Assembly (NCBI GenBank): GCA_016212855.1
Contig: JACRDP010000010.1
Location: 42,954 to 106,953, forward strand
Length of the DNA stretch: 64,000 bases
Direction: 5' to 3'
DNA from: Elusimicrobiota bacterium
GTDB taxonomy: Bacteria; Elusimicrobiota; Elusimicrobia; UBA1565; UBA9628
Shown here: positions 1-64,000 of the stretch, piece after piece
Position numbering within the stretch: the stretch's first letter is position 1
Layout of the letters: each line of letters begins with the position of its first letter
Translations under genes and position numbers: made by a program
The notes under the pieces: model-generated
What the model was told of the DNA's origin: nothing
Database searches by the model: none
Seen by the model: the letters and a program-made list of their open reading frames with translations, nothing else

Positions 1-30
1 CGCGCGTGGAAGACATCGTACGGGTATTGA

Positions 31-1038
31 TCATAACATTTCCCGCAGCGACGCCGTGACATTCCCGAAGAACACCTCGGCCTTCATCATCAGCATGGTC
101 TTTTTGGCATCGTCGGAAAACCACAGTCTTAGCCGCTTGCCTTTCTGAACGAAAATGCCCTCACGAGCCATCCCGGGCTCGACTTGGACCGCGTCAAAAC
201 GCCCGGCGCCGACCTTCACGCGCTCGCGCTTCATGACCTTGATGATCAGCGGCCAGTTGTCGGGAGTGTTCACGTCCACGCGCACCTCGCCGCCGTCCGG
301 GAGAGACTGGGCGCGCGTGTAATAAATGCTGGAGAGGATGTCCTGAACCTGCGCCGGAATCGTCCCGACGCGGACGTTGAAGCGGCCGTCCTTGCTCGTG
401 CGGCGGTTGACGAAGGTTCCGGCGTCGCGGTCGTAGAGCACCCAGTCATCGCGGAAGAAATGGCCCTCGCGCACCTTCTTCGAATAGCCGAGCGAGGTCA
501 AAGTCCGCGCGTCGAGCCAGGACTCATTGATATCGCGGACCACGTAGAACGTGTCGCAGAAGGAATTCGAGCGCGCCTCGCTGACGATGTGATAAGCCGG
601 GCGGCCGTTGAACATGACGATCTTGTCCACGCCGAGCGTGGCTTCGCCGACGGAGAGCAGCCCCCAGGACATGTCGAACACCAGCTTCTCGGGGAAGGCG
701 GGGAGGGGCTTGTAGTCGGGGGAATAGGGGACGGAAGGTCCGAGCAACTGGGCCGGGGACACGATCGAAGTGCTGATCGCCACGCGGCCCCAGAGCCGCT
801 TGCGCGGCTCCGGGATCTCAATAAACGGCTTGATCTCGGCGGCGGAGGCGAGCGTGACGGGCGGAGCGGGCTCCGGCTCGATCGTGACGACGCTGACCGG
901 GACGGTGCTCTGATCGACGAGGATCGGGGCGGCCTCGGTGGCGACGAAGACGACGGGCGCGGGGTCGGTGGCGCGGTGGCGGACGGCGCAGGAGCCGAGG
1001 AGCAGCGCGGCCGCGAGAGCCGCCGAGGCCGTCCTCAT
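31..1038 (-). CDS. DUF3108-like secreted/lipoprotein
   Basis: C-terminal 336 aa of the 31..1794 ORF. ATG (MRTASAALAAALLLGSC) gives a lipoprotein-like signal. Body resembles the DUF3108 family. ATGA overlap with the lpxK stop. Confidence 0.5.
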   Translation of the reverse strand: MRTASAALAAALLLGSCAVRHRATDPAPVVFVATEAAPILVDQSTVPVSVVTIEPEPAPPVTLASAAEIKPFIEIPEPRKRLWGRVAISTSIVSPAQLLGPSVPYSPDYKPLPAFPEKLVFDMSWGLLSVGEATLGVDKIVMFNGRPAYHIVSEARSNSFCDTFYVVRDINESWLDARTLTSLGYSKKVREGHFFRDDWVLYDRDAGTFVNRRTSKDGRFNVRVGTIPAQVQDILSSIYYTRAQSLPDGGEVRVDVNTPDNWPLIIKVMKRERVKVGAGRFDAVQVEPGMAREGIFVQKGKRLRLWFSDDAKKTMLMMKAEVFFGNVTASLREML

Positions 1039-2129
1039 TTCCGGCGAGCCCCGGCGAGCGTTTCCAAAGTGTCGATGAAGGCGTTGCGGCCCTTGAGCAG
1101 CTCGAGCTTGATGCCGAGCACGTACACCTCGCCCTTGAGCTTCTCGCGCCAGTCCGCGGGGAGGCGGACGAAGTCCTTGTGCGTCGTCACCACCGGAAGG
1201 CCTCCACGCAGATCCTCGATCGACTGGAGCTCGCGGCTGGAGTAGGGGTGGTGGTCCGGATAGCGCCAGGACTGGGCGACCGTGATGCCCAGCGCCTCGA
1301 GATTCATCTCGAAGGACAGCGGGTCGCCGATGCCGGAGAGCGCCACGACGGCTTTCTTCTCGAGCGTCGTCAGGGGGAGCTTCGCCTCGGTCTGCACGTC
1401 GAGCAAATGGTCGGCTTTGTGCGCGCTCTCGACGACCAGCACGCCCGGGTGGAGTTGTTCGATGTCCTCGCGCAGGCGCGTGAGCTCGGCGGCGGTGACG
1501 CGGTCGGCGTGCGTGATGACGACCATGCCGGCGCGCCGAAGAGCCGAGAGCGGCTCGCGCAGGTCGCCCAAGGGCAGGAGCCGGCGGCCGCCGAAAGGAT
1601 TGCGCGCGTTGACGAGCACCACGTCGAGATCGCGGTGCAGGGGGAGGTGCTGGAAGCCGTCGTCGAGGATGAGCACCTTGCTGCCGTACATTTCGACGGC
1701 CAACTCGCCCGCCTTGGCCCGGTCCGGGCAGACCAAAACGGGGATGCCCTGGCCCTGCAGGGACTGATGGATCATCCAAGGCTCGTCGCCGCACTCGCGC
1801 CAGTCGCTCTGGCGTCCGTCGAGCAGCACGGAAACCTCTTTGCGCGCCGCCTGCCGGCCGTAGCCGCGGGAGATGATCGCGACCTCGTGGCCGCGCTTGC
1901 GCAAGGTCTCGGCCGCGAGCAGGACCGCGGGCGTCTTGCCCGTGCCGCCGGTGGTGAGGTTGCCGATGCAGACGACCTTGGCTTTGACCTTACTGCGGCT
2001 GAGGACGCCGCTCGCGTACAAACCGCGCCGCGCCATCACGCCGGCTCCGTAGGCCAAGGACGCGGCCCCGAGCAAGGCCCGGCCGCCGGCGCTGGCCTTG
2101 AGCTTCTCGCGGCGCTTGGCCCAGGTCAT
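1035..2129 (-). CDS. lpxK: tetraacyldisaccharide 4'-kinase
   Basis: Start at MTWAKRREKL. P-loop CIGNLTTGGTGKTP and LpxK-like body. The long R/P-rich N-terminal extension of the called ORF is rejected. Confidence 0.85.
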   Translation of the reverse strand: MTWAKRREKLKASAGGRALLGAASLAYGAGVMARRGLYASGVLSRSKVKAKVVCIGNLTTGGTGKTPAVLLAAETLRKRGHEVAIISRGYGRQAARKEVSVLLDGRQSDWRECGDEPWMIHQSLQGQGIPVLVCPDRAKAGELAVEMYGSKVLILDDGFQHLPLHRDLDVVLVNARNPFGGRRLLPLGDLREPLSALRRAGMVVITHADRVTAAELTRLREDIEQLHPGVLVVESAHKADHLLDVQTEAKLPLTTLEKKAVVALSGIGDPLSFEMNLEALGITVAQSWRYPDHHPYSSRELQSIEDLRGGLPVVTTHKDFVRLPADWREKLKGEVYVLGIKLELLKGRNAFIDTLETLAGARRK

Positions 2130-3124
2130 CGGGGCGTTCCGGCCCGCGCGAGGAGTTTTTCCACGGCGGGCAGCACGCGTTCGGCGGGAAGCTGACTGAG
2201 GCACTCGAGATTGTAAGGACAGTCGTTCAATCGGCAGCCGATGCACGGCAATTCGTCGAGGCGGACGAAGGGATGGTTCGGGTGCGGCGGGTTCCAGGCG
2301 TCCGGATCGGAGGAGCCGTGAATCGTGACGGTCGGCACGCCGAGCGCGACGGCGATGTGTTTGGGGCCGGCGCAGTTGGTGACCACGACGCGGCACTGCG
2401 CGAGCTCGCGCGCCAGCTCGCCGATGGTGCGCGTCGCGGGAACGGCGGACGCCCCGGCGCCGATCCCCTTGACGACTTCGTCCGCCAACTCCTTTTCGCC
2501 GGGCCCCCAGAAAACCTTGAGAGCGCAGCCGTGCTTGTCGCGTAATTGCCGGCCGAGCCGGGCGTAGGACGCGGCCGGCCAGCGCCGCGTCTCCTTGCGC
2601 GAAGGCGGCACGAGGCCGACGACGTTGCCCGCCTCCGGAGGATCCTTGACGAGATACAGCTTGGGCAGCTCGGGCGCGTCCGCGGGCGAGACGCCGAGCG
2701 GCTCCAGCCAGCGCACCTTCTCCAGCGCGGCGTAGCAGGTCTGCGAGGACTGCTTCATCTTGACGTTGTACGCCCAACGGCGGCCGACGTGCGCGGGCCC
2801 GGCTTTGACCGGCGCGCGGGACAGCGCCGTGATCAGGGCCGTACGGGGATTGGCCAAAAAGTCGATCACCCAGTCGTACCGGCGAGCGCGGATCGTGAGC
2901 GCCCAGTTCAGCGCGCCGACCGGGCCCTCGGCGTCGTACACGAGGATCTCATCGATCGCGGGGTTTCCCGCCACGGCCTCCGCCCCCGGAGCTTCGACGA
3001 GGAAATCGATCTTGGCGTCGGGGAATTTCTTGCGCAGGGCTTCCAATGCGGGCGTCGTCAAAATCACGTCGCCGAGGCGGCGCAATTGAATGACGAGGAT
3101 CGAGCGCGGAGCCGAGATTTCCAT
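2126..3124 (-). CDS. glycosyltransferase family 9 (LPS heptosyltransferase-like)
   Basis: ILVIQLRRLGDVILTTPALEALRKKFPDAKIDFLV N-terminus typical of GT9. ATGA overlap with lpxK. Confidence 0.75.
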   Translation of the reverse strand: MEISAPRSILVIQLRRLGDVILTTPALEALRKKFPDAKIDFLVEAPGAEAVAGNPAIDEILVYDAEGPVGALNWALTIRARRYDWVIDFLANPRTALITALSRAPVKAGPAHVGRRWAYNVKMKQSSQTCYAALEKVRWLEPLGVSPADAPELPKLYLVKDPPEAGNVVGLVPPSRKETRRWPAASYARLGRQLRDKHGCALKVFWGPGEKELADEVVKGIGAGASAVPATRTIGELARELAQCRVVVTNCAGPKHIAVALGVPTVTIHGSSDPDAWNPPHPNHPFVRLDELPCIGCRLNDCPYNLECLSQLPAERVLPAVEKLLARAGTPR

Positions 3125-3937
3125 TTAAAAGCGAGCCTTTCCGCGCGTCATGTTCAGATGGAAGTCGAACATGTTGTCATCGCCGCGGATGAGCAGGCGC
3201 TTGACGGCTTCCTTCTCGCGGTTCCAGGGCAACGGCGAGATGCCCTGCTTGACGGAGAAATCGAACCGGTAGCCCGCGTCGAGAGCGGCCTTGCGCACCT
3301 CGGGCTTATACGCGCCCGAGCCGTAGGGATAGGCGAAGCCGATCATCTCCCGGCCGAGCTTCTCCTCGAGACGCTTCTTGGACTCGGTCAGCTCCCATTT
3401 GACCTCGTCGAGCGAAAGCTCGGCGAGGTTCCGGTGGCGCATGGTGTGCGAGCCGAACTCGACGAGGCCGCTGTCCTGCATCTCCTTGATCTGCTGCCAG
3501 GTGAGCATCTTGAGCCAGGGCTCGGTTTTGGGATCATGCCAGCCGTTGTGCTTCTCCATCGTCTCGTAGACGAGGAAGATGCAGCCCTTCATCCCGAACT
3601 CCTTGAGCAGGGGGAAGGCCAGGTCGTAATTGTTCATGTACCCGTCGTCGAAGGTGATCAGGACGGGCTTCTCGGGCAAGGGTTTCACGCCCTTCTCGGC
3701 GTCGCGCCAGTCGCGGAAATCGATCGCGGTGTAGCCGTGATCCTTCAGGTACTGGAGCTGCTTACGAAAATCGGCGGTCGTGACCCAGAGCTTGGCGAGC
3801 TCCGAGCCGGGGGGATAGTCACCGATCTTGTGGTACATCAACGCGGGCATCCCGCCGGTCACCGGGGGGCGCCACCAGTTCCAGCGCGCGCTGGCGCCGA
3901 GCGCGACGGCGCCGAGAGCGGCGAGCTCACCGATCAT
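3125..3937 (-). CDS. polysaccharide deacetylase (CE4/NodB domain)
   Basis: FDDGYMNNY ... HTMRHRNL motifs of the NodB homology domain. N-terminal TM segment. Confidence 0.75.
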   Translation of the reverse strand: MIGELAALGAVALGASARWNWWRPPVTGGMPALMYHKIGDYPPGSELAKLWVTTADFRKQLQYLKDHGYTAIDFRDWRDAEKGVKPLPEKPVLITFDDGYMNNYDLAFPLLKEFGMKGCIFLVYETMEKHNGWHDPKTEPWLKMLTWQQIKEMQDSGLVEFGSHTMRHRNLAELSLDEVKWELTESKKRLEEKLGREMIGFAYPYGSGAYKPEVRKAALDAGYRFDFSVKQGISPLPWNREKEAVKRLLIRGDDNMFDFHLNMTRGKARF

Positions 3938-4004
3938 GAGGATATCCCCCGGACTTCCAACGTTGGAAACGCTGGGGATAACTCGAGGGCCAAGCTCGCT
4001 GCGC

Positions 4005-4766
4005 TCATCGAGAATTCGCCTTCTGCATACGGCCCAGTTTAACGTATTTAAGCCAGCTGTGGTAGGCGGAGAGGCGGGCCCAGGTCAGGCCGGGGCCCCC
4101 GTCGAGGATTCCGAGCTTGAGCACAAGACGGGAGAACAGCTCCCAGGGGTAGATCAGATGGTGGAAAACGGTGAAGCGCTTGCCGGCGGCGAAGCGCTTT
4201 TGGGCGCCGAGATCGGTGTAGCGCTCGAGCTTGGACATGTAGTCGGCGACGTCGCGATACGGCTCATGGATGATCTCGCTGTTGAGACGGCCGACGGGGC
4301 CATCCAGAACGAGACTTTCATGAATGGCTCCACCGGTAAAGCGGGCCTTGTCGCGGCGGAACAGACGGATGTGGTGCTCGTGGCCGAGGCCGCCCCAACG
4401 CATCTCGCGGCCGAGGAAACGGACACGAAACGGAACGTCAAAGGCGACGAATGAAGAACTCTCCGAGAGAGCCCGCTTTATTTCTTGGGCCAAATCGCCG
4501 GTCAACCTTTCATCCGGATCGATCCATAAACACCAGTCGCCTTCGGCGACATTTAAACTGGCCTGGCGCATGCTCGCGTAATCGTCGAATTTTCGGCGGC
4601 TGGTTTTGGCCTTATATCGCTTCGCGATATTTTCGGTCTCGTCCGACGTATCATCGGAAACGACGACGACGATCTCGTTGACGAGCCCATGGATTGAATC
4701 CAAGCAGCCCGGAAGATCCTGAGCCTCATCCTTCGCTATTAATATCGCGCTAAGAGAGGGAGTCAT
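4005..4766 (-). CDS. glycosyltransferase family 2 (LPS core, KdtX/WaaE-like)
   Basis: ILIAKDEAQDLPGCLDSI ... DPDERL motifs of a GT-A fold GT2. Confidence 0.7.
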   Translation of the reverse strand: MTPSLSAILIAKDEAQDLPGCLDSIHGLVNEIVVVVSDDTSDETENIAKRYKAKTSRRKFDDYASMRQASLNVAEGDWCLWIDPDERLTGDLAQEIKRALSESSSFVAFDVPFRVRFLGREMRWGGLGHEHHIRLFRRDKARFTGGAIHESLVLDGPVGRLNSEIIHEPYRDVADYMSKLERYTDLGAQKRFAAGKRFTVFHHLIYPWELFSRLVLKLGILDGGPGLTWARLSAYHSWLKYVKLGRMQKANSR

Positions 4767-5850
4767 AGATCTTCTCCATATCGTTGGCCATGCGCGTGAG
4801 ACCGAAGCGGCCGATCGTCGCGCGGCTCTCCTCAGCGAAGTTCTTGCGCAGGTGCGCGTCGTCGATCAGGCGGAGGATGACGCCCGCGAGCGCTTCCGGA
4901 TTGCGGGGCTGGACCAGGAATCCGGTCGCACCGTCCTCCACCACCTCGGGGATGCCGCCCGCCGTCGTCGCGCAGATCGGCACGCCGCAGGCTGACGCCT
5001 CGATCAGGACCGAGCCCATGCCTTCGCCCCACGAGGACTGGACGTAGATGTCGAGCGCTTTCAACAACGGAATGGGATCGGCGCGGTGACCTAAGAGCAA
5101 GACCTTGCCGAGAAGCCCCATACGCTTAATGCTTTCGAATAATTTTTCTTCCTCGGGACCGCGGCCGGCGATGAGGAACTTCGTTTTCGGCCGCTGGAGC
5201 AGAACGATGACGGCGGCGGCAATTAACGTGTCGTGATCTTTGTGCGGGACCAGCGCAGCCAGGTTGCCGATTAATATCGAATCCAACGGAAAGTTGAACT
5301 CCTGGGCGAGCGCCTTTCGGTGCGATTCGCGTTCGGACGGATTAGGAACGGCAAAACGATCGGGATCGATCATGGCCCATTTGGATTCCTCCGGAGTCAC
5401 CGGAAGTCCGTCGGGAATGACGGCCAATTTATTCTCCGGAGTGCCGGCGGCTTTCATGATTTCGGCGATCGCTTTCGAAACGCAGACGACTTTCCCGGCG
5501 GAGCCGTAATTAAAACGCGCGCTCAACGGCTTCACCCCGAAATCGACGCGCCGGTGCGAGACCGACGGCACGCCGATCAAGGAAGCGACCGCCGCCGTTT
5601 TGGCGGCATGGCCCGTATGCGCATGAATGATCGCGCCCTCGGCCCGGGCGGCGAGAGGCAAGGCCAGCGAGGCGGGACGCGTTTCGAAGCCCTGCCGGCG
5701 CGCCTCGGCCTCGAGCTCGCCGCCGCTCTTCGCGCAGATGACGTTGCGGCGCCCGCGGGCGCGCAGGGCCGCGGCGAGGTAGAGGAGCTGGCGCTCCCCG
5801 CCGCGCAGGCCCGGCTCGGCGTCACAGTGGTAGATGGGCCGTGGCTTCAT
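4750..5850 (-). CDS. glycosyltransferase family 4
   Basis: GT4 C-terminal motif GEGMGSVLIEASACGVPICATTAGGIPEVVEDGATGFLV. Confidence 0.75.
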   Translation of the reverse strand: MKPRPIYHCDAEPGLRGGERQLLYLAAALRARGRRNVICAKSGGELEAEARRQGFETRPASLALPLAARAEGAIIHAHTGHAAKTAAVASLIGVPSVSHRRVDFGVKPLSARFNYGSAGKVVCVSKAIAEIMKAAGTPENKLAVIPDGLPVTPEESKWAMIDPDRFAVPNPSERESHRKALAQEFNFPLDSILIGNLAALVPHKDHDTLIAAAVIVLLQRPKTKFLIAGRGPEEEKLFESIKRMGLLGKVLLLGHRADPIPLLKALDIYVQSSWGEGMGSVLIEASACGVPICATTAGGIPEVVEDGATGFLVQPRNPEALAGVILRLIDDAHLRKNFAEESRATIGRFGLTRMANDMEKIYDSLS

Positions 5851-6877
5851 TGTAGACGCGTTGCGTGGTTTCGTAGAACTGATCGAGCCCGAAGGACTGC
5901 TCCCAACTGGCGCGCCCGGCGCGGCCGAGACGCTCGGCGAGCTTGGGGTCTTTCAAGAGCGAGTGGATGGCTTCGCGCAGGGCGGCGGAGTCGCCGGGCT
6001 CGACGAGGAGGCCGGTGACGCCGTCCTCGACCATGTCGGGGATGCCGCCGACGCGGGACGCCACGACGGGGCGACCCAGCGCCATCCATTCGAGCGTCGC
6101 GCGCGAGACCGCCTCGGAACCGAGCGAGGGGACGACGCCGATCCGGCAGGAGGCCAGAAACGCCCACTTGTCCGCGACGCGGCCGGGGAAGTCGACGACG
6201 CCCTCGAGGCCCGCGGGCTTGAGCTGCCAGCTCAGGCGCTGAAGCAGCTTGCCCTCGCCCGCGCAGCGGACCTTCAGGCCGGGCACGGCGGACTTCAGCC
6301 GCGCGGCCGCGTCGATGAGGATCTCGTGGCCTTTGACCTTGTCGAAGCGCGCGATCATGCCCACGATGGGCGCCGCGGGCAGGAAGGTCGCGTGCGCGGG
6401 GCCGTCGATGCCCTGCGGCACCCGCGCGACCTTGGCTTCGGGGAAGGCGGACTTGATGGAGACGCCGAGTTCCGTGTTGGCGGCGATGAAGGCGTCCGTG
6501 CGGCCGGCGACCGCTCGGGTCAGGACGTTGGGGCTGGCGGGTCGCGCGTCGCCGCGGGTGCGAACCACCGCGGCGGGGCGTCCCGACGCGAGCGTGACGG
6601 CGAGCGCGTGGGCCGAGCCGGTGTGCGCGTTGATCACGCGCGGCGCGAACTTGGCGCACAGCCGCCTCTGCTCGGGCCAATGGAGCAGGCCGGGCGCGCC
6701 GCCGCTGAAGCCGCGCACGGGGAGCCCCAGCGCGCGCGCCTGGGTCAGCACGGGCGAGTCCGCGCGGCCCCAGAATTCGACGCGGTGCCCGCGCCGCGCC
6801 TGCTCGGCGGCCAAGGTCAGCGCGTAATGGGCGATGCCCGAGTCCCAGGGCTCGTCTTCGATATGAAGGATATTCAT
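5822..6877 (-). CDS. glycosyltransferase family 4
   Basis: Start at MNILHIEDEPW. GT4 motif EAVSRATLEWMALGRPVVASRVGGIPDMVEDGVTGLLV. The R-rich upstream part of the called ORF is rejected. Confidence 0.75.
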   Translation of the reverse strand: MNILHIEDEPWDSGIAHYALTLAAEQARRGHRVEFWGRADSPVLTQARALGLPVRGFSGGAPGLLHWPEQRRLCAKFAPRVINAHTGSAHALAVTLASGRPAAVVRTRGDARPASPNVLTRAVAGRTDAFIAANTELGVSIKSAFPEAKVARVPQGIDGPAHATFLPAAPIVGMIARFDKVKGHEILIDAAARLKSAVPGLKVRCAGEGKLLQRLSWQLKPAGLEGVVDFPGRVADKWAFLASCRIGVVPSLGSEAVSRATLEWMALGRPVVASRVGGIPDMVEDGVTGLLVEPGDSAALREAIHSLLKDPKLAERLGRAGRASWEQSFGLDQFYETTQRVYNEATAHLPL

Positions 6878-8373
6878 GCCGGCACGCCCTTCAGTACGTC
6901 GCGGCACGCGGCATGCACCTGGTCCACGGTCAGCAGGCGCATGCAGAGGAAGTGGCTCTCGGGGCAGGTTTTCGCGCCGTGCAGGCCGCACGGCCGGCAA
7001 GCCAGGTCTGCCTCGATGACGCGGTGGCCGGGGCCGTAGGGGAAAAAGCCGAGCTCGCGCGTGGTCGCGCCGAAGATCGCCACGACGGGCACGCCGGAAG
7101 CGGCGGCCAAGTGCATGGGTCCCGAGTCGTTGGTCACGAACACCGACATCCGCCCCATCAGGGACTTGAGGTCCTCGAGATCGGTTTTGCCGACAAGATC
7201 CAGGGCTTCGCAATCCTTGGCGATGCTCGCGCCCAAGGCTTTGTCGTCGGGGCCGCCGACGAGGACCGGGGTGAAGCCGTCGGCTTTCAGGCGCCGGCAC
7301 AGCTCGACGAAGCGCTCGGGCAGCCAGCGCTTGGTGGCCCAGGCCGAGCCGGGGTGCACGCCCGCGAGGCGTCCCGCTGGAAGCATCGCCGCCAGCTTCT
7401 CGCTCGACGGCGGGGGAGCGACGTAGCGCGACTCGCCGGCCGCCGGGGCCGCGCCGGCGCCGAGGGGCAAGGTCAGCGACAAATTGCGCTCAAGGTCGTG
7501 CATGAGCCAGGAGAAAGGGACCGTGTCGGTGAGCAGGAATGATCCGGCGCTCGAGTCGAAGCCGATCCGGCGGGGTATGGCCGCGAGCTTGGCGATCAAT
7601 GCCGAACGGAAGGAGCGGTGGGGAATCACGACGAGGTCGAAGCCGCGGGACTTCAGCTCGTCGGCGATTTTCCAGGGGCCGGTCGGACCGCCGTGAACGC
7701 CGCGCTTGTCGTCGATGAGAATTTCATCCACCCAAGGCGTGCCCCGGAACACGCCCGCGGTTTTCTCGAGCGTCAGGACGGTGAGCTTGGCGTCGGGCAG
7801 GATCTCCTTTAGGCGGCGCAGGAGGGGCAAGGTCAGCAGGCTGTCGCCGAGGAACGCCGATTGCATGATGAGCGCGTTGCGGGCCCCGCTCGCCTGTCCG
7901 GTGATCCCGTAGTCACCCGAGCTCATCGCGCTCGCCGAGCGCGGCACGCCCCAAGCGGCCAGCGCCTCGTGATAGCGGTCGACGGTGTGGCGCTGGAGCC
8001 CGGGCGTGGAAACCTTGAAGGCCACGAACAGGCGCCGGGCCAGGGCGTTCTTGCGGTAGGTCGCGGTATTGGGCACACGCGCCAAGGTCCGGATCAGGAA
8101 GGAGCGCAGGTTTCCGTGCAGGTCCAGCAGATGAGTAAAACCGCCGTTTTTGATGAATTTGACGGCGGCGAAGACGCCGTCGAAGGGCACGACCTCGTCC
8201 ACGCCCGGATGGCCCTTGAGAGCGGGGGCGAACTGGGGTTTGACGAGGACCGTGACCCGGCAGTCGGGCCAATGGGCTTTCAGGCTCTTATAAACCGGCC
8301 CGGTCAAGACGACGTCACCGAGGCTGGAAAGCCGTATAACGAGGATTTTGGGCGACAACGACGATTGTATCAT
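6874..8373 (-). CDS. glycosyltransferase family 9 with duplicated N-terminal GT9 half
   Basis: Two GT9 N-domain signatures (ILVIRLSSLGDVVLTGPVYKSLK and ALIMQSAFLGDSLLTLPLLRRLKE). One C-terminal GT9 domain (VFVTNDSGPMHLAAASGVPVVAIFG). Confidence 0.65.
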   Translation of the reverse strand: MIQSSLSPKILVIRLSSLGDVVLTGPVYKSLKAHWPDCRVTVLVKPQFAPALKGHPGVDEVVPFDGVFAAVKFIKNGGFTHLLDLHGNLRSFLIRTLARVPNTATYRKNALARRLFVAFKVSTPGLQRHTVDRYHEALAAWGVPRSASAMSSGDYGITGQASGARNALIMQSAFLGDSLLTLPLLRRLKEILPDAKLTVLTLEKTAGVFRGTPWVDEILIDDKRGVHGGPTGPWKIADELKSRGFDLVVIPHRSFRSALIAKLAAIPRRIGFDSSAGSFLLTDTVPFSWLMHDLERNLSLTLPLGAGAAPAAGESRYVAPPPSSEKLAAMLPAGRLAGVHPGSAWATKRWLPERFVELCRRLKADGFTPVLVGGPDDKALGASIAKDCEALDLVGKTDLEDLKSLMGRMSVFVTNDSGPMHLAAASGVPVVAIFGATTRELGFFPYGPGHRVIEADLACRPCGLHGAKTCPESHFLCMRLLTVDQVHAACRDVLKGVPA

Positions 8374-8398
8374 TTAGCCCGGCGGGGGGTCTTGGCGA

Positions 8399-8447
8399 GC
8401 CTCAAAAAGTTATCCACAAACTGGTCCCGGTACCAGTTTGTGGATAA
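8399..8447 (-). terminator. intrinsic terminator-like hairpin (18-bp perfect stem, T-tract on minus strand)
   Basis: AGTTATCCACAAACTGGT-loop-ACCAGTTTGTGGATAACT followed on the minus strand by TTTTTGAGG. Lies between the GT-C gene and the tandem GT9 gene. Stem is AT-rich relative to the genome. Confidence 0.45.
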
Positions 8448-8450
8448 CTT

Positions 8451-9743
8451 CTACCGGATTTGAGACGAAAGGCCTAGAACGAACTCGCGCATCGTCTTGG
8501 CGTGGGCCCGGCGGCCGTCGGCCTCGCCGGGACGGCCCGCGGCCTGCTCGGCGTCGGCCAGGCGCTCGAGGGCGAACGAGCTCAGCGGTGACGCCTCGAC
8601 GGCCTTGGTCCAGAGCGCGACATCCGAGGACCAGACGGGGAGTTGAAGGCGCGTGAGGACCGCCAGCGCTATGATGACGGCGCCGGCGACCGGGCGGAAT
8701 ATGTTCCGGTCGAGGCCGCGGCCGAGCATGCCGGCCGCCAACAAGGACAGCGGGATCGACGGGAGATAGGACCAGCGATCGGCCGCGGTCATGCGCCCGG
8801 ACTTGAACAGGCCGAGCGCGGGAAGGAGAAGGATCGCGTAGGCCAGGACGGCCAAGACGAGCCCGGGGGCGCGTCGGCGATAGACGACGAGCAGCGCGAC
8901 CGCGGTCAGCACGCTGGTCGCGGCGAGGCTGAAGGGAAGCGGCTCGAGGAGCACCGAGCGTTCGTACAGAGGGGCGAGACCCAGCGGCGCGAGCGTTTTC
9001 CAAGGATAGAATGCGAGGTTGTAGAACGACTGGGCGAGGCGGTGCGCGACGCCGAAGTCCGCGAACGAGACGGCCGCGCCGCTGCCGGCCTGAGCGACGA
9101 TATTGACCGCGAGCGCCACCAAGGCGAACGGGAGGTACTCGAGCTTCTCGCGCCAGCGCGGCTTTCCCTCGAGGCGGACGTCGAGCACGAGCCATACGGC
9201 GGGCAGAACGACGGCGAACACCTTGGCCGTCATCGCGAGCGCGGTCAGCAAAAGGGCCAGTCGCCGCCGTGAGGGGTTGTGCTTGCCGTCGACGTAGGTC
9301 AAGGCGGCGCAGATCGACAACAGGCCGCACAGGACGTCGCGGCGCTCGGTGATCCAGGCCACGGACTCGACGCGCAGAGGATGCAGCGCCCAGAACAGCG
9401 CGGCGAAAAGGGCGGGGACCTTCAGGCGGCGGGCGAGGAAGAAAAGCGCGACCGCGCCGGCGGCGTGGATGAGCACGTTCATCAGGTGATGGCCGAAGGG
9501 GCCGTCGCCCCAGATGAGGCGGTCGAGGGCGAAGGAGAGCCAGGTCAGAGGCTGCCAGTGGCCGAGCTTGGATCCGGAGAGCATGAACGCGAGGCCCGGG
9601 CGGTCGAAGCGAAGCAAGGGATTCGCGGCGACGTTCTGGAAATCGTCCCAGTTGAGGAACGAGAAGCTCAGGGCGGGCAGGAAGACGGCGACCACGAACG
9701 CGAACACGCCGCCGGCGAGTAGCCGGTCGTCGCGCTCAGACAC
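8451..9743 (-). CDS. polytopic membrane protein, GT-C fold-like (PMT/TMTC-type N-terminal domain)
   Basis: GTG start (VSERDD) overlaps the waaA stop by 8 nt. Multiple TM segments. NWDDFQNV...HHLMNVLIHAAGAV motif region resembles the N-domain of PMT/TMTC-type glycosyltransferases. Upstream portion of the called ORF lies inside waaA. Confidence 0.5.
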   Translation of the reverse strand: MSERDDRLLAGGVFAFVVAVFLPALSFSFLNWDDFQNVAANPLLRFDRPGLAFMLSGSKLGHWQPLTWLSFALDRLIWGDGPFGHHLMNVLIHAAGAVALFFLARRLKVPALFAALFWALHPLRVESVAWITERRDVLCGLLSICAALTYVDGKHNPSRRRLALLLTALAMTAKVFAVVLPAVWLVLDVRLEGKPRWREKLEYLPFALVALAVNIVAQAGSGAAVSFADFGVAHRLAQSFYNLAFYPWKTLAPLGLAPLYERSVLLEPLPFSLAATSVLTAVALLVVYRRRAPGLVLAVLAYAILLLPALGLFKSGRMTAADRWSYLPSIPLSLLAAGMLGRGLDRNIFRPVAGAVIIALAVLTRLQLPVWSSDVALWTKAVEASPLSSFALERLADAEQAAGRPGEADGRRAHAKTMREFVLGLSSQIR

Positions 9744-11028
9744 CGGCCCACTCCAGCGCGGCCACGGTCCGCGCCGTGGCGCCGCGCAGGCTTTCGGCGG
9801 TCGCGCGCGCGGCGGCGCCGGCCGCGCGGCCCGCGTCCTCGTCCCGGGCGAACTCCTCGAGGCGCGCGGCGAGCTCGGCCGCGTCGCGCACGAGGCGGCC
9901 GCCGCCGCCGTGGGCGGAGAGCAGTTGGGCCGGGCGCTCGATGTGCTCGGTGTGGGGGCCGAACAGGACGGGAACTCCCGCAAGCGCGGGCTCGAGCAGA
10001 TTGTGGCCGCCGACCGGAACGAGAGTTCCGCCGACGAAGGCGGCGCGCGCCAGCGCGTAAAAGCCGGGCAGCACTCCCATCTCGTCGAGGAGCAAAGCGT
10101 CTGCGCGCGCGGCGGAGCCGGCGCTCCAGCGGGCGACCTTGAGCCCGGCGCGGGACAGGAGGTCGGCGGCGTCGGCGGCGCGCTCCAGATGCCGCGGGGC
10201 GAGGACCAGTCGCAGTTCGGGAACCTTGCGGCGCGCGGCGAGGAAGGCGGCGAGGACCATCTCTTCCTCAAAAGGATGGGTGCTCCCGGTGACGAACAGC
10301 GGGGCGCCGCTCCAGCCGAGGGCGCGCGCCCGCTCGCGCGCCTCGGAGGCGGGGGCGTCCGCGAGGGCCTGATCGTATTTGGTGTTGCCGGCGACGACGA
10401 GGCGCTCACGCGGCAGGCCCAGCCCCACGAAGCGCTCGCCGTCCTCGGCGCTTTGCGCGGCGACCACGGTCAGGGCGCGCAGGGCCGGCGCCAGGAAGAA
10501 AGAGACGAGCCCGTAGCGCGAGCGGCTGCGCGGCGTCATCCGCGCGTTGATCAGGGCGGGCTTAAGTCCCGCGCGCGAAGCGAGAATCAAAGTCGTCGGC
10601 CACAGTTCGGTTTCAGTGAGGATAAGACGTTTGGGGGCTAAAGCCTCTACAAAACGGGAGACGCACGGCCACGCGTCGAGCGGCGCCAACTGCGCCCAGG
10701 CGACCCACGGCAGCGCGCGCGCCGCGTCGCGCCCCGAGCGCGTCGTCGTGGTGACGACGAGCTGCAGCGAGGTCTTCTCGTGCAGGGCCTTGAGCAGCGG
10801 AGCCAGGCCGGCGACCTCTCCGGCCGAGGCGGCGTGAAACCACCACACGTCGCGCCCGCGCAGCTGCTCGAGCGCCGCCGGGCGGATCGCGCCGAAGCGT
10901 TCGGGAAGCTCCTCGGAAAGGCCGCCGAGTCGGCCGCGCTTGGAGGAGAACACGAAGGAGAGAATCACGCCCAGCGCCGCGAGCGGAGCGAACATGGTTT
11001 CGACGACGAGGAGGAAAAGTGCTCTCAT
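9736..11028 (-). CDS. waaA: 3-deoxy-D-manno-octulosonic acid (Kdo) transferase
   Basis: WFHAASAGEV...ELWPT...FVTGSTHPFEE motifs of KdtA/WaaA. Confidence 0.85.
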   Translation of the reverse strand: MRALFLLVVETMFAPLAALGVILSFVFSSKRGRLGGLSEELPERFGAIRPAALEQLRGRDVWWFHAASAGEVAGLAPLLKALHEKTSLQLVVTTTTRSGRDAARALPWVAWAQLAPLDAWPCVSRFVEALAPKRLILTETELWPTTLILASRAGLKPALINARMTPRSRSRYGLVSFFLAPALRALTVVAAQSAEDGERFVGLGLPRERLVVAGNTKYDQALADAPASEARERARALGWSGAPLFVTGSTHPFEEEMVLAAFLAARRKVPELRLVLAPRHLERAADAADLLSRAGLKVARWSAGSAARADALLLDEMGVLPGFYALARAAFVGGTLVPVGGHNLLEPALAGVPVLFGPHTEHIERPAQLLSAHGGGGRLVRDAAELAARLEEFARDEDAGRAAGAAARATAESLRGATARTVAALEWAGV

Positions 11029-11654
11029 GAGACCAGGCGGTCGGCTTCGTCGGTGAGGCGGTCCATCGCCGCCTTGAGTTCGGCCGCCTTGGACACGAGG
11101 TCGTCGCTCTCGGACACGCGGATGGGCTCGCCGTAGATCACGACGGAGCGGCCGAAGGGGAGAGGCACCTGGAACCGGTCCCAGGCCTTGGCGATCTCGA
11201 TTTTGTTGGACAGGGCGTTGGCGATGGGGATGATGGGCATGCCGGCGAGCTGGGCCACGCGAACGGCGCCTTCCTTGACCTCGCGCGCCGGGCCCCGCGG
11301 GCCGTCGGGGGTGATGCCCACGTCGCGGCCGGCGCGCAGGATCTCGACCATCTCGCGCGCCGCGACCGCGCCGCCGCGGGAGGAGGACCCGCGCACGGCG
11401 CCGATGCGCGAGAGCTCCATCGTGCGCGCGATCATCTCGCCGTCTTTGGACTTGCTGACGAGCACCGCGGCCTCGGCGTCGCGGTGCGACCAGGTGAAGA
11501 ACACCTGACGCTGGTGCCAGAAGGCGTAGATGAAGCGCTGTCCGTCCGCGTGTACTTTTTCGGGGATGTGGGCGCGCAGGACCATTTGGCGCGTGGTCCA
11601 GCCGACGAAGCTCACGTAGGCGTAGACGAGGTAGGGGACGAGCTTGCGGAGCAC
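11025..11654 (-). CDS. DUF374 / lysophospholipid acyltransferase-like protein
   Basis: FWHQRQ...GITPDGPRGP motif region, commonly adjacent to kdtA. Start (GTG at 11654, or a later ATG) is uncertain. Confidence 0.5.
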   Translation of the reverse strand: MLRKLVPYLVYAYVSFVGWTTRQMVLRAHIPEKVHADGQRFIYAFWHQRQVFFTWSHRDAEAAVLVSKSKDGEMIARTMELSRIGAVRGSSSRGGAVAAREMVEILRAGRDVGITPDGPRGPAREVKEGAVRVAQLAGMPIIPIANALSNKIEIAKAWDRFQVPLPFGRSVVIYGEPIRVSESDDLVSKAAELKAAMDRLTDEADRLVS

Positions 11655-12214
11655 TACTTCCGCTTCGCCTTCGACTTCGCGAGCCAGGACTGGCTTACCG
11701 CGAGCGAGGCGGAGGGGGAGAGGCGGCCGCCTTCGAGCGTCACGCCGAGCTTCGCGGCGCCGTCGAGCTTGCGCAGCGCGGCTTCCAGAGCGCCCGAGTC
11801 GGAGAGGGGATTGAGGGGGGAAAGCTCGCAATTGTCCTTCTCGGCTTCGTCGGCGATCAGGCCCGAGGCGAAGCGCACGGCTTCGTCGAGCGCGTGCTCC
11901 TCGAGAATCGGCCACAGGGCCTCGGGAATCGACGCTTCCTTGGCGCGGACGGGCTGCAAGGACTCGCCGAGGGTGGCCAGGATGAGGCTGTAGGCCAGGC
12001 CCGGCATCGGCGAGAGAATCGGTTGGTCGGCGTCGGGGTGGCCGAAGGTGTCGAACAGGACTCCGGGAATAAGGGCCTTGCTCGTGCGTTCTAAGAACTT
12101 GGCGAGCGGCAGCTCGCCAAGACCCGCGGCCTCGAGATCGATCTTGGCCTTTTTCGAGCGCTGTTTGACGACGTGCGCCCGCAGGCTCAGCTTGAAGCCC
12201 TTGATCTTTCTCAC
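11654..12214 (-). CDS. hypothetical protein
   Basis: 186-aa ORF in an operon context between secF and the DUF374 gene. No recognisable motif. Confidence 0.4.
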   Translation of the reverse strand: MRKIKGFKLSLRAHVVKQRSKKAKIDLEAAGLGELPLAKFLERTSKALIPGVLFDTFGHPDADQPILSPMPGLAYSLILATLGESLQPVRAKEASIPEALWPILEEHALDEAVRFASGLIADEAEKDNCELSPLNPLSDSGALEAALRKLDGAAKLGVTLEGGRLSPSASLAVSQSWLAKSKAKRK

Positions 12215-13188
12215 CGGCGTCGGCGGCCTTCCTTGACGGCGATGGACGACGGCGCGGCGGGCTCAGACGAAACGTGCATGCCCCGCTTGCCGCCGAAGCG
12301 CAGGCGGTATTCGTAGACGAGGGGCGCGGCGACCGCGATCGAGGAGTACGTCCCGAGCAGGTTGCCGACGACCATCGCCAGCGCGAAGTTGTGCAGGACA
12401 GGGCCGCCGAAGAACAGGATCGTCATGCTGACGATCTGGACGGTGAGCACGGTGATGACCGTGCGCGACAGGGTCTCGTTGATCGAGGAGTCGATGAGCA
12501 GGCGCAGGTCCATGCCGCGTTCGTTGCGCAGCTTCTCGCGCATCCTGTCGAATACGACGATCGAGTCGGAGATCGAGTAGCCGGCGATGGTCAGCAGCGC
12601 CGTCACGATCAGGAGGTCCATGGGCAGCTGCAGGGCCGAGAACAGCCCGGCCACGCCGATGACGTCGTGGAACAGGGCGACGACGCCCGCGATGCTCCAG
12701 ATCGGGTTGTCGAAGCGGTAGGCGACGTAGATCAGGATGCCGAACAGGCTCAGCACGATCGCCCAGACCGTGCGTCCGCGCAGGTCCTTGCCGACGACGG
12801 GACCGATGACGTCCTTGCGGTCGATGGTGGCCTCGGTCGCGGGGAACGCCTTCTTGAGGGAGGCCAGCGCGTCGTTGGCGAACTTCGTGGCCGCCGCGTC
12901 GTCGCTGGCCTGCTCGCGCAGGATGAAGGTGGGCCGGGCGCCCTCGACGGATTGGATTTCCGTCTTAAGCCCGTCGTTCTCGAGAGCCTTGCGCACGCCG
13001 TCGACATGGACGGTCGCGCCGGCCGGGAAACTGAGCTGAATCAGAGTGCCGCCCGTGAACTCGATGGAGTAGTTGAAGCCCTTGGTCGCGATCGAGAAAA
13101 GGCTCAGGACCATGACGACGATGGAGAACCCGATCGGAATCCAGCGGTTGCCGATCCAGTCGATTGACGGCTTCTTAAAAAGTTCCAT
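12211..13188 (-). CDS. secF: protein translocase subunit SecF
   Basis: SIEFTGGTLIQL...typical SecF TM architecture. Confidence 0.9.
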   Translation of the reverse strand: MELFKKPSIDWIGNRWIPIGFSIVVMVLSLFSIATKGFNYSIEFTGGTLIQLSFPAGATVHVDGVRKALENDGLKTEIQSVEGARPTFILREQASDDAAATKFANDALASLKKAFPATEATIDRKDVIGPVVGKDLRGRTVWAIVLSLFGILIYVAYRFDNPIWSIAGVVALFHDVIGVAGLFSALQLPMDLLIVTALLTIAGYSISDSIVVFDRMREKLRNERGMDLRLLIDSSINETLSRTVITVLTVQIVSMTILFFGGPVLHNFALAMVVGNLLGTYSSIAVAAPLVYEYRLRFGGKRGMHVSSEPAAPSSIAVKEGRRRR

Positions 13189-14600
13189 TAGATCGAGAGC
13201 TCCTCAACGTCGTTGGTCGACAAGTAGTAGTCGAAGATCATGCGCGTGATCACGATCGCGGTGAACAGCGAGAGGATCAGGCCGATGGTCAACGTCACGG
13301 CGAAGCCCTTGATGGGGCCGGTGCCGAACTGGAACAGGAACGCGGCGGAGATCAGCGAGGTCACGTGCGTGTCGATGATCGCCGAGAACGCGTGGTCGTA
13401 ACCCAGGGCCAACGCCAACTTGACCGGCTTGCCCAGCCGCATCTCCTCGCGGATGCGCTCGAAGATCAGCACGTTCGCGTCGACGGCCATGGCGAGCGAG
13501 AGGATGATGCCCGCCAGGCCCGGCAAGGTCAGAGTGGACTTGAGGTAGGCCATCGTCGCCAGGAGCAGGAGAAGGTTCATGCCCAGCGCGATGATCGCGA
13601 CGAAGCCGGAGGCGCGGTAGTACACGAGCATGAACAGGACGACGAGCAGGAACCCGATCGCGCTCGAGCGGAAGCCGTCCTTGATCGAGTCCTCGCCGAC
13701 CGTGGGGCCGACGACGCGTTCCTCGATGACCTTGACGGGGGCCGGAAGGGCGCCGGCGCGCAGCACGATCGCGAGCGACTTGGCGTCCTCGGAGGTGAAC
13801 TGGCCCTCGATGATGCCCGAGCCGCCGCCGATGCGGCCTTTGATGACCGGCGCGGAGAACACGGAGTCGTCGAGGATGATCGCCATGTGCTTGCCGACGT
13901 TGGCCGCGGTCAGGGCCGAGAACTTGCCGGCGGCCTCGGGCTTGAACTTGAACGCCACGACGGGCATGCCGTACTCGCCGCCGGTCTCGACCTTCGCGGT
14001 GTCGAGCGAGGCGCCGGTGAGGGGGACTTCCTTCTGCAGAAGGTACATCGCGCTGTCCTTGCCGCGGAAGAGCTGCAGGCCTTCGGGGACGAGCTTGGCC
14101 GCGGCCGTCGACGGGACGACGCCGTTGAAGGGGTTGCCGAGCTCGAGGATCTTGTTCATCGCCGTGCGCGAACGCTCGGAGTCGTCCACCATGCGGAACT
14201 CGAGTTGGGCGGTCTTGCCCACGAGCTCCTTGGCGTGCTGCGAGTCGGTGACGCCGGGCAGCTGGACGACGATCCAGCGCGTGCCCTGCTGCACGATCAG
14301 CGGCTCGGCCACGCCGAACTGGTCGATGCGGTTGCGGATGATCTCGATGGCCTGCTGCATGGCCTCGCGCAGGGGGGTCTTGGGGTCGAGCTTATCGACC
14401 TGGAGCTCCATGACCATGTGGGTCCCGCCCTTGAGGTCGAGACCGAGGTTGACGAGCCAGCGCGGACGCTCGCGCAGAGCTTCGAGCTTGGCGCGCTCGA
14501 CGGGATCGAGCTGATACCAGTTGATCGACGGATACAGCAGGAAGACGGAGCCGACGATCAGGGCGAGCAGGCCCAACCACTTGGTTTGAGTCTTGGTCAT
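13188..14600 (-). CDS. secD: protein translocase subunit SecD
   Basis: LGLDLKGGTHMVMEL...SecD signature. Adjacent secF. Confidence 0.9.
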   Translation of the reverse strand: MTKTQTKWLGLLALIVGSVFLLYPSINWYQLDPVERAKLEALRERPRWLVNLGLDLKGGTHMVMELQVDKLDPKTPLREAMQQAIEIIRNRIDQFGVAEPLIVQQGTRWIVVQLPGVTDSQHAKELVGKTAQLEFRMVDDSERSRTAMNKILELGNPFNGVVPSTAAAKLVPEGLQLFRGKDSAMYLLQKEVPLTGASLDTAKVETGGEYGMPVVAFKFKPEAAGKFSALTAANVGKHMAIILDDSVFSAPVIKGRIGGGSGIIEGQFTSEDAKSLAIVLRAGALPAPVKVIEERVVGPTVGEDSIKDGFRSSAIGFLLVVLFMLVYYRASGFVAIIALGMNLLLLLATMAYLKSTLTLPGLAGIILSLAMAVDANVLIFERIREEMRLGKPVKLALALGYDHAFSAIIDTHVTSLISAAFLFQFGTGPIKGFAVTLTIGLILSLFTAIVITRMIFDYYLSTNDVEELSI

Positions 14601-14622
14601 GGCGATTCGATCCTTTTTCGGC

Positions 14623-14931
14623 TTAGGCGACGATCTTGACGCCGGCGCGCGGCGCGGCGACGGGCGCGACGAGGCTCGCGACGGCCGAGCGAGCGAGCGT
14701 GAGCTTCACGGTCTGGGAGAACTGGACCTCGAGGTCGTCGCCTTTAAAGCCGACGATGGTGCCGTACAGGCCGCCCGTGGTCAGGATCTTGTCGCCGGCC
14801 TCGAGGGACTTGAGCATGAGCTCCTGCTCCTTCTGAGCCTTCTGCTGGGGGCGGATAAGCAGGAAATAGAAGATCGCGAAAATGGCGGCGATCGGGGCGA
14901 GGTTGATGAGCGGATTGACAGTGGGCTGCAT
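14623..14931 (-). CDS. yajC: preprotein translocase subunit YajC
   Basis: Single TM then GDKILTTGGLYGTIV motif. Upstream of secD. Confidence 0.8.
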   Translation of the reverse strand: MQPTVNPLINLAPIAAIFAIFYFLLIRPQQKAQKEQELMLKSLEAGDKILTTGGLYGTIVGFKGDDLEVQFSQTVKLTLARSAVASLVAPVAAPRAGVKIVA

Positions 14932-14971
14932 GCGTCCTCCTTAAAGCGTGTCAAATCCTAGCAATTTTCCC

Positions 14972-15007
14972 GTCAAATGAGAAAGGCCGCGGGATCGCTC
15001 CCGCGGC
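14972..15007 (-). terminator. intrinsic terminator downstream of the peroxiredoxin operon
   Basis: GGCCGCGGGA-TCGC-TCCCGCGGCC 10-bp stem followed on the minus strand by TTTCTCATTT. Confidence 0.45.
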
Positions 15008-15062
15008 CTCGCCAGGTGGACGACCGCGCCATAAGGCGCGGAAGTGCCGCCTCCGCACGCCG

Positions 15063-15653
15063 TTAGATGGCGGCGAAGTATTCCTTGGACTTGACCGGAT
15101 CTGCCTTCATGGTCTTCTTGCCCTCGGACCAGTTGGCGGGGCAGACCTCGCCGGTCTTCTCGACCTGCTGGAAGGCCTTGAGCACGCGCAAGGTCTCCTC
15201 GACGGAGCGGCCGACCGCGAGGTCGTGCACGACCGAGTAGGCGACCTTGCCCTTCGGGTTGATCAGGAAGAGGCCGCGCAGCGCCACCGCGTCGTTGATC
15301 AGCACGCCGTAGGAGCGGGCGATGCTCTTGGTGATGTCGGCGAGCAGGGGGTACTTGATCTCGCCGAGGCCGCCTTCCTTGCGGGACAGGTTCGTCCAAG
15401 CGAGGTGGGAGAACTGGCTGTCCACCGAGCAGCCCAGGATCTCGCAGCCGAGCTTCTTGAACTCGGCGGCGTGATCGGAGAACGCGACGATCTCGGTCGG
15501 GCAGACGAAGGTGAAGTCGAGCGGGTAGAAGAACAGCGCGACCCACTTGCCTTTATAGTCGGCGAGCTGGATCTCCTTGAACGATTTTCCGACGAGCGCC
15601 TGGGCTTTGAAGTCCGGCGCGTCCTTCTGAACGAGAGTATCGGCCATGGTCAT
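15063..15653 (-). CDS. typical 2-Cys peroxiredoxin (AhpC/Tsa family)
   Basis: FTFVCPTE peroxidatic Cys motif and EVCPANW resolving Cys. AGGAG RBS 5 nt upstream of the MTMADT start. ATGA overlap with the upstream regulator. Confidence 0.85.
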
Positions 15654-16072
15654 TTCTCCTTTGTGCATTTTTGGCAAAGCCCGTGAAAATGGACGGAATG
15701 CCCCGAAATCTTGAAGCCGGCCGCCTTCGGCGCCGGAATGGCGTCGAGCCGCGGATCGAACAGATCGGCGATCTTCCCGCAAACCGTGCAGACCGCGTGA
15801 TGATGAGTTTTGACGATCGCGTCGTAGCGTGCCTGAGCGGCGGGGGAATCCACGCGCGCGACGACTCCCAGCTCGTGCAAGGTCTGTAAAGTCTTGTAGA
15901 CGGTCGCCAGCGACAGGCTCGGATACGCCTTCTTCAGCGATGCGTACAAGGACTCGGCGCTGGGATGGTCGTGGCGTCCCGACAGCTCCTCATAGACGGC
16001 CAGGCGCTGATGGGTCAGCGGGACCTTTTTCGCTTTGAAGAGGGCGCGGATCTCGGCCGGTTCCATCATCAT
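15650..16072 (-). CDS. Fur family transcriptional regulator (PerR-like by context)
   Basis: Fur-family HTH plus [10 protein letters not shown]...C..C metal site. Sits between dps and the peroxiredoxin. Confidence 0.8.
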
Positions 16073-16073
16073 C

Positions 16074-16574
16074 TTAGTTTACGAAACTGCGCAGCATCCA
16101 GGCCATCTTCTCGTGCGTTTTGAGGAGGCCGGTCAGGAAATCCGCCGTCCCGGCGTCACCCAGGCGCGTGCACTCATCGACGTCGGCGCGGAAGGATTTG
16201 ATCAGGGCCGTGTGGTCGGCGAGCAAGGCGGTGACCATCTCTCCCTCGGAGTGGTCCCTGGCCGGGGCCTCGGTCAGGCGCGTCCTAAGGAGGAACTCCT
16301 TCAGGGAGCCCAAGGAGCGTCCTCCCAGCGCACGGGCGCGCTCCGCGGTCTCGTCGACGATCTCATCCAGCGCGGCGTACTGCTCCTCGAAGAACTTATG
16401 CATCGCGCTGAAGTGGAAGCCCGTGACGTTCCAATGGAAGTTGCGGGTCTTGGCGCTCAGGACGACTTCGTCGGCGAGGGCCCGATCCAGAATGGCGAGG
16501 ATCGCGGTCCGGGAGCCTTCCGTGAGGCCGACGTCGGCGGTCTTGGACGGGTTCTGCGCGGTGGCGGTGCTCAT
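16074..16574 (-). CDS. dps: Dps (DNA-binding ferritin-like protein)
   Basis: Dps ferroxidase-site region (HWNVTGFHF...FEEQYAALDE...). Confidence 0.85.
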   Translation of the reverse strand: MSTATAQNPSKTADVGLTEGSRTAILAILDRALADEVVLSAKTRNFHWNVTGFHFSAMHKFFEEQYAALDEIVDETAERARALGGRSLGSLKEFLLRTRLTEAPARDHSEGEMVTALLADHTALIKSFRADVDECTRLGDAGTADFLTGLLKTHEKMAWMLRSFVN

Positions 16575-16582
16575 GTGAGCCT

Positions 16583-16652
16583 CCTGTTAAATTTATTAGT
16601 CGATAACTATTATCGACTAATAAATAATAACAGACGGCCCGCGGAAAGTCAA
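16583..16652 (-). promoter_or_regulatory. dps operon promoter with 31-bp palindromic Fur-family (PerR-type) operator
   Basis: On the minus strand: TTGACT - 17 nt - TATTAT. Then the palindrome TTATTAGTCGATA-ACTAT-TATCGACTAATAA (16593..16623) overlaps the -10/TSS. Then AGGAGG 5 nt before the ATG. Confidence 0.55.
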
Positions 16653-17143
16653 GGGGTCTCGCCGCCGTCGGCGAGCAGCCCGGTCGCCTTCGCGCCTTTG
16701 GGCCAGGGGAAGCACTCCGACTCAGCGGGCAGGACCGCGGTTTTCTTCCGGCCGCCCTCCTTCCATTCGATCCGGTAGGCGGGGGCGGGGCCGGAGCTCT
16801 TCCAGTGGGGATCGGAGTGGAAGCTCGACTTCAGTTCGGGGTGGCCGGCGTCGCCGTCGACGCGGAAATCGGTGTCCGCCCCGGCGACGACGGTCAGGGA
16901 GTATACGTTCCAGACGGGGCCGCGCCAAAGCCTTTGCAGGCTGAACGGCAGCGGATGCCCATTGGACTCGCGCACGGTCAGGGACGGAGCGCTGTCGGCC
17001 TTGCCGCGCGGCCAGAACAGTATCACGCGTGCGATGGGGGGGACGATCTCCGGGCCTCCGGCGACGAAGGGGCGGCTCGGGCAGTCGGCCGCCGGCGCGG
17101 CAAGAGGGACGAGCAGGAGAACGGCCGCGAGTAAGCTCTTCAT
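16649..17143 (-). CDS. hypothetical secreted protein
   Basis: MKSLLAAVLLLVPLAAPAADC signal peptide, 164 aa. Downstream of the hppA terminator. The rest of the 606-aa called ORF is an alternate frame of hppA. Confidence 0.45.
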   Translation of the reverse strand: MKSLLAAVLLLVPLAAPAADCPSRPFVAGGPEIVPPIARVILFWPRGKADSAPSLTVRESNGHPLPFSLQRLWRGPVWNVYSLTVVAGADTDFRVDGDAGHPELKSSFHSDPHWKSSGPAPAYRIEWKEGGRKKTAVLPAESECFPWPKGAKATGLLADGGETP

Positions 17144-17156
17144 GCTCTGAGTATAG

Positions 17157-17191
17157 AAAAAAAGCCGCCCGGTCCTTTCGGACCGGGCGGC
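17157..17191 (-). terminator. intrinsic terminator of hppA
   Basis: GCCGCCCGGTCC-TTTC-GGACCGGGCGGC perfect 12-bp stem followed on the minus strand by TTTTTTT. Confidence 0.65.
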
Positions 17192-17205
17192 GCGTTCGCC
17201 GTCCC

Positions 17206-19371
17206 TTAGATGAAGAGGGGGGCGAGGACGAGGGTGATCGTGGCCAGCAGCTTGATGAGGACGTGCAGCGAGGGGCCCGCGGTGTCCTTGAAGGGGTCGC
17301 CCACGGTGTCGCCGACGACGGCGGCTTTGTGCGCGTCCGACTTCTTGCCGCCGTGCGTGCCCATCTCGATGTACTTCTTCGCGTTGTCCCAGGCGCCGCC
17401 GGCGTTGTTGAAGAACAGCGCCATCAGAATGCCCGCGATCGTGCCGACCATCAGCAGCGCCGCCACGGACTCGGCCGCGATGGTCTTCTGCGCCTCGGTG
17501 ATGAAGCCGCGCATGAGCAGGCCGAATACGATCGGCGTGAACACGGCGAGCACGCCGGGCCAGACCATCGCCTTCAGCGCGCCGAGCGTGACGATGTCCA
17601 CGCACTGGCCGTAGTCCGGCTCCTCGGTGCCCTTCATGATGCCCGGGCGCTCCTTGAACTGGCGGCGGACCTCGGTGATGACGGTCTGCGCGCAGGTGCC
17701 GACCGCGCGGATCGCCATCGCTGAGAAGAGGAACACGAGCATCGCGCCGATCATCGCGCCGACGAAGACCTCGGGCTTGCTGAGATCGACGCCGATGCGG
17801 ATGCCGGTGTAGTTGAAGATCTCGTCGAGGTAGGCGGAGAACAGCAGGAAGGCCGCGAGCGCGGCGGAGCCGATCGCGTAGCCCTTCGTGAGCGCCTTCG
17901 TGGTGTTGCCGACCGCGTCGAGGCGGTCCGTCTTCTTGCGGATTTCCTCGGGCTGGTGGGACATCTCGACGATGCCGCCCGCGTTGTCCGTGATCGGACC
18001 GAAGGTGTCCATCGCGAGGATGTACGCGGCGGTACCGAGCATGCCCATCGTGGCGACCGCGGTGCCGAACAGGCCGCCGGTGAGGCCGGCCGCCGGTCCG
18101 AGCGCCATGACTCCGAGCTTGAAGGAGGACAGGATCGCGACCGAGATCACGATGATCGGAACGGCCGTGCACTCGAGGCCGACGGCGATGCCGGCGATGA
18201 TGTTCGTGGCGGGGCCGGTCTTCGAGGCGTCCGCGATCTCGAGCACGGGGCGGTACTTGTACTCGGTGTAGTACTGCGTGATGTACACGAAGGCCTGCGC
18301 GGTCAGGATGCCGATAAATCCGCAGGTCGTGTAGTAGATCCACGCGTTGGGCGCCGCCGGCGAGCGGAGCATCCACCACGCCGCGCCGGCGAAGCCGAGG
18401 GCGGAGAGGAAAGAGGTCAGGTAGTAGCCGATGTTGAGAGCGTCCATCGGATCCTCGTGCTCCTCGCACTGCACGACGAGCACGCCGCAGATCGACGCCA
18501 GGATGCCGAGCGCGCGGGCGACGAGGGGGAACACGACGCCCTTCCAGCCGAAGTAGGGGATCAGGCCGACGCCGAGGATCATGGCGCCGATGTTCTCGGC
18601 GGCCGTGGATTCGAAGAGGTCGGCGCCGCGGCCGGCGCAGTCGCCGACGTTGTCGCCGACGAGGTCGGCGATGACGGCGGGGTTGCGGGGGTCGTCTTCG
18701 GGGATGCCGGCTTCGACCTTGCCGACGAGGTCCGCGCCGACGTCGGCGGCCTTGGTGTAGATGCCGCCGCCGAGCTGAGAGAACAGCGCGACGAAGGAGG
18801 CGCCGAAGCCGTAGCCGACGATCATGAACGGGATCTTCTCATAAGGGAAGCCCAGGAGTTTGAGGATGATGAACAGGCCGCCGACGCCGATGAGCGACAT
18901 CGCGCAGACGAACAGGCCGGCCACCGCGCCGCCGCGCAGGGCGATGCGCAGCGCGTCGTTGAGGCTGGTCCGCGCCGCGGACGCCGTGCGGATGTTGGTA
19001 CGAATCGAGACCCACATGCCGATGTAGCCGGCGATGAGCGAGCAGGCCGCGCCGGCGATGAAGGAGGCGGTAGTGCACAGCGCCAGCGCCATGGGGGCCG
19101 CCGGGTCGTGTTCGTTGTGCTTGCGCACGAAGGCGTAGAGGACGAAGATCACCACGGCGAGGACGCCGGACAGCGAGATGATCGTGTAGTTCTGGCGACG
19201 GAGGTAGGCTTCGGCTCCGGCCTTGATGGCGTCGGAGATCTTGCGCATCGCGTCGGTGCCGGTGTCCTTGGCCATGACCCAGTTGATGAGCCAGAAGGCG
19301 ACGGCGAGCGACAAGAGAGAAATTCCCATCACGATCACGAACGGGAATTTCATGCTTTGGGTGAAGTCCAT
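17206..19371 (-). CDS. hppA: membrane-bound proton-translocating pyrophosphatase
   Basis: 721 aa, about 16 TM segments. GGG(I)YTKAADVGADLVGKVE and DNVGDNVGD H+-PPase signatures. Confidence 0.9.
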   Translation of the reverse strand: MDFTQSMKFPFVIVMGISLLSLAVAFWLINWVMAKDTGTDAMRKISDAIKAGAEAYLRRQNYTIISLSGVLAVVIFVLYAFVRKHNEHDPAAPMALALCTTASFIAGAACSLIAGYIGMWVSIRTNIRTASAARTSLNDALRIALRGGAVAGLFVCAMSLIGVGGLFIILKLLGFPYEKIPFMIVGYGFGASFVALFSQLGGGIYTKAADVGADLVGKVEAGIPEDDPRNPAVIADLVGDNVGDCAGRGADLFESTAAENIGAMILGVGLIPYFGWKGVVFPLVARALGILASICGVLVVQCEEHEDPMDALNIGYYLTSFLSALGFAGAAWWMLRSPAAPNAWIYYTTCGFIGILTAQAFVYITQYYTEYKYRPVLEIADASKTGPATNIIAGIAVGLECTAVPIIVISVAILSSFKLGVMALGPAAGLTGGLFGTAVATMGMLGTAAYILAMDTFGPITDNAGGIVEMSHQPEEIRKKTDRLDAVGNTTKALTKGYAIGSAALAAFLLFSAYLDEIFNYTGIRIGVDLSKPEVFVGAMIGAMLVFLFSAMAIRAVGTCAQTVITEVRRQFKERPGIMKGTEEPDYGQCVDIVTLGALKAMVWPGVLAVFTPIVFGLLMRGFITEAQKTIAAESVAALLMVGTIAGILMALFFNNAGGAWDNAKKYIEMGTHGGKKSDAHKAAVVGDTVGDPFKDTAGPSLHVLIKLLATITLVLAPLFI

Positions 19372-19434
19372 TCAAGTCCTCCGCGGATGTGGTGAGCGTC
19401 CAGTGCTATCTGGCGCCATATTTGACCGGAGAGG

Positions 19435-19463
19435 ATTATACGGAAGTGCGTCGCGATGGTCAA
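19435..19463 (-). promoter_or_regulatory. sigma70-type promoter of hppA
   Basis: Minus strand TTGACC - 17 nt - TATAAT, about 60 nt upstream of the hppA ATG. Confidence 0.5.
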
Positions 19464-19488
19464 GAGAAAGCGGCTAATTCGCCGTTTA

Positions 19489-21204
19489 TTAAAGGCTTTC
19501 CATTAATAGAGCCAGGCGCTGGCCGAGTTCGCGATCCGTCTTGGGGTCCAGTCGGGAGGCCAGCCACTCGGCCATGCTCCGACGCGACTTGAGAATGTAA
19601 ACCTCCTGCGTCCACGGCAGGACGTCGGCGCGGGTGAACGGGGCCGTCGCGAGGGAGTCGACGAATCGCCGTGCGTCGGACGCGGGGTCCGCGCGGCGCG
19701 GGACGCTCTCCACGCGGATCAGGCCGCCCTGCGGCACGCTGAGGGGAAACCCGGCCAGGACCGCTGCCTTCAAGGAGGGCTCGGCGAGGACGGCGCGGCC
19801 GGGATTGAGCTTTTTCCACAGCGCCCAATTCAAGGACAGCTCTCCGGCCTCATTCGCCGGGAGGACGGCCTCCGGATAGGTCCGGCGCAGACGTCTCACG
19901 TAGGGAGGAAAGGAGAACATGCTCGGCGCGAGGAAGACGCGGCCGCCGGTCTCGCGGCCGGCCAGCTCCAGGTGAAGCGTCGCGAAAATCGTGTCGTCGG
20001 CCCCGAGCACGAGGAAGTCGCCCGGGGCGGAGTCGCGAATCATCGCGCGCGTGTAGTCGAGCAGCGGGCTACGCTTCTCGAGCGAGAGCGGGCAGAGGAC
20101 CAGCGGACCGAGCAGGACGGTCGCGAGCAGAACGGCGCCGAACGCCGGCCGGATGCTCTCGAGAGCCCGGTGCGCGCCGAACCCGGCGAGGGCGAACACC
20201 GCGATCAGAGGCAGCAGATGGAAGCGCGTCGCGACCGCGCGAGCGTACTCCGGGTCGATTCCGGGCATCTGCTGGCTGCTGAAAATGAGAAAGGGAAGAA
20301 TGGCCGAAATCGCCCACATCGACCACGCGGCGAGTTCCCGATTCTGTTTTCCCCGCAGCTCCCATACCCCGGCTCCCGCCAAAGCGAGCCCCGCCGGCCC
20401 CGCGTGCGTCCATAAGGACGAGACGAACCAGCCGGCGTGTTCGGCCAGGCGAGCGAAGTCGAACGCGGTCGAGCCGAGCGGCGCCGCCGCCCCGGTCATC
20501 CGCAGCGGCCCTCCGAGCCCGGAGCGCAGGAACAGACCGGGCAGGTCGCGCCAGCCGGAGATCTCGAACAGGTTGTAAACCGGCGCGCTGCCGCTCAGGC
20601 GCAGGCCGAGCAGAGCGTACGGCGCGGCCAGGCCGGCGGCGGCGAGCGCCGCGCACTTCGCCGCGAGCGCATTCGAGGGGCGGCGCGCCGAGAGCCAGAC
20701 GGCGTAGGCCGGGAGCAGCACGACGAAGGTCGGATGATGGGACGCGCCGAGTCCGAGCACGACGGAAAAAAACGCGAGCGACCGGGGCTTGCCCGTGCGC
20801 GCCCACTCCGCCGCGCCCCACGCGGCGGCCAGCGCGAGAAGATCATTGAGCGCCCGCACCTCGGCGACGAGCGAGTAGTACCAGAAGAGCGGCGACAGAG
20901 CCATCAACGCCGCGCCGATCAGCGCGGCGGGACGCCGGATGCCGGCCGAGCGCAGCGAAAGGAACAGCACGGCCGCAGCGGCGGCGTGGAACAGCCCGGA
21001 CAGGCCGTTGGCGTCTCCGATCAATGCGGCCAACGACGACTGCAGCGGATAGCCGGGCGGATGAGGAACGATGAAGCGCAGGGCGGCGAGCGCGTGTTGG
21101 GGACTGTCGCCGACGCCGAACGAGCTCGAGCGCCCCAGCCAGAAGAGAATCGCGAATCCAGCGAACAGGACCGGGGCGTCGAGCGCCTCGCGCCACCGCC
21201 TCAT
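19489..21204 (-). CDS. DUF2723-like polytopic membrane protein (GT-C / ArnT-like glycosyltransferase family)
   Basis: 571 aa, many TM helices. Architecture typical of DUF2723/GT39-like proteins. Confidence 0.5.
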   Translation of the reverse strand: MRRWREALDAPVLFAGFAILFWLGRSSSFGVGDSPQHALAALRFIVPHPPGYPLQSSLAALIGDANGLSGLFHAAAAAVLFLSLRSAGIRRPAALIGAALMALSPLFWYYSLVAEVRALNDLLALAAAWGAAEWARTGKPRSLAFFSVVLGLGASHHPTFVVLLPAYAVWLSARRPSNALAAKCAALAAAGLAAPYALLGLRLSGSAPVYNLFEISGWRDLPGLFLRSGLGGPLRMTGAAAPLGSTAFDFARLAEHAGWFVSSLWTHAGPAGLALAGAGVWELRGKQNRELAAWSMWAISAILPFLIFSSQQMPGIDPEYARAVATRFHLLPLIAVFALAGFGAHRALESIRPAFGAVLLATVLLGPLVLCPLSLEKRSPLLDYTRAMIRDSAPGDFLVLGADDTIFATLHLELAGRETGGRVFLAPSMFSFPPYVRRLRRTYPEAVLPANEAGELSLNWALWKKLNPGRAVLAEPSLKAAVLAGFPLSVPQGGLIRVESVPRRADPASDARRFVDSLATAPFTRADVLPWTQEVYILKSRRSMAEWLASRLDPKTDRELGQRLALLMESL

Positions 21205-22319
21205 TTCTTATCGGCGTAGCGCTCGCGGAACGCCGCGCGCGCGTCGAGGAAGCGGCCGGCGCGTATGGAGGCGCGGATCTGCTTGGTCACTTCCTCCATG
21301 AAATGCAGATTGTGGTAGGACAGCAGCCGGTAGGCCGCCAGTTCTTTGCAGCGCAGGAGGTGGCCGAGATAAGCTCGCGTGTAGCGCGCGCACACGAAGC
21401 ACGTGCATTCCGGGTCGAGCGGGGTGAAGTCGCGCCGGAAGCGGGAGTTCGTCACGTTGAGCTTGCCCGAGGAGGTCATCACGTGCCCCGTGCGCGCCAC
21501 GCGCGTCGGATACACGCAGTCCATCATGTCCACGCCGCAGGCCACCGAGTCCCACAGGTCGAGCGGGGTGCCCACGCCCATCAGGTAGCGCGGCCGCTCC
21601 TCTCTCAGAAGCGCGGTCGTTTCAGTCAGCCGAGACCAGGTGGTCTCCTTGTCCTCCCCGACCATGAAGCCGCCGATGGAGATGCCGTCGGCGGGGGAGG
21701 CGTTGTGATGCTCCGCCGAGCGCTTGCGCAGGGCGGGGTGCAGGCCGCCTTGATAAAGGGGAAAGAACAGGCATTTCGAGCCGGCCGCGCGCGCCGCGGC
21801 GACCGCGGGGATCGAGCGGTCGTGCCAGCGCAAGGTCCGCTCGAGCGCCGAGGCGGCCTCGGCCTCGGAGCAGGGATAGGGCGGGCACTCGTCGAGCGTG
21901 GTCCAGGCGTCGGAGCCGAGCGCGGCCTGCACCGTGATCACCGACTCCGGCGTCAGACGATGCTTGGAGCCGTCCAGGTGGGACTTGAACGTCACTCCCT
22001 CCTCGTCGATCTCGCGCAGATCGGACAGGCTCAGCACCTGGAATCCGCCTGAGTCGGTCAAAATGAACCCGTCGTAGTCCATGAACTTATGCAGACCGCC
22101 CGCGGCCTTGACGACCTCGACGCCGGGGCGCAGGTACAGGTGATAGGAGTTGGCCAGGATCGCGTTCGCGCCGAGCTTGCGCAGGTCGTCGGAGTCGAGC
22201 GCCTTGACGCTGGCCTGGGTGCCCACGGGCATGAACACCGGCGTCTCGACCTTCCCGTGCGGGGTGTCGAGCGTGCCCGAGCGGGCGAGTCCGTCTTTGG
22301 AGTGGATCGTGAAGGTCAT
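21201..22319 (-). CDS. tgt: queuine tRNA-ribosyltransferase
   Basis: TPVFMPVGTQ...zinc site CxCxxC...H near the C-terminus. Classic Tgt. Confidence 0.9.
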   Translation of the reverse strand: MTFTIHSKDGLARSGTLDTPHGKVETPVFMPVGTQASVKALDSDDLRKLGANAILANSYHLYLRPGVEVVKAAGGLHKFMDYDGFILTDSGGFQVLSLSDLREIDEEGVTFKSHLDGSKHRLTPESVITVQAALGSDAWTTLDECPPYPCSEAEAASALERTLRWHDRSIPAVAAARAAGSKCLFFPLYQGGLHPALRKRSAEHHNASPADGISIGGFMVGEDKETTWSRLTETTALLREERPRYLMGVGTPLDLWDSVACGVDMMDCVYPTRVARTGHVMTSSGKLNVTNSRFRRDFTPLDPECTCFVCARYTRAYLGHLLRCKELAAYRLLSYHNLHFMEEVTKQIRASIRAGRFLDARAAFRERYADKK

Positions 22320-22342
22320 CAGCTGAATTTTAGCTTTTAGTT

Positions 22343-22417
22343 GGTGTCAGGCTTTCGGTTTTAACTTTCGACTCCAGGCTGATTCGACGCGAAAGTTAAA
22401 ACCGAAAGCCTGACACC
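22343..22417. repeat. perfect 28-bp inverted repeat with 19-nt spacer in the queA-tgt intergenic region
   Basis: GGTGTCAGGCTTTCGGTTTTAACTTTCG ... CGAAAGTTAAAACCGAAAGCCTGACACC. AT-rich relative to the genome. Confidence 0.8.
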
Positions 22418-22423
22418 TCCTGG

Positions 22424-23452
22424 TCACAGCACCAGGGTCGCGTCGCCGAAGGAGTAGAGGCGGTAGCCCATGGTCACGGCCTCTCGATACGCGGCGAGTA
22501 GGCGCTCGCGACCGGCGAAGGCGCTGGCGAGCAGCAGCGGCGTCGAGCGCGGCAGGTGGAAGTTCGTGATCAGCGCGTCGATGGCGCGGAACTCGAAGCC
22601 GGGGGTGATGTAGAGCGTGCTTTCGCCGGTCCCGGACCCGAAGCCCTCGGGCCGCCGGGCCAAGGTCTCCAGCGTGCGCGTCGTCGTGGTGCCGACGGAG
22701 ACGACGAGGCCGCCGTTCGCGCGCGCGACGGCGATGGTCTCGGCCTCGGCCTTCTCGACTTCGTAAGTCTCGCCCAGCATCTTGTGCAAAGAGGCGTCTT
22801 CGCTCGTGATCGGTCGGAAGGTGCCGCGGCCGACGTGCAAGGTCACGTAGGCGATCTTGACGCCTTGGGCTTTGAGCTTCTCGAGAAGCTCGGGCGTGAA
22901 ATGCATGCCCGCGGTCGGCGCGGCGATGGAGCCGTCGTCGCGCGCGTACACGGTCTGATAGCGCGCGGCGTCCTCTCTCGTGGCCGGGCGCTTCTTGGCG
23001 ATGTAGGGGGGAAGCGGCGGCAGGCCGTGCTCAGCGAGATACGGGCGCAAGTCCTTCGTCGCGAACTCGAGCTTATACTCGCCCTCTTCGGTGAGCCCTC
23101 CGACCGTCGCTTTCATGCCGCCGTCGAACTCGAGCGTTTGGCCGGCCTTGAAACCCGAGGCCAGAGCCGTCCAGGCATTCGGCGCCGTTTCGCGCACCAG
23201 CAGGAGGTCGGCCTTGCCGCCGGTCGATTTTTTCCCGAGCAGGCGGCAGGGAAGGACCTTCGTGCGGTTGACGACGACGCAGTCGCCCGCGTCGAGAAAG
23301 CGCGGCAGGTCCCGGAACACCGCGTGCTCCAGGCGGCCGCTCGCGCGGTCGAGGACCATCAATCGGGCGGAGTCGCGCGGCTCGGCGGCCGACGAGGCGA
23401 TCTGCGACTCGGGATACTCGAAGTCGTAATCCGAGAGGGGAAGCGGGCTCAC
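22424..23452 (-). CDS. queA: S-adenosylmethionine:tRNA ribosyltransferase-isomerase
   Basis: DYDFEYPESQIA...VVVNRTKV QueA N-terminus and body. Confidence 0.9.
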   Translation of the reverse strand: MSPLPLSDYDFEYPESQIASSAAEPRDSARLMVLDRASGRLEHAVFRDLPRFLDAGDCVVVNRTKVLPCRLLGKKSTGGKADLLLVRETAPNAWTALASGFKAGQTLEFDGGMKATVGGLTEEGEYKLEFATKDLRPYLAEHGLPPLPPYIAKKRPATREDAARYQTVYARDDGSIAAPTAGMHFTPELLEKLKAQGVKIAYVTLHVGRGTFRPITSEDASLHKMLGETYEVEKAEAETIAVARANGGLVVSVGTTTTRTLETLARRPEGFGSGTGESTLYITPGFEFRAIDALITNFHLPRSTPLLLASAFAGRERLLAAYREAVTMGYRLYSFGDATLVL

Positions 23453-24564
23453 TCGTCGACCTCAGAGAGCTCGGAGCCGGGGAAGTAGAACTTGAGAATC
23501 TGCCCGTAGGCCCGGCCCTTCTCCGCCTGCAGGCGCGCGCCCCACTGACACAGGCCGACGCCGTGGCCGGAGCCGGCGCCCAGGAACTCGACGCCCTTCT
23601 TCAGCACGTTGACGCTCTTGATGCGCACGCTCTTCATCTCGCCGGCGCCGAGCGAGCCGCGCAGCTCGGACGCCTTGACGTCGACGGTGTCCCCGCCGCT
23701 TTTGACGAGAAAGCTGCGCACGTAGCCGGCTCCGTCGCGTGCGCCGATGCGGATATTCTTGAGCGCGCCGGTGAGCATGCGCTTCTCGGAGATCGCCGCG
23801 GTCAGTTCGGCCCAGGCGAAGTAGGCCGTCCACTTCATGTGCGGCGAGGCGGCGCACCAGGGATCGCGGACGCCTTTGAGCGGCCGCGGGATGTCGCCGT
23901 CATTGCCCCACGCGGCGCCGGCGTCGGTCGTGGCGCCTCCGCAGCAGGCGTGGTAGTACACGCGCAGGAGCTTGCCCTTCCAGCCCAGCACCTCGCCCCG
24001 CGTCTGGCGCACGGCCGCGCGCACGTTCTCGTTGACGCCGGTGAGCCCCTTGTACACCTGCGAGCGCGTGTCCGCGGTCAGGTCGAAGCCGTCCTTGCGG
24101 AACTTGCCCATGTTCGCGTAGGTGAACGTGCGCGCGACGACCGCCTGCGCCTTGAGCGCCTCGAGCGGCCAGCCCGGGTCCATCTCGTGCGGCAGCACGC
24201 CCTCGAGGTACTGCTCGACGTCCGCCTCCTCGACGACGGTCACGGTCTGGCCCGGGTCCAGCCGCAGGATCAAGGTCCCGCGATAGAAATTGGAGCCGAC
24301 CTTGATGCGGGAGCCGTCGGCCTGAATGAGCCGCGTCTCGGTGCGCAGGCGCATATCCGCCATGCGAAGGCCGCCTTCTCGCGGCCGGAGAGTGAGCTCG
24401 CCCTTCCATTCGAGCGGCTTGACCTTGGCGCCTGGAGTCTCGATCAGGACCTTCCCCTCGGGGACGATCGTCACCGAGCCTGCCTGGCGCACGATCGCGA
24501 CCTGGACGGTCGAGGCTTGGGCCGCAAGAGCGGCCCCGAAGACGAGGACCGCCGCGCGGATCAC
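23449..24564 (-). CDS. SpoIID/LytB domain protein
   Basis: Signal peptide. [12 protein letters not shown] SpoIID signature. Confidence 0.8.
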
Positions 24565-25589
24565 AGCAGGTCGAGCGCTCGGCGCGGCGCCTTGAGGCCC
24601 AGGTGCGCGTAAGCCTTGGGCGTGGCCGTGCGCCCGCGCGGCGTGCGGGCGAGGAAGCCGGCCTGGATCAGGAACGGCTCGACGACGTCGGTCACGGTGT
24701 CGAGCTCCTCGCTGACGGCGATGGCCAGGTTTTCGACTCCGACGGGGCCGCCGTCGAACTTTTCGATCACGGCCTTGAGCAGGCGCCGGTCCATCGGGTC
24801 CAAGCCTTCGGCGTCGACCTCGAGCTTGGCCAGCGCGTGGCGCGCGACGTCGCCGGTGATCTTGCCGTCGCCGTCGACCTGGGCGAAATCCCGAACGCGG
24901 CGAAGCAGACGGTTGGCGATGCGAGGGGTCCCGCGGCAGCGTCGTGCGATCTCGTCCGCGCCGTCGTTATCGGTCGGGATGTTCAGGAGACCGGATGATC
25001 TGAGGACTATTCTGCGCAGTTCTTCCGGGCCGTAGAAACCGAGCTGAGCCACGATGCCGAAGCGATCTCGGAGAGGTCCGGTCAAAAGACCGGACCTCGT
25101 GGTGGCGCCCACGAGCGTGAACTTCGGCACGGCCAATTTGAGCGTGCTCGAGGCGGGGCCCTTCCCGGTCGAGATAAAGAACGTGTAATCCTCCATCACC
25201 GGGTACAGCGCCTCCTCGACGACCGCGTTGAGGCGGTGGATCTCGTCGATGAAGAAGACATCTCCCTCGGAGATGTCGGTGAGCAAGGCCGCGAGGTCGC
25301 CGACGCGCGCCAGGATCGGCCCGGAGGCGGTGCGCAGGTTGACGCCCATCTCTTTCGCCAAAATATTGGCGAGCGTCGTTTTCCCTAATCCGGGCGGGGC
25401 GTAGAACAGGCAATGGTCGAGGGGCTCGCTCCGCTTCTTGGCGGCCTTGATGAAGACCTTAAGGTTTTCCTTCAGCGAGTCCTGGCCGATGAATTCCTCG
25501 AGCGTCCGCGGCCGCAACGCGCGGTCGGCCGTCCCGTCTTCGCTTCGTTCAGCCGGGTTTAATACCGATTCATCCTTGGATTTAGGCAT
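24561..25589 (-). CDS. ruvB: Holliday junction branch migration helicase RuvB
   Basis: AAA+ Walker [12 protein letters not shown]. RuvB C-terminal winged helix. Confidence 0.9.
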
Positions 25590-26212
25590 CAGATCCTCTT
25601 CAGGGCTTCCCGGACGAGCTGTTCCGTCGGAACGTCCTTGCCGCCGTGAACCTCGGCCAGCGACTGCAGCGCCGCGCGGGCGTCGCCGAATTTATAGCCG
25701 AGCGCCTCGAGCGCGTTGAGCGCCTGGCCCCAGGAGCCGGTCGCGGGCATCGAGTCCGCGGCCTTCTGGAAATGGGGCGAGCCGGCGACGCGCACGTCCT
25801 CGAGCTTCTCCTTCAAGGCGTCGACGATCTTCGTCGCCGTCTTCTTGGTGAAACCGAACACGCCGCACAGGAGTTTTTCGTCGCGGTCGATCACGGCGCG
25901 GCGGAAATCGGGGAGGGACTTCGAGGCCTTGTCGAGAAACTCCAGCGCCTTCTTCGCGCCGGTTCCCGGAATCTCGTCGCGGAAGGCGCGGAACATCGCC
26001 TTTTCCGACGAGGACAGGAAGCCGTACAAGGTCTCGCCGCCGCCGTACATCGCGTAGGAGGAATCGATGAACAGCAACGCTTCGCCGCCGGGGGCGGGCA
26101 GCCGTGAGGACGTCGCGGACGTCACGTGGATCTCATGGCCGACGCCGCCGACTTCGAGAACCAGGGATTCGAGGTCCTTCGAGAGGACGGTCCCGCGCAG
26201 CGACGCGATCAT
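25589..26212 (-). CDS. ruvA: Holliday junction DNA-binding protein RuvA
   Basis: Start MIASLRGTV. HhH motifs (GIGKKTA-like TGAKKALE...KTATKIV). Upstream R/G-rich extension of the called ORF is rejected. Confidence 0.85.
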
Positions 26213-26718
26213 TTCTTGGCTCCCCAGGAGTCGAGCACGCGCAGGCCCTTGCCGCGTCCCGTGCGCAAGTGGCACAGCGCGATCGCCGCCGCGTCCGCCA
26301 CGTCGTTCGGGCGCAGCTTGTCGGCCAGGCCCAGGGCCTTCTGCACGACGGTCTGCATCTGCGCCTTCTCCGCGCTGCCCGAGCCCGTCAGAGAGAGCTT
26401 GACCGTCTTCGGGTTGTACTCGGTCACGCCGTGGCCGGCCTGCGCCATCGCGAGCAAAGCGACGCCGCGCGCCTGCAAAGTCGAGCGCACCGTCGTGGCG
26501 ATCGTCGTGAAGAACATCTCCTCCATCGCGCAAGACTTGATGTTGTGGCCGAGCAACACGGCCTCGAGCTCGGCGTGGATCGCCTTCAGGCGTTCGGGGA
26601 GGGGAACTCCCGGCAACGTGCGAATGACCCCGGAAGCGACCAGGCGGGGAGACGAGGGCGCGCCGTCAAGGACGGCCCAGCCGGTCTCGTGCAGCCCGGG
26701 GTCGATGCCGAGGATCAT
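26209..26718 (-). CDS. ruvC: crossover junction endodeoxyribonuclease RuvC
   Basis: MILGIDPGLHETGWAV...RuvC catalytic Asp/Glu pattern, 169 aa. Internal start within a longer called ORF. Confidence 0.85.
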   Translation of the reverse strand: MILGIDPGLHETGWAVLDGAPSSPRLVASGVIRTLPGVPLPERLKAIHAELEAVLLGHNIKSCAMEEMFFTTIATTVRSTLQARGVALLAMAQAGHGVTEYNPKTVKLSLTGSGSAEKAQMQTVVQKALGLADKLRPNDVADAAAIALCHLRTGRGKGLRVLDSWGAKK

Positions 26719-27476
26719 TACGCGGCCGCGGCCATCTTCTCCATCACGGCGTCGGAGATGTCGAAGTTCGCGTAGACGTTTTTCACGTCGTCGAGGGCCT
26801 CGAGCAGCTCGATGAGCTTGAGCACCTGCGGCGCGTGTTTCTCGTCCACCGAGATCAGGTTGTCGGGAATCATCGTGGCTTCCGCGGTCGCCGGCGTGAT
26901 CTTCTTCGCGATGAGGCCGTCCTTCACCTTGACGAGATCGTTGGGCGCGGTGTAAATCTCGAAGATGTCGCCGTCCACCTTGAAGTCCTCGGCGCCGAGG
27001 TCGAGCGCCGCGCCCATCACGTCGTCCTCGGAGGGGTTGCCCTCCTTGTTGACGGTGATAAGGCCCTTGGCCTTGAACATCCAAGCCACCGAGTTCGGCG
27101 CGCCGAAGGAGCCGCCGTTCTTGGAGAGAATCGTGTGGAGGTCTGTGCGCGTGCGGTTGCGGGAGTCCGACGTGCACTCGATGAGCATCGCCACGCCGCT
27201 GGGGCCGTAGCCCTCGTATGAGAGCTCCTCGAAAACCGCGCCTTCGATCTCGCCCGTGCCGCGCTGGATGGCGCGCTTGATCGTGTCGTTGGGCATCGAG
27301 AGGGCGCGGGCGTCCTCGATCGTCTTGCGCAGGCGCGGGTTGGCGGTGTGGTCGCCGCCGCCGAGCTTGGCCGCGATGGTGAGCTCGCGCGAGAGCTTCG
27401 TCCACGCCTTGCCGCGCTTGGCGTCCGCCGCACCCTTCTTGTGCTTGATGTTCGCCCAGTGTGAATGCCCGCCCAT
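26718..27476 (-). CDS. yebC: YebC/PmpR family DNA-binding transcriptional regulator
   Basis: MGGHSHWANIKHKK canonical YebC N-terminus. Confidence 0.85.
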   Translation of the reverse strand: MGGHSHWANIKHKKGAADAKRGKAWTKLSRELTIAAKLGGGDHTANPRLRKTIEDARALSMPNDTIKRAIQRGTGEIEGAVFEELSYEGYGPSGVAMLIECTSDSRNRTRTDLHTILSKNGGSFGAPNSVAWMFKAKGLITVNKEGNPSEDDVMGAALDLGAEDFKVDGDIFEIYTAPNDLVKVKDGLIAKKITPATAEATMIPDNLISVDEKHAPQVLKLIELLEALDDVKNVYANFDISDAVMEKMAAAA

Positions 27477-27528
27477 AGCCGTTGCCTCCCGTGAAAACGC
27501 GTCTGCAAATGATACCAACTTTAGCTAC

Positions 27529-28206
27529 AATCCATTCATTCTCTCAGAAACGGAACTGACTGTCTGCCGCCAGATTATCGAGACCTGCCGCGATCTCGAG
27601 AAGCGCGGCCTCAACCAGGGCTCCTCCGGCAACGTCAGCGCGCGCATGGGCGAGGACTGCTTCATCACGCCCACGGCCATGCCCTACAACGTCATGCAGC
27701 CCGAGGACATCGTGCGCCTGCGCTCCGACGGGACTCACACCGGACGGCGCGAGCCCTCGAGCGAGTGGCGTTTCCACGCCGACATCTACCGCAAGCGCCC
27801 CGACGTCGGGGCGATCATCCATACGCACAGCGGCTTCTCCACGACGCTCGCCTGCCTCCGGCGTGAAATCCCGGCGTTTCATTACATGATCGCGCTCTTC
27901 GGGGGGAACAACATCCGCTGCTGCGAGTACGCGACCTACGGCACCCAGGCGCTGTCCGACCACCTGCTCCGCGCCCTCGAGGACCGCAACGCCGCTCTGA
28001 TGGGCAGCCACGGCCTGGTCGTGCTGGGCCCGAACGTCGCGCGCACCATGGCCCTGACCATCGAGGCGGAGACCTTGGCCATGATGTACTGGCGCGCCGT
28101 GCAGATGGGCCAGCCCCGCCTCCTCTCCGACCCCGAGATCGCCCGGGTGAAGGAGAAGTTCGCCAAATACGGCTACAGCCGCGACGTCCAGCCCCACGAG
28201 GATTAG
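27529..28206 (+). CDS. class II aldolase/adducin family protein (fuculose-phosphate aldolase-like)
   Basis: GSSGNVSARM...IIHTHS...metal-binding His pattern of class II aldolases. No canonical in-frame start near the expected N-terminus, so the start coordinate is provisional. Confidence 0.65.
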   Translation, partial: NPFILSETELTVCRQIIETCRDLEKRGLNQGSSGNVSARMGEDCFITPTAMPYNVMQPEDIVRLRSDGTHTGRREPSSEWRFHADIYRKRPDVGAIIHTHSGFSTTLACLRREIPAFHYMIALFGGNNIRCCEYATYGTQALSDHLLRALEDRNAALMGSHGLVVLGPNVARTMALTIEAETLAMMYWRAVQMGQPRLLSDPEIARVKEKFAKYGYSRDVQPHED

Positions 28207-28207
28207 G

Positions 28208-28234
28208 CCCTCCCCTGGCGGGGGGAGCGTTTAT
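28208..28234 (+). terminator. terminator-like hairpin after the aldolase gene
   Basis: CTCCCC-TGGC-GGGGAG stem then GTTTATGT. Weak. Confidence 0.3.
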
Positions 28235-28254
28235 GTCCTAAACTTCTGCGAGTG

Positions 28255-28327
28255 GGTCCGTAGCTCAACGGATAGAGTACTTGGCTTCGAACCAAGTGAT
28301 CCGGGTTCGATTCCTGGCGGGCCCACC
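28255..28327 (+). tRNA. tRNA-Arg (anticodon UCG)
   Basis: Hand-folded cloverleaf. Acceptor GGGTCCG/CGGGCCC. D-stem GCTC/GAGT. Anticodon stem CTTGG/CCAAG with loop CTTCGAA. T-arm CCGGG-TTCGATT-CCTGG. Encoded CCA. Confidence 0.75.
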
Positions 28328-28355
28328 AAATTTAGCCTCAAAATAGCCCCCCGCG

Positions 28356-29501
28356 TTGAAATATTACCGTAACGCTTCCCTGATAACATCCTGGGGCATG
28401 CTTCTGCTCGCCGCCGCCCCGGCGTTTTTGCCCCTGTCCGCCTCGGCCAAGCCGGCCGTCGTCGTCAAGTCCACCGCGGCGGCCAGAGCGGAACTCGGCC
28501 GGGAAGCCGTGGCGCTCCTGTCTGAATCGGGCGCCGACCCAGATTCCGAGGTCCGGGCCGCGGTCGCCAACGCCTGGGGCCTTCTCGCCAACCGCGCCGC
28601 GGTGCCCTTTCTCAAGAAGGCGATTTCCGACGCCAACCCCGACGTGAGGATCGCCGCCGCCGCGGGCCTTTATAAGCTGGGCGAGGTGGACGGGCTGACC
28701 AATCTCATCGATGAGACCAAGACCTTGGGCGGCGCGCCGCCGACCACGCCCGCGCAGGAGCTCAGACGCATGGCGCGCGACGCCGCGCGCGCGCGGGCCG
28801 TGCTCAAGCTCGGCGAGGTCGCCGGCGAAAACGTGCGCGCGTCCTTGCTGGCCGCGCACAAAGACCCGCAGGGGGAAGTGCGCGACGCCGCCGCGATCGC
28901 CCTCGCTCGCCTCGGAGACCCGACCGCCGGTCCTTTTCTTTCCGCCATATCCGACTCCGACGACGCCGTGCGCGCTTCCGCCGCCCATTCGCTGGGCTTG
29001 ATCGGACGCGAGGGGCGCGACCTCCTGGCCAAGATGGCGTCGAGCGACGCCAACGCGTCAGCGCGCGCCGAGGCCTGCGCGGCTTTGGGCTCGTTCAGCG
29101 ATCCCGACTCGGCGGGGGTCCTCTCCGCCGCGCTCAAGGACAAGAGCGGCCGCGTGCGCCTCGCGGCGGCACGCGCGCTGGGGCGGCGCGCCGAGCCCGA
29201 GTCCACCGCGGCCCTCAAGGCTTTGCTCGAGAAGTCGCCGCCGCCAGAGCTGTCTTTGATCGCTCAATCGGGCCTGGCGGAGCGCGGCGAAGACGTCGAT
29301 CTGGGCCTCGCCGACCTGACGCTCGGCCAGGGCGACCCCGAACTGAAGAGCCTCGCCATCCGCGTGCTCGGCCCCGTCCGGCGCCCCGAAGCGATCGCCC
29401 TTTTGGCCAAGGCGATGCGCGGCGACGCCTCGCGCCGCGTGCGCGTCGAGGCCGCGGCGGCGATCATCGTGCGCCTGCGCCGCATCGAGGCCCCGCGTTG
29501 A
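28356..29501 (+). CDS. HEAT-repeat (PBS lyase-like) secreted protein
   Basis: Signal peptide. Repeated DxxVRxAAAxALG(K/R)LG HEAT motifs. Start is either an alternative codon near 28356 or the ATG of MLLLAAAPAF. Confidence 0.65.
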   Translation: MKYYRNASLITSWGMLLLAAAPAFLPLSASAKPAVVVKSTAAARAELGREAVALLSESGADPDSEVRAAVANAWGLLANRAAVPFLKKAISDANPDVRIAAAAGLYKLGEVDGLTNLIDETKTLGGAPPTTPAQELRRMARDAARARAVLKLGEVAGENVRASLLAAHKDPQGEVRDAAAIALARLGDPTAGPFLSAISDSDDAVRASAAHSLGLIGREGRDLLAKMASSDANASARAEACAALGSFSDPDSAGVLSAALKDKSGRVRLAAARALGRRAEPESTAALKALLEKSPPPELSLIAQSGLAERGEDVDLGLADLTLGQGDPELKSLAIRVLGPVRRPEAIALLAKAMRGDASRRVRVEAAAAIIVRLRRIEAPR

Positions 29502-32500
29502 GGATATTCCTCGTCGCGGGACTCGTCCTCCTGGCGGCTCTGCCGGCTTCGGCCGTGCGTCCGTCCGAGCGCGCGAAGAAGGACGCGAAGCGCTTCGGCC
29601 TCGACAAACTCGAGCGGACGAGGACGCGCACGCCGCGCGCCCGGATGAACGAGGATTTCGGCCGCTTCAATTCGTCGTCGGGCGGCCGCTGGAAACTGCG
29701 GCTCGACCCGCGCACCGGCGAGCCCTCGGCGCTGAGCGAAGGCCGCACCGCGCCCCGGCGCGGCCGGGCGACCGACGTCTCCGGCCAGTTCTTGCAGGAG
29801 CAGGGGACCTTCCTCGGGCTTGATCCCGCGACTTTGCAGGTCGAAAAGGAATCGACCGGCGACGGCCACCGGCACGTGCTTTACCGCCAGACCTACCGCG
29901 GCCTGCCCGTCGAGTTCGCCCGGGTCAAGGTCCACCTCGACGACGCCGGCTCGGTGCTCGGCTTCAATTCGACCTACGAGCCCGACCTGCGCGTCGACGT
30001 CAATCCCACCGTGTCCGCGTCCGAAGCGTCCAGAATCGCCGAAGGCGATTCCCAGGGAACGGCCGACGGCGCCGCCGAGCTCGTCGTTCTTCCCGTCCAG
30101 TCCACCGGCCGCGCGCACCTCGCCTGGAAGATCAAGGTCCGGTCCGTGCACGCGGCCTGGCGCTACTACATCGACGCGCGCACCGGCCAGATCCTTTTCC
30201 GCTACGACAACCTGCGCTTCGCCGTGTGCCTGACGTCGGGAGTGATCGCGGGCTCCGTCTACGACGTCGACCCCTCGAGCACGCCGGCGCAGAATCGCCC
30301 GCTGAACAATCAGTGGGTCTACATCGCCGACGCTTCGACACGGTCCCTGACCGTGGCCGACCCGGTCTTCGGCAACGGCTTTTTCTGCGGCGGCGCGACG
30401 GGCAAGGTCTCCATGGGTCTGCAGGGCCCCTTCGTCAACGCCGCCAACTTCCGCGGGCCGAGCATGCACTACGACAACGGCGGCGGCGTGTGGTCGACGC
30501 TCTCCAGCCCCATCTCATCCCCGCATCCCTACCCCAACTCCACGACCCAAGTGTCCACGATCAACCTGACTCTCGCCGCCCCCACGGCCGTGAAGTTCCT
30601 GCCCGTCTTCAGCACTTTCAAAGTCGGCGAGTTCTCCGGCGCCGACACGTCCGACTCCGCCGGCGGCGGAATCGCCGACGACGACCAACTCAGCATCGTC
30701 GACGGCTTCGGCGAGCCGGTCGCGAGCTTCATCGGCGACCGCGGCGCCTTCAACGGCACGGCCGTGGCGGGCAAGGTCATGCGCCTGTACCTGAAATCCA
30801 ACGAGAGCGGGCAGCACGACGGCTACGACGTCTCGTTGTCGAGCTATCTGTCGCTGACGAGCCCGTTCACCTTCGGCGCCCCGAGCACGTCGAGCCACGT
30901 CTGGACCACGGCCGACGCCCCGGTCGGCCTGCGCGGCGAGCTCAACATCTTCTACCACATCAACTTGATGCACGATTACTTCTTCAACGACGTCAACAAG
31001 TCGAGCGCCGCGCCTGTATCCCGGCCCGTGGTCGCGATGGCCCACGTCGGCCCGAACATGTCCAACGCCTTCTACAACCCGGACTACGACAACCTGATGT
31101 TCGGAGACGTGAACGCTGTGGCCCCGCAGGAAGGGTTTACCGACGACGCGACCGTCGTCCATCACGAGTACGTGCATTACCTCGTCGAGAAGATTTGGTC
31201 CATCCAGAACTTCGGCCAAGCCGGGGCGATCTCGGAGGCGCAGGCCGACTACTTCTCGGCGAGCTCGCTCAACAACTCCTCCATCGGCACCTACGTTCTC
31301 GCGACGCTCGGCGGAACGGGGGCGTTGCGCGAGCTGGACTGCACAAAGCCCGGCATCACCTGCCGCGTGCTCAGCAGCCTCTCCTGGGCCGGCGAAATCC
31401 ACGACGACAGCATCTTCCTCTCGCAGGCCGAATGGGACATCCGCCGCGACCGCATCGCCGCCCTCGGCCCGGCGGCGGGGCGATCCTGCGCGGACGGCCT
31501 GGTCTTCCAGTCGATGCTCTTCTTCCCGGAGAGCTTCAGCGAGGTCTACGACGCGATGCGCCGCGTCGACGCCGAGGGCCGCGTCGCCGCCTGCGGCGGC
31601 GCGGGCACCGCGCAGGCGGCCATCAATACCGCCTTCGCCTCGCACGGACTGGTGCTCGGCGCGGGCGACGTGTACGAGCGCAACGACGGCTTCGAGACCG
31701 CGACCGACGTCAGCACGCGCCCGGCCGTCTCGGGCACGATCTTCCCTTCGAGCGACAACGACTTCTTCTCCTTCGGCGCCGGCGCGGGCCTCGTCAAGAT
31801 CACCCTGTCTTTGCCTCCCTCCGGCGGCTACTACAAGGGCTATCAGCTGAAGCTCTTCGACCGCTCGCACCGCCTGGTGGCGGCTGCGGCGCCCCCCTAC
31901 GACGGCGTCAACACGGTCGACGGGCTCTGCGAGGTGTTCGACTGCAACACGACCGCTTCGACGGTCGATATCCAGTACAACAACCCGACCGGCGGGCTGT
32001 TTTATCTTCAAATCATCGGCGGCGACTGCGTCAACGGGTCGGCGAGCGGCGTCCAATCCACGACGCCCTACGGGCTGACGTTCTCCTACCAGCAGTCCGG
32101 CGCGCTGGGAGGCTCGATCGTGACCGCGAGCTTCGACAACGACACGATCCGCTTCGACGTGGACGTGACCACCTTCGTGAGCACCCAGAACTGGCGGTTC
32201 TCCACGGTGCAGCTGCGCGACCACTCGTTCAACATCTTGAGCAACACCCAGCTCAACTTCCCGCCGCTGGCGGGGGACTTCCTGACCTTCGTGTCGTCCT
32301 CCAACGGCCTCGGCCACATCTCCGGCACGGTGCGCCTCTCGCCGGGCTTCGCCACGCGCTACCCCGCGTCGGGCACCGTGCACCTCGAGGTCTTCGGCTA
32401 CAACGTGCACGGCAGCACCTCCTCGCTGGGCATGTCGAACCCGATCAACCTCACCGCCTCCCTGACCGAGCTGACCGCCTACAACAACGTCTTCAACCCG

Positions 32501-32746
32501 GCCCGCGGCGACAAGACCACGATCAAGTACGCGACCGTGGAGCCCGGACGCGTCGTGATCAAGCTGTTCACGGTCACGGGCGCCTACGTCGCGACCTTGC
32601 TCGACGCGGACATGCCCGCCGGCCGCGGCACCATGGACTGGGGCGGGCGCAACGTCAGCGGTTCGGTCGTCTCGAGCGGCATCTATCTCCTGCGCATCGA
32701 CGCTCCGGGCCTCCATAAGACCCAGAAGATCGCGGTCATCAAATGA
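29498..32746 (+). CDS. secreted zinc metalloprotease (PepSY/FTP propeptide-like N-region, HExxH) with T9SS-type C-terminal sorting domain (FlgD-Ig-like)
   Basis: Signal peptide. PepSY-like YRQTYRGLPV and AHLAWKIKV segments. HEYVHYLVEK with a downstream E. C-terminal approx. 90 aa match the T9SS type A sorting-domain pattern. Confidence 0.75.
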   Translation: MRIFLVAGLVLLAALPASAVRPSERAKKDAKRFGLDKLERTRTRTPRARMNEDFGRFNSSSGGRWKLRLDPRTGEPSALSEGRTAPRRGRATDVSGQFLQEQGTFLGLDPATLQVEKESTGDGHRHVLYRQTYRGLPVEFARVKVHLDDAGSVLGFNSTYEPDLRVDVNPTVSASEASRIAEGDSQGTADGAAELVVLPVQSTGRAHLAWKIKVRSVHAAWRYYIDARTGQILFRYDNLRFAVCLTSGVIAGSVYDVDPSSTPAQNRPLNNQWVYIADASTRSLTVADPVFGNGFFCGGATGKVSMGLQGPFVNAANFRGPSMHYDNGGGVWSTLSSPISSPHPYPNSTTQVSTINLTLAAPTAVKFLPVFSTFKVGEFSGADTSDSAGGGIADDDQLSIVDGFGEPVASFIGDRGAFNGTAVAGKVMRLYLKSNESGQHDGYDVSLSSYLSLTSPFTFGAPSTSSHVWTTADAPVGLRGELNIFYHINLMHDYFFNDVNKSSAAPVSRPVVAMAHVGPNMSNAFYNPDYDNLMFGDVNAVAPQEGFTDDATVVHHEYVHYLVEKIWSIQNFGQAGAISEAQADYFSASSLNNSSIGTYVLATLGGTGALRELDCTKPGITCRVLSSLSWAGEIHDDSIFLSQAEWDIRRDRIAALGPAAGRSCADGLVFQSMLFFPESFSEVYDAMRRVDAEGRVAACGGAGTAQAAINTAFASHGLVLGAGDVYERNDGFETATDVSTRPAVSGTIFPSSDNDFFSFGAGAGLVKITLSLPPSGGYYKGYQLKLFDRSHRLVAAAAPPYDGVNTVDGLCEVFDCNTTASTVDIQYNNPTGGLFYLQIIGGDCVNGSASGVQSTTPYGLTFSYQQSGALGGSIVTASFDNDTIRFDVDVTTFVSTQNWRFSTVQLRDHSFNILSNTQLNFPPLAGDFLTFVSSSNGLGHISGTVRLSPGFATRYPASGTVHLEVFGYNVHGSTSSLGMSNPINLTASLTELTAYNNVFNPARGDKTTIKYATVEPGRVVIKLFTVTGAYVATLLDADMPAGRGTMDWGGRNVSGSVVSSGIYLLRIDAPGLHKTQKIAVIK

Positions 32747-33894
32747 GGAAAGCCGCCGTCGCCGTGCTGATGTTGGTCTGCGCCGCGCCCGCGGTCCGCG
32801 CCGCGGGGCCGGGCACGACGGCCGTGCCCGTGCTGCAGATACCGATGTCCGCGCGCGCCGCCGGCATGGGGACCTCCTTCACCGCCGTCGCCAGCGACGC
32901 CTCCGCGCTGTTTTACAACCCGGCCGGGCTGGCCCGCTTGAACGCGCACGAGCTCGATTTCAGCTTCGCTTCCGGGCAGGGCGAGACGTCGATCCAGAAT
33001 TTCGCCTACGCCGGACCCACGCCGTTTACGGGCATCTCCGGCAACGGCTACACCAGCTTCGGCGCGAACCTGCTGTACTCGCAAAGCGGAAAGATCGAGA
33101 TCAACCGCCTCGCTCCCAACGGCTCCTTGGCCTCCTCCGAGAGCGTGAGCGCGGGCTCGGATCTCGTGCTCTCGGGCGGCTACGCCGAGCGCGTGGGGAT
33201 GACGCCGCTCGAATTGCGCGACCAGACCTATCAGATCGACCATTATCTCGGGATCGGGGGAAAGTACGTGCGCTCGACGATCGTGAGCAAGACGGGCAGC
33301 GCCTTCGCCGCCGACGTCGGCTACCTCGTGCACTCGCCGGAGGCGGGCTGGAGCTTCGGCGCCTCGGCCCTCAACGTCGGCGGCAAGATCAAGTACAACG
33401 AGGAGCGGGAGCCCCTGCCGACGACGTTTCGCGGCGGCTTCGCCTGGCAGGGCGGCGTGCCCTCGGTGCACAACGTGATCGCCTCGCTCGACGGCGACTA
33501 TCTGACGCACGAGCGGGAATGGCACGCGAACCTGGGTCTGGAGTACTTCTGGGTGAAGACCTACGGCATGCGCATCGGCTATCAGGTCCATCGCGACGAC
33601 GCGGGCCTCACCGTGGGCTTGGGCCTGCGCTGGAAGGGGCGCTTCCTGTTCGACTACGCGTGGGGCCTGGCCAAGTCCCTGAGCGACCAGCACCGCATCA
33701 CGGTCTCTTATCGCTTCGGGGGCGTGCCGCCCTCCCAGCGCGGCCGCCAGCGCCGGCCCTTCATCGAATCGGTCCCGGAGCGCGATCAGCTGCGCAACAT
33801 CGAGGACCGCCAGCCGCAGTTCACCGATCCGCCTCCGCGACCCCGCGCCGTGCCGCGCGAGCGCAGCACCGGCGTCCCCGGCTGGATCTATTGA
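32743..33894 (+). CDS. PorV/PorQ-like outer-membrane beta-barrel protein
   Basis: Signal peptide then SARAAGMGTSFTAVASDASALFYNPAGLA, the signature N-terminal motif of the PorV family. ATGA overlap with the upstream protease gene. Confidence 0.6.
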   Translation: MRKAAVAVLMLVCAAPAVRAAGPGTTAVPVLQIPMSARAAGMGTSFTAVASDASALFYNPAGLARLNAHELDFSFASGQGETSIQNFAYAGPTPFTGISGNGYTSFGANLLYSQSGKIEINRLAPNGSLASSESVSAGSDLVLSGGYAERVGMTPLELRDQTYQIDHYLGIGGKYVRSTIVSKTGSAFAADVGYLVHSPEAGWSFGASALNVGGKIKYNEEREPLPTTFRGGFAWQGGVPSVHNVIASLDGDYLTHEREWHANLGLEYFWVKTYGMRIGYQVHRDDAGLTVGLGLRWKGRFLFDYAWGLAKSLSDQHRITVSYRFGGVPPSQRGRQRRPFIESVPERDQLRNIEDRQPQFTDPPPRPRAVPRERSTGVPGWIY

Positions 33895-33908
33895 GCCCGG
33901 CTTAAAGG

Positions 33909-34076
33909 CTAGTGGACGGGCTTAGCCACCATGTCGGCCTGATGCGCGGAGAAGGTCTTCGCAATCAGCTTCACGTCGCCCGTCTTGAGGGTCCGCTCCC
34001 AGCCGCAGCTGCACTTCAGCTTCTTCTTTTCGGAACGGAACTCGTACATGTGGATTTTCATACGCCAGTTTACCAT
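33909..34076 (-). CDS. hypothetical small protein (about 55 aa)
   Basis: Unlisted small ORF MVNWRMKIHMYEFRSEKKKLKCSCGWERTLKTGDVKLIAKTFSAHQADMVAKPVH downstream of the glycoside hydrolase. No RBS support. Confidence 0.2.
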   Translation of the reverse strand: MVNWRMKIHMYEFRSEKKKLKCSCGWERTLKTGDVKLIAKTFSAHQADMVAKPVH

Positions 34077-34101
34077 TCTTACGACGAGGGCCGATAGGCC
34101 C

Positions 34102-35154
34102 TTAGGGCCAGCGAACGCCGGCCAGACGCAACGACAACGCCTCCATGCGCGCGCGCCAATTCCCTTCGGGGCGCGGAGGCGGGGCCGGCTTGAAGGCGCG
34201 GCGTAAAACCTGCTCGGCGGGCTTGCCCTGGATGCTCATGGAGCGGTCCTTAGGCCCGGTGCGCTTTTGGTCCGCCTCCCAGGCCCAGTACAGGAAGCCG
34301 CGGAACCAGGGCTCGCCGCTGAAAGCGCGCACGAAGGATTCCATGTAGGCGGCCTGGACGTCGACGTCGAGCTCGCGCGTCTCATACCATTCCCAAGGAC
34401 GGAGGTTCGCGCCTTTTTGCGCCGCGAGCCCGACCTCGGTGAAGATCACGGGGCGGCCGTTGAATTTCGAGAGCGCGGCGAGCATGGCGACCCACGGCCG
34501 CCAGTTCGCGGTCAGCGCGGCGACGTCGGCGCCGCCGATCACCGGGTAGTAGCCGTCGACGCCGATATAGTCCAAGTCCTTCCAGAAGGAGACGTACTCG
34601 GCCGAGTGCCAGTTGGCGGCGTAGGTCAGGGGTCCGGAATAGACGGCTCGAATCTCCTTGATCAATGAGCGCCACTGCGCCCCGTGGCCCGGCAAGGTCA
34701 GCAACGCGAGCTCGGTCCCGACGGCGAACATCTCGCACTTCTCCACGGCGGCGAGGCGGGCGTAGCGCAGCATGTGGCCGCGGTATAGGAAGAACCACCG
34801 ATCTGGATCGGTGGGGTTCATCAGCGCGCGCGGATTGCCGTCGCGGCTGTCGGCGTGCGGCTTGAGCATGACCTTGAGGCCGCGGGCCTTCGCCGCGCGG
34901 ATCGCGAAACGGAGGGAGTCTTCGCTCGCGGTCCCGTCGTTGGCGAGAAGCTCGGGATCGCGGCAGTCCTTCGTATAGACCGTCGGAACGATCGCGACCC
35001 AGCCCGCGCCCATCTCCGCCATTCCCGCGTGCGCCGCGACGGCGGCGGGCGACGCGTAGGCGTCGTGCCACCAGACGGGGAAGTTGAAGCCGTAGATCAT
35101 CTCCGTCGCGGGGGCGGGGACGGCCAGCAGAACCACGAGAAGCGCGGCGCGCAT
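34102..35154 (-). CDS. secreted glycoside hydrolase (TIM-barrel, GH5/GH113-like)
   Basis: Signal peptide. TIM-barrel hydrolase-like pattern (FTEVGL...WEW...). Family assignment is tentative. Confidence 0.55.
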   Translation of the reverse strand: MRAALLVVLLAVPAPATEMIYGFNFPVWWHDAYASPAAVAAHAGMAEMGAGWVAIVPTVYTKDCRDPELLANDGTASEDSLRFAIRAAKARGLKVMLKPHADSRDGNPRALMNPTDPDRWFFLYRGHMLRYARLAAVEKCEMFAVGTELALLTLPGHGAQWRSLIKEIRAVYSGPLTYAANWHSAEYVSFWKDLDYIGVDGYYPVIGGADVAALTANWRPWVAMLAALSKFNGRPVIFTEVGLAAQKGANLRPWEWYETRELDVDVQAAYMESFVRAFSGEPWFRGFLYWAWEADQKRTGPKDRSMSIQGKPAEQVLRRAFKPAPPPRPEGNWRARMEALSLRLAGVRWP

Positions 35155-35166
35155 CCGGCGATTATA
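35155..35166 (-). promoter_or_regulatory. -10 hexamer TATAAT 6 nt upstream of ATG (leaderless-type promoter)
   Basis: Minus strand TATAAT-CGCCGG-ATG. Confidence 0.45.
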
Positions 35167-35224
35167 GCTTAGGCCGGGCGCGAGACGCCCGGCACAGATG
35201 CCGCGGCGGAAAGCCTTATAGCAT

Positions 35225-37057
<1,833 letters not shown>

Positions 37058-37069
37058 TCTATTTTTCCT

Positions 37070-38797
37070 TTACTTGGGTCGGGCGCCGTATTCGCGGGGA
37101 GTGATGATCGCGGATTCCTTGACCACGGCGTGAGGCAGGAGCATGAAGCGATCCGCGTCGAGCTTGAGAACCACGTAGTCGAGAGTGATGTCGATGACTT
37201 CGCCGGCGTTGTCGCCGATCGTGACCTTGTCCCCGATGTGGAACACCTTGGACTTGAGCAGGATCGCGCCCTGGATAGCGGCGTTGAGCTGGTCGTTGAT
37301 CATCGTGGAGACGAGGGCCGTCGAGACGACGAGGCCGATGCCCAGGGCCATCCAAGAGACGCCGACGGAGTTGAGGAGGAAGGAGCCGCCGATGAGCCAA
37401 GAGAGAGCGCTCACGCCGAGCTTGACGACGGTCGTGACCGGGCGGCTCCAGCCGTAGCGCGTCTGGAGCTTATCGATGCCGGTCCGGATGGACTTGGAGA
37501 TCGAGTTCGTCAGGATCGCGACGAGTCCGCCCTGGACCCAAGGGAGGACGGCCCCGACCCAGCCGAAGGCCGTCGCGGCGACGGCGGGGGCGAGCAGCGG
37601 GAAGAAGGACAGCGCGACGATCGCGCCGGCCGACCACAGGATGGGCTTCCACAGAGCGGGCGTGGCCGCGTCCTTGATCGCGCGCAGGAGGCCGCGCGGG
37701 AGAGCGGGCTTGCTGAGATGCAGGCGCAGGGCCTTCGTCTGATAGCTGCCGTATAAAATCGTTCCGGCGGCCGCGACCTGGTTGTAGGTGCGCAGGATGT
37801 AGCTGCCGTCTTCGGCCTTGAGGACCATGTAGCGCAAGGTCAGGTCGTGGACGACGCCGGTGGTTTTTCCGATGGTGACCTTATCACCGATGTTGAAGGG
37901 ACGCGACAGAAGAAAGCGCACGCCCTGGAAAAGATTGCCCGCGATGTCCTTGGTCGTCGGCGCGAGGAGGAAGTTGAGCGTCGTGACGCCCGCGCTGGCG
38001 CCGACCGCGGTGAGCACGCCCGCCGCGGGAAGGCCGAGCGTGACGAGGCTGACGCTGACGCCGGCGACCCAGAGAACCGCGCTCGTGGCGAAGCGCGCCA
38101 GAACGACGCCGTCCTTGTCGAGGCCGAGTCGCGGCGCGAGTTTGTCGATGACCCAGCGCGAGACGCGGGTCAGGCCGTAGGCGGCCGCGAGGGCGCCGAG
38201 GCTTTCCGCGTACGGCAAGGCGGTGGTCGCCCATTCGGGAAGCTGCGCCAGGCCGGGGAGGGCGGGCAGAGCCGCGACGGGAGCGAGCATGGCGGCGCCG
38301 CGCAGAAGACGAGAGGTGGACTTCACGGGCGTCGCGGCGGCGGGAACGGCGTCGTCGGTCTCGGGCTTAGAGGCGGCGCCCGACCAGAACTGCTCGCCTT
38401 CGGCGCGAAGCGCGACGGGACTGTCGGACGGCTTCATCTCGCGAGCGGCGGCGGCATGAATGGTCGTCAGAGCCGCGGGCACGGCGGCTTTCGCGGCGGC
38501 GGCCGCAGTCACGGGGATCGCGGCGGCGGGAAGGACGGGAACGGTCGCGGCCTGAGCGACGATCGGGGCGGCGGACGCCGCCGGCGACGTGACCGGCGTG
38601 AGGCCGAGGGCCAAGGAAGGCGTGAGCACCGCGCTATTGAGGGAAGGGGCCGCGTTGAACCCCGAAACGCCGAGAACGGGAACCACGCTGATCCCGGCCG
38701 GGACGCGGGAAACGCCGGCCGCGACGCGGGTCTGGGCGGCAGACGGTGAAGTCAGGACCGCGCACAGCGAAAGGGCGATGATCGGTTGAAATTTCAT
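37070..38797 (-). CDS. mechanosensitive ion channel family protein with two MscS-type beta domains
   Basis: Multiple TM helices. Two copies of the MscS middle-domain motif (NIGDKVTIGKTTGVVHDLTLRYMVLKAEDG and HIGDKVTIGDNAGEVIDITLDYVVLKLDAD). Confidence 0.7.
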   Translation of the reverse strand: MKFQPIIALSLCAVLTSPSAAQTRVAAGVSRVPAGISVVPVLGVSGFNAAPSLNSAVLTPSLALGLTPVTSPAASAAPIVAQAATVPVLPAAAIPVTAAAAAKAAVPAALTTIHAAAAREMKPSDSPVALRAEGEQFWSGAASKPETDDAVPAAATPVKSTSRLLRGAAMLAPVAALPALPGLAQLPEWATTALPYAESLGALAAAYGLTRVSRWVIDKLAPRLGLDKDGVVLARFATSAVLWVAGVSVSLVTLGLPAAGVLTAVGASAGVTTLNFLLAPTTKDIAGNLFQGVRFLLSRPFNIGDKVTIGKTTGVVHDLTLRYMVLKAEDGSYILRTYNQVAAAGTILYGSYQTKALRLHLSKPALPRGLLRAIKDAATPALWKPILWSAGAIVALSFFPLLAPAVAATAFGWVGAVLPWVQGGLVAILTNSISKSIRTGIDKLQTRYGWSRPVTTVVKLGVSALSWLIGGSFLLNSVGVSWMALGIGLVVSTALVSTMINDQLNAAIQGAILLKSKVFHIGDKVTIGDNAGEVIDITLDYVVLKLDADRFMLLPHAVVKESAIITPREYGARPK

Positions 38798-38888
38798 AGG
38801 TAAATTATATCAGCGGCTCGCGGAACAAGCAAAAGTCCAAGGTCCCAGCCGCTTACGCCATTGGTCCTACTGAAAACGGGTCCTACAA

Positions 38889-38930
38889 AAAACCGGGGCG
38901 CGCGCCACGCGGCGCGCGCCCCGATGAAAG
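38889..38930 (-). terminator. GC-rich hairpin with T-tract on minus strand (orphan terminator-like)
   Basis: GGGGCGCGCGCC-ACGC-GGCGCGCGCCCC. On the plus strand it is preceded by AAAAAA. Confidence 0.4.
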
Positions 38931-39036
38931 CCGCCCGAGATGTCGTACAAGGGTGAGGGGTGACGGCTTTCACGGACATTCTAGCATGTTCCGGCCGTCT
39001 TGCGCAAACGGCGTCCGCGCTATGTATAATCGTCGG

Positions 39037-40290
39037 ATGAACCATTATCGCCTCCTGCGCCGGAGCCTCGCCAAACGCCTCGCCGGCCAGGGCGTCGTTC
39101 ATCTCGCGGGCGGCAAGCCCGTCGCGCGCAATTTCGACGTGGAGTACGCGTTCCGCCAGAATTCCGATTTCCTGTACGTCACGGGCGTCGAGGAGCCCGG
39201 CTGCCATCTGGTGCTCGACGGCTCGCGCGAGATCCTGCTCGTGCCGCGCGTCGACGCGCACCATCGCGTGTGGGAGGGGAACGTCCCCGGCCCGTCCGAG
39301 GCGAAGAAGCTGTTCGGCGTGGACAAGGTGATGTACGCCGACGAGCTGAAGAAGGCCCTGCGCGGACGCCGGCCCGTCGCGGCGTCCAAGCTGCGCGACG
39401 CTCTCGACGAACTGCGCGCGGTCAAGACCGAAGGCGAGCTCGCGCTGATGCGCCGCGCCAACGCGGTCAGCGGCGAGGCGCACGCTGCGGTCATGAGGGC
39501 GACGCGCCCGGGAATGAAGGAGTACGAGCTTCAGGCGATCTTCGACTCGGCGTGCGTCAAGCGCGGGCTCAAGCATCTGGCGTATCCCTCGATCGTCGCG
39601 GCCGGCGTCAACGGCGCGGTCCTGCACTACCGCAAGAACGACGCCGCCCTGCGCTCGGGCGACCTCCTGCTCATCGACGCCGGCGCGGAGCTCGGCGGCT
39701 ACGCCGCCGACATCACGCGCACCTTCCCGATCAACGGGAAGTTCACGCGCCGTCAGCGCGACGTGTACTCGGTCGTGCTCGAGGCGCAGAAAAAGTGCAT
39801 CGCCAGGGCGCGGCCCGGCATCATCTCCGCGGATCTGCACGTGTACTCCATGCGCGTGATCGCCGAGGGGCTCAAAGATCTGGGCTTTCTCAAGGGCGAC
39901 GTGGACGGCCTCGTCGAGGGCGGCGCGGTGCGCCTTTTCTATCCGCACGGACTGACGCACATGCTCGGCCTCGACGTGCACGACGTGATGGGGGGCAAGC
40001 GCCGCGTGCTTCCGAACCCGACGAAGGTGCCCGTCCGTTTCGTGGCCAAGCTCGAGCCCGGCTTCGTGATCACCATGGAGCCCGGCGTGTACTTCATCGA
40101 GGCCCTGCTCAAGGACCCGGTTCTGCGCCGCAAGCACAAGGACAGCGTCGATTTCGCCAAGGCCGACTCGTTCCTCGACTTCGGCGGCATCCGCATCGAG
40201 GACGACATCGTCGTCCGCGACGGCCCCGCCGAGAACCTCACCCGCGTTCCCAAGGAGATCGACGCCGTCGAGGCCGCCTGTGCGCGCTGA
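39037..40290 (+). CDS. Xaa-Pro aminopeptidase (M24B family)
   Basis: YRQNSDFLYVTG N-domain. HGLTHMLGLDVHD...EPGVY...IRIEDD metal ligands. TATAAT 6 nt upstream of the ATG at about 39037. Alternative starts at 39022 / 38953. Confidence 0.8.
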   Translation: MNHYRLLRRSLAKRLAGQGVVHLAGGKPVARNFDVEYAFRQNSDFLYVTGVEEPGCHLVLDGSREILLVPRVDAHHRVWEGNVPGPSEAKKLFGVDKVMYADELKKALRGRRPVAASKLRDALDELRAVKTEGELALMRRANAVSGEAHAAVMRATRPGMKEYELQAIFDSACVKRGLKHLAYPSIVAAGVNGAVLHYRKNDAALRSGDLLLIDAGAELGGYAADITRTFPINGKFTRRQRDVYSVVLEAQKKCIARARPGIISADLHVYSMRVIAEGLKDLGFLKGDVDGLVEGGAVRLFYPHGLTHMLGLDVHDVMGGKRRVLPNPTKVPVRFVAKLEPGFVITMEPGVYFIEALLKDPVLRRKHKDSVDFAKADSFLDFGGIRIEDDIVVRDGPAENLTRVPKEIDAVEAACAR

Positions 40291-41368
40291 CGCGCTTCTC
40301 GCGCTGCTGCTGCTCGCGGCGCCGACTGTTCTGCGCGCACAGGATCTGGGCTTCGACGTGCATTTCGGCTCCCGCCACGGCGCCGAATTCACCGCCCGCT
40401 CGAGCTCCTGGTGGAGCTCGAAAGTTCTCTTCGACAGCGGCTTCAGCGATCCGGTTCCGGGCGAATGGGACGTGCTGCTGATCCAAGGCGTGCTGCCCGA
40501 TCCGAACGTCCGCTTTCAGGCCGCGCGCTCCGGCGGCTCATGGGTCGACCTGGACGTGACGCGCGGCCCGGACGGCCGCTTCTGGGCGAAGGGGAAATTC
40601 CCGCGCAAGGCCGGGCCGGTGCGCCTGCGCGCGCTCGACGCGGGCGTCGCCGGCGAGAGCGCGGTGTCGATCTACGGCGCGGAGGCGTTCGCGGACGCGC
40701 CCGAGACCCCCGCGCCGTCGCTGCCGCCGTCGCGCGGCCCCGTCGATCCGGGCGCGAAGCCCCCGCTCGTGCACGGCCGGGCCGAGTGGCGCGCCGTCCC
40801 GCCGGTGAACCCGTACTCGCCCGATCCGATGCCGTGGCGCGTCACCTTGCATCACACGGACGGGCGCTACACGACGAACCTCGCGGAGAGTCTCGAAGAG
40901 ACTCGCTTCATCCAGGATTTCCATCAGCACGGCCGGGGCTGGAGCGACATCGGCTATCACTTTCTCGTCGATCCGCTGGGCAACGTCCTCGAGGGACGCC
41001 CGCTCGAAACGCTCGGCGCGCACACGCTCAGCAACAACGAGGGCAACGTCGGCATCGTCCTGCTCGGCACGTACCACGCGCCGAAGAACGACCAGCCGAC
41101 CCCCGCCCAGCTCGCGGCCGTCGCGTCGATCGGGCGCTTCCTCGTCAAGCGCTTCGGCATCGATCCCGCCTCGCTCAAGGGTCACCGCGACTACAAGCAG
41201 ACCGACTGCCCCGGCGACCTGGCCTATCCCAAGCTCCCTGAACTTCGCGCGGCGTTCGGGGCGACTGCGCCCGTGCCCTCCGCGCGCAAGCCGCGGCGAG
41301 TGCGTGTTTCACCCGTCGCGACGGCCCCGGATTGGGACGGCGGGCAATCCAGGCCCTTAGGCCTATAG
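40280..41368 (+). CDS. N-acetylmuramoyl-L-alanine amidase (Amidase_2/PGRP domain), secreted
   Basis: Signal peptide. HHTDG...IGYHFLV...GHRD...C zinc-amidase motifs. Confidence 0.75.
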   Translation: MRADALLALLLLAAPTVLRAQDLGFDVHFGSRHGAEFTARSSSWWSSKVLFDSGFSDPVPGEWDVLLIQGVLPDPNVRFQAARSGGSWVDLDVTRGPDGRFWAKGKFPRKAGPVRLRALDAGVAGESAVSIYGAEAFADAPETPAPSLPPSRGPVDPGAKPPLVHGRAEWRAVPPVNPYSPDPMPWRVTLHHTDGRYTTNLAESLEETRFIQDFHQHGRGWSDIGYHFLVDPLGNVLEGRPLETLGAHTLSNNEGNVGIVLLGTYHAPKNDQPTPAQLAAVASIGRFLVKRFGIDPASLKGHRDYKQTDCPGDLAYPKLPELRAAFGATAPVPSARKPRRVRVSPVATAPDWDGGQSRPLGL

Positions 41369-41534
41369 ACGTATGGTGCCGGAGGCACTGGCAACTGCTC
41401 TGCGCCGCCGTTAAACTCAACAGAGCATCTGTAGCTCGGGGAATTGGCCCCGGGGCATCCACGACCCGACCGAAATCGGGTGAGACCAGAGGTCTGCGGC
41501 GCGTTTACGCCGAGGCTTCTGGCTTTTTATTTTT

Positions 41535-42278
41535 ATGGGAACGAACATTATTAAATCTATGAGAATCAGCGGAACACGCGTCGGTGGATCAATGTGCATC
41601 GTCTTAATCGTAGCTTCTCTTGGCATGGCTGTCGCGCGCGCCGGAGACGTGAGCCGCGATGAGGCGTTCGCACAGGCAAAAAATGACGACGAACAAGCTC
41701 TTGTCGATCGCCCGTTGTACGTCACTCCCGCCCCGAAAAAATTCAGGCCCCGGGGCAAAGGCGAGCTCATCGTGATGAAGTTGACGCTGGAAAAGACGAC
41801 AATTCGTCGCGGAACTCCTATCCGCTGCCGATTAGAGATCGCTAACGTCGGGTCGGTCCCGTATGTGTTCATCGAGCACTCGCAAAGTTTTTTCAAAACC
41901 GGCCGTTTGCCATCGGATGCTCTCAATATGAGCGTCAAAGGTCCGCGAGGGAAAGAAAGCTTCGCTCGCTCGAAGTTCCCCGGGAATTCGGATATCGCTG
42001 CAGAAATTCATCTTCCGGCTGGACTTACTGAGGCCGAGAAAGCGGCCATGGTCGAAAGCATGAAACGCGATAAACGCTCGACGACGACGCTTTTCCAACG
42101 CCTTGCCCCGGGAGAAACACTGCATACCCGCGGCGATACGGCTCCAAATGGTTTTCGCACATTCGACATCGGCTCTTGGCTCAATTCGGATGGGGATTAT
42201 GAGCTGTACATGGTCCTCGATGCGTTTTCCAAATCCGAAAGAAAATCCAATCGCGTACACCTGAAGGTGGTTCCATGA
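41535..42278 (+). CDS. hypothetical secreted protein
   Basis: Signal peptide (MCIVLIVASLGMAVARA). No recognised domain. Confidence 0.5.
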   Translation: MGTNIIKSMRISGTRVGGSMCIVLIVASLGMAVARAGDVSRDEAFAQAKNDDEQALVDRPLYVTPAPKKFRPRGKGELIVMKLTLEKTTIRRGTPIRCRLEIANVGSVPYVFIEHSQSFFKTGRLPSDALNMSVKGPRGKESFARSKFPGNSDIAAEIHLPAGLTEAEKAAMVESMKRDKRSTTTLFQRLAPGETLHTRGDTAPNGFRTFDIGSWLNSDGDYELYMVLDAFSKSERKSNRVHLKVVP

Positions 42279-43861
42279 AGCGGCTGCTTCTTCTGGCCCT
42301 TATGGCATGGGTGGTTCCGGCCATCGCTTATGCGGGGCCGTGTCCAAGCTCGGATGGGTCGCCTTGCTTGCCTGATGATGGAACACAGAAAGATTTGCTG
42401 AGAAGGATCCGAGAAGTGCAGGCCCTGAACAATGAGATTCGCTCTGCCGCCATCGTTTGGCAAAATTCTCGCGCCGGAACGGATAGAGCGGGGGAGCTCT
42501 CCAAGTATGAGGCGTACGCGCAAGCGAAAAACACATTCGATGACAAATCGGTAAAACTCATCGATCAAATTCAGAAAGCCTACAATGTCGCGCCTACGCA
42601 CACATCCGGATTAACTCGAAAACCCTCGGGGACAAACCGCACTATGGCTTGGATGGATGGCCTCCCAGCGCAATGGAAACCTCGGTTCAGCAACAATGAT
42701 GACGATTATCGTGCGATTCAGACCAAGAGCGGGACTCATTACGCATCCGTGAATACGGCGGCTTATGCCGGCGCAACGCTTCCCAATGGCGATGTCGTGA
42801 TCGGCGCGTCATTGCTGTCAGAGGCATTGAAGGATCAGAATCCCGGCATCATCGCTCAAGCGATATATCATGAGGGGCGCCATTTCGCCGATTTGGTGAC
42901 TACCGGCTGGCGGTCGATTGAGCAGGGCGAAGTTGCTGCCTATACAGCGGTAGCGGCGCATGATGATACCTTTAAGCTGTCAGAGGGCTGGCTCCAACTC
43001 AATGCAGCCAATCTCTTAGCCAATCAGGCTGCGCTGGATGCCGGCTCGGAACGCGCGTATGCCATCACCGCCAAAGATGAGAAATTGATCAAGGGCATCA
43101 TCGACCAAGAAAAAGCTAGGCAGGGAGATTTCGCTAAATATTATGCGATTCTCAAGGCGGAGGTGACGAAGACCACCGCTGAGCGCGAGCATGATGAACT
43201 CCTGAAAAAAACAATCGCCTCAATAGCTCTCCGATCATGCGCCAATCCCGGAAGCGTGACACAAGATGAGCTGAACGCTCTCGATAAGCCTTACCGGAAA
43301 GATTTCTACCGAGGAGAGTTCCCCAAGGGACTGGAGGGGGCAGACGGCACCGGGTATTGTACCGAACCGTATTTTTATTTGGGCGACATGGCGGGGGCGA
43401 ACCCTGACGCGTTGCGCCTCAAATCGTTGTCAACGCCCAGGCAGCCTGCAATCTCTCCACCTCTGCCTGAGCAGCATGTTCCGGCCGTGCCGGTGGATCT
43501 CGCTGCGCTGACGATCTCGAACATGCGCCGCTTGGCGATCCTCGCATGCGATTATCCTGGAAGGCTAACTTACGCAGATACAACCGGGGCGATCAAGACG
43601 GCGTATGTTCCGCTTCCAGCCGCGCAGAGTGCAGGATCGGATCTAACCGGATGTGCGCGTTTTGTCTATGATGCTCTCGTTTTCTTTGTTCCTCAGGGCT
43701 ACCGGGGGGCGCTGACGCCTGACTGGCTTCGCGAACGAGCCCTGGCCTACAGTCCGCCAACTCCTCCGCGAGGCGAACCTGGCGGGGGACGCGGCAGCCC
43801 TCCTAGAAAGGATCCTTGCTACTGGGACCCTGGGTGCAACTGCCGTGTCTGCGAGGATTGA
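42275..43861 (+). CDS. hypothetical secreted protein with HExxH-like motif (HEGRH) and Cys-rich C-terminus
   Basis: Signal peptide MKRLLLLALMAWVVPAIAYA. AIYHEGRHFADL. C-terminal DPCYWDPGCNCRVCED. ATGA overlap with the upstream gene. Confidence 0.5.
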   Translation: MKRLLLLALMAWVVPAIAYAGPCPSSDGSPCLPDDGTQKDLLRRIREVQALNNEIRSAAIVWQNSRAGTDRAGELSKYEAYAQAKNTFDDKSVKLIDQIQKAYNVAPTHTSGLTRKPSGTNRTMAWMDGLPAQWKPRFSNNDDDYRAIQTKSGTHYASVNTAAYAGATLPNGDVVIGASLLSEALKDQNPGIIAQAIYHEGRHFADLVTTGWRSIEQGEVAAYTAVAAHDDTFKLSEGWLQLNAANLLANQAALDAGSERAYAITAKDEKLIKGIIDQEKARQGDFAKYYAILKAEVTKTTAEREHDELLKKTIASIALRSCANPGSVTQDELNALDKPYRKDFYRGEFPKGLEGADGTGYCTEPYFYLGDMAGANPDALRLKSLSTPRQPAISPPLPEQHVPAVPVDLAALTISNMRRLAILACDYPGRLTYADTTGAIKTAYVPLPAAQSAGSDLTGCARFVYDALVFFVPQGYRGALTPDWLRERALAYSPPTPPRGEPGGGRGSPPRKDPCYWDPGCNCRVCED

Positions 43862-43889
43862 AAAGCAGTTGACGTCTTTGCAGAGCAGA

Positions 43890-44666
43890 TCAGAGAAGGA
43901 GTAGCGCGACCAAGCCGAGCGCGACGCGGTAAAGCGCGTAGGGCTTCAACCCGCCTTTGGGCAGGAAGCGCAGGAACGCTCCGACGGCGGCAAATCCTAC
44001 CGCGCCCGACACGGCGAGGCCGAGAACGAAGGGCCCCGTGACGTCGGCCGGTCCCAGATGGCGCAGCTTGAGCAGCGCCGCGCCCGCGACGATCGGCGTG
44101 GCCATCAAGAAAGACAGTTCCGCGGCCTGAGACCGTTCCAGGCCGAGCAGCAGCGCCGCGCTCATCGTGGCACCCGAGCGGGACACGCCCGGCATCAGCG
44201 CCAGGGCCTGGGCGCACCCGACGAGAAGCACGGTCCGCACACCGGCCGTGCGCCAGGCGCCGGCGGCGCCCTCGCCGCGGCGATCGGCCCACCACATGAC
44301 GCCGCTGAAGGCGATCAGGCAGGCGCCGATGCGGCGCGGGTCGCGGAAAGCGTGCTCCGCGGTTTTCTCGAGGGCCAGCCCGGCGACGACCGCGGGCACG
44401 GTCGCCAGAACCAGCAGGCCGAGCGTGCGCGCCTCCTCTCCGCGCGGATCGCGCAGCGCGCCCGTGAACAGCCTCAGCCAGGTCTCGCGGTAGTACACGA
44501 GCACCGCGGCCAAAGTCCCCAGATGAAGCGCCACGTCGAACGTCAGGCCCGGGTCCGGGAAGGAGAAGAAGAGAGGCGCCAGGGCCAGGTGCGCCGAGCT
44601 CGACACGGGCAGGAATTCCGTGAGGCCTTGGACGGCCCCGAGCAGCGCGGCCTGGGCGTAGGTCAT
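43890..44666 (-). CDS. uppP: undecaprenyl-diphosphate phosphatase
   Basis: Start MTYAQAALLGAVQGLTEFLPVSSSAHL, canonical BacA/UppP N-terminus. 8 TM segments. Confidence 0.85.
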   Translation of the reverse strand: MTYAQAALLGAVQGLTEFLPVSSSAHLALAPLFFSFPDPGLTFDVALHLGTLAAVLVYYRETWLRLFTGALRDPRGEEARTLGLLVLATVPAVVAGLALEKTAEHAFRDPRRIGACLIAFSGVMWWADRRGEGAAGAWRTAGVRTVLLVGCAQALALMPGVSRSGATMSAALLLGLERSQAAELSFLMATPIVAGAALLKLRHLGPADVTGPFVLGLAVSGAVGFAAVGAFLRFLPKGGLKPYALYRVALGLVALLLL

Positions 44667-46300
44667 TCCGCGGCTACGCGGGGAACCAACGCCATGTCGC
44701 GGCGCACGGGCTTGCCCACCGCGCCGATCCACGGGAGGTTGCGCGCGCCGGCCTGCAGAAGAAACTTGCGCTGCTCGAGGTCGGCTTTGCGCACCGAGCT
44801 GGTCGAATCGAGCTCGTCGATGTGCTTTCCCGAGTAGTCATCGTGAATGATGCGCAGCTGGTAGCCGTTCGCCGGTCCCGCGGGCATGGTCAGGCTGAAA
44901 TTCCCGCCGGTGCCGGTTTCCGTCGAGGCGACCTCGTTGTCCTCCGCGTCGACGAACACCAGCTTGACGCCGAAGACGCCCCTGGTCGTCAACAGATCGT
45001 ACACGGTCCCTTCGAACGTCCACTGCGGCCCCTTGGGCTTGACGGGCGCCGGCGGCGCCGCGGGCTTGGGCTTGGGTTTCAACGTCGGCGCGGGAGGCTT
45101 CGGGCGCGGCGCGACGTTGAAGGTCGCCGTCGGACGCGAAGGATCGGGCACGGGCGTCGAGGGGACAGGGGCCGATGGTGTCACCGGCGCCGGAGCCGGC
45201 GCGACGATCGGCGCGGGCGGCGCCGGGGGCGGGGCGACGGGAGCCGGAGCCGCGACCGGCGGCGTATCGCTCCCGGGCTTGGGCGGCTCGACGGTCCGGC
45301 CCACCGACGGAGCGGGCAGGTTCGTCGGCGCCGGCCCGTCGCTCGGCGCCGCCGGCATGGGGGAGACGGGAGCCGCGTTCGGGTCTCGCGGCGTGATCGG
45401 GTCGTCGATCGAGGGAGTCACCGTGGCCTCCCCGGCGGCGCGCTTGCCGAAGGGAGACGCGCCCGTGGGCCGCGCGGCGCCTTGCGGCTCGGTGCGCAGC
45501 ATCATGAAGATCGCGCCCATGCTGAGCAGGCCGAGAGCGCCGCCGGCGAGAGCCGCGAGCTGGACGGCCGACTGCCGCCCCTTTTTCGGCGGCTCGGTCG
45601 GAGCGGGCTTGCTCGCGGGCGCGCGTTCGGGCTTCGGCGCCGGCCGTTCCGCCGGCGGGCGCCGCGCCTCCGCCTCGACGACGATTTCCTTGGTCGAGGT
45701 CGGCAGGAATAGAGCGGGGGGAGGCGCTTCGTCGGCCGCTTCCTCGACTTCGGGCGCGGGCTCGGGCGCAGCCGCCGCGGAAGGGAGAGACACGCCTTTC
45801 GGTTGCTCCTCCTCCTCCTCCTCCGGTACGGGAGGAGGCGCCGGATCGAGCTCGGTCTTCTTGGGCGGGAGCTTCTTCAGCGGCTCGACCGGAGCTTTCT
45901 CCGCCTCGGACTTGGGCTTGGCTTCGGGAAGTTTCGCGGCCGGGGGCGGAGGGGGAGGAGCGAAGAGGCTCTCGCCCGGCTTGGGGCCCAGGTTTCGGGC
46001 GACGGGCAAGGCGAAGGGATTCTCGTCCCCCGGCGGCGACGCGAACGCGCCGGAGCCGCCTTTGGTCGGCTTCACGGGAGGCGGCGCCTCTCCGCCGCGC
46101 GCCGGCGGCAGGGAAAACCCGGCCTGAGCGGGCGGAGGCGCGGCCGGCTTGAGCGGCGGTTTTGAAGCCGGCGGCTCGGCTTTCTTCCCGGCCTCGGGGG
46201 CCTTCCCTTTTTTATTGGCGACGAAATCCCAACCGCAGGCCTGGCAGAGCCGGGCCTCGTCGGGAGCTGTGGCGCCGCAGCTCGGGCAACGGGAGATCAT
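44663..46300 (-). CDS. zinc-ribbon membrane protein with Pro-rich regions and C-terminal carboxypeptidase-regulatory-like beta-sandwich
   Basis: CPSCG...CQACG N-terminal zinc ribbon. Pro/Ala-rich linker. One TM (LAALAGGALGLLSMGAIFMML). A second Pro-rich tract. C-terminal GTVYDLLTTRGVFGVKLVFVD...GNFSL. Confidence 0.55.
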   Translation of the reverse strand: MISRCPSCGATAPDEARLCQACGWDFVANKKGKAPEAGKKAEPPASKPPLKPAAPPPAQAGFSLPPARGGEAPPPVKPTKGGSGAFASPPGDENPFALPVARNLGPKPGESLFAPPPPPPAAKLPEAKPKSEAEKAPVEPLKKLPPKKTELDPAPPPVPEEEEEEQPKGVSLPSAAAAPEPAPEVEEAADEAPPPALFLPTSTKEIVVEAEARRPPAERPAPKPERAPASKPAPTEPPKKGRQSAVQLAALAGGALGLLSMGAIFMMLRTEPQGAARPTGASPFGKRAAGEATVTPSIDDPITPRDPNAAPVSPMPAAPSDGPAPTNLPAPSVGRTVEPPKPGSDTPPVAAPAPVAPPPAPPAPIVAPAPAPVTPSAPVPSTPVPDPSRPTATFNVAPRPKPPAPTLKPKPKPAAPPAPVKPKGPQWTFEGTVYDLLTTRGVFGVKLVFVDAEDNEVASTETGTGGNFSLTMPAGPANGYQLRIIHDDYSGKHIDELDSTSSVRKADLEQRKFLLQAGARNLPWIGAVGKPVRRDMALVPRVAAE

Positions 46301-46342
46301 CTGGTGCCGCTCTCAGCGAGCGGCGGGACGATTCTACTTTTT

Positions 46343-49300
46343 TTACGCGACGGAAGAGTCGTCGTCGGAGCCGTCGCGCTTGCGGCGGCGGCGAGTCATG
46401 CCGACAAGGTACGGCAGTTCGGAGTGATAGACCAGGTAGCCGATCGAAACGGCGGCGGCGCCGCGCAAAGTCAAGGACAGAAGATCGCGCCAGTCCTTGC
46501 CCTCGGCGGGACGATCCTCGGGCAGTTCATATTTATGGCGCGCGGGCGGCATATAGGTGTAGCTGAAATCCTCTTCCTCGGGCTTGACGCCGGGCGCGAC
46601 CGGGCGCGCCGGGTTGACCGCTCCGCCCGCGACGCGCGCGACCGGCGGGACTTTGTCGTCGGCGGACGGGGCCGTCAAGACCGGAGTGCGCGCGGCCAGC
46701 CGAGGCAGGCCCGGGCTGTCGCCCGCGCCCAGCCCCTTCATCGGGACGGGGGACCAGCCCGTGCCCTGGTCCTTGCGATCGCGCGAGCCGTCGAAGCGCG
46801 ACGCTAAGGAGGGAACGGGGTCATGCCCGCCGCCGACCGTCGTTTGATTGGGAATCGCGCGCGCGCCGCGGTTGACCGGGATCACGGGGCCGCCGCCGGC
46901 GAGGCCTTCGGGCACGGCCGGGCTCACGACCGGGCCGCTCTTGGGAGCGCCGCCTCCGCCGCCGGGAGCGCCGTCACCGCCGGCTCCGCCGCCGCCGCCG
47001 TCGGCTCCGCCGCCGCCTCCACCGCCACCGCCTCCTCCACCGCCGCCGGCGTCGCCGAAGCCGCGGAAGTTGGGAGCCTTGGGCCCCTTGCCGCCGCCGC
47101 CTTCTCCGCCGCCGCCTCCGCCGCCGGCGACGGAGCCGCCGTTGCCGCCCGAGCCGGGGCCGCCGTTGCCGACCGGGCCGGGGGGCGGAGGCTCGGGCTG
47201 GGGCTCGAGTTTGAGTTCGGGCTCGGGCTGGGGCTCGATCTTCTGTTCAGGAATCGGATCGGGCTTCGTCTCCGCAACCGTGTCGTCCGCTGGATCGGGT
47301 GTCCGTTCGGCGGGCACTTCGATATCCGTGTTGAAGGGCACTGCCCGGCGCCGAGGGATGACGACAGGAGGCGGGGGAATCACTCTCGCGGCCAAGCTCA
47401 TGTAGCCGCCCTCGCCGATGCGCCGGAGGGCCTTGCGCCAGATGCTTTCCTTGAGCTTCGGCTCCACTTCCACCTTCTCCTTGACCTTCTCGCGGACGCG
47501 TTCCCCGGCCTTCAGGTCCAACTCGCCTTTGCCCTTGACCTTCACGGGCTCCTCGATGAGCTTGACCTTCCGGACCTCTTCGCCCTTCATGAATTCGAAT
47601 TCGAGCTGTTCGCCGGGCTTGGCGCCCTCGACCTTCGCCTCCACGATCTCCGTTTCGCCGGGCTTGGCTTCGACCACTTTCGCTTCGATGGGCTTGGCTT
47701 CCACCGGCTTCTCGCCCGGCTTGGCTTCCACCGGTTTGCCTTCGACCGGCTTCGCTTCGACCGGCTTCGCTTCGACCGGCTTGGCATCCGCCACCTTGGC
47801 TTCGACGGGTTTCGCCTCGACCGGCTTTCCGTCGAGCGGCTTGGCTTCCACCGGCTTGCCTTCAAGCGGGTTCACTTCGAGCGGCTTCGCTTCCAGCGGC
47901 TTGGCCTCGAGGGGTTTGGTCGCGGAAGCCAACTCGCTGCCCGCCGTTTCGGCGGCCGGGCCGTTGGACTCGACTTTCGTGTTGGCCTTGACGTCGCCGG
48001 TCTTGAGCTCCGGGCGCTCGATCCCGCCGCCCTTGGCGTCTTTGATCCATTCGTTCTTCAGTTTCTCGAGCCCTTCTCCCGCGCGCTTCCACCAGGGGCC
48101 TTTCGCTCCGGCGGGGGCTTCGACTCCCGCTACCGTGCCCTCCCCTTTGGCCACGCCGCCTCCGCCGCCCGCGCCTTCGACGACGGCCGGCGCGCCTTTG
48201 CCGACCGCCGGCGTGACGGGGCCCTGAGCGCCCGCCCCGTTGACGTTGGCCTGCCCCGGATTCTTCGCCCCGAAATCCAACTCCAACTGCACCGGCGGCT
48301 TGGCCGCGACGGCCGCGCCGCCGCCGGGCGTCGCTTTGGCGACGGGCTCGGCCTTCGGGGCGCGGAAGCGGTCGATGAGGCTCTTGCCGAACTTGTAGCC
48401 GGGCATTTCCTTGCCCATCGACTTCGCCCCGAAGAAGAGCATGCTGAGGTCCACGACCGCGTTGCCCAGCGCGTCGGTCCCCTCGGGCGTGCCCGCGTGC
48501 TGGATCGCGTCGTTGACGTGGGCGCCGGTGGCGAGAACGAACGGAGCCACGACGCTCGTGATGGCCAGCCCGCGGATAACGCTCACGCCCTTTCCGGCGA
48601 GGGTCACCGTGCGGCCCAGGCCGGTCGAGCCGGCCTTGGTCAGCGCCGCGCCCTTGGCCCCGATATTGGCCGCGAACTTGCCGAGCGCCGAGAACGCGTA
48701 CGGCATGGCCCAAGTGAGCGGGTTGGTCAGCATCTGGCCGACGGCCTCGCCGGCCGAGGCGAAGAAGCCGGCGACGGCGTGCCCGTTGCGGGAGAGCTGC
48801 TTGCCGTAGGTGCCCGCGCCGAACTCGGCGAGCGTGAAGTACGCCTCCAAGTCGGTCGGCGGCATCTTCATCGCCTGCTCGTAGTACAGCGGCGTGAGCT
48901 CGGCGGTGACGCCCATCGCCTCGAGGTGCTCGGGGCGCAGTTCCAGGGCGCGCTTGTCGAGGAGCTTGCGCGCGCCCGGGGTCAGAAGCTTCAGGAACTT
49001 GCGCGCCCACTCCTCGAACTTCTCCGGTTCCTTCTCGCCGTCGGGCTTGGTGCCCGCGATCGAGTAGCACCAGGCGGGGTTGCGCGACTTCGTGGCGATG
49101 TTGTTGAGCAGGGCCTGGTCGCCGCTGACGTTGCTTTCGACGACGTTGACGATGCCGGTATAGACGAAATTGCTGACGTAGTTCGAGGCGTCGAGCACCT
49201 GCTTCAGGACGGGGACGTCGACGATCTTCTGCGCCAGCCAGAGGGCCGGCGCCGAGCCGGGGATGGACTTCGAGGTGGTCGGCTTCTCCCAGCTGTTCTG

Positions 49301-51664
49301 CTTCGCCCAGCTTTCCGGCGCGGTCAGGTCGAAGGACTCGCGGTGCATCGGGTAATGCGTGACCCGGTCCTTGCTGGCGAACCAGTTTCCCGGATTCCAG
49401 CCGCCGCCGCCGTAGGCGTCGACGTCCTTGGTGAAGGTCTCCTCGCGGACGTTGCGCTGCCCGCCGCCGAGGTACTCGAAGGCCACCGTCGCGGCCTTCA
49501 GCTGGGACTTGGGATCGTGCGCGTTCTCCATGGCCCAGTCTTTGTCGTAGCGCACCGGATGCTGGACCAGCAAAGCGACGCCGCCGGAGCGTCCCGGCTC
49601 CGCGGTGCGGTCGCCGAAGAACGCGGTCAGGACCGTGCGCTCGCCGTTGGCCTTCTGCAGCACCATCGTGATGGCCTTGCGCGCGCCGGGGGCGATGGTC
49701 ATGCGGATCGCGGGCTCGCCGTTGTACTCGGCCAAGCCGTCCATGACCGCGTTGTAGTTCAGGAAGTCGGCGAAGGCCGCGGCTTTGCGGCCGTCGGCGT
49801 CGGCCTCGCCGATCGCGGCCAGGACTTCCTTGGCCAGCGCCAGCGCCGCCGCCTTGCGCTTGTCGGCGTTGGTCGCCGGGGGAAGCCCCGTGAGGTCCAC
49901 GTCCCAGCTCACGACCTGGCCGTCCTTGAGGAGCTGCTTGACGTGAGCGGACGCCTTCTTCAGAGTGGTGCCGTCGTGATTGACCCGGAACTCCATCTCG
50001 AGGGTGCCGTCGGCGTTGACGTGGTCGACCTGCATCCGGTAAGGCGAATTGTTCGCGTCGAGGAACTTGACCTCGCGGTTGCCCTTGGTCAAAGTGGCTT
50101 CGAAGCGGGGGCCGTCGCCGCCCAGCTGACGGATGATGGCGTCGCCGGTTTTATCGTTGCCCCGCTCGTAGCGCTCGACCTTGCCCTTCAGGTCGTAGGT
50201 CGTCTGCTCGGAGATGTTGGTCGCGGGATCGTAGGTCTGGCGCGTGAGGCGATGACCCGCGCCGTCGAAATTCTCGATGACCTGCGCGAGGACCACCCGC
50301 TGGCCGTCGAAGTTCTGATGGATGATCTCCTTGGCGCCGTTGGCCTTGGTGGTGATGCGGATGATGGCCGACATGTCCGCGGTCGAGGCTTCATACACGG
50401 ACGACTTGTCGGCCTTTTCGAAACGCAGGCCGACGAAGTCCGTGCCCTCGTGCTTGAAGGCCACCACCTCGCCGCCGCGCGAGCCCGCTCCCTGCGGGTA
50501 GGTCTCCCACGGCGAGAAGCGCGTGCCGATGGGCGCCTTGCGCACGTTTTCGCGGAGGTAGGCGCGGTAGGTCCACAGCACCGCGGCGAACTCGGCGAGC
50601 TCGGGGTTGAACTTGCCGATCTTGTCGAGGCGCTCGGTGATGTCGTCGTCGGACGTGGGGAAGGGTGTGGTGATGCCGACCGAGCGGGCCGAGTCCGCCT
50701 CGACCTTGATCAGATGGGCGACGAGCGCGTCGATGGACTTGAAGCTGTCCGGGTCGCCGCGCATCGCCGAGACGGCGCCTCGCCCGCTTTCCCAGAGCTG
50801 GAGGAGGTTCGCGCCGCGCTCGGCGGCGAAGTCCGGCTCCCCGCCCGGCAGCCGCTTGCGGAATTCGTCCAGCGCGCGTCCGGCCGCGAAGGTCAGGCCC
50901 GCGTAGTCGACCTGCACGGGGATCGCGGCGGTGACGACGGCGGTGTTGTTCGCCCGTACGGGCGCGGGAGTGGGCCGGTCGAGGTCGCGGGCCTTGGCGG
51001 CGTTGGTGCCGGGGGCGCCCTTGGGCGTGTACGACCAGGTCGCGGCGACGGACTTGCGCACCTCACGGAAATCCACGGCGACGCCGCCGCGGCCGGCCGG
51101 AACGCCGTAGCGCTTGGTCAGGTTGTCGAAGATCGTCTGGGCCTGGGAAGGATCGGCCGCGGCTTTATCGAGGTCTCCCAAGAGCGCGTCGACCGCGAAA
51201 AGCGGATCCGCCGCCGCCGTGGTCGCGGGCGCGTTTCCGGCCGCGACGACCGCCTTGCGCACCGCCGGGGTGAAGGCCGCGCCGCCGCCGGTCAGGCGCA
51301 GGCTTCGCGTGATGACGCTCGAGGTCCGGACCAGACGCTCATCGAGAATCTTGCGGTCCGAAGCCGGCATCTGGAGCGAGGCCAAACGGGACTTGAGCTC
51401 CTGGCGGCGGGCGTCGAGCGCGGCGAACGTCGAGGGCTGTTCGCCCTTGAGATGCTTGAGCAGCGCCGTCTCGAGGCCGGCCAGCTCGGCGGCCATGCGC
51501 AGGCCTTCGGGGCTCGTCGGCGCGCCGCCGATGGCCGAGGCCGTCTGGGGGACGGCGGGGACCGCGACGGCGGCGGTGCCTTCGCCGGCGCGGGCCGACA
51601 GGGAGGCGGCGAGCGCGAACGCGCACGCGGCGAGGAGGGGTACTCGGCGGCTCTGGGTCCTCAT
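46343..51664 (-). CDS. giant (1773 aa) secreted, C-terminally anchored surface protein with tandem KPxEA repeats and poly-Gly tracts
   Basis: Signal peptide MRTQSRRVPLLAACAFALAASLSARA. About 20 tandem (K/E)P(V/L)EA pentapeptides. G-rich low complexity. C-terminal TM plus RRRRKR tail. Confidence 0.65.
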   Translation of the reverse strand: MRTQSRRVPLLAACAFALAASLSARAGEGTAAVAVPAVPQTASAIGGAPTSPEGLRMAAELAGLETALLKHLKGEQPSTFAALDARRQELKSRLASLQMPASDRKILDERLVRTSSVITRSLRLTGGGAAFTPAVRKAVVAAGNAPATTAAADPLFAVDALLGDLDKAAADPSQAQTIFDNLTKRYGVPAGRGGVAVDFREVRKSVAATWSYTPKGAPGTNAAKARDLDRPTPAPVRANNTAVVTAAIPVQVDYAGLTFAAGRALDEFRKRLPGGEPDFAAERGANLLQLWESGRGAVSAMRGDPDSFKSIDALVAHLIKVEADSARSVGITTPFPTSDDDITERLDKIGKFNPELAEFAAVLWTYRAYLRENVRKAPIGTRFSPWETYPQGAGSRGGEVVAFKHEGTDFVGLRFEKADKSSVYEASTADMSAIIRITTKANGAKEIIHQNFDGQRVVLAQVIENFDGAGHRLTRQTYDPATNISEQTTYDLKGKVERYERGNDKTGDAIIRQLGGDGPRFEATLTKGNREVKFLDANNSPYRMQVDHVNADGTLEMEFRVNHDGTTLKKASAHVKQLLKDGQVVSWDVDLTGLPPATNADKRKAAALALAKEVLAAIGEADADGRKAAAFADFLNYNAVMDGLAEYNGEPAIRMTIAPGARKAITMVLQKANGERTVLTAFFGDRTAEPGRSGGVALLVQHPVRYDKDWAMENAHDPKSQLKAATVAFEYLGGGQRNVREETFTKDVDAYGGGGWNPGNWFASKDRVTHYPMHRESFDLTAPESWAKQNSWEKPTTSKSIPGSAPALWLAQKIVDVPVLKQVLDASNYVSNFVYTGIVNVVESNVSGDQALLNNIATKSRNPAWCYSIAGTKPDGEKEPEKFEEWARKFLKLLTPGARKLLDKRALELRPEHLEAMGVTAELTPLYYEQAMKMPPTDLEAYFTLAEFGAGTYGKQLSRNGHAVAGFFASAGEAVGQMLTNPLTWAMPYAFSALGKFAANIGAKGAALTKAGSTGLGRTVTLAGKGVSVIRGLAITSVVAPFVLATGAHVNDAIQHAGTPEGTDALGNAVVDLSMLFFGAKSMGKEMPGYKFGKSLIDRFRAPKAEPVAKATPGGGAAVAAKPPVQLELDFGAKNPGQANVNGAGAQGPVTPAVGKGAPAVVEGAGGGGGVAKGEGTVAGVEAPAGAKGPWWKRAGEGLEKLKNEWIKDAKGGGIERPELKTGDVKANTKVESNGPAAETAGSELASATKPLEAKPLEAKPLEVNPLEGKPVEAKPLDGKPVEAKPVEAKVADAKPVEAKPVEAKPVEGKPVEAKPGEKPVEAKPIEAKVVEAKPGETEIVEAKVEGAKPGEQLEFEFMKGEEVRKVKLIEEPVKVKGKGELDLKAGERVREKVKEKVEVEPKLKESIWRKALRRIGEGGYMSLAARVIPPPPVVIPRRRAVPFNTDIEVPAERTPDPADDTVAETKPDPIPEQKIEPQPEPELKLEPQPEPPPPGPVGNGGPGSGGNGGSVAGGGGGGGEGGGGKGPKAPNFRGFGDAGGGGGGGGGGGGGGADGGGGGAGGDGAPGGGGGAPKSGPVVSPAVPEGLAGGGPVIPVNRGARAIPNQTTVGGGHDPVPSLASRFDGSRDRKDQGTGWSPVPMKGLGAGDSPGLPRLAARTPVLTAPSADDKVPPVARVAGGAVNPARPVAPGVKPEEEDFSYTYMPPARHKYELPEDRPAEGKDWRDLLSLTLRGAAAVSIGYLVYHSELPYLVGMTRRRRKRDGSDDDSSVA
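47628..47925. repeat. tandem 15-bp repeats (about 20 copies, degenerate) inside the giant CDS
   Basis: Units like GGCTTCGACCGGCTT / GGCTTCCACCGGCTT encode the KPxEA repeats on the minus strand. Confidence 0.6.
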
Positions 51665-51842
51665 GGCACTCAGCGTACTCCTGAAAGGCCCATCGCGTCA
51701 GGGGCCCTGGGCCTATCAGAGCCTAGGCCTTTGGGCCTAGACCGCGATAGTATAGCCGCGCTACCCGCCCCGTCAAGGTCCCTTTTCAACAAAATCGGAA
51801 GGGACATTTCCTCGCCTTACGGCTCGGTCAGCCTCCTTCCTG

Positions 51843-52748
51843 CTAAGAGGGTTTAAGGGTGGCCAGGCGCTCCTCGAAACGGGCCTGGGCCTTCGATGCG
51901 GGACCCTCGTCCTTGAGCAGGTGGTACTTGCTCGCCTTGGGGGCCAGGATGACGAGGAACTTGGCGGGCACGCCCGCGCGCCGGTACGCGGCGACCTTAT
52001 GATGGCCGTCGAGCAGGAAGCCGGCCATGAAGGAGTGCAGATTCTTGATCTGACCTTTTTTGACCGCTTCGGGAATGCCGCGCTGGTACATGCCCAGCAT
52101 GAGCACGCGCGGGCGGTCTCCGTTCTGGATCATCTGCTGATAGATCTTGATGTACTCTTCTTTCAGCGCCGCGCGGGGCACCAGAGGAATCGCGAAGTCG
52201 TACTGCTTCTCCATCACGCCCGACTCGGGGTGGCGGAACACGCGCGGGCGCTGGCCCTCATAGTGCTCCCAGCCGGACAGCAGGCCCTCTTCCTTGGGGT
52301 CTTCGATGTCCCAGAGCTCCATGAACTCGCTCTGGAAGAAATAGGACGCCTCGTCGTCGGAGTCGTACGGACCGGAGAGATTCATCGAGGTCTCGAACAC
52401 GAGGTACTCGCCCTTTTCCATGAGTTCGAGGAGGGGGGCGAGTTCCTGGACAAGGGACTCGTCGACCGGGCGCGGAAGCTGGATGGTCTTGGGCAGATTG
52501 GCGATCTTCTTGTTCGTGGGCAGGTGCGGATCCTGCAGCATCTTGAACCAGAAGTGGCAGGTGTTGCAGTCGTTGCCGACCTCGAACTTGCGGGCGCCGT
52601 TGACCTCGAGGTAAAGTGAGTTCGACTCGCCGTGACGCTTCTCGATGGCGATCTTGAAGAAGCCCTTCCCGTTGGGCACCTTCACCTTCACGACGCCTTC
52701 GGCGACGGTGGCGACTTCCAGCTTGGGCACCTTGGTTTCAGAGCTCAT
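51843..52748 (-). CDS. hypothetical protein
   Basis: Start MSSETKVPKLEV is preferred over the upstream Met. TACAAT 6 nt upstream of this ATG. Confidence 0.45.
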   Translation of the reverse strand: MSSETKVPKLEVATVAEGVVKVKVPNGKGFFKIAIEKRHGESNSLYLEVNGARKFEVGNDCNTCHFWFKMLQDPHLPTNKKIANLPKTIQLPRPVDESLVQELAPLLELMEKGEYLVFETSMNLSGPYDSDDEASYFFQSEFMELWDIEDPKEEGLLSGWEHYEGQRPRVFRHPESGVMEKQYDFAIPLVPRAALKEEYIKIYQQMIQNGDRPRVLMLGMYQRGIPEAVKKGQIKNLHSFMAGFLLDGHHKVAAYRRAGVPAKFLVILAPKASKYHLLKDEGPASKAQARFEERLATLKPS

Positions 52749-52895
52749 GGTTTGATTGTAGCTGATCACGCGCCGCTCGTCCAGGGATCGTCGCGGCCGT
52801 CCCGCGAGGGAGTCTTGACGTCCGAGGGCGTTGTGTTTCCAGCAATCCAGCAATAAGGCCGTAACAGCCCTCCACTATATTAGGAGGGCATGTCC

Positions 52896-55349
52896 ATGGA
52901 TGAATGGGACGACCGCGCCCTGCGCGAGATCAACAGCCTCGACGCCGCCCGTTTGGCGATCCGCGGCGCGTTGGCCACCATCCGCGACCTGCAGGACCAG
53001 AACGCCGCGCTGAAGGGGCAGGCGTCGGACGAAAGCGCCAAGCGCAAGCTTCTCGAGAGCCGGATTTCAGAGATGGACGCGCGTCTGGCGCAATGGCAGG
53101 AGCAGGCCGCGAAATGGGAGAAGGACAGCGCGGCGCGCGAAGCGCACCTGGCGCGCTGGAAGACCGAGGCGCGCGCGGAGGTGCGCGCCGAGGAGCGCGC
53201 GCGCGTCGACGCCGACCGCGTGCGCACCGAGGAGACCCTGGCCCGCCTGCGCGCCGATCTCGCCGCGATGGGCAAGGCCCACCAAAGCCGCGAGGGCGCT
53301 TGGCTCGAGCTCAAGCGCGGCCTCGAGGCGCGCGACGCCGAGATCGCCTCCCTGCGCGCCGATAAGCTCGACATCGTCGCCAAGGTCAAGCGCGACGCCG
53401 AGCAGCTCGAGATCCTGCGCGAGGCGCGCGACCGCGAGATGGGCCAGGCCGCGCACCTGCGCGAGCTCGAGATCGCCGACAATGACCGCGAGATCGCGGC
53501 GCTCAAGGCCGAGCTCGAGGAAAACAAGATGGCCCTGGCCGCCGTGGCCCAGGACCGGGAGCTCTCGCTCAAGGCGCGCGAGGAGGAGATGGTCAAGGCC
53601 TTCGCGCTCAAGGAGGCCGATCTCGTCCGCCGCTATCAGGCGCGCGAGGCCGAACTCCAGGCGCGCTGGTCCGAGCTCGAGACCGGTCTGTGGGCCAAGA
53701 CCAAGGAATCGCGCGCCAAGCTCGACGCGTCCGTGCAGCAGCAGTTCGAGGAGCGCGCGCGCCAGATCGCCGATCGCGCGAAAGAAGTCGAGGACCTGCT
53801 CGCCCGCCGCTCGCGCGAGCTGGCCGACGACCACGAGAAGCGCTGCGCCGAGGCCGAGGCGCATTACGCGGCCGACGAGCGCCGGCTGCACGCGTCCTGG
53901 GCCGAGAAGGAACAGCGCCTGCTCGCCCGCATCGAGGCGGAGCAGACGCAGGAGCACCTGACCCTCCAGGCCGCCTGGGCCGACCGCCACAAGATTCTCG
54001 AGGCCGAGCACGCCGAGCGCCTGCGCCAGGTCCAGGCCAAGATCGAGGAGCTCGAAGCGCAGGGCCGCCGCGACCACGCCCGCATGCTGGAAGAAGCCGC
54101 GGTCAAGGACGCCGAGCGCGTCCGCCAGCAGGACGACTTCGTCGCGCGCAAGGGAGCGGAGCTCGACAAGGAGCGCGCCGAGCGCCTCACCGAGCTGGCC
54201 CAGCGCGCTCGCGATCTTGAGGACGAAGCCAAGCGCCGCGAGGAGACCCGCCAGAACGCCTACCTTTCGCGCACGGCCGCGCTCGAAGCGGAGCATGAAC
54301 TGCGCCGCGGCCGCCTGCTCGAGGAGCACCGCAAGACCGTCGAGGCGGAGAAGTTCTCTCTGTCCGAGCAGTACGACCAGCGCCAGCGCGCGCTCGACGA
54401 GGCGCACCGGGCGAAAATCGCCGAGACCGAGCGGGCCGCCCGCGCGCTCGCCGAACAGCACCAGGCCTGGAAGGAGTCCCTGCGCGAGGAGTTCCTGCGC
54501 AAGGAGAAGGACCTCGACTCGCGCTGGGCCGTGCGCGAGGCCGAGTTCGTGGCGCGTTACGAGACCGCGCTGGAAGACCAGCGCAGGACGTTTACCGGAG
54601 AGGCGATCGAGGGCCGCTCGCGCCTCGAGGCGCAGCGGCGCAAGATCGAGGACGAGTCGCTCACTCGCGAGAAGCGGCAGCACGTCGAAACCCAGCGCCG
54701 CGAAGCCGAGGCGCTACTCAAGCACTCGCAGGAATTGTCCGCGCGCCAAGCCGCCCACGACGCACGGCTCGCCGAACTGCGCCTCGCGCACGACGAGAAT
54801 CTGCGCATGGTCCGCGAGCGGGCCTTCGAGGACCTCGCGCGCGAGCGCGCCGGGCTGCAGAAGGACCTGGCCGGCCTGCAGGAGCGCCTCGCCGCCGCGC
54901 AGGCCGAGAGCGACCGCGGGCGCCTGGCCGACGCGACGCACGCGAAGTCGCTCGAGACGCGCGTCGCCGCGCTCGAATCGGAGCGCCGGGCTCTCGATCA
55001 GCAACTGGCCTCGCTGAATAGAGAGTGCGAGGCGCTGCGCGCCGCCGTCGCCGAGCGCGACCGCCTGCGCGACGTCGAGCGCGCGCGCCTGGCCGAGGAG
55101 GCGAAGCTCGGCGCCGCGGCCGAATTCGCGCGCATCCTCAATGAAACGGAGCGCGACCGCGCCCAGGGGCTCGAGGCGCGTCGTGTCGAGCTCGAGAAGA
55201 CCCTATTCTCGCGCCGCCGCGCGCTCGAGGAGGCGCTCGCCGAGCGCGGCCGCGCCCTCGACATCAAAGAGCAGCGCATCGAGGAAGAGCGAGCGCGGCT
55301 CGATGAAGCGAGGGCGCAGGGCTCCCCGCCCGATAAGCCCTCCGCCTGA
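52896..55349 (+). CDS. large coiled-coil protein (A/E/R/L-rich, about 818 aa)
   Basis: GGAGG 8 nt upstream of the second ATG (MDEWDD). The sequence is almost entirely heptad-like charged repeats (AREAEL..., ELEA...). No enzymatic motif. Confidence 0.6.
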   Translation: MDEWDDRALREINSLDAARLAIRGALATIRDLQDQNAALKGQASDESAKRKLLESRISEMDARLAQWQEQAAKWEKDSAAREAHLARWKTEARAEVRAEERARVDADRVRTEETLARLRADLAAMGKAHQSREGAWLELKRGLEARDAEIASLRADKLDIVAKVKRDAEQLEILREARDREMGQAAHLRELEIADNDREIAALKAELEENKMALAAVAQDRELSLKAREEEMVKAFALKEADLVRRYQAREAELQARWSELETGLWAKTKESRAKLDASVQQQFEERARQIADRAKEVEDLLARRSRELADDHEKRCAEAEAHYAADERRLHASWAEKEQRLLARIEAEQTQEHLTLQAAWADRHKILEAEHAERLRQVQAKIEELEAQGRRDHARMLEEAAVKDAERVRQQDDFVARKGAELDKERAERLTELAQRARDLEDEAKRREETRQNAYLSRTAALEAEHELRRGRLLEEHRKTVEAEKFSLSEQYDQRQRALDEAHRAKIAETERAARALAEQHQAWKESLREEFLRKEKDLDSRWAVREAEFVARYETALEDQRRTFTGEAIEGRSRLEAQRRKIEDESLTREKRQHVETQRREAEALLKHSQELSARQAAHDARLAELRLAHDENLRMVRERAFEDLARERAGLQKDLAGLQERLAAAQAESDRGRLADATHAKSLETRVAALESERRALDQQLASLNRECEALRAAVAERDRLRDVERARLAEEAKLGAAAEFARILNETERDRAQGLEARRVELEKTLFSRRRALEEALAERGRALDIKEQRIEEERARLDEARAQGSPPDKPSA

Positions 55350-55550
55350 CGCGAGTTATCCCCAACACTTTCAGCGTTGGGAAACGCTGGGGAGAACGCC
55401 CGTGAACTTGGAAAGAGACCTCCATGTTCCCGGATTTTTTTGCCAGGTCTGAATATCTCGCCAGCTCTGACGACGTCACATGAAGAATATCCGGCGTCTC
55501 GTGCCCGCAAAATCCCGCGTTTTTTAAAAAAATATCCTTAATCTGCAAGG

Positions 55551-55582
55551 CTTATTCACTGTCGGCGCCGACAGTGAATAAG
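55551..55582. promoter_or_regulatory. perfect 32-bp palindrome (candidate operator) in AT-rich 400-bp intergenic region
   Basis: CTTATTCACTGTCGGC|GCCGACAGTGAATAAG with CTGT-N8-ACAG core. Flanked by the imperfect inverted repeats AAAATCCCGCGTTTT / AAACGCGGGGTTTTA. Confidence 0.5.
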
Positions 55583-55888
55583 GATTAATTTCCCAGCATT
55601 ATTTTTCAATAAACGCGGGGTTTTACGCGAGTACAACTTCGTCGAAGCGGAGGAAATTGGAACGGACATGCTCCATGTCTCTGTGGATCATCCGTCAAAT
55701 TCCAGAACAACTATCCTGCGGATAGCGCCGTCTCGGCGCAAGCAGAACTCGCACCGGTGCGAGTTTTGAAAAGTCCGGGGACCTGGAGGGAAAGAGACCT
55801 CTTGACGGATGAAGACGAGGGGGCTATACTGCGCCCGTCGGCAGGAATGCCGATCACACCGAGACGAACTTTGAGAGGACTCGACACC

Positions 55889-56164
55889 ATGGGACGAGAT
55901 AACGACGGATTGGGCGGAGCTTTGCTGTTCGTGACCGGCGCCGCGGTCGGCGCCGCTTTGGGAGTCTTGTTCGCGCCCCGCGCCGGCAGCGAGACGCGTG
56001 AGAATCTGGCGGACTGGCTCAAGGAGCGGCGCGCGAAGGGCGAAGACCTCCTGCACACCGTGAAGGACGAGTCGGTCGTCAAGAAAGAAGCGATCATCGC
56101 CGCCGCGAAGGCCGCCAAGCAGGCGTACGCCGAAACGAACTCGAAGCACCACGACCACGCTTAG
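55889..56164 (+). CDS. YtxH-like (DUF948) small membrane-associated protein
   Basis: GGALLFVTGAAVGAALGVLFAPRAGSETRENL motif of the YtxH family. Start at MGRDNDG is preferred over the upstream alternative start. Confidence 0.55.
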   Translation: MGRDNDGLGGALLFVTGAAVGAALGVLFAPRAGSETRENLADWLKERRAKGEDLLHTVKDESVVKKEAIIAAAKAAKQAYAETNSKHHDHA

Positions 56165-56190
56165 CTAACTGGCCGCGCGCTCCGTGGGTT

Positions 56191-56224
56191 GAAGGGCTCC
56201 TCGCAAGGGGAGCCCTTCTTATTG
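56191..56224. terminator. bidirectional intrinsic terminator between the ytxH-like and SDR genes
   Basis: GAAGGGCTCC-TCGCAAGG-GGAGCCCTTC followed by TTATTGG. Confidence 0.5.
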
Positions 56225-56236
56225 GTGTCAGGCCGA

Positions 56237-57064
56237 CTATTTGGGCCGGGCCTTTCTGACTACGCCGGCCTTCTCGACGAAGCGCAGATAGGGGAGGCCG
56301 CCGACGGAGGTGCCGGCGTCCACGACGAGGGTTTCGCCGGCGACGTACTTGGTGTCGGGCGCGCACAGGAAGAGCACGGCGTTGGCCACGTCCTCCTCCG
56401 TTCCGAACTTGCCGTTGGGCACGCTTTCGAGCAAGGCGTCACTCATCCACTTCTCGGGCCACAGGCGCTCGCGGCTCTGCGCCGTGTCGATCAGCCCCGG
56501 GCACACCGCGTTGACGCGCACGCCGCGGCCGATCCACTCGACGCCGAGCGTCTTCGTCATCGCCTGCACGCCCGCCTTCGCGGCGGCGGAGGGGAGGAAA
56601 CCGGGCGCGCCGGTCCAGGCGTAGGTGGCGAGCAGGCTGATGATCGTGCCCTCGCCGCGCGGCAGCATGCGCCGGCCCGCCTCGATCGCGCAGTTGAAGC
56701 TGCCGTGCAGGACGATGTCGACGACCTTGCGAAAGCGCACCGAGGTGAGCATCTCGCTCGGCCGCACGAAGTTCGCGGCGGCGCCGTTGATGAGAATGGA
56801 CACGGGGCCGAGTTCGGCCTCGACCTTGTCGAACAGAGCGGAGACGGCCTTGGCGTCGGACACGTCGGTCGCGACGCCGATCGCCTTTCGGCCCGTCGCC
56901 TGTCTGATCTCGGCGGCCGCGGCTTCGAGGCGCTCGCCGTCGCGCGCGGCGAGGGCCACGTCGGCGCCGTGCCGCGCGAAGGCCAGAGCGAGGGCCTTGC
57001 CGATCCCAGTCCCGCCGCCGGTCACGAGGGCGACCTTCCCTTTCAACAGATTCTTTTCATACAT
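56237..57064 (-). CDS. SDR family oxidoreductase (2,4-dienoyl-CoA reductase-like)
   Basis: TGGGTGIGKA Rossmann motif. Catalytic S...YxxxK region. Confidence 0.8.
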   Translation of the reverse strand: MYEKNLLKGKVALVTGGGTGIGKALALAFARHGADVALAARDGERLEAAAAEIRQATGRKAIGVATDVSDAKAVSALFDKVEAELGPVSILINGAAANFVRPSEMLTSVRFRKVVDIVLHGSFNCAIEAGRRMLPRGEGTIISLLATYAWTGAPGFLPSAAAKAGVQAMTKTLGVEWIGRGVRVNAVCPGLIDTAQSRERLWPEKWMSDALLESVPNGKFGTEEDVANAVLFLCAPDTKYVAGETLVVDAGTSVGGLPYLRFVEKAGVVRKARPK

Positions 57065-57067
57065 CCC

Positions 57068-57840
57068 CTACTCCTCCCAGCGGGGGCGGCGCTTGTCGCG
57101 CATCGCCGCCATGCCCTCTTTGGCTTCAGGGCCGGCGATAAGGATATTGAATTCGGAGAGGGAACGGCTCCACAGTTCTTCGGAGAGGAACTCGTGGTTC
57201 AGACCCTTCTTCAAGGCGGCGAACGCCGCGGGGGCGGATTTAGAGAGCTTCTTGGCCAAGGCCAACGCGCGTTCGAAGACCTGGGCCTCGGGGGCGAGCT
57301 CGTCGACGAGCCCCGCGGCGAGCGCCTCCGGGGCGCGCAAGGTCTTGCCGCGCAGGACCATCTCTTTGACGACGCGCGGATCGTTCGACAGGGCCGACAG
57401 CCTCGTCACGAGCGCGGGCGAGGGGGACAGCCCGAGGCGGATTTCGGACAGGGCCGCCTTGCCGGACTCCTCGGCCATCACGCGCCAGTCGCAGCCCATC
57501 GCGATGATCCAGCCGCCGAGGATGGCCGCGCCGCTGAGCGCGCCCACGACCGGCTTCGGGCAGGCGAGCAACTCGCGGTAGAGGGTCAGCAGGGCCGTGA
57601 AGGCCTCGGGATGGCGCGCGTCGGGAAGGGACATGATCTGCTGGATGTCAAGGCCGCTCGAAAAATACTTCGGCACGCCCGAGGCGAGCACGAGCGCGCG
57701 GACCTTGCCGTCGGCGGACGCGCGGGCGACCTCGGAGCGCAGTCCGGCGAGCGCCTCCAGCGAGAGCGTGTTGCCGGGCGGGCGAGTCAAGGTCACCACG
57801 CGGACCCCGCCCTCGTCGCGCGCGGCGATCACTTGCCCCT
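57068..57840 (-). CDS. enoyl-CoA hydratase/isomerase family protein
   Basis: Crotonase fold (ALSGAAILGGWIIAMGCDWRV). GTG start preceded by GGAGGGG. Upstream part of the called 410-aa ORF is rejected. Confidence 0.7.
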
Positions 57841-58716
57841 CCGCACGATCTTCATCGTCTTGAGCAGACGGTTGAAGGAGGCGAGATAGACCTCGTAGGC
57901 CTCGACGGGAGCGCTGTAGACGACGACGTAGTAGGCGTCCCGCGACAACGGGACGTAGGCGGTCTTCGATTCGCCGGCGACGAAGGTGATGCGCGCCTTG
58001 ACCCCGGCGGCGGGAACGTGGCCGCCGTCGTTGGCGCCCTGCCACTCCTTGTCCTTGAGCACTGCGGCGTCGATGTCGATGAAGGTGGGCTGCGACGGCT
58101 CGATCTTGGTGATCGTGATCGTCACCGGCTTGCCCGGAGAGCCGTCGTCGAGCGTGAAGGACAAGGTCGGAATGTCCTCCTTCCAGCCGTCCCGCGGCTG
58201 GAGCATGCGCGGGTAGTCGAACGAGAGCTCGGCGGGCACGGAGTAGCGCCGGTAGCTTTCCTCGGTGATCCGGGCCATACGCGTGGCCTGGGTCACGCAC
58301 TGGAAGGGCCGCAGCGGGTCAGCGGTGCGCACCTTGCGTTTGCCCTTGGGACAGCCGCGCGCGAGGGGATCGTCGTCGTCCTGTCCGGCCTCGACGGGGG
58401 GGAGTTCCTCGTCGCCGCCGGTGATCGGGGCCAGGTCCGGCTCGGTTTCGCCGGCCATGACGCGCACGCACCGATACCCCTGCAGGCCCTCGGTCGTGGC
58501 CGCGGCTCGCGTGCCGCGCGGGCACTTGGGGCGGACCTTGAAGCCCGTCGGCCCGGTCACCGCGCTGAAGCCCTTCTTCTCGTCCTCCTTCACGCACTTG
58601 AAGGGTTGATAGGTGTTGTTCGTCGCCACGCGGTGCGTGCCCTTCGGGCACTCGCCGGGCTCCTCGGCGGCGAACGCCGCGCCGGCGAGCAGCAGAAGCG
58701 CCAACAAGGCCTTCAT
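57829..58716 (-). CDS. secreted protein with three CPxGxR...PFxCV cysteine repeats
   Basis: Signal peptide MKALLALLLLAGAAFA. Repeats ECPKGTHRV..PFKCV, KCPRGTRAA..YRCV, GCPKGKRKV..PFQCV. Confidence 0.5.
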   Translation of the reverse strand: MKALLALLLLAGAAFAAEEPGECPKGTHRVATNNTYQPFKCVKEDEKKGFSAVTGPTGFKVRPKCPRGTRAAATTEGLQGYRCVRVMAGETEPDLAPITGGDEELPPVEAGQDDDDPLARGCPKGKRKVRTADPLRPFQCVTQATRMARITEESYRRYSVPAELSFDYPRMLQPRDGWKEDIPTLSFTLDDGSPGKPVTITITKIEPSQPTFIDIDAAVLKDKEWQGANDGGHVPAAGVKARITFVAGESKTAYVPLSRDAYYVVVYSAPVEAYEVYLASFNRLLKTMKIVRRGK

Positions 58717-59160
58717 GCCTCCCGCTCCCGCGCCAGGTTCTGGAGATGCATGGCCAGTTTGGGATTGTTCGCGAGGATGTAGTCCATGTCGGCGTACGCG
58801 AGGCGGAAGGCTCGCGCGGGACCCGCGGCGATCGCCGACGCCGTGCGCGTGCCCTCGCGGATCAAGGCGATTTCCCCGAGAACCGCGCCGGGCCCGATCG
58901 TCGCCAGCTCCGCCGCCGCCGAGCCCATGCTCTTGGTGATCGTGAACGCTCCTTCGACGACGACGAACAGGTCCCGCCCCGCCTCATCCTGTTCGATCAG
59001 GAAGTCCCCCGCCGCGTAATCGCCGACGCCGCTGCGCGGGAACAGCTTCGCGCATTGCTCGCCGCTGAGCTCCGGAAAGAAGTCTTCAAGACGAAGGGAT
59101 TTCATCACGATGAGCGCGTCGTCGTCGCTCGGCCTGACGCGGGGCGGATCGGCTGACGCC
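58713..59160 (-). CDS. cyclic nucleotide-binding domain protein
   Basis: cNMP-binding motif GPGAVLGEIALIREGTRTASAIA. Start at MASADPP or MKSLRLEDFF. Confidence 0.6.
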
Positions 59161-59164
59161 ATCC

Positions 59165-60223
59165 TCAGCGATTGAGGAGATCGGGGTTGCGCATATGCTC
59201 CAAGGCGACCTCCTTGGTGATCATCTTCTTCGAGAAAAGATTCTTGATGAAGCTGTCCTTGGAGACCATCCCGACCTGCGCGCCGGCCTGGATCGCGTCG
59301 TTGATCGCCTCGAGCTTGTTCTCGCGGATGAGCTGGCGCACCGCTGAGGTGGCGATCAAAATCTCGCAGGCGAGCACGAGGCCTTTGCCGTCGGCGCGGG
59401 GAAGCAGCTCCTGCGAGATCACGGCCTCGAGCGTCATCGCCAGCTGCTCGCGCAGATTGTCCTGGTCCGCCGCGGCCACCGCGCTCAAGATGCGCTGCGC
59501 GGTCTTCGACGCGTCGCGCGTGTGCAAGGTCGTCACGACGAGGTGGCCGGTCTCGGCGGCGAGCAAAGCCGCGCGAATCGACTCGGAGTCGCGCATCTCG
59601 CCGACGCAGATGATGTCGGGGTCCTGGCGCAGGGAATCGAGAATGCCGATGTCGAAGGTCGGGGTGTCCACGCCGACCTCGCGCTGGACGAAGATCGAGC
59701 GGCAAGGCTTGAAAAGGCTTTCGATCGGGTCCTCGATCGTGATCACCTTGCCGGGCTTGCCGGTCTGGTTGACCCACTCGAGCATCGCGGCCATCGTCGT
59801 GCTCTTGCCCGAGCCCGTGGAGCCGGTCACGAAGATGATGCCGGCCTTCTTGTGCGCCAGGTTGCCGACGATCGGCGGCAGGCCCAGCGAGGAGAGGGGA
59901 TAGGTCTTGGTCGGGATCACGCGGATCGTCGCCCCCGCCGTGCCCGTCGCCATATACAGGTTGAAGCGGAAGCGGCCGACGTCGGCGATCGTGAAGGAGA
60001 AGTTGACGCGCATCTCCTTCTTGAACGTGTCGCGGTGATACTCCTGGAGATACGGGTCGAGGATCTTGAGGATCGACTCGGAGTTCATCGCCGGGTAGGG
60101 CAGGGCGCCGATCTCGCCGGCGATGCGGGCGATCGGGGGAATGCCGTGGATCAGGTGGAGGTCGGAGCCTCCGCGCGAGACCACGTCCGCGAGCAAGGTC
60201 GGAAGATCGATCGTGTCTGCCAT
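59165..60223 (-). CDS. pilT: type IV pilus twitching motility ATPase PilT
   Basis: Walker A GSTGSGKST. PilT-specific AIRNLIRE-like motif (AVRQLIREN). His box. Confidence 0.85.
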   Translation of the reverse strand: MADTIDLPTLLADVVSRGGSDLHLIHGIPPIARIAGEIGALPYPAMNSESILKILDPYLQEYHRDTFKKEMRVNFSFTIADVGRFRFNLYMATGTAGATIRVIPTKTYPLSSLGLPPIVGNLAHKKAGIIFVTGSTGSGKSTTMAAMLEWVNQTGKPGKVITIEDPIESLFKPCRSIFVQREVGVDTPTFDIGILDSLRQDPDIICVGEMRDSESIRAALLAAETGHLVVTTLHTRDASKTAQRILSAVAAADQDNLREQLAMTLEAVISQELLPRADGKGLVLACEILIATSAVRQLIRENKLEAINDAIQAGAQVGMVSKDSFIKNLFSKKMITKEVALEHMRNPDLLNR

Positions 60224-60286
60224 ACGCAGGGGAGGATATAAGGATACCGCGGTTACGTCAAGCCCGTTTTCATTAATTGACGGTAA

Positions 60287-60315
60287 ATGACAGATGCGGC
60301 CCGCTTTGCTATACT
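60287..60315 (+). promoter_or_regulatory. putative promoter of tRNA-Asn
   Basis: ATGACA - 17 nt - TATACT ending about 8 nt before the tRNA 5' end. Confidence 0.4.
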
Positions 60316-60323
60316 GTTCGCGA

Positions 60324-60398
60324 TCCGGGCTAGCTCAACGGTGGAGCAGGCCGCTGTTAACGGCAAGGTTCTAGGTTCGAGTCCTAGGCCCGGAGCCA
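60324..60398 (+). tRNA. tRNA-Asn (anticodon GUU)
   Basis: Hand-folded. Acceptor TCCGGGC/GCCCGGA. D-arm GCTC-AACGGTG-GAGC. Anticodon loop CTGTTAA. T-arm CTAGG-TTCGAGT-CCTAG. Encoded CCA. Confidence 0.85.
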
Positions 60399-61979
60399 AT
60401 TCAGACGCTCGTCAAAACTGACCTTGTCGCCTTCAACCTGGAATCCCAGGTCCGGAAGAGGGCGCAGGGTCAGTTTCATTTTGGACTTCTGCGTGTCGTA
60501 GACGACCTCGCCCACGAGTAGCGCCAGCAGTTCCTTCTGCTGAAGCGGCGTCAGCTTCGTGTAGAAGCCCGAGAAACTTTCCAAGTTGCGCCGGATGATC
60601 TCGGCGTCGATCTGCCGCGACTCAAGCTCGACGACTTCGCTGTCGAGCCGCTGGACCTGCTTCTCCAACTCCTCACGGCGCTCCTGCACTTGGCCGAGCT
60701 TGTCCATGAGCGCACGGTACTGCGGCACGGCTGGGCCCTGCGCGGCGAGGATGTTCGTGATGTTGCCGACCTCGGCTTCCTGCCTCCCGATCTCCGCGAT
60801 GAGGGCCACGCGCTTTTTCTGCTTGGCCGGCAGCTCCGTGCCCGTCATCTGCCGGGCTCTCTCCACGACTTCGTTGACGACCTCCTTCTGCTTGCCGAGG
60901 AACGCGATACGGTCCAAGACCAACCGCTCAAGCTCGCGCGCGGGCGCGCTCTTGGTCGGGCAGGCCGATTTGTCGAGCTTACTGACCGAGACGCACTTGT
61001 AGTAGAAATACTTACGGCCCTTCGAGTAGGCGAAGTTCGGCGTCATGGCGTGACCGCACGCGCCGCAGCGCACGAGCCCGCGGAGCATGAAGTTGTGCTT
61101 GTCCTGGTTCGGCGAGGTGTTCATCTGGCCGTTGGCCTTGAGCATGCGGCTCACTCGCTCGAAGATCGCGGGCTCGACGATGCCTTTATGCTCGCCCTCG
61201 TGAACATCGCCCTTGTGACTGATCTTACCGATATAGACCGGGTTGCGGAGAACGTAGTCCAAGCTCCCCTTGTTGAAGCGTCGTCCGCCGTGAATGTTGC
61301 CCTTGCGCGTCGTCCACTTCTTCATTCTGAAGCCCTGCTTATTGAGAGAAATCGCCGCCTTGCTGAGGGACTTCGTCTTGAGATAAGTCTCGTAGAGGAG
61401 CCGGACCTGCTTCGCCTCCGCCGCGTTAATGACGAGCTTTTTGGTTTCCTCATCGGCGTCATAGCCAAGAACAGGCGGGCCACCGGACCACTTTCCTTTG
61501 CGCGCCATCGCCGCGCGCTTGTCGCGCGTTCTCTCGCTGATCAACTCGCGTTCGAACTGCGAGAAATCCACGAGGATCGAGCGCATGAGCCGGCCGACGG
61601 ACGAGCCGGTGTCGATGGGCTGAGTGACCGAGACGTAGACTATCCCGTGCTTGTCGAAGATGTCGAGGACGTGCAGGAAGTCCTTCGTGTTGCGACTCAA
61701 GCGGTCGTACTTGTAGGTGACGACGGCCTGGAACTTGCCTTGCCGCGCATCCGCCAGAAGATGCTTGAGCCCCGGCCGGTCCATGTTGCCGCCCGTGTAG
61801 CCCGGGTCGTTGTATTCGACCGGAAACACGCGCCAGCCCTCGGCCCCGCGGCTCTTGATGAAGGCCTCGCAATACTCGCGCTGCGAGTCGAGCGAAGTGA
61901 AGTCGCCGCCCAGGTTCTCGTCCGTGGACTTGCGCGTGTAGACCGCGACCCACTTCACCGGCTTTTTATCGTTGGCCAT
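60384..61979 (-). CDS. large serine recombinase (resolvase catalytic domain + recombinase domain + zinc ribbon)
   Basis: VAVYTRKSTD...catalytic Ser region (YDRLSRN), central recombinase domain, and CGACGH...C zinc ribbon. 3' end overlaps the last approx. 15 nt of tRNA-Asn. Confidence 0.85.
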   Translation of the reverse strand: MANDKKPVKWVAVYTRKSTDENLGGDFTSLDSQREYCEAFIKSRGAEGWRVFPVEYNDPGYTGGNMDRPGLKHLLADARQGKFQAVVTYKYDRLSRNTKDFLHVLDIFDKHGIVYVSVTQPIDTGSSVGRLMRSILVDFSQFERELISERTRDKRAAMARKGKWSGGPPVLGYDADEETKKLVINAAEAKQVRLLYETYLKTKSLSKAAISLNKQGFRMKKWTTRKGNIHGGRRFNKGSLDYVLRNPVYIGKISHKGDVHEGEHKGIVEPAIFERVSRMLKANGQMNTSPNQDKHNFMLRGLVRCGACGHAMTPNFAYSKGRKYFYYKCVSVSKLDKSACPTKSAPARELERLVLDRIAFLGKQKEVVNEVVERARQMTGTELPAKQKKRVALIAEIGRQEAEVGNITNILAAQGPAVPQYRALMDKLGQVQERREELEKQVQRLDSEVVELESRQIDAEIIRRNLESFSGFYTKLTPLQQKELLALLVGEVVYDTQKSKMKLTLRPLPDLGFQVEGDKVSFDERLNWLRA

Positions 61980-62280
61980 GAAAAGATTCTATCATTATCG
62001 AATGTCATTTTAACTTGTCAAAACCGGCCTAGTCTTCGGCGCGACGGGAGAATCCGGCATCGACATGACCGCCAACAATTCGACGATCCGATCCCACCGC
62101 TCCTCCGGCGTCAATTCGTCCGGGTCCATGAAATGATGGCCCGCCCGCAGGCGCGGCTTGCGGCGCTTCTTCTCCGACGGCTCTTGCGACGGCGTGCTCT
62201 GTATTTGGCTCTTTATTTTTCTCCTGTTTCGACCGGGCCCTGTCCGGTCTTCGTTTTAGGGGGCACCATTCCCCCGGTTG

Positions 62281-63822
62281 TTACTTGAGTGAAACCGGCA
62301 CCCGCCTGATGCCGCACTCTTGAAGCGAAGCTCCCATGTCGAGAGTGACCGCCAGCCGCCGCGTCGCGGCCGGCGCTCGAAAAGTCATGAGCGTGGACGT
62401 CCATGTTTCGCGCCCGAAGACGCTCCCGTCTTTGACCGGCCACCGGCCAAGCTCTCGCCCTTTGATGTTCTCGATGCTGATCGTCTTGAGGACGCAGCCG
62501 CCCCAATACTCGCTCACGCGCTCCAGTTCGACGCTCAGCCGGAAGTCCTCGCCTCGGACCTGGACGACGGGGAGCGAGAATCGCAGGTCTCCCATGCTCC
62601 AGTAGACGGCGTTCGGCTTAAGATTGCGCCAGCGCGCGGGCCCGCCAGATGCCGCTGAGGTAGGCGGCGACAACGGCGCGAAGCGCCAAAACAGGAAGGC
62701 GGCCGCGGTCAACGCGACGGCGATCTCTAGGCCGGCTTTGAACCAGTCCCAATCCGGGCCATACCGAAAGCTCTCAAGGCGCTCTATAAAACCAGGCCGT
62801 GAAGGTTCCCATTTCACGGGCGGGACTTCGCGCGGGGGCACGTGCTCGGTGCGCGCGGGAGCGTCCGCTGGCAGGCGCACTGGATAAAAAGTGACTGGTG
62901 CGACGGGTGCCTCTGGCTCTGGTTCGGGCTGGCGCGGAAGCAAGGTCGGCTTGGCCGCGTCGATCGTGTAGGCCTGCCCCTCCGGGTCCGTCAAATAGGC
63001 CTTGCCGTCCTTGGCCGCCAGGAAGTCATCAAGCAGGATGAAAAAGTGGCGCTGCGGGGCAAGCCAGTAGTCGCGCCGGTTGGCTTCGCGCTGAACGGCT
63101 TTCAGCGTGGTCTGGTCGCCGCATAGCCACCAGACCTGATCGAGGTCCTTGCGGTGGCCCAGTTGCTCCATCGACTCATCGAGCTTGCCTTGGTTCTTGA
63201 GGGTCAGCTCGACCTCGAGGCCGACGCGCTCGGCCTTCTCATGGTCCGGGACCTTGTACCAGAACTCGCCGTCGCAGAGCTTGTCGGTCGCCTTCTTGCG
63301 CCGCTTCCAGAGCCGGCTTTCCGGCAGGAATTCTTTGACGTTCGGATGCTTGGCCAGCGTGATCCCGGCCTTGGCGCAGGCCAGCCGGTGGCGGAAAATG
63401 AAGGTGCTGTAGCGGTCTAAATTGAAGCGCAGGCCGACCTTCAGCCGGTGGAATCTCCCCAGCACGCGGTAGCCTTTGTGCGTCAGGTAATGCCCTTTGC
63501 GCGGGCTCATGTGCGTGTCGAAGTCCGCGACGATCCCCTGCCGCCGCAGCTCGTTCATCACGCCGTACGCCCAGGTCTTGTTGCCGAAGATGAAGTGGAT
63601 CTCGGCCATCGTCAGGAACCCGTACTCGGCCAGCCGCTCCATCAAGTCCAGCATCTTCTCCGTCAGGGCTTTCGGATCGCCTTTTCCCTTGACCTGCTTT
63701 TCATCCTGTTTTTCCTCTATCAGTTCTTCACCTCCGTTCCCTGTCTTTTCCTTCTCTTTTGTCTCCAATTTTTCTCCTTCTGTTTTTTTACTCTTTTTCA
63801 CTACCATCCCCATCATCCCTCT
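62281..63822 (-). CDS. replication-relaxation (Replic_Relax)-like protein with K/E-rich N-terminus and C-terminal TM domain
   Basis: wHTH-like LDLMERLAEYGFLTMAEIHFIFG...ELRRQGIV. ATG MMGMVV follows AAGGAG. May be two fused or adjacent genes. Confidence 0.4.
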   Translation of the reverse strand, partial: RGMMGMVVKKSKKTEGEKLETKEKEKTGNGGEELIEEKQDEKQVKGKGDPKALTEKMLDLMERLAEYGFLTMAEIHFIFGNKTWAYGVMNELRRQGIVADFDTHMSPRKGHYLTHKGYRVLGRFHRLKVGLRFNLDRYSTFIFRHRLACAKAGITLAKHPNVKEFLPESRLWKRRKKATDKLCDGEFWYKVPDHEKAERVGLEVELTLKNQGKLDESMEQLGHRKDLDQVWWLCGDQTTLKAVQREANRRDYWLAPQRHFFILLDDFLAAKDGKAYLTDPEGQAYTIDAAKPTLLPRQPEPEPEAPVAPVTFYPVRLPADAPARTEHVPPREVPPVKWEPSRPGFIERLESFRYGPDWDWFKAGLEIAVALTAAAFLFWRFAPLSPPTSAASGGPARWRNLKPNAVYWSMGDLRFSLPVVQVRGEDFRLSVELERVSEYWGGCVLKTISIENIKGRELGRWPVKDGSVFGRETWTSTLMTFRAPAATRRLAVTLDMGASLQECGIRRVPVSLK

Positions 63823-63871
63823 CCTACTCCTTTTCGAGTCCTTTACAACCAACAGATTTATCTGATGGTTG

Positions 63872-63919
63872 GGGGAGGGTGGTCAGGAAGCACGCCAGTG
63901 CTTCCTGACCACCCTCCCC
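63872..63919. terminator. perfect 21-bp stem hairpin
   Basis: GGGAGGGTGGTCAGGAAGCAC-GCCA-GTGCTTCCTGACCACCCTCCC. Confidence 0.5.
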
Positions 63920-64000
63920 GGCGAGAAAAGGGCCTATATCGCGGGGATGATGGGGATGGCTTGTTTTATCGCGTCTCGACTTGTACCAGTGACCCCGCAC

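Follow-up and report, generated by a model that had tools for sequence, protein, structure and literature searches.

A probable small integrative element with a large serine recombinase at the 3' end of a tRNA-Asn gene in Elusimicrobiota

Near the end of the window (the whole 64,000-nucleotide stretch of Elusimicrobiota DNA analysed here), the gene of a large serine recombinase (LSR) ends antisense inside a tRNA-Asn gene, which raises the question of whether the overlap marks the insertion site of a mobile element and, if so, where recombination takes place. Here we describe the genes and junction sequences of the locus (Table 1) and compare them with those of related bacteria. The reading that we prefer, with a probability of about 80%, is that the window ends in a small integrative element inserted by LSR catalysis at the extreme 3' terminus of tRNA-Asn. 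A sequence-only reading of this DNA had proposed LSR-driven integration at the tRNA, and the proposal is borne out by an empty site in relatives, alternative occupants of the same site, related LSRs at tRNA-Gln and an intact catalytic domain. As that reading had also noted, the window stops within the element: the visible, recombinase-proximal part is the last 3.6 kb of the window, and the far end of the element lies beyond 64000.

Table 1. Features of the tRNA-Asn locus and of the visible part of the element (window positions)
Feature	Position	Strand	Basis
Promoter-like site for tRNA-Asn (ATGACA-17-TATACT, extended -10)	60287..60315	+	predicted, consensus match only
tRNA-Asn(GTT), host target gene	60324..60398	+	ARAGORN; Rfam RF00005, 57.9 bits
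Large serine recombinase, 531 aa	60384..61979	-	longest ORF; Pfam, PHROG
Putative crossover interval AGCCA (antisense TGGCT; tRNA positions 72-76)	60394..60398	.	inferred from junction comparisons
Element-side half-site (P' arm) ATTCAGACGCTCGTCAAAACTGACC	60399..60423	.	conservation among relatives
Promoter-like site (TTGACA-16-GATAAT, 11/12)	61994..62021	-	predicted, consensus match only
Small conserved protein	62010..62129	-	ORF, 39 aa from ATG
Replic_Relax/MobC-like protein	62281..63852	-	sub-threshold profile match
Conserved structured region over the start of the Replic_Relax-like gene	63801..63962	-	inverted repeats; 6-element alignment
Iteron-like motif CACTGGTACA, one copy	63982..63991	-	alignment of 8 loci

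The LSR matches all three profiles that had been suggested for it, namely Resolvase (PF00239, E 3e-35), Recombinase (PF07508, E 2e-13) and Zn_ribbon_recom (PF13408, E 4e-13). Its best PHROG match is PHROG 95 (integrase, E 1.6e-117), and it also matches CcrB/XisF models at sub-threshold level. The catalytic serine is in place: S18 aligns with that of the TP901-1 integrase catalytic domain (3bvp), and R16, S18, D92, R93 and R96, together with the zinc-ribbon residues Cys305, Cys308, Cys329 and Cys340, are invariant across 31 homologues. The C-terminal part matches the A118 integrase structures 4kis and 6dnw, with sequence matches also to the SprA structure. For the directionality-controlling coiled-coil motif that such enzymes carry in the zinc-ribbon domain, the hints are a weak Tropomyosin-type match (residues 422-455) and the SprA alignment, which runs through residue 501. 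With catalytic, recombinase and zinc-ribbon domains present, the protein can be assigned, on sequence, to the large serine recombinases.

The LSR stop codon TAG lies at 60384-60386, and the final 15 nt of the ORF, which encode W, L, R, A and the stop, are antisense to the tRNA 3' end, in agreement with the overlap of about 15 nt noticed earlier. The final codons, TGG CTC CGG GCC TAG, are the antisense of the tRNA-Asn 3' end; the recombinase ORF runs through the junction and is terminated by a stop codon that lies in host tRNA sequence. In nucleotide divergence, its last 12 codons rank among the lowest 0.6% of 12-codon windows. Over 73 nt, the tRNA-Asn itself and the tRNA of an LSR-less site (L182/L183) are 100% identical, and the tRNA 3' portion present at the empty site (L203/L204) matches it as well. 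The B arm of attL would be made up of the T-arm and acceptor end of this tRNA. The drop in GC content reported downstream of the tRNA (66.8% in the window up to the tRNA, 60.5% in 60399-64000) is real yet modest, because 12% of host 300-nt windows are equally low. The segment at 63700-63850, singled out as AT-rich, indeed has 41% GC and encodes a K/E-rich N-terminus that is predicted to be disordered.

Gene order at the pilT/tRNA-Asn locus is not the same in all related Elusimicrobia: the locus occurs in four states, in that it is either empty, with the native terminator in place, or carries this LSR type, an LSR-less island or an unrelated LSR. A truly empty site, the comparison that the sequence-only reading had called for, is present in the closest available host (L203/L204, PilT 97% identical), where core genes and an intrinsic terminator are followed by ...GAGAG abutting TGGCTCCGGG of tRNA-Asn. 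This LSR type occupies the site in the window and in L001/2, L087, L088 and L098, and other occupants are found in L182-L186. The 3-kb flanks are 93-95% identical among three occupied hosts, L001 with this LSR type, L184/185 with an LSR-less island, and L186, the occupant of which is an unrelated LSR (26% identity). In L184/185, the native flank displaced by the LSR-less island lies 3.66 kb away, and just 18 nt of the LSR 3' end is kept. Such presence/absence polymorphism at one chromosomal site indicates an integrative mobile element.

In other hosts, LSRs with 80-94% amino acid identity lie beside tRNA-Gln(CTG), and the junction on the element side is identical there. The LSR DNA is ~90% identical between hosts with flanks only 79-82% identical; by this measure, host flanks diverge faster than the LSR. 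Among LSR relatives of at least 50% identity, the ORF ends antisense inside a tRNA in 15 non-redundant DNA loci involving three tRNA species, the overlap lies two codons from the conserved FDER motif, and sequence homology between elements ends precisely where the tRNA ends. Tails antisense to tRNA (WLRD, ..DSNL.., ..RTRT) occur in ~72/101 database homologues, and in a sister clade (~40% identical) a tRNA lies next to the LSR stop in none of 155 loci. Taken together, these comparisons indicate that the whole LSR clade (at least 50% identity) habitually targets tRNA 3' ends. Counting against the preferred reading are two close relatives (L003 and L187) in which the LSR is followed only by a 9-11 nt tRNA-Gln-like end, without the tRNA, and which might or might not represent attP-like forms.

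The closest relative that is fully delimited (L090/L188/L189) has the order host MFS efflux operon, 131-nt spacer, AbiEii/AbiEi, Replic_Relax-like gene, small ORF, LSR, tRNA-Gln, and the spacer holds an inverted copy of CTGAATTG. This 94%-identical relative would be a 5.8-kb element with an AbiE toxin-antitoxin pair. Both junctions (attL and attR) can be deduced only for L090/L188, not for the window element.

In the mechanism that we propose, insertion would be catalysed by the LSR of the element, and attP would overlap the 3' end of the LSR gene itself, one half-site being the DNA that encodes the conserved C-terminal peptide VSFDERLN. The half-site ATTCAGACGCTCGTCAAAACTGACC falls within the last LSR codons and, irrespective of the tRNA used, shows little or no variation in any relative of 80-96% identity. 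The empty attB (L203) and attL are identical from TGG onward, Asn attL and Gln attL begin to diverge after GCT, and the attR of L090 is compatible with TG only. The 2-bp crossover would accordingly fall within the 5-nt TGGCT, that is, the terminal AGCCA of the tRNA, and its central dinucleotide is most likely the terminal CA of CCA (60397-60398). The tRNA would remain intact upon integration, while its native trailer and terminator would be shifted to the far end of the element. The LSR ORF would then continue into the antisense tRNA up to a stop in the T-stem, and so gain a tail on integration, WLRA in the window and up to ~25 residues long in relatives. For the closest relative with both ends delimited, the ORF of the excised element would stop at a TGA containing the crossover dinucleotide. 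With the junction at the last 2-5 nt of the tRNA, no long tRNA repeat is expected at the far end. The footprint of a regenerated tRNA 3' end, claimed earlier, is a picture drawn from tyrosine integrases. Further observations count against the preferred reading: the sole attR at hand (L090) is an 8-nt inverted match at the predicted boundary, and on the host side the B' flanks differ between the Asn and Gln sites. The symmetry typical of LSR sites was sought at the junction and none is demonstrable; the attP reconstructed with the L090 attR is asymmetric about TG.

The same mechanism with the crossover elsewhere, either at the GC of G73-C74 or at the AG centre of GACG-AG-CGTC, is a tentative alternative that we regard as rather unlikely. 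For a GC crossover, the reconstructed attP would be a perfectly symmetric palindrome (CTGAATTG-GC-CAATTCAG), and two LSR-less lineages read TGCTCC without CCA; however, a C-to-A change in the L090 attR is needed, and since the empty L203 site encodes CCA, the argument for an element-supplied CCA falls. A crossover at the AG centre, 13 nt deeper in the gene, would make the last eight LSR codons host DNA. It is suggested by the internal palindrome GACGAGCGTC and by the presence in L184 of TTTTGACGAGCGTCTGAA beside an apparently native terminator, but demands identical 12-nt trailers behind two different tRNA genes in hosts the other intergenic DNA of which is unrelated, and is at odds with the comparison of L001 and L184, hosts that are 93.5% identical.

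Alternatively, the locus could be a fixed and immobile remnant, with the LSR kept beside the tRNA by vertical inheritance and the overlap as a historical scar. Decay is indeed seen at the hotspot, in the 18-nt LSR remainder of L184/185 and in the frameshifted LSR of L097, and the site is occupied in 13/13 contigs that carry the L090-type host gene. This explanation is nevertheless improbable, given that the window LSR is of full length and has every invariant residue of the catalytic and zinc-ribbon domains, that the small accessory ORF described below is under purifying selection, that host flanks are less conserved than the LSR, which resides at two different tRNAs in different hosts, and that an empty site exists. 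Under the preferred reading, the window element may still be competent for excision.

The small ORF directly upstream of the LSR occupies this position in 13/13 relatives checked. The protein has a basic N-terminal stretch (EKKRRKPRLR) and is modelled as a single helix (AlphaFold), with no match in Pfam, PHROG or NCBIfam. Its dN/dS is ~0.10 over 25 codons downstream of the ATG and ~0.08 over 15 codons upstream of it, values that indicate purifying selection. The frame is open and conserved back to about 62252; the 39-aa ORF first pointed out encodes a real, conserved protein, the full length of which probably exceeds 39 aa. Its candidate roles are those of an accessory, directionality or regulatory factor.

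The Replic_Relax-like protein begins with the K/E-rich stretch predicted to be disordered and further comprises a winged-helix domain, an alpha/beta domain in which H..D..E.E...K is conserved, a predicted membrane segment and a C-terminal half that varies; its gene probably starts at ATG 63816. The similarity to Replic_Relax (PF13814) proposed earlier is present as a weak match below the gathering cut-off of 25.3 bits (22.6 bits with the whole protein as query, 23.9 bits with its N-terminal part), and PF13814 is reached at E 1e-3 by 7/50 family members (best 7e-6). The protein may thus act like, or be distantly related to, Replic_Relax, and is not filed as a member. Like the plasmid Replic_Relax (PF13814)/MobC proteins, which it weakly resembles over the winged-helix and following domain, its gene is preceded by iteron-like and inverted repeats, as is often the case at origins; it differs in falling below both curated cut-offs, in being twice as long, and in its membrane segment and variable C-terminal half.

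The structured region over the start of this gene contains a perfect hairpin of 22 bp (63872-63893/63898-63919), rather than the 21 bp first counted. Outside the hairpin, 63804-63819 pairs with 63944-63959 over 16 bp, which takes in the start codons, and the region has two smaller helices in addition. In the 6-element alignment its 57 pairs are 93% paired and 15 of them show compensatory double changes, a result reached by 0/500 shuffles; slid controls are 41-57% paired. Rfam has no family for the region, and the structure may be one of RNA or of DNA, with 13 G.U versus 7 A.C cells. Aligned sequences from upstream of the Replic_Relax-like gene in 8 loci reveal the CACTGGTACA motif, of which relatives have 2-3 copies farther upstream, where in the window they would lie beyond the end. 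LSR, small basic protein and winged-helix protein with a covarying structured leader form a conserved module; the winged-helix and nuclease-like protein, behind iterons and the structured leader, may be a replication or mobilisation module.

Could the element instead be a prophage, with the LSR as phage integrase and virion genes in the cargo past 64000? The best PHROG match of the LSR is a phage integrase family, and two relatives of 51-52% identity (L102, L103) are on contigs classed as viral by IMG/VR. Phage genes are, however, absent from the visible 3.6 kb, for the other two proteins of which PHROGs give no match; the 5.8-kb relative carries AbiE genes without virion structural or packaging genes; other relatives carry type I restriction-modification, SIR2 or HATPase_c_4 as cargo; and the conserved partner gene resembles plasmid genes (Replic_Relax/MobC) rather than phage genes. 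We consider a prophage quite improbable. That an ordinary gene merely happens to end inside a neighbouring tRNA, as convergent genes with short antisense overlaps commonly do, is rejected as contradicted by the fixed two-codon distance from FDER at 15 non-redundant loci and three tRNA species, by the 0/155 sister-clade loci and by element homology ending exactly at the tRNA.

Serine integrases are the preferred tools for the insertion of large DNA, and protein-coding genes are regarded as the bulk of their natural targets. TP901-1 Int, A118 Int, SPbeta SprA, Bxb1 Int and staphylococcal Ccr share with the window LSR the order of resolvase, recombinase and zinc-ribbon (four Cys) domains and, by the junction comparisons above, an att junction that is short and simple and lacks a long direct repeat. 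In contrast to these enzymes, the window LSR targets a tRNA 3' terminus rather than a protein-coding gene, its attP half-site would lie within its own last codons, and its stop would be supplied across the junction, making the C-terminal tail dependent on the integration state and the host tRNA. A large LSR survey makes no mention of tRNA (PMC10083194). Serine-recombinase elements at tRNA-Leu have been inferred computationally for mycobacterial AICEs (Ghinet et al. 2011, PMC3218068), and the TIGER survey reports 14/297 S-Int islands at tRNA genes (Mageeney et al. 2020, PMC7192596); in the available portions of both papers the pairing is called rare and in need of experimental proof, in keeping with the rarity asserted by the sequence-only reading. 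These systems likewise combine an LSR-type integrase with a tRNA target. As far as those portions go, the window element differs in belonging to another phylum (Elusimicrobiota and neighbours), in the use of tRNA-Asn/tRNA-Gln by a whole clade (at least 50% identity), and in a CCA-end junction crossed by the recombinase ORF, which they do not describe. The phiRSM filamentous-phage integrase is an experimental case of a small serine recombinase acting at a tRNA-Ser 3' end (cited in PMC3218068 and PMC7192596). Going by these accounts, it shares serine chemistry and tRNA 3'-end integration with the window LSR, but is a small resolvase-type enzyme of a filamentous phage, without recombinase and zinc-ribbon domains. 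What is new here is an LSR clade at tRNA CCA ends with an ORF that crosses the junction; LSR elements and rare serine-integrase/tRNA pairs were known. A coherent LSR clade at conserved tRNA-Asn/tRNA-Gln 3' ends offers natural landing sites in many genomes, and the data describe a mobile-element hotspot and small elements with defence or addiction genes in uncultivated Elusimicrobiota, where such elements are largely uncharted.

In SSV1-type archaeal integrases the int gene is split on integration, and some mycobacteriophages show integration-dependent immunity. As in these systems, the attachment site of the window element would lie inside its own coding sequence and alter the product; they differ in using tyrosine recombinases and in a substantial split or truncation with a functional change, whereas here only the stop and a few C-terminal residues change. 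It is conceivable, though doubtful, that an attP across the LSR stop codon forms an integration-state switch that tunes recombinase level or directionality: the TGA of the free element would become TGG after integration, and the enzyme would gain a tail encoded by the host tRNA. If true, the switch would be a serine-recombinase counterpart of integration-dependent regulation in tyrosine systems, dependent on whether, and at which tRNA, the element is integrated. With attachment site, LSR C-terminus and stop codon superimposed, such control is directly testable. As the native terminator of the tRNA would be moved to the far end on integration, transcription from the strong tRNA promoter would read on antisense through the recombinase gene, a second effect that could tune recombinase level or directionality. 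The promoter-like site for tRNA-Asn (10/12 matches in the consensus scan) ends 9 nt before the tRNA start, and that of the LSR lies just upstream of its ATG, overlapping the 3' end of the small ORF; the scan of the region gives 5 such sites, compared with 0.6 expected.

The large serine recombinase (LSR) of the window is encoded opposite tRNA-Asn(GTT), and its last codons lie within the tRNA gene. The ORF terminus reads ...GAG CGT CTG AAT TGG CTC CGG GCC TAG in the window sequence, where the TGG codon is complementary to the tRNA CCA, the next C and T are complementary to G73 and A72, and the stop codon TAG falls in the T-stem. The 15-nt overlap with the tRNA 3' end claimed by the sequence-only reading is thus real. 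The three Pfam domains expected of an LSR all match the protein (Resolvase, E 3e-35; Recombinase, 2e-13; Zn_ribbon_recom, 4e-13), and PHROGs groups it with integrases (E 1.6e-117). The catalytic domain of TP901-1 integrase (3bvp) aligns to it with E 1.6e-22, placing AVYTRKST over AIYTRVST, and the A118 integrase and SPbeta SprA structures also align. R16, S18, D92, R93 and R96, as well as Cys 305, 308, 329 and 340, are invariant in an alignment of 31 homologues. By its domains and conserved residues, the protein is a bona fide large serine recombinase. Several homologues of ~700 aa (P0050, P0054, P0057, P0059, P0063, P0068 and P0069) carry a C-terminal extension past the usual end, with PF17762 in two, and have no tRNA-antisense tails.

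The recombinase ORF terminates inside a tRNA gene in 15 non-redundant DNA loci with an LSR of at least 50% identity. The tRNA is tRNA-Asn(GTT) in the window and in relatives L001, L087, L088, L098 and L008, tRNA-Gln(CTG) in L007, L089, L090, L093, L094, L096 and L103, and tRNA-Gln(TTG) in L102. (L002 has the junction sequence of L001, but belongs to a different contig and sample; L188 and L189 are duplicates of L090.) The tRNA end invariably lies two codons past a conserved F-D/Y-E/D-R motif, and the Trp codon is missing where the tRNA gene lacks CCA (L102, L103). Of the 101 best-matching homologues in the database, about 72 have the ending xL[RP]x, ..DSN[LQP].., ..R[TI]RT or WGG, tails that are translations of the antisense acceptor and T-arm. 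As a control, a clade of ~40% identity to the window LSR has no stop-adjacent tRNA in 77 genome and 78 viral loci. On these comparisons, antisense overlap with a tRNA is characteristic of the clade to which the window LSR belongs. The last 12 codons before the junction are AT-rich in a GC-rich gene. Of all 12-codon windows, only 0.6% diverge as little in nucleotides and only 3.8% have so few synonymous differences, which fits a DNA-level constraint (an att half-site) overlaid on the coding sequence.

Features of the window and of related loci
Feature	Coordinates	Strand	Remarks
tRNA-Asn(GTT)	window 60324-60398	+	ARAGORN; Rfam tRNA model 57.9 bits
LSR ORF, 531 aa	window 60384-61979	-	longest on opposite strand; Pfam Resolvase, Recombinase, Zn_ribbon_recom
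Strong promoter-like site	window 61994-62021		TTGACA-16-GATAAT, consensus match; overlaps small-ORF end, just before LSR ATG
Small ORF, 39 aa	window 62010-62129
Structured region, ~160 nt	window 63801-63962; L090 7900-8060; L003 7990-8160		also L007, L094, L097
Hairpin, 22 bp	window 63872-63919
Iteron-like CACTGGTACA	window 63982-63991		one copy before window end; upstream of structured region
Low-GC patch	window 41350-43300
Low-GC patch	window 55300-55650
Native terminator, then ...GCATCTGAGAG	L203 4993-5062		empty-site flank
LSR-less island, 3.66 kb	L184 6092-9893 = L185 3180-6981		RelE/HTH pair, PRiA4_ORF3, HATPase_c_4
Unrelated LSR, 542 aa, 26% identity	L186 7209-9893		same tRNA-Asn site
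Junctions without a tRNA gene	L003 11576-11610; L187 3583-3620
Direct repeat, 64 nt	L182 3143-3206 and 9805-9868

Relatives were collected via the recombinase and the neighbouring host gene pilT. The loci with the most similar PilT (97%), L203 and L204, lack a recombinase and represent a truly empty tRNA-Asn site. Here a classical intrinsic terminator comes after core-type genes (cation ATPase, epimerase, DUF1810), and behind it ...GCATCTGAGAG adjoins TGGCTCCGGGCC, the tRNA-Asn with encoded CCA; the empty attB junction reads ..GAGAG-TGGCTCCGGG. The hosts of L001, L184/185 and L186 are 93-95% mutually identical over a 3 kb flank and differ at this site. In L001 the site is taken by a recombinase with 94% identity to the window LSR, and L184/185 carry the LSR-less island, whose HATPase_c_4 gene is intact in L185 and otherwise a remnant. 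The native terminator flank is displaced to the far end of this island (84% identical to L203 over 70 nt), and at the other boundary 18 nt match the LSR 3' end exactly and are accompanied by a new intrinsic terminator; the junctions have TGCTC in common, and the tRNA gene lacks CCA. The LSR of L186 has its own Replic_Relax-like gene and reads the antisense tRNA in another frame (..NGSGSRTRT*). In other hosts, LSRs 80-94% identical to that of the window occupy tRNA-Gln(CTG) (L007, L089, L090, L093, L094, L096), and the element side is identical to the window as far as ...CTGAATTGGCT. In comparisons of the window with L001, L088 or L090, identity is ~90% for the recombinase DNA but only 79-82% for the host flanks, although these include the highly conserved pilT. 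The polymorphism of the locus among related hosts argues that the DNA is mobile. When the MFS gene beside the element was used to look for an unoccupied tRNA-Gln site, all 13 contigs with the identical protein proved occupied, and the genome with an 84% MFS homologue was not syntenic. In L182, a direct repeat (89% identical, 6.6 kb apart) comprises the 3' flank of tRNA-Asn and 5 nt of the tRNA itself, and the bracketed 6.6 kb contains no recombinase gene.

Between the L203 attB and the window attL (the LSR/tRNA junction), the sequences differ until the base preceding TGG and are identical from TGG on, while Asn and Gln junctions are the same through TGGCT and diverge from tRNA position 71. These two comparisons place the exchange within TGGCT, corresponding to tRNA A72-A76 (60394-60398). 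One relative with a 94% identical LSR, L090 (= L188 = L189), is delimited completely. From the end of the host TetR-OEP-MFP-MFS efflux operon to the first gene of the element is 131 nt, and GC falls from 0.70-0.75 to 0.52-0.67 across this boundary. The spacer contains ...GGACATCCAATGACAATTCAGCGTCC; within 15.4 kb, CAATTCAG recurs nowhere else (expectation 0.27 per locus), and this copy is inverted relative to the tRNA-adjacent CTGAATTG. A search of the other loci for the L003 right arm or the inverted P' arm (the element-side half-site in the last LSR codons) gave a boundary match only in L090/L188/L189. Matches with one mismatch in L093, L089, L008 and L103 are as frequent as chance predicts and fall within coding or cargo DNA, and the exact junction pattern has one chance match in viral contigs, without LSR or tRNA.

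TG alone is common to both L090 junctions, which gives attP as ...GAGCGTCTGAAT-TG-ACAATTCAGCG... and attB as ...CATCCAA-TG-GCTGCGGGAC. From this one relative, we infer that the exchange took place at the CA that ends the CCA. A crossover at GC (G73-C74) would instead make attP a perfect palindrome, but would need a base change in the L090 attR. This model, in which the element would supply the encoded CCA, was suggested by the L182 and L184 sites, which lack CCA; it ceased to be favoured once the truly empty L203 site proved to encode CCA. A crossover 13 nt further in, at the centre GACG-AG-CGTC, would only work if two different tRNA genes, in unrelated contexts, had identical 12-nt trailers. 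A scan for dyad symmetry at every possible centre in attL, attB and L003 gave none above chance. With the crossover at the terminal CA, the ORF of the free element would end in AAT TGA (...ERLN, 527 aa in window numbering), and integration would turn TGA into TGG and let the ORF continue until the antisense tRNA first presents a stop codon. Arrangements with attP inside a gene occur in tyrosine systems, and their likeness to the present LSR is in principle only.

Two further loci, L003 (LSR 88% identical) and L187 (93%), have the junction TGGCTGCCC(A/GA), in which no more than 9-11 nt of a tRNA-Gln-like 3' end lie between the LSR and unrelated DNA. These could be tRNA-mimicking attP-like arms, secondary sites, or tRNA fragments parted by later insertions. 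In both arms, the GAAC motif is displaced outward by 6 nt compared with real tRNAs, a shift resembling the known attP/attB spacing rule; the reading of L003 as a simple attP was not adopted because the L003/L187 arms differ from the L090 attR arm. The end of the L003 contig repeats the leader region with 72% identity.

Mageeney et al. count 297 serine-integrase islands, 14 of them at t(m)RNA genes (PMC7192596), bearing out the suggestion that such sites are uncommon for serine integrases. Ghinet et al. inferred eight mycobacterial AICE serine recombinases to act at tRNA-Leu and cite phiRSM, with a small serine recombinase at a tRNA-Ser 3' end, as the sole experimental case (PMC3218068). Durrant et al. 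leave tRNA unmentioned in their large survey of LSRs (PMC10083194), and, according to a review of mobilisable elements, integration by site-specific serine recombinases takes place within genes (PMC5704250). Given the island count and the AICE and phiRSM precedents, an LSR at a tRNA gene is therefore a rare but precedented combination. Compared with these earlier cases, the present LSRs differ in targeting the CCA end throughout the clade and in having a recombinase ORF that extends across its own attachment site, an arrangement for which no description was found in the portions of the serine-integrase literature covered.

The 39-aa ORF noted upstream of the recombinase is present, and lies directly upstream of the LSR in 13 of 13 relatives checked. 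With dN/dS of ~0.1 over the 25 codons after its ATG and ~0.08 over the 15 codons before it (EKKRRKPRLR), the ORF is, by codon conservation, one that encodes a real protein. The frame is open across 62130-62252 and protein-conserved for at least 15 codons upstream of the ATG, so the protein is probably longer than 39 aa; the lack of ATG, GTG or TTG in this frame within the same interval suggests a non-canonical start or another mode of expression. It has no family match in Pfam, PHROG or NCBIfam, and AlphaFold predicts one helix with no searchable fold. The promoter-like site ahead of the LSR leaves a leader of ~8 nt to the ATG at 61979, with no obvious ribosome-binding site, predicting a near-leaderless mRNA, and its -35 box coincides with conserved V-L-T codons of the small ORF. 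At the occupied window site, tRNA-Asn has lost the native intrinsic terminator present at the empty L203, and the + strand has no terminator-like site for ~1.4 kb after the tRNA (60399-61790); read-through from the tRNA would thus be antisense to the LSR gene.

The drop in composition reported beyond the tRNA is real, from 66.8% to 60.5% GC, but modest, because 12% of host 300-nt windows have GC as low as the post-tRNA DNA; the segment 63700-63850 has 41% GC. Two low-GC patches occur elsewhere in the window, the first (~53%, compared with 67% for the window) with two ORFs (247 and 528 aa) and the second (46-52%) between 819-aa and 156-aa ORFs, none of the four with a Pfam match. The cargo of relatives is of addiction or defence type, with AbiEii/AbiEi (L090) and type I restriction-modification, SIR2-like and HATPase_c_4 genes (L003, L093). 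Phage or conjugation genes were not seen, and the smallest relative measures 5.8 kb. The window element is best described as a small integrative element driven by an LSR and equipped with a plasmid-like accessory module; it may be replicative or mobilisable.

The Replic_Relax likeness proposed for the next gene holds as a weak similarity to PF13814 with a score below threshold, as is that for NCBIfam MobC. The family is very small, with 77 representatives among 1.84 billion proteins. Its second alpha/beta domain conserves H143, D182, E201 and K207, and Foldseek links this domain weakly, and only to the PD-(D/E)XK-type proteins YaeQ, SfsA and PaqCI. Between close relatives whose N-terminal halves are 86-89% identical, the C-terminal half (62281-62860), past a predicted membrane segment, is unconserved, a variable and possibly surface-exposed domain. 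The hairpin upstream has the perfect stem described, with 22 bp rather than 21, and is the core of the ~160-nt structured region, in which the Replic_Relax-like start codons pair with an upstream segment. Across six elements, 93% of 57 pairs are formed and 15 pairs have undergone compensatory double changes, a result not reached in any of 500 shuffles; in slid controls, pairing is 41-57%. Rfam has no family for the hairpin or leader, giving only chance microRNA matches, and the conserved pairing is compatible with either an RNA leader or a DNA origin. In relatives, two to three direct repeats of the iteron-like sequence lie upstream of the structured region (L090 ~7830-7930).
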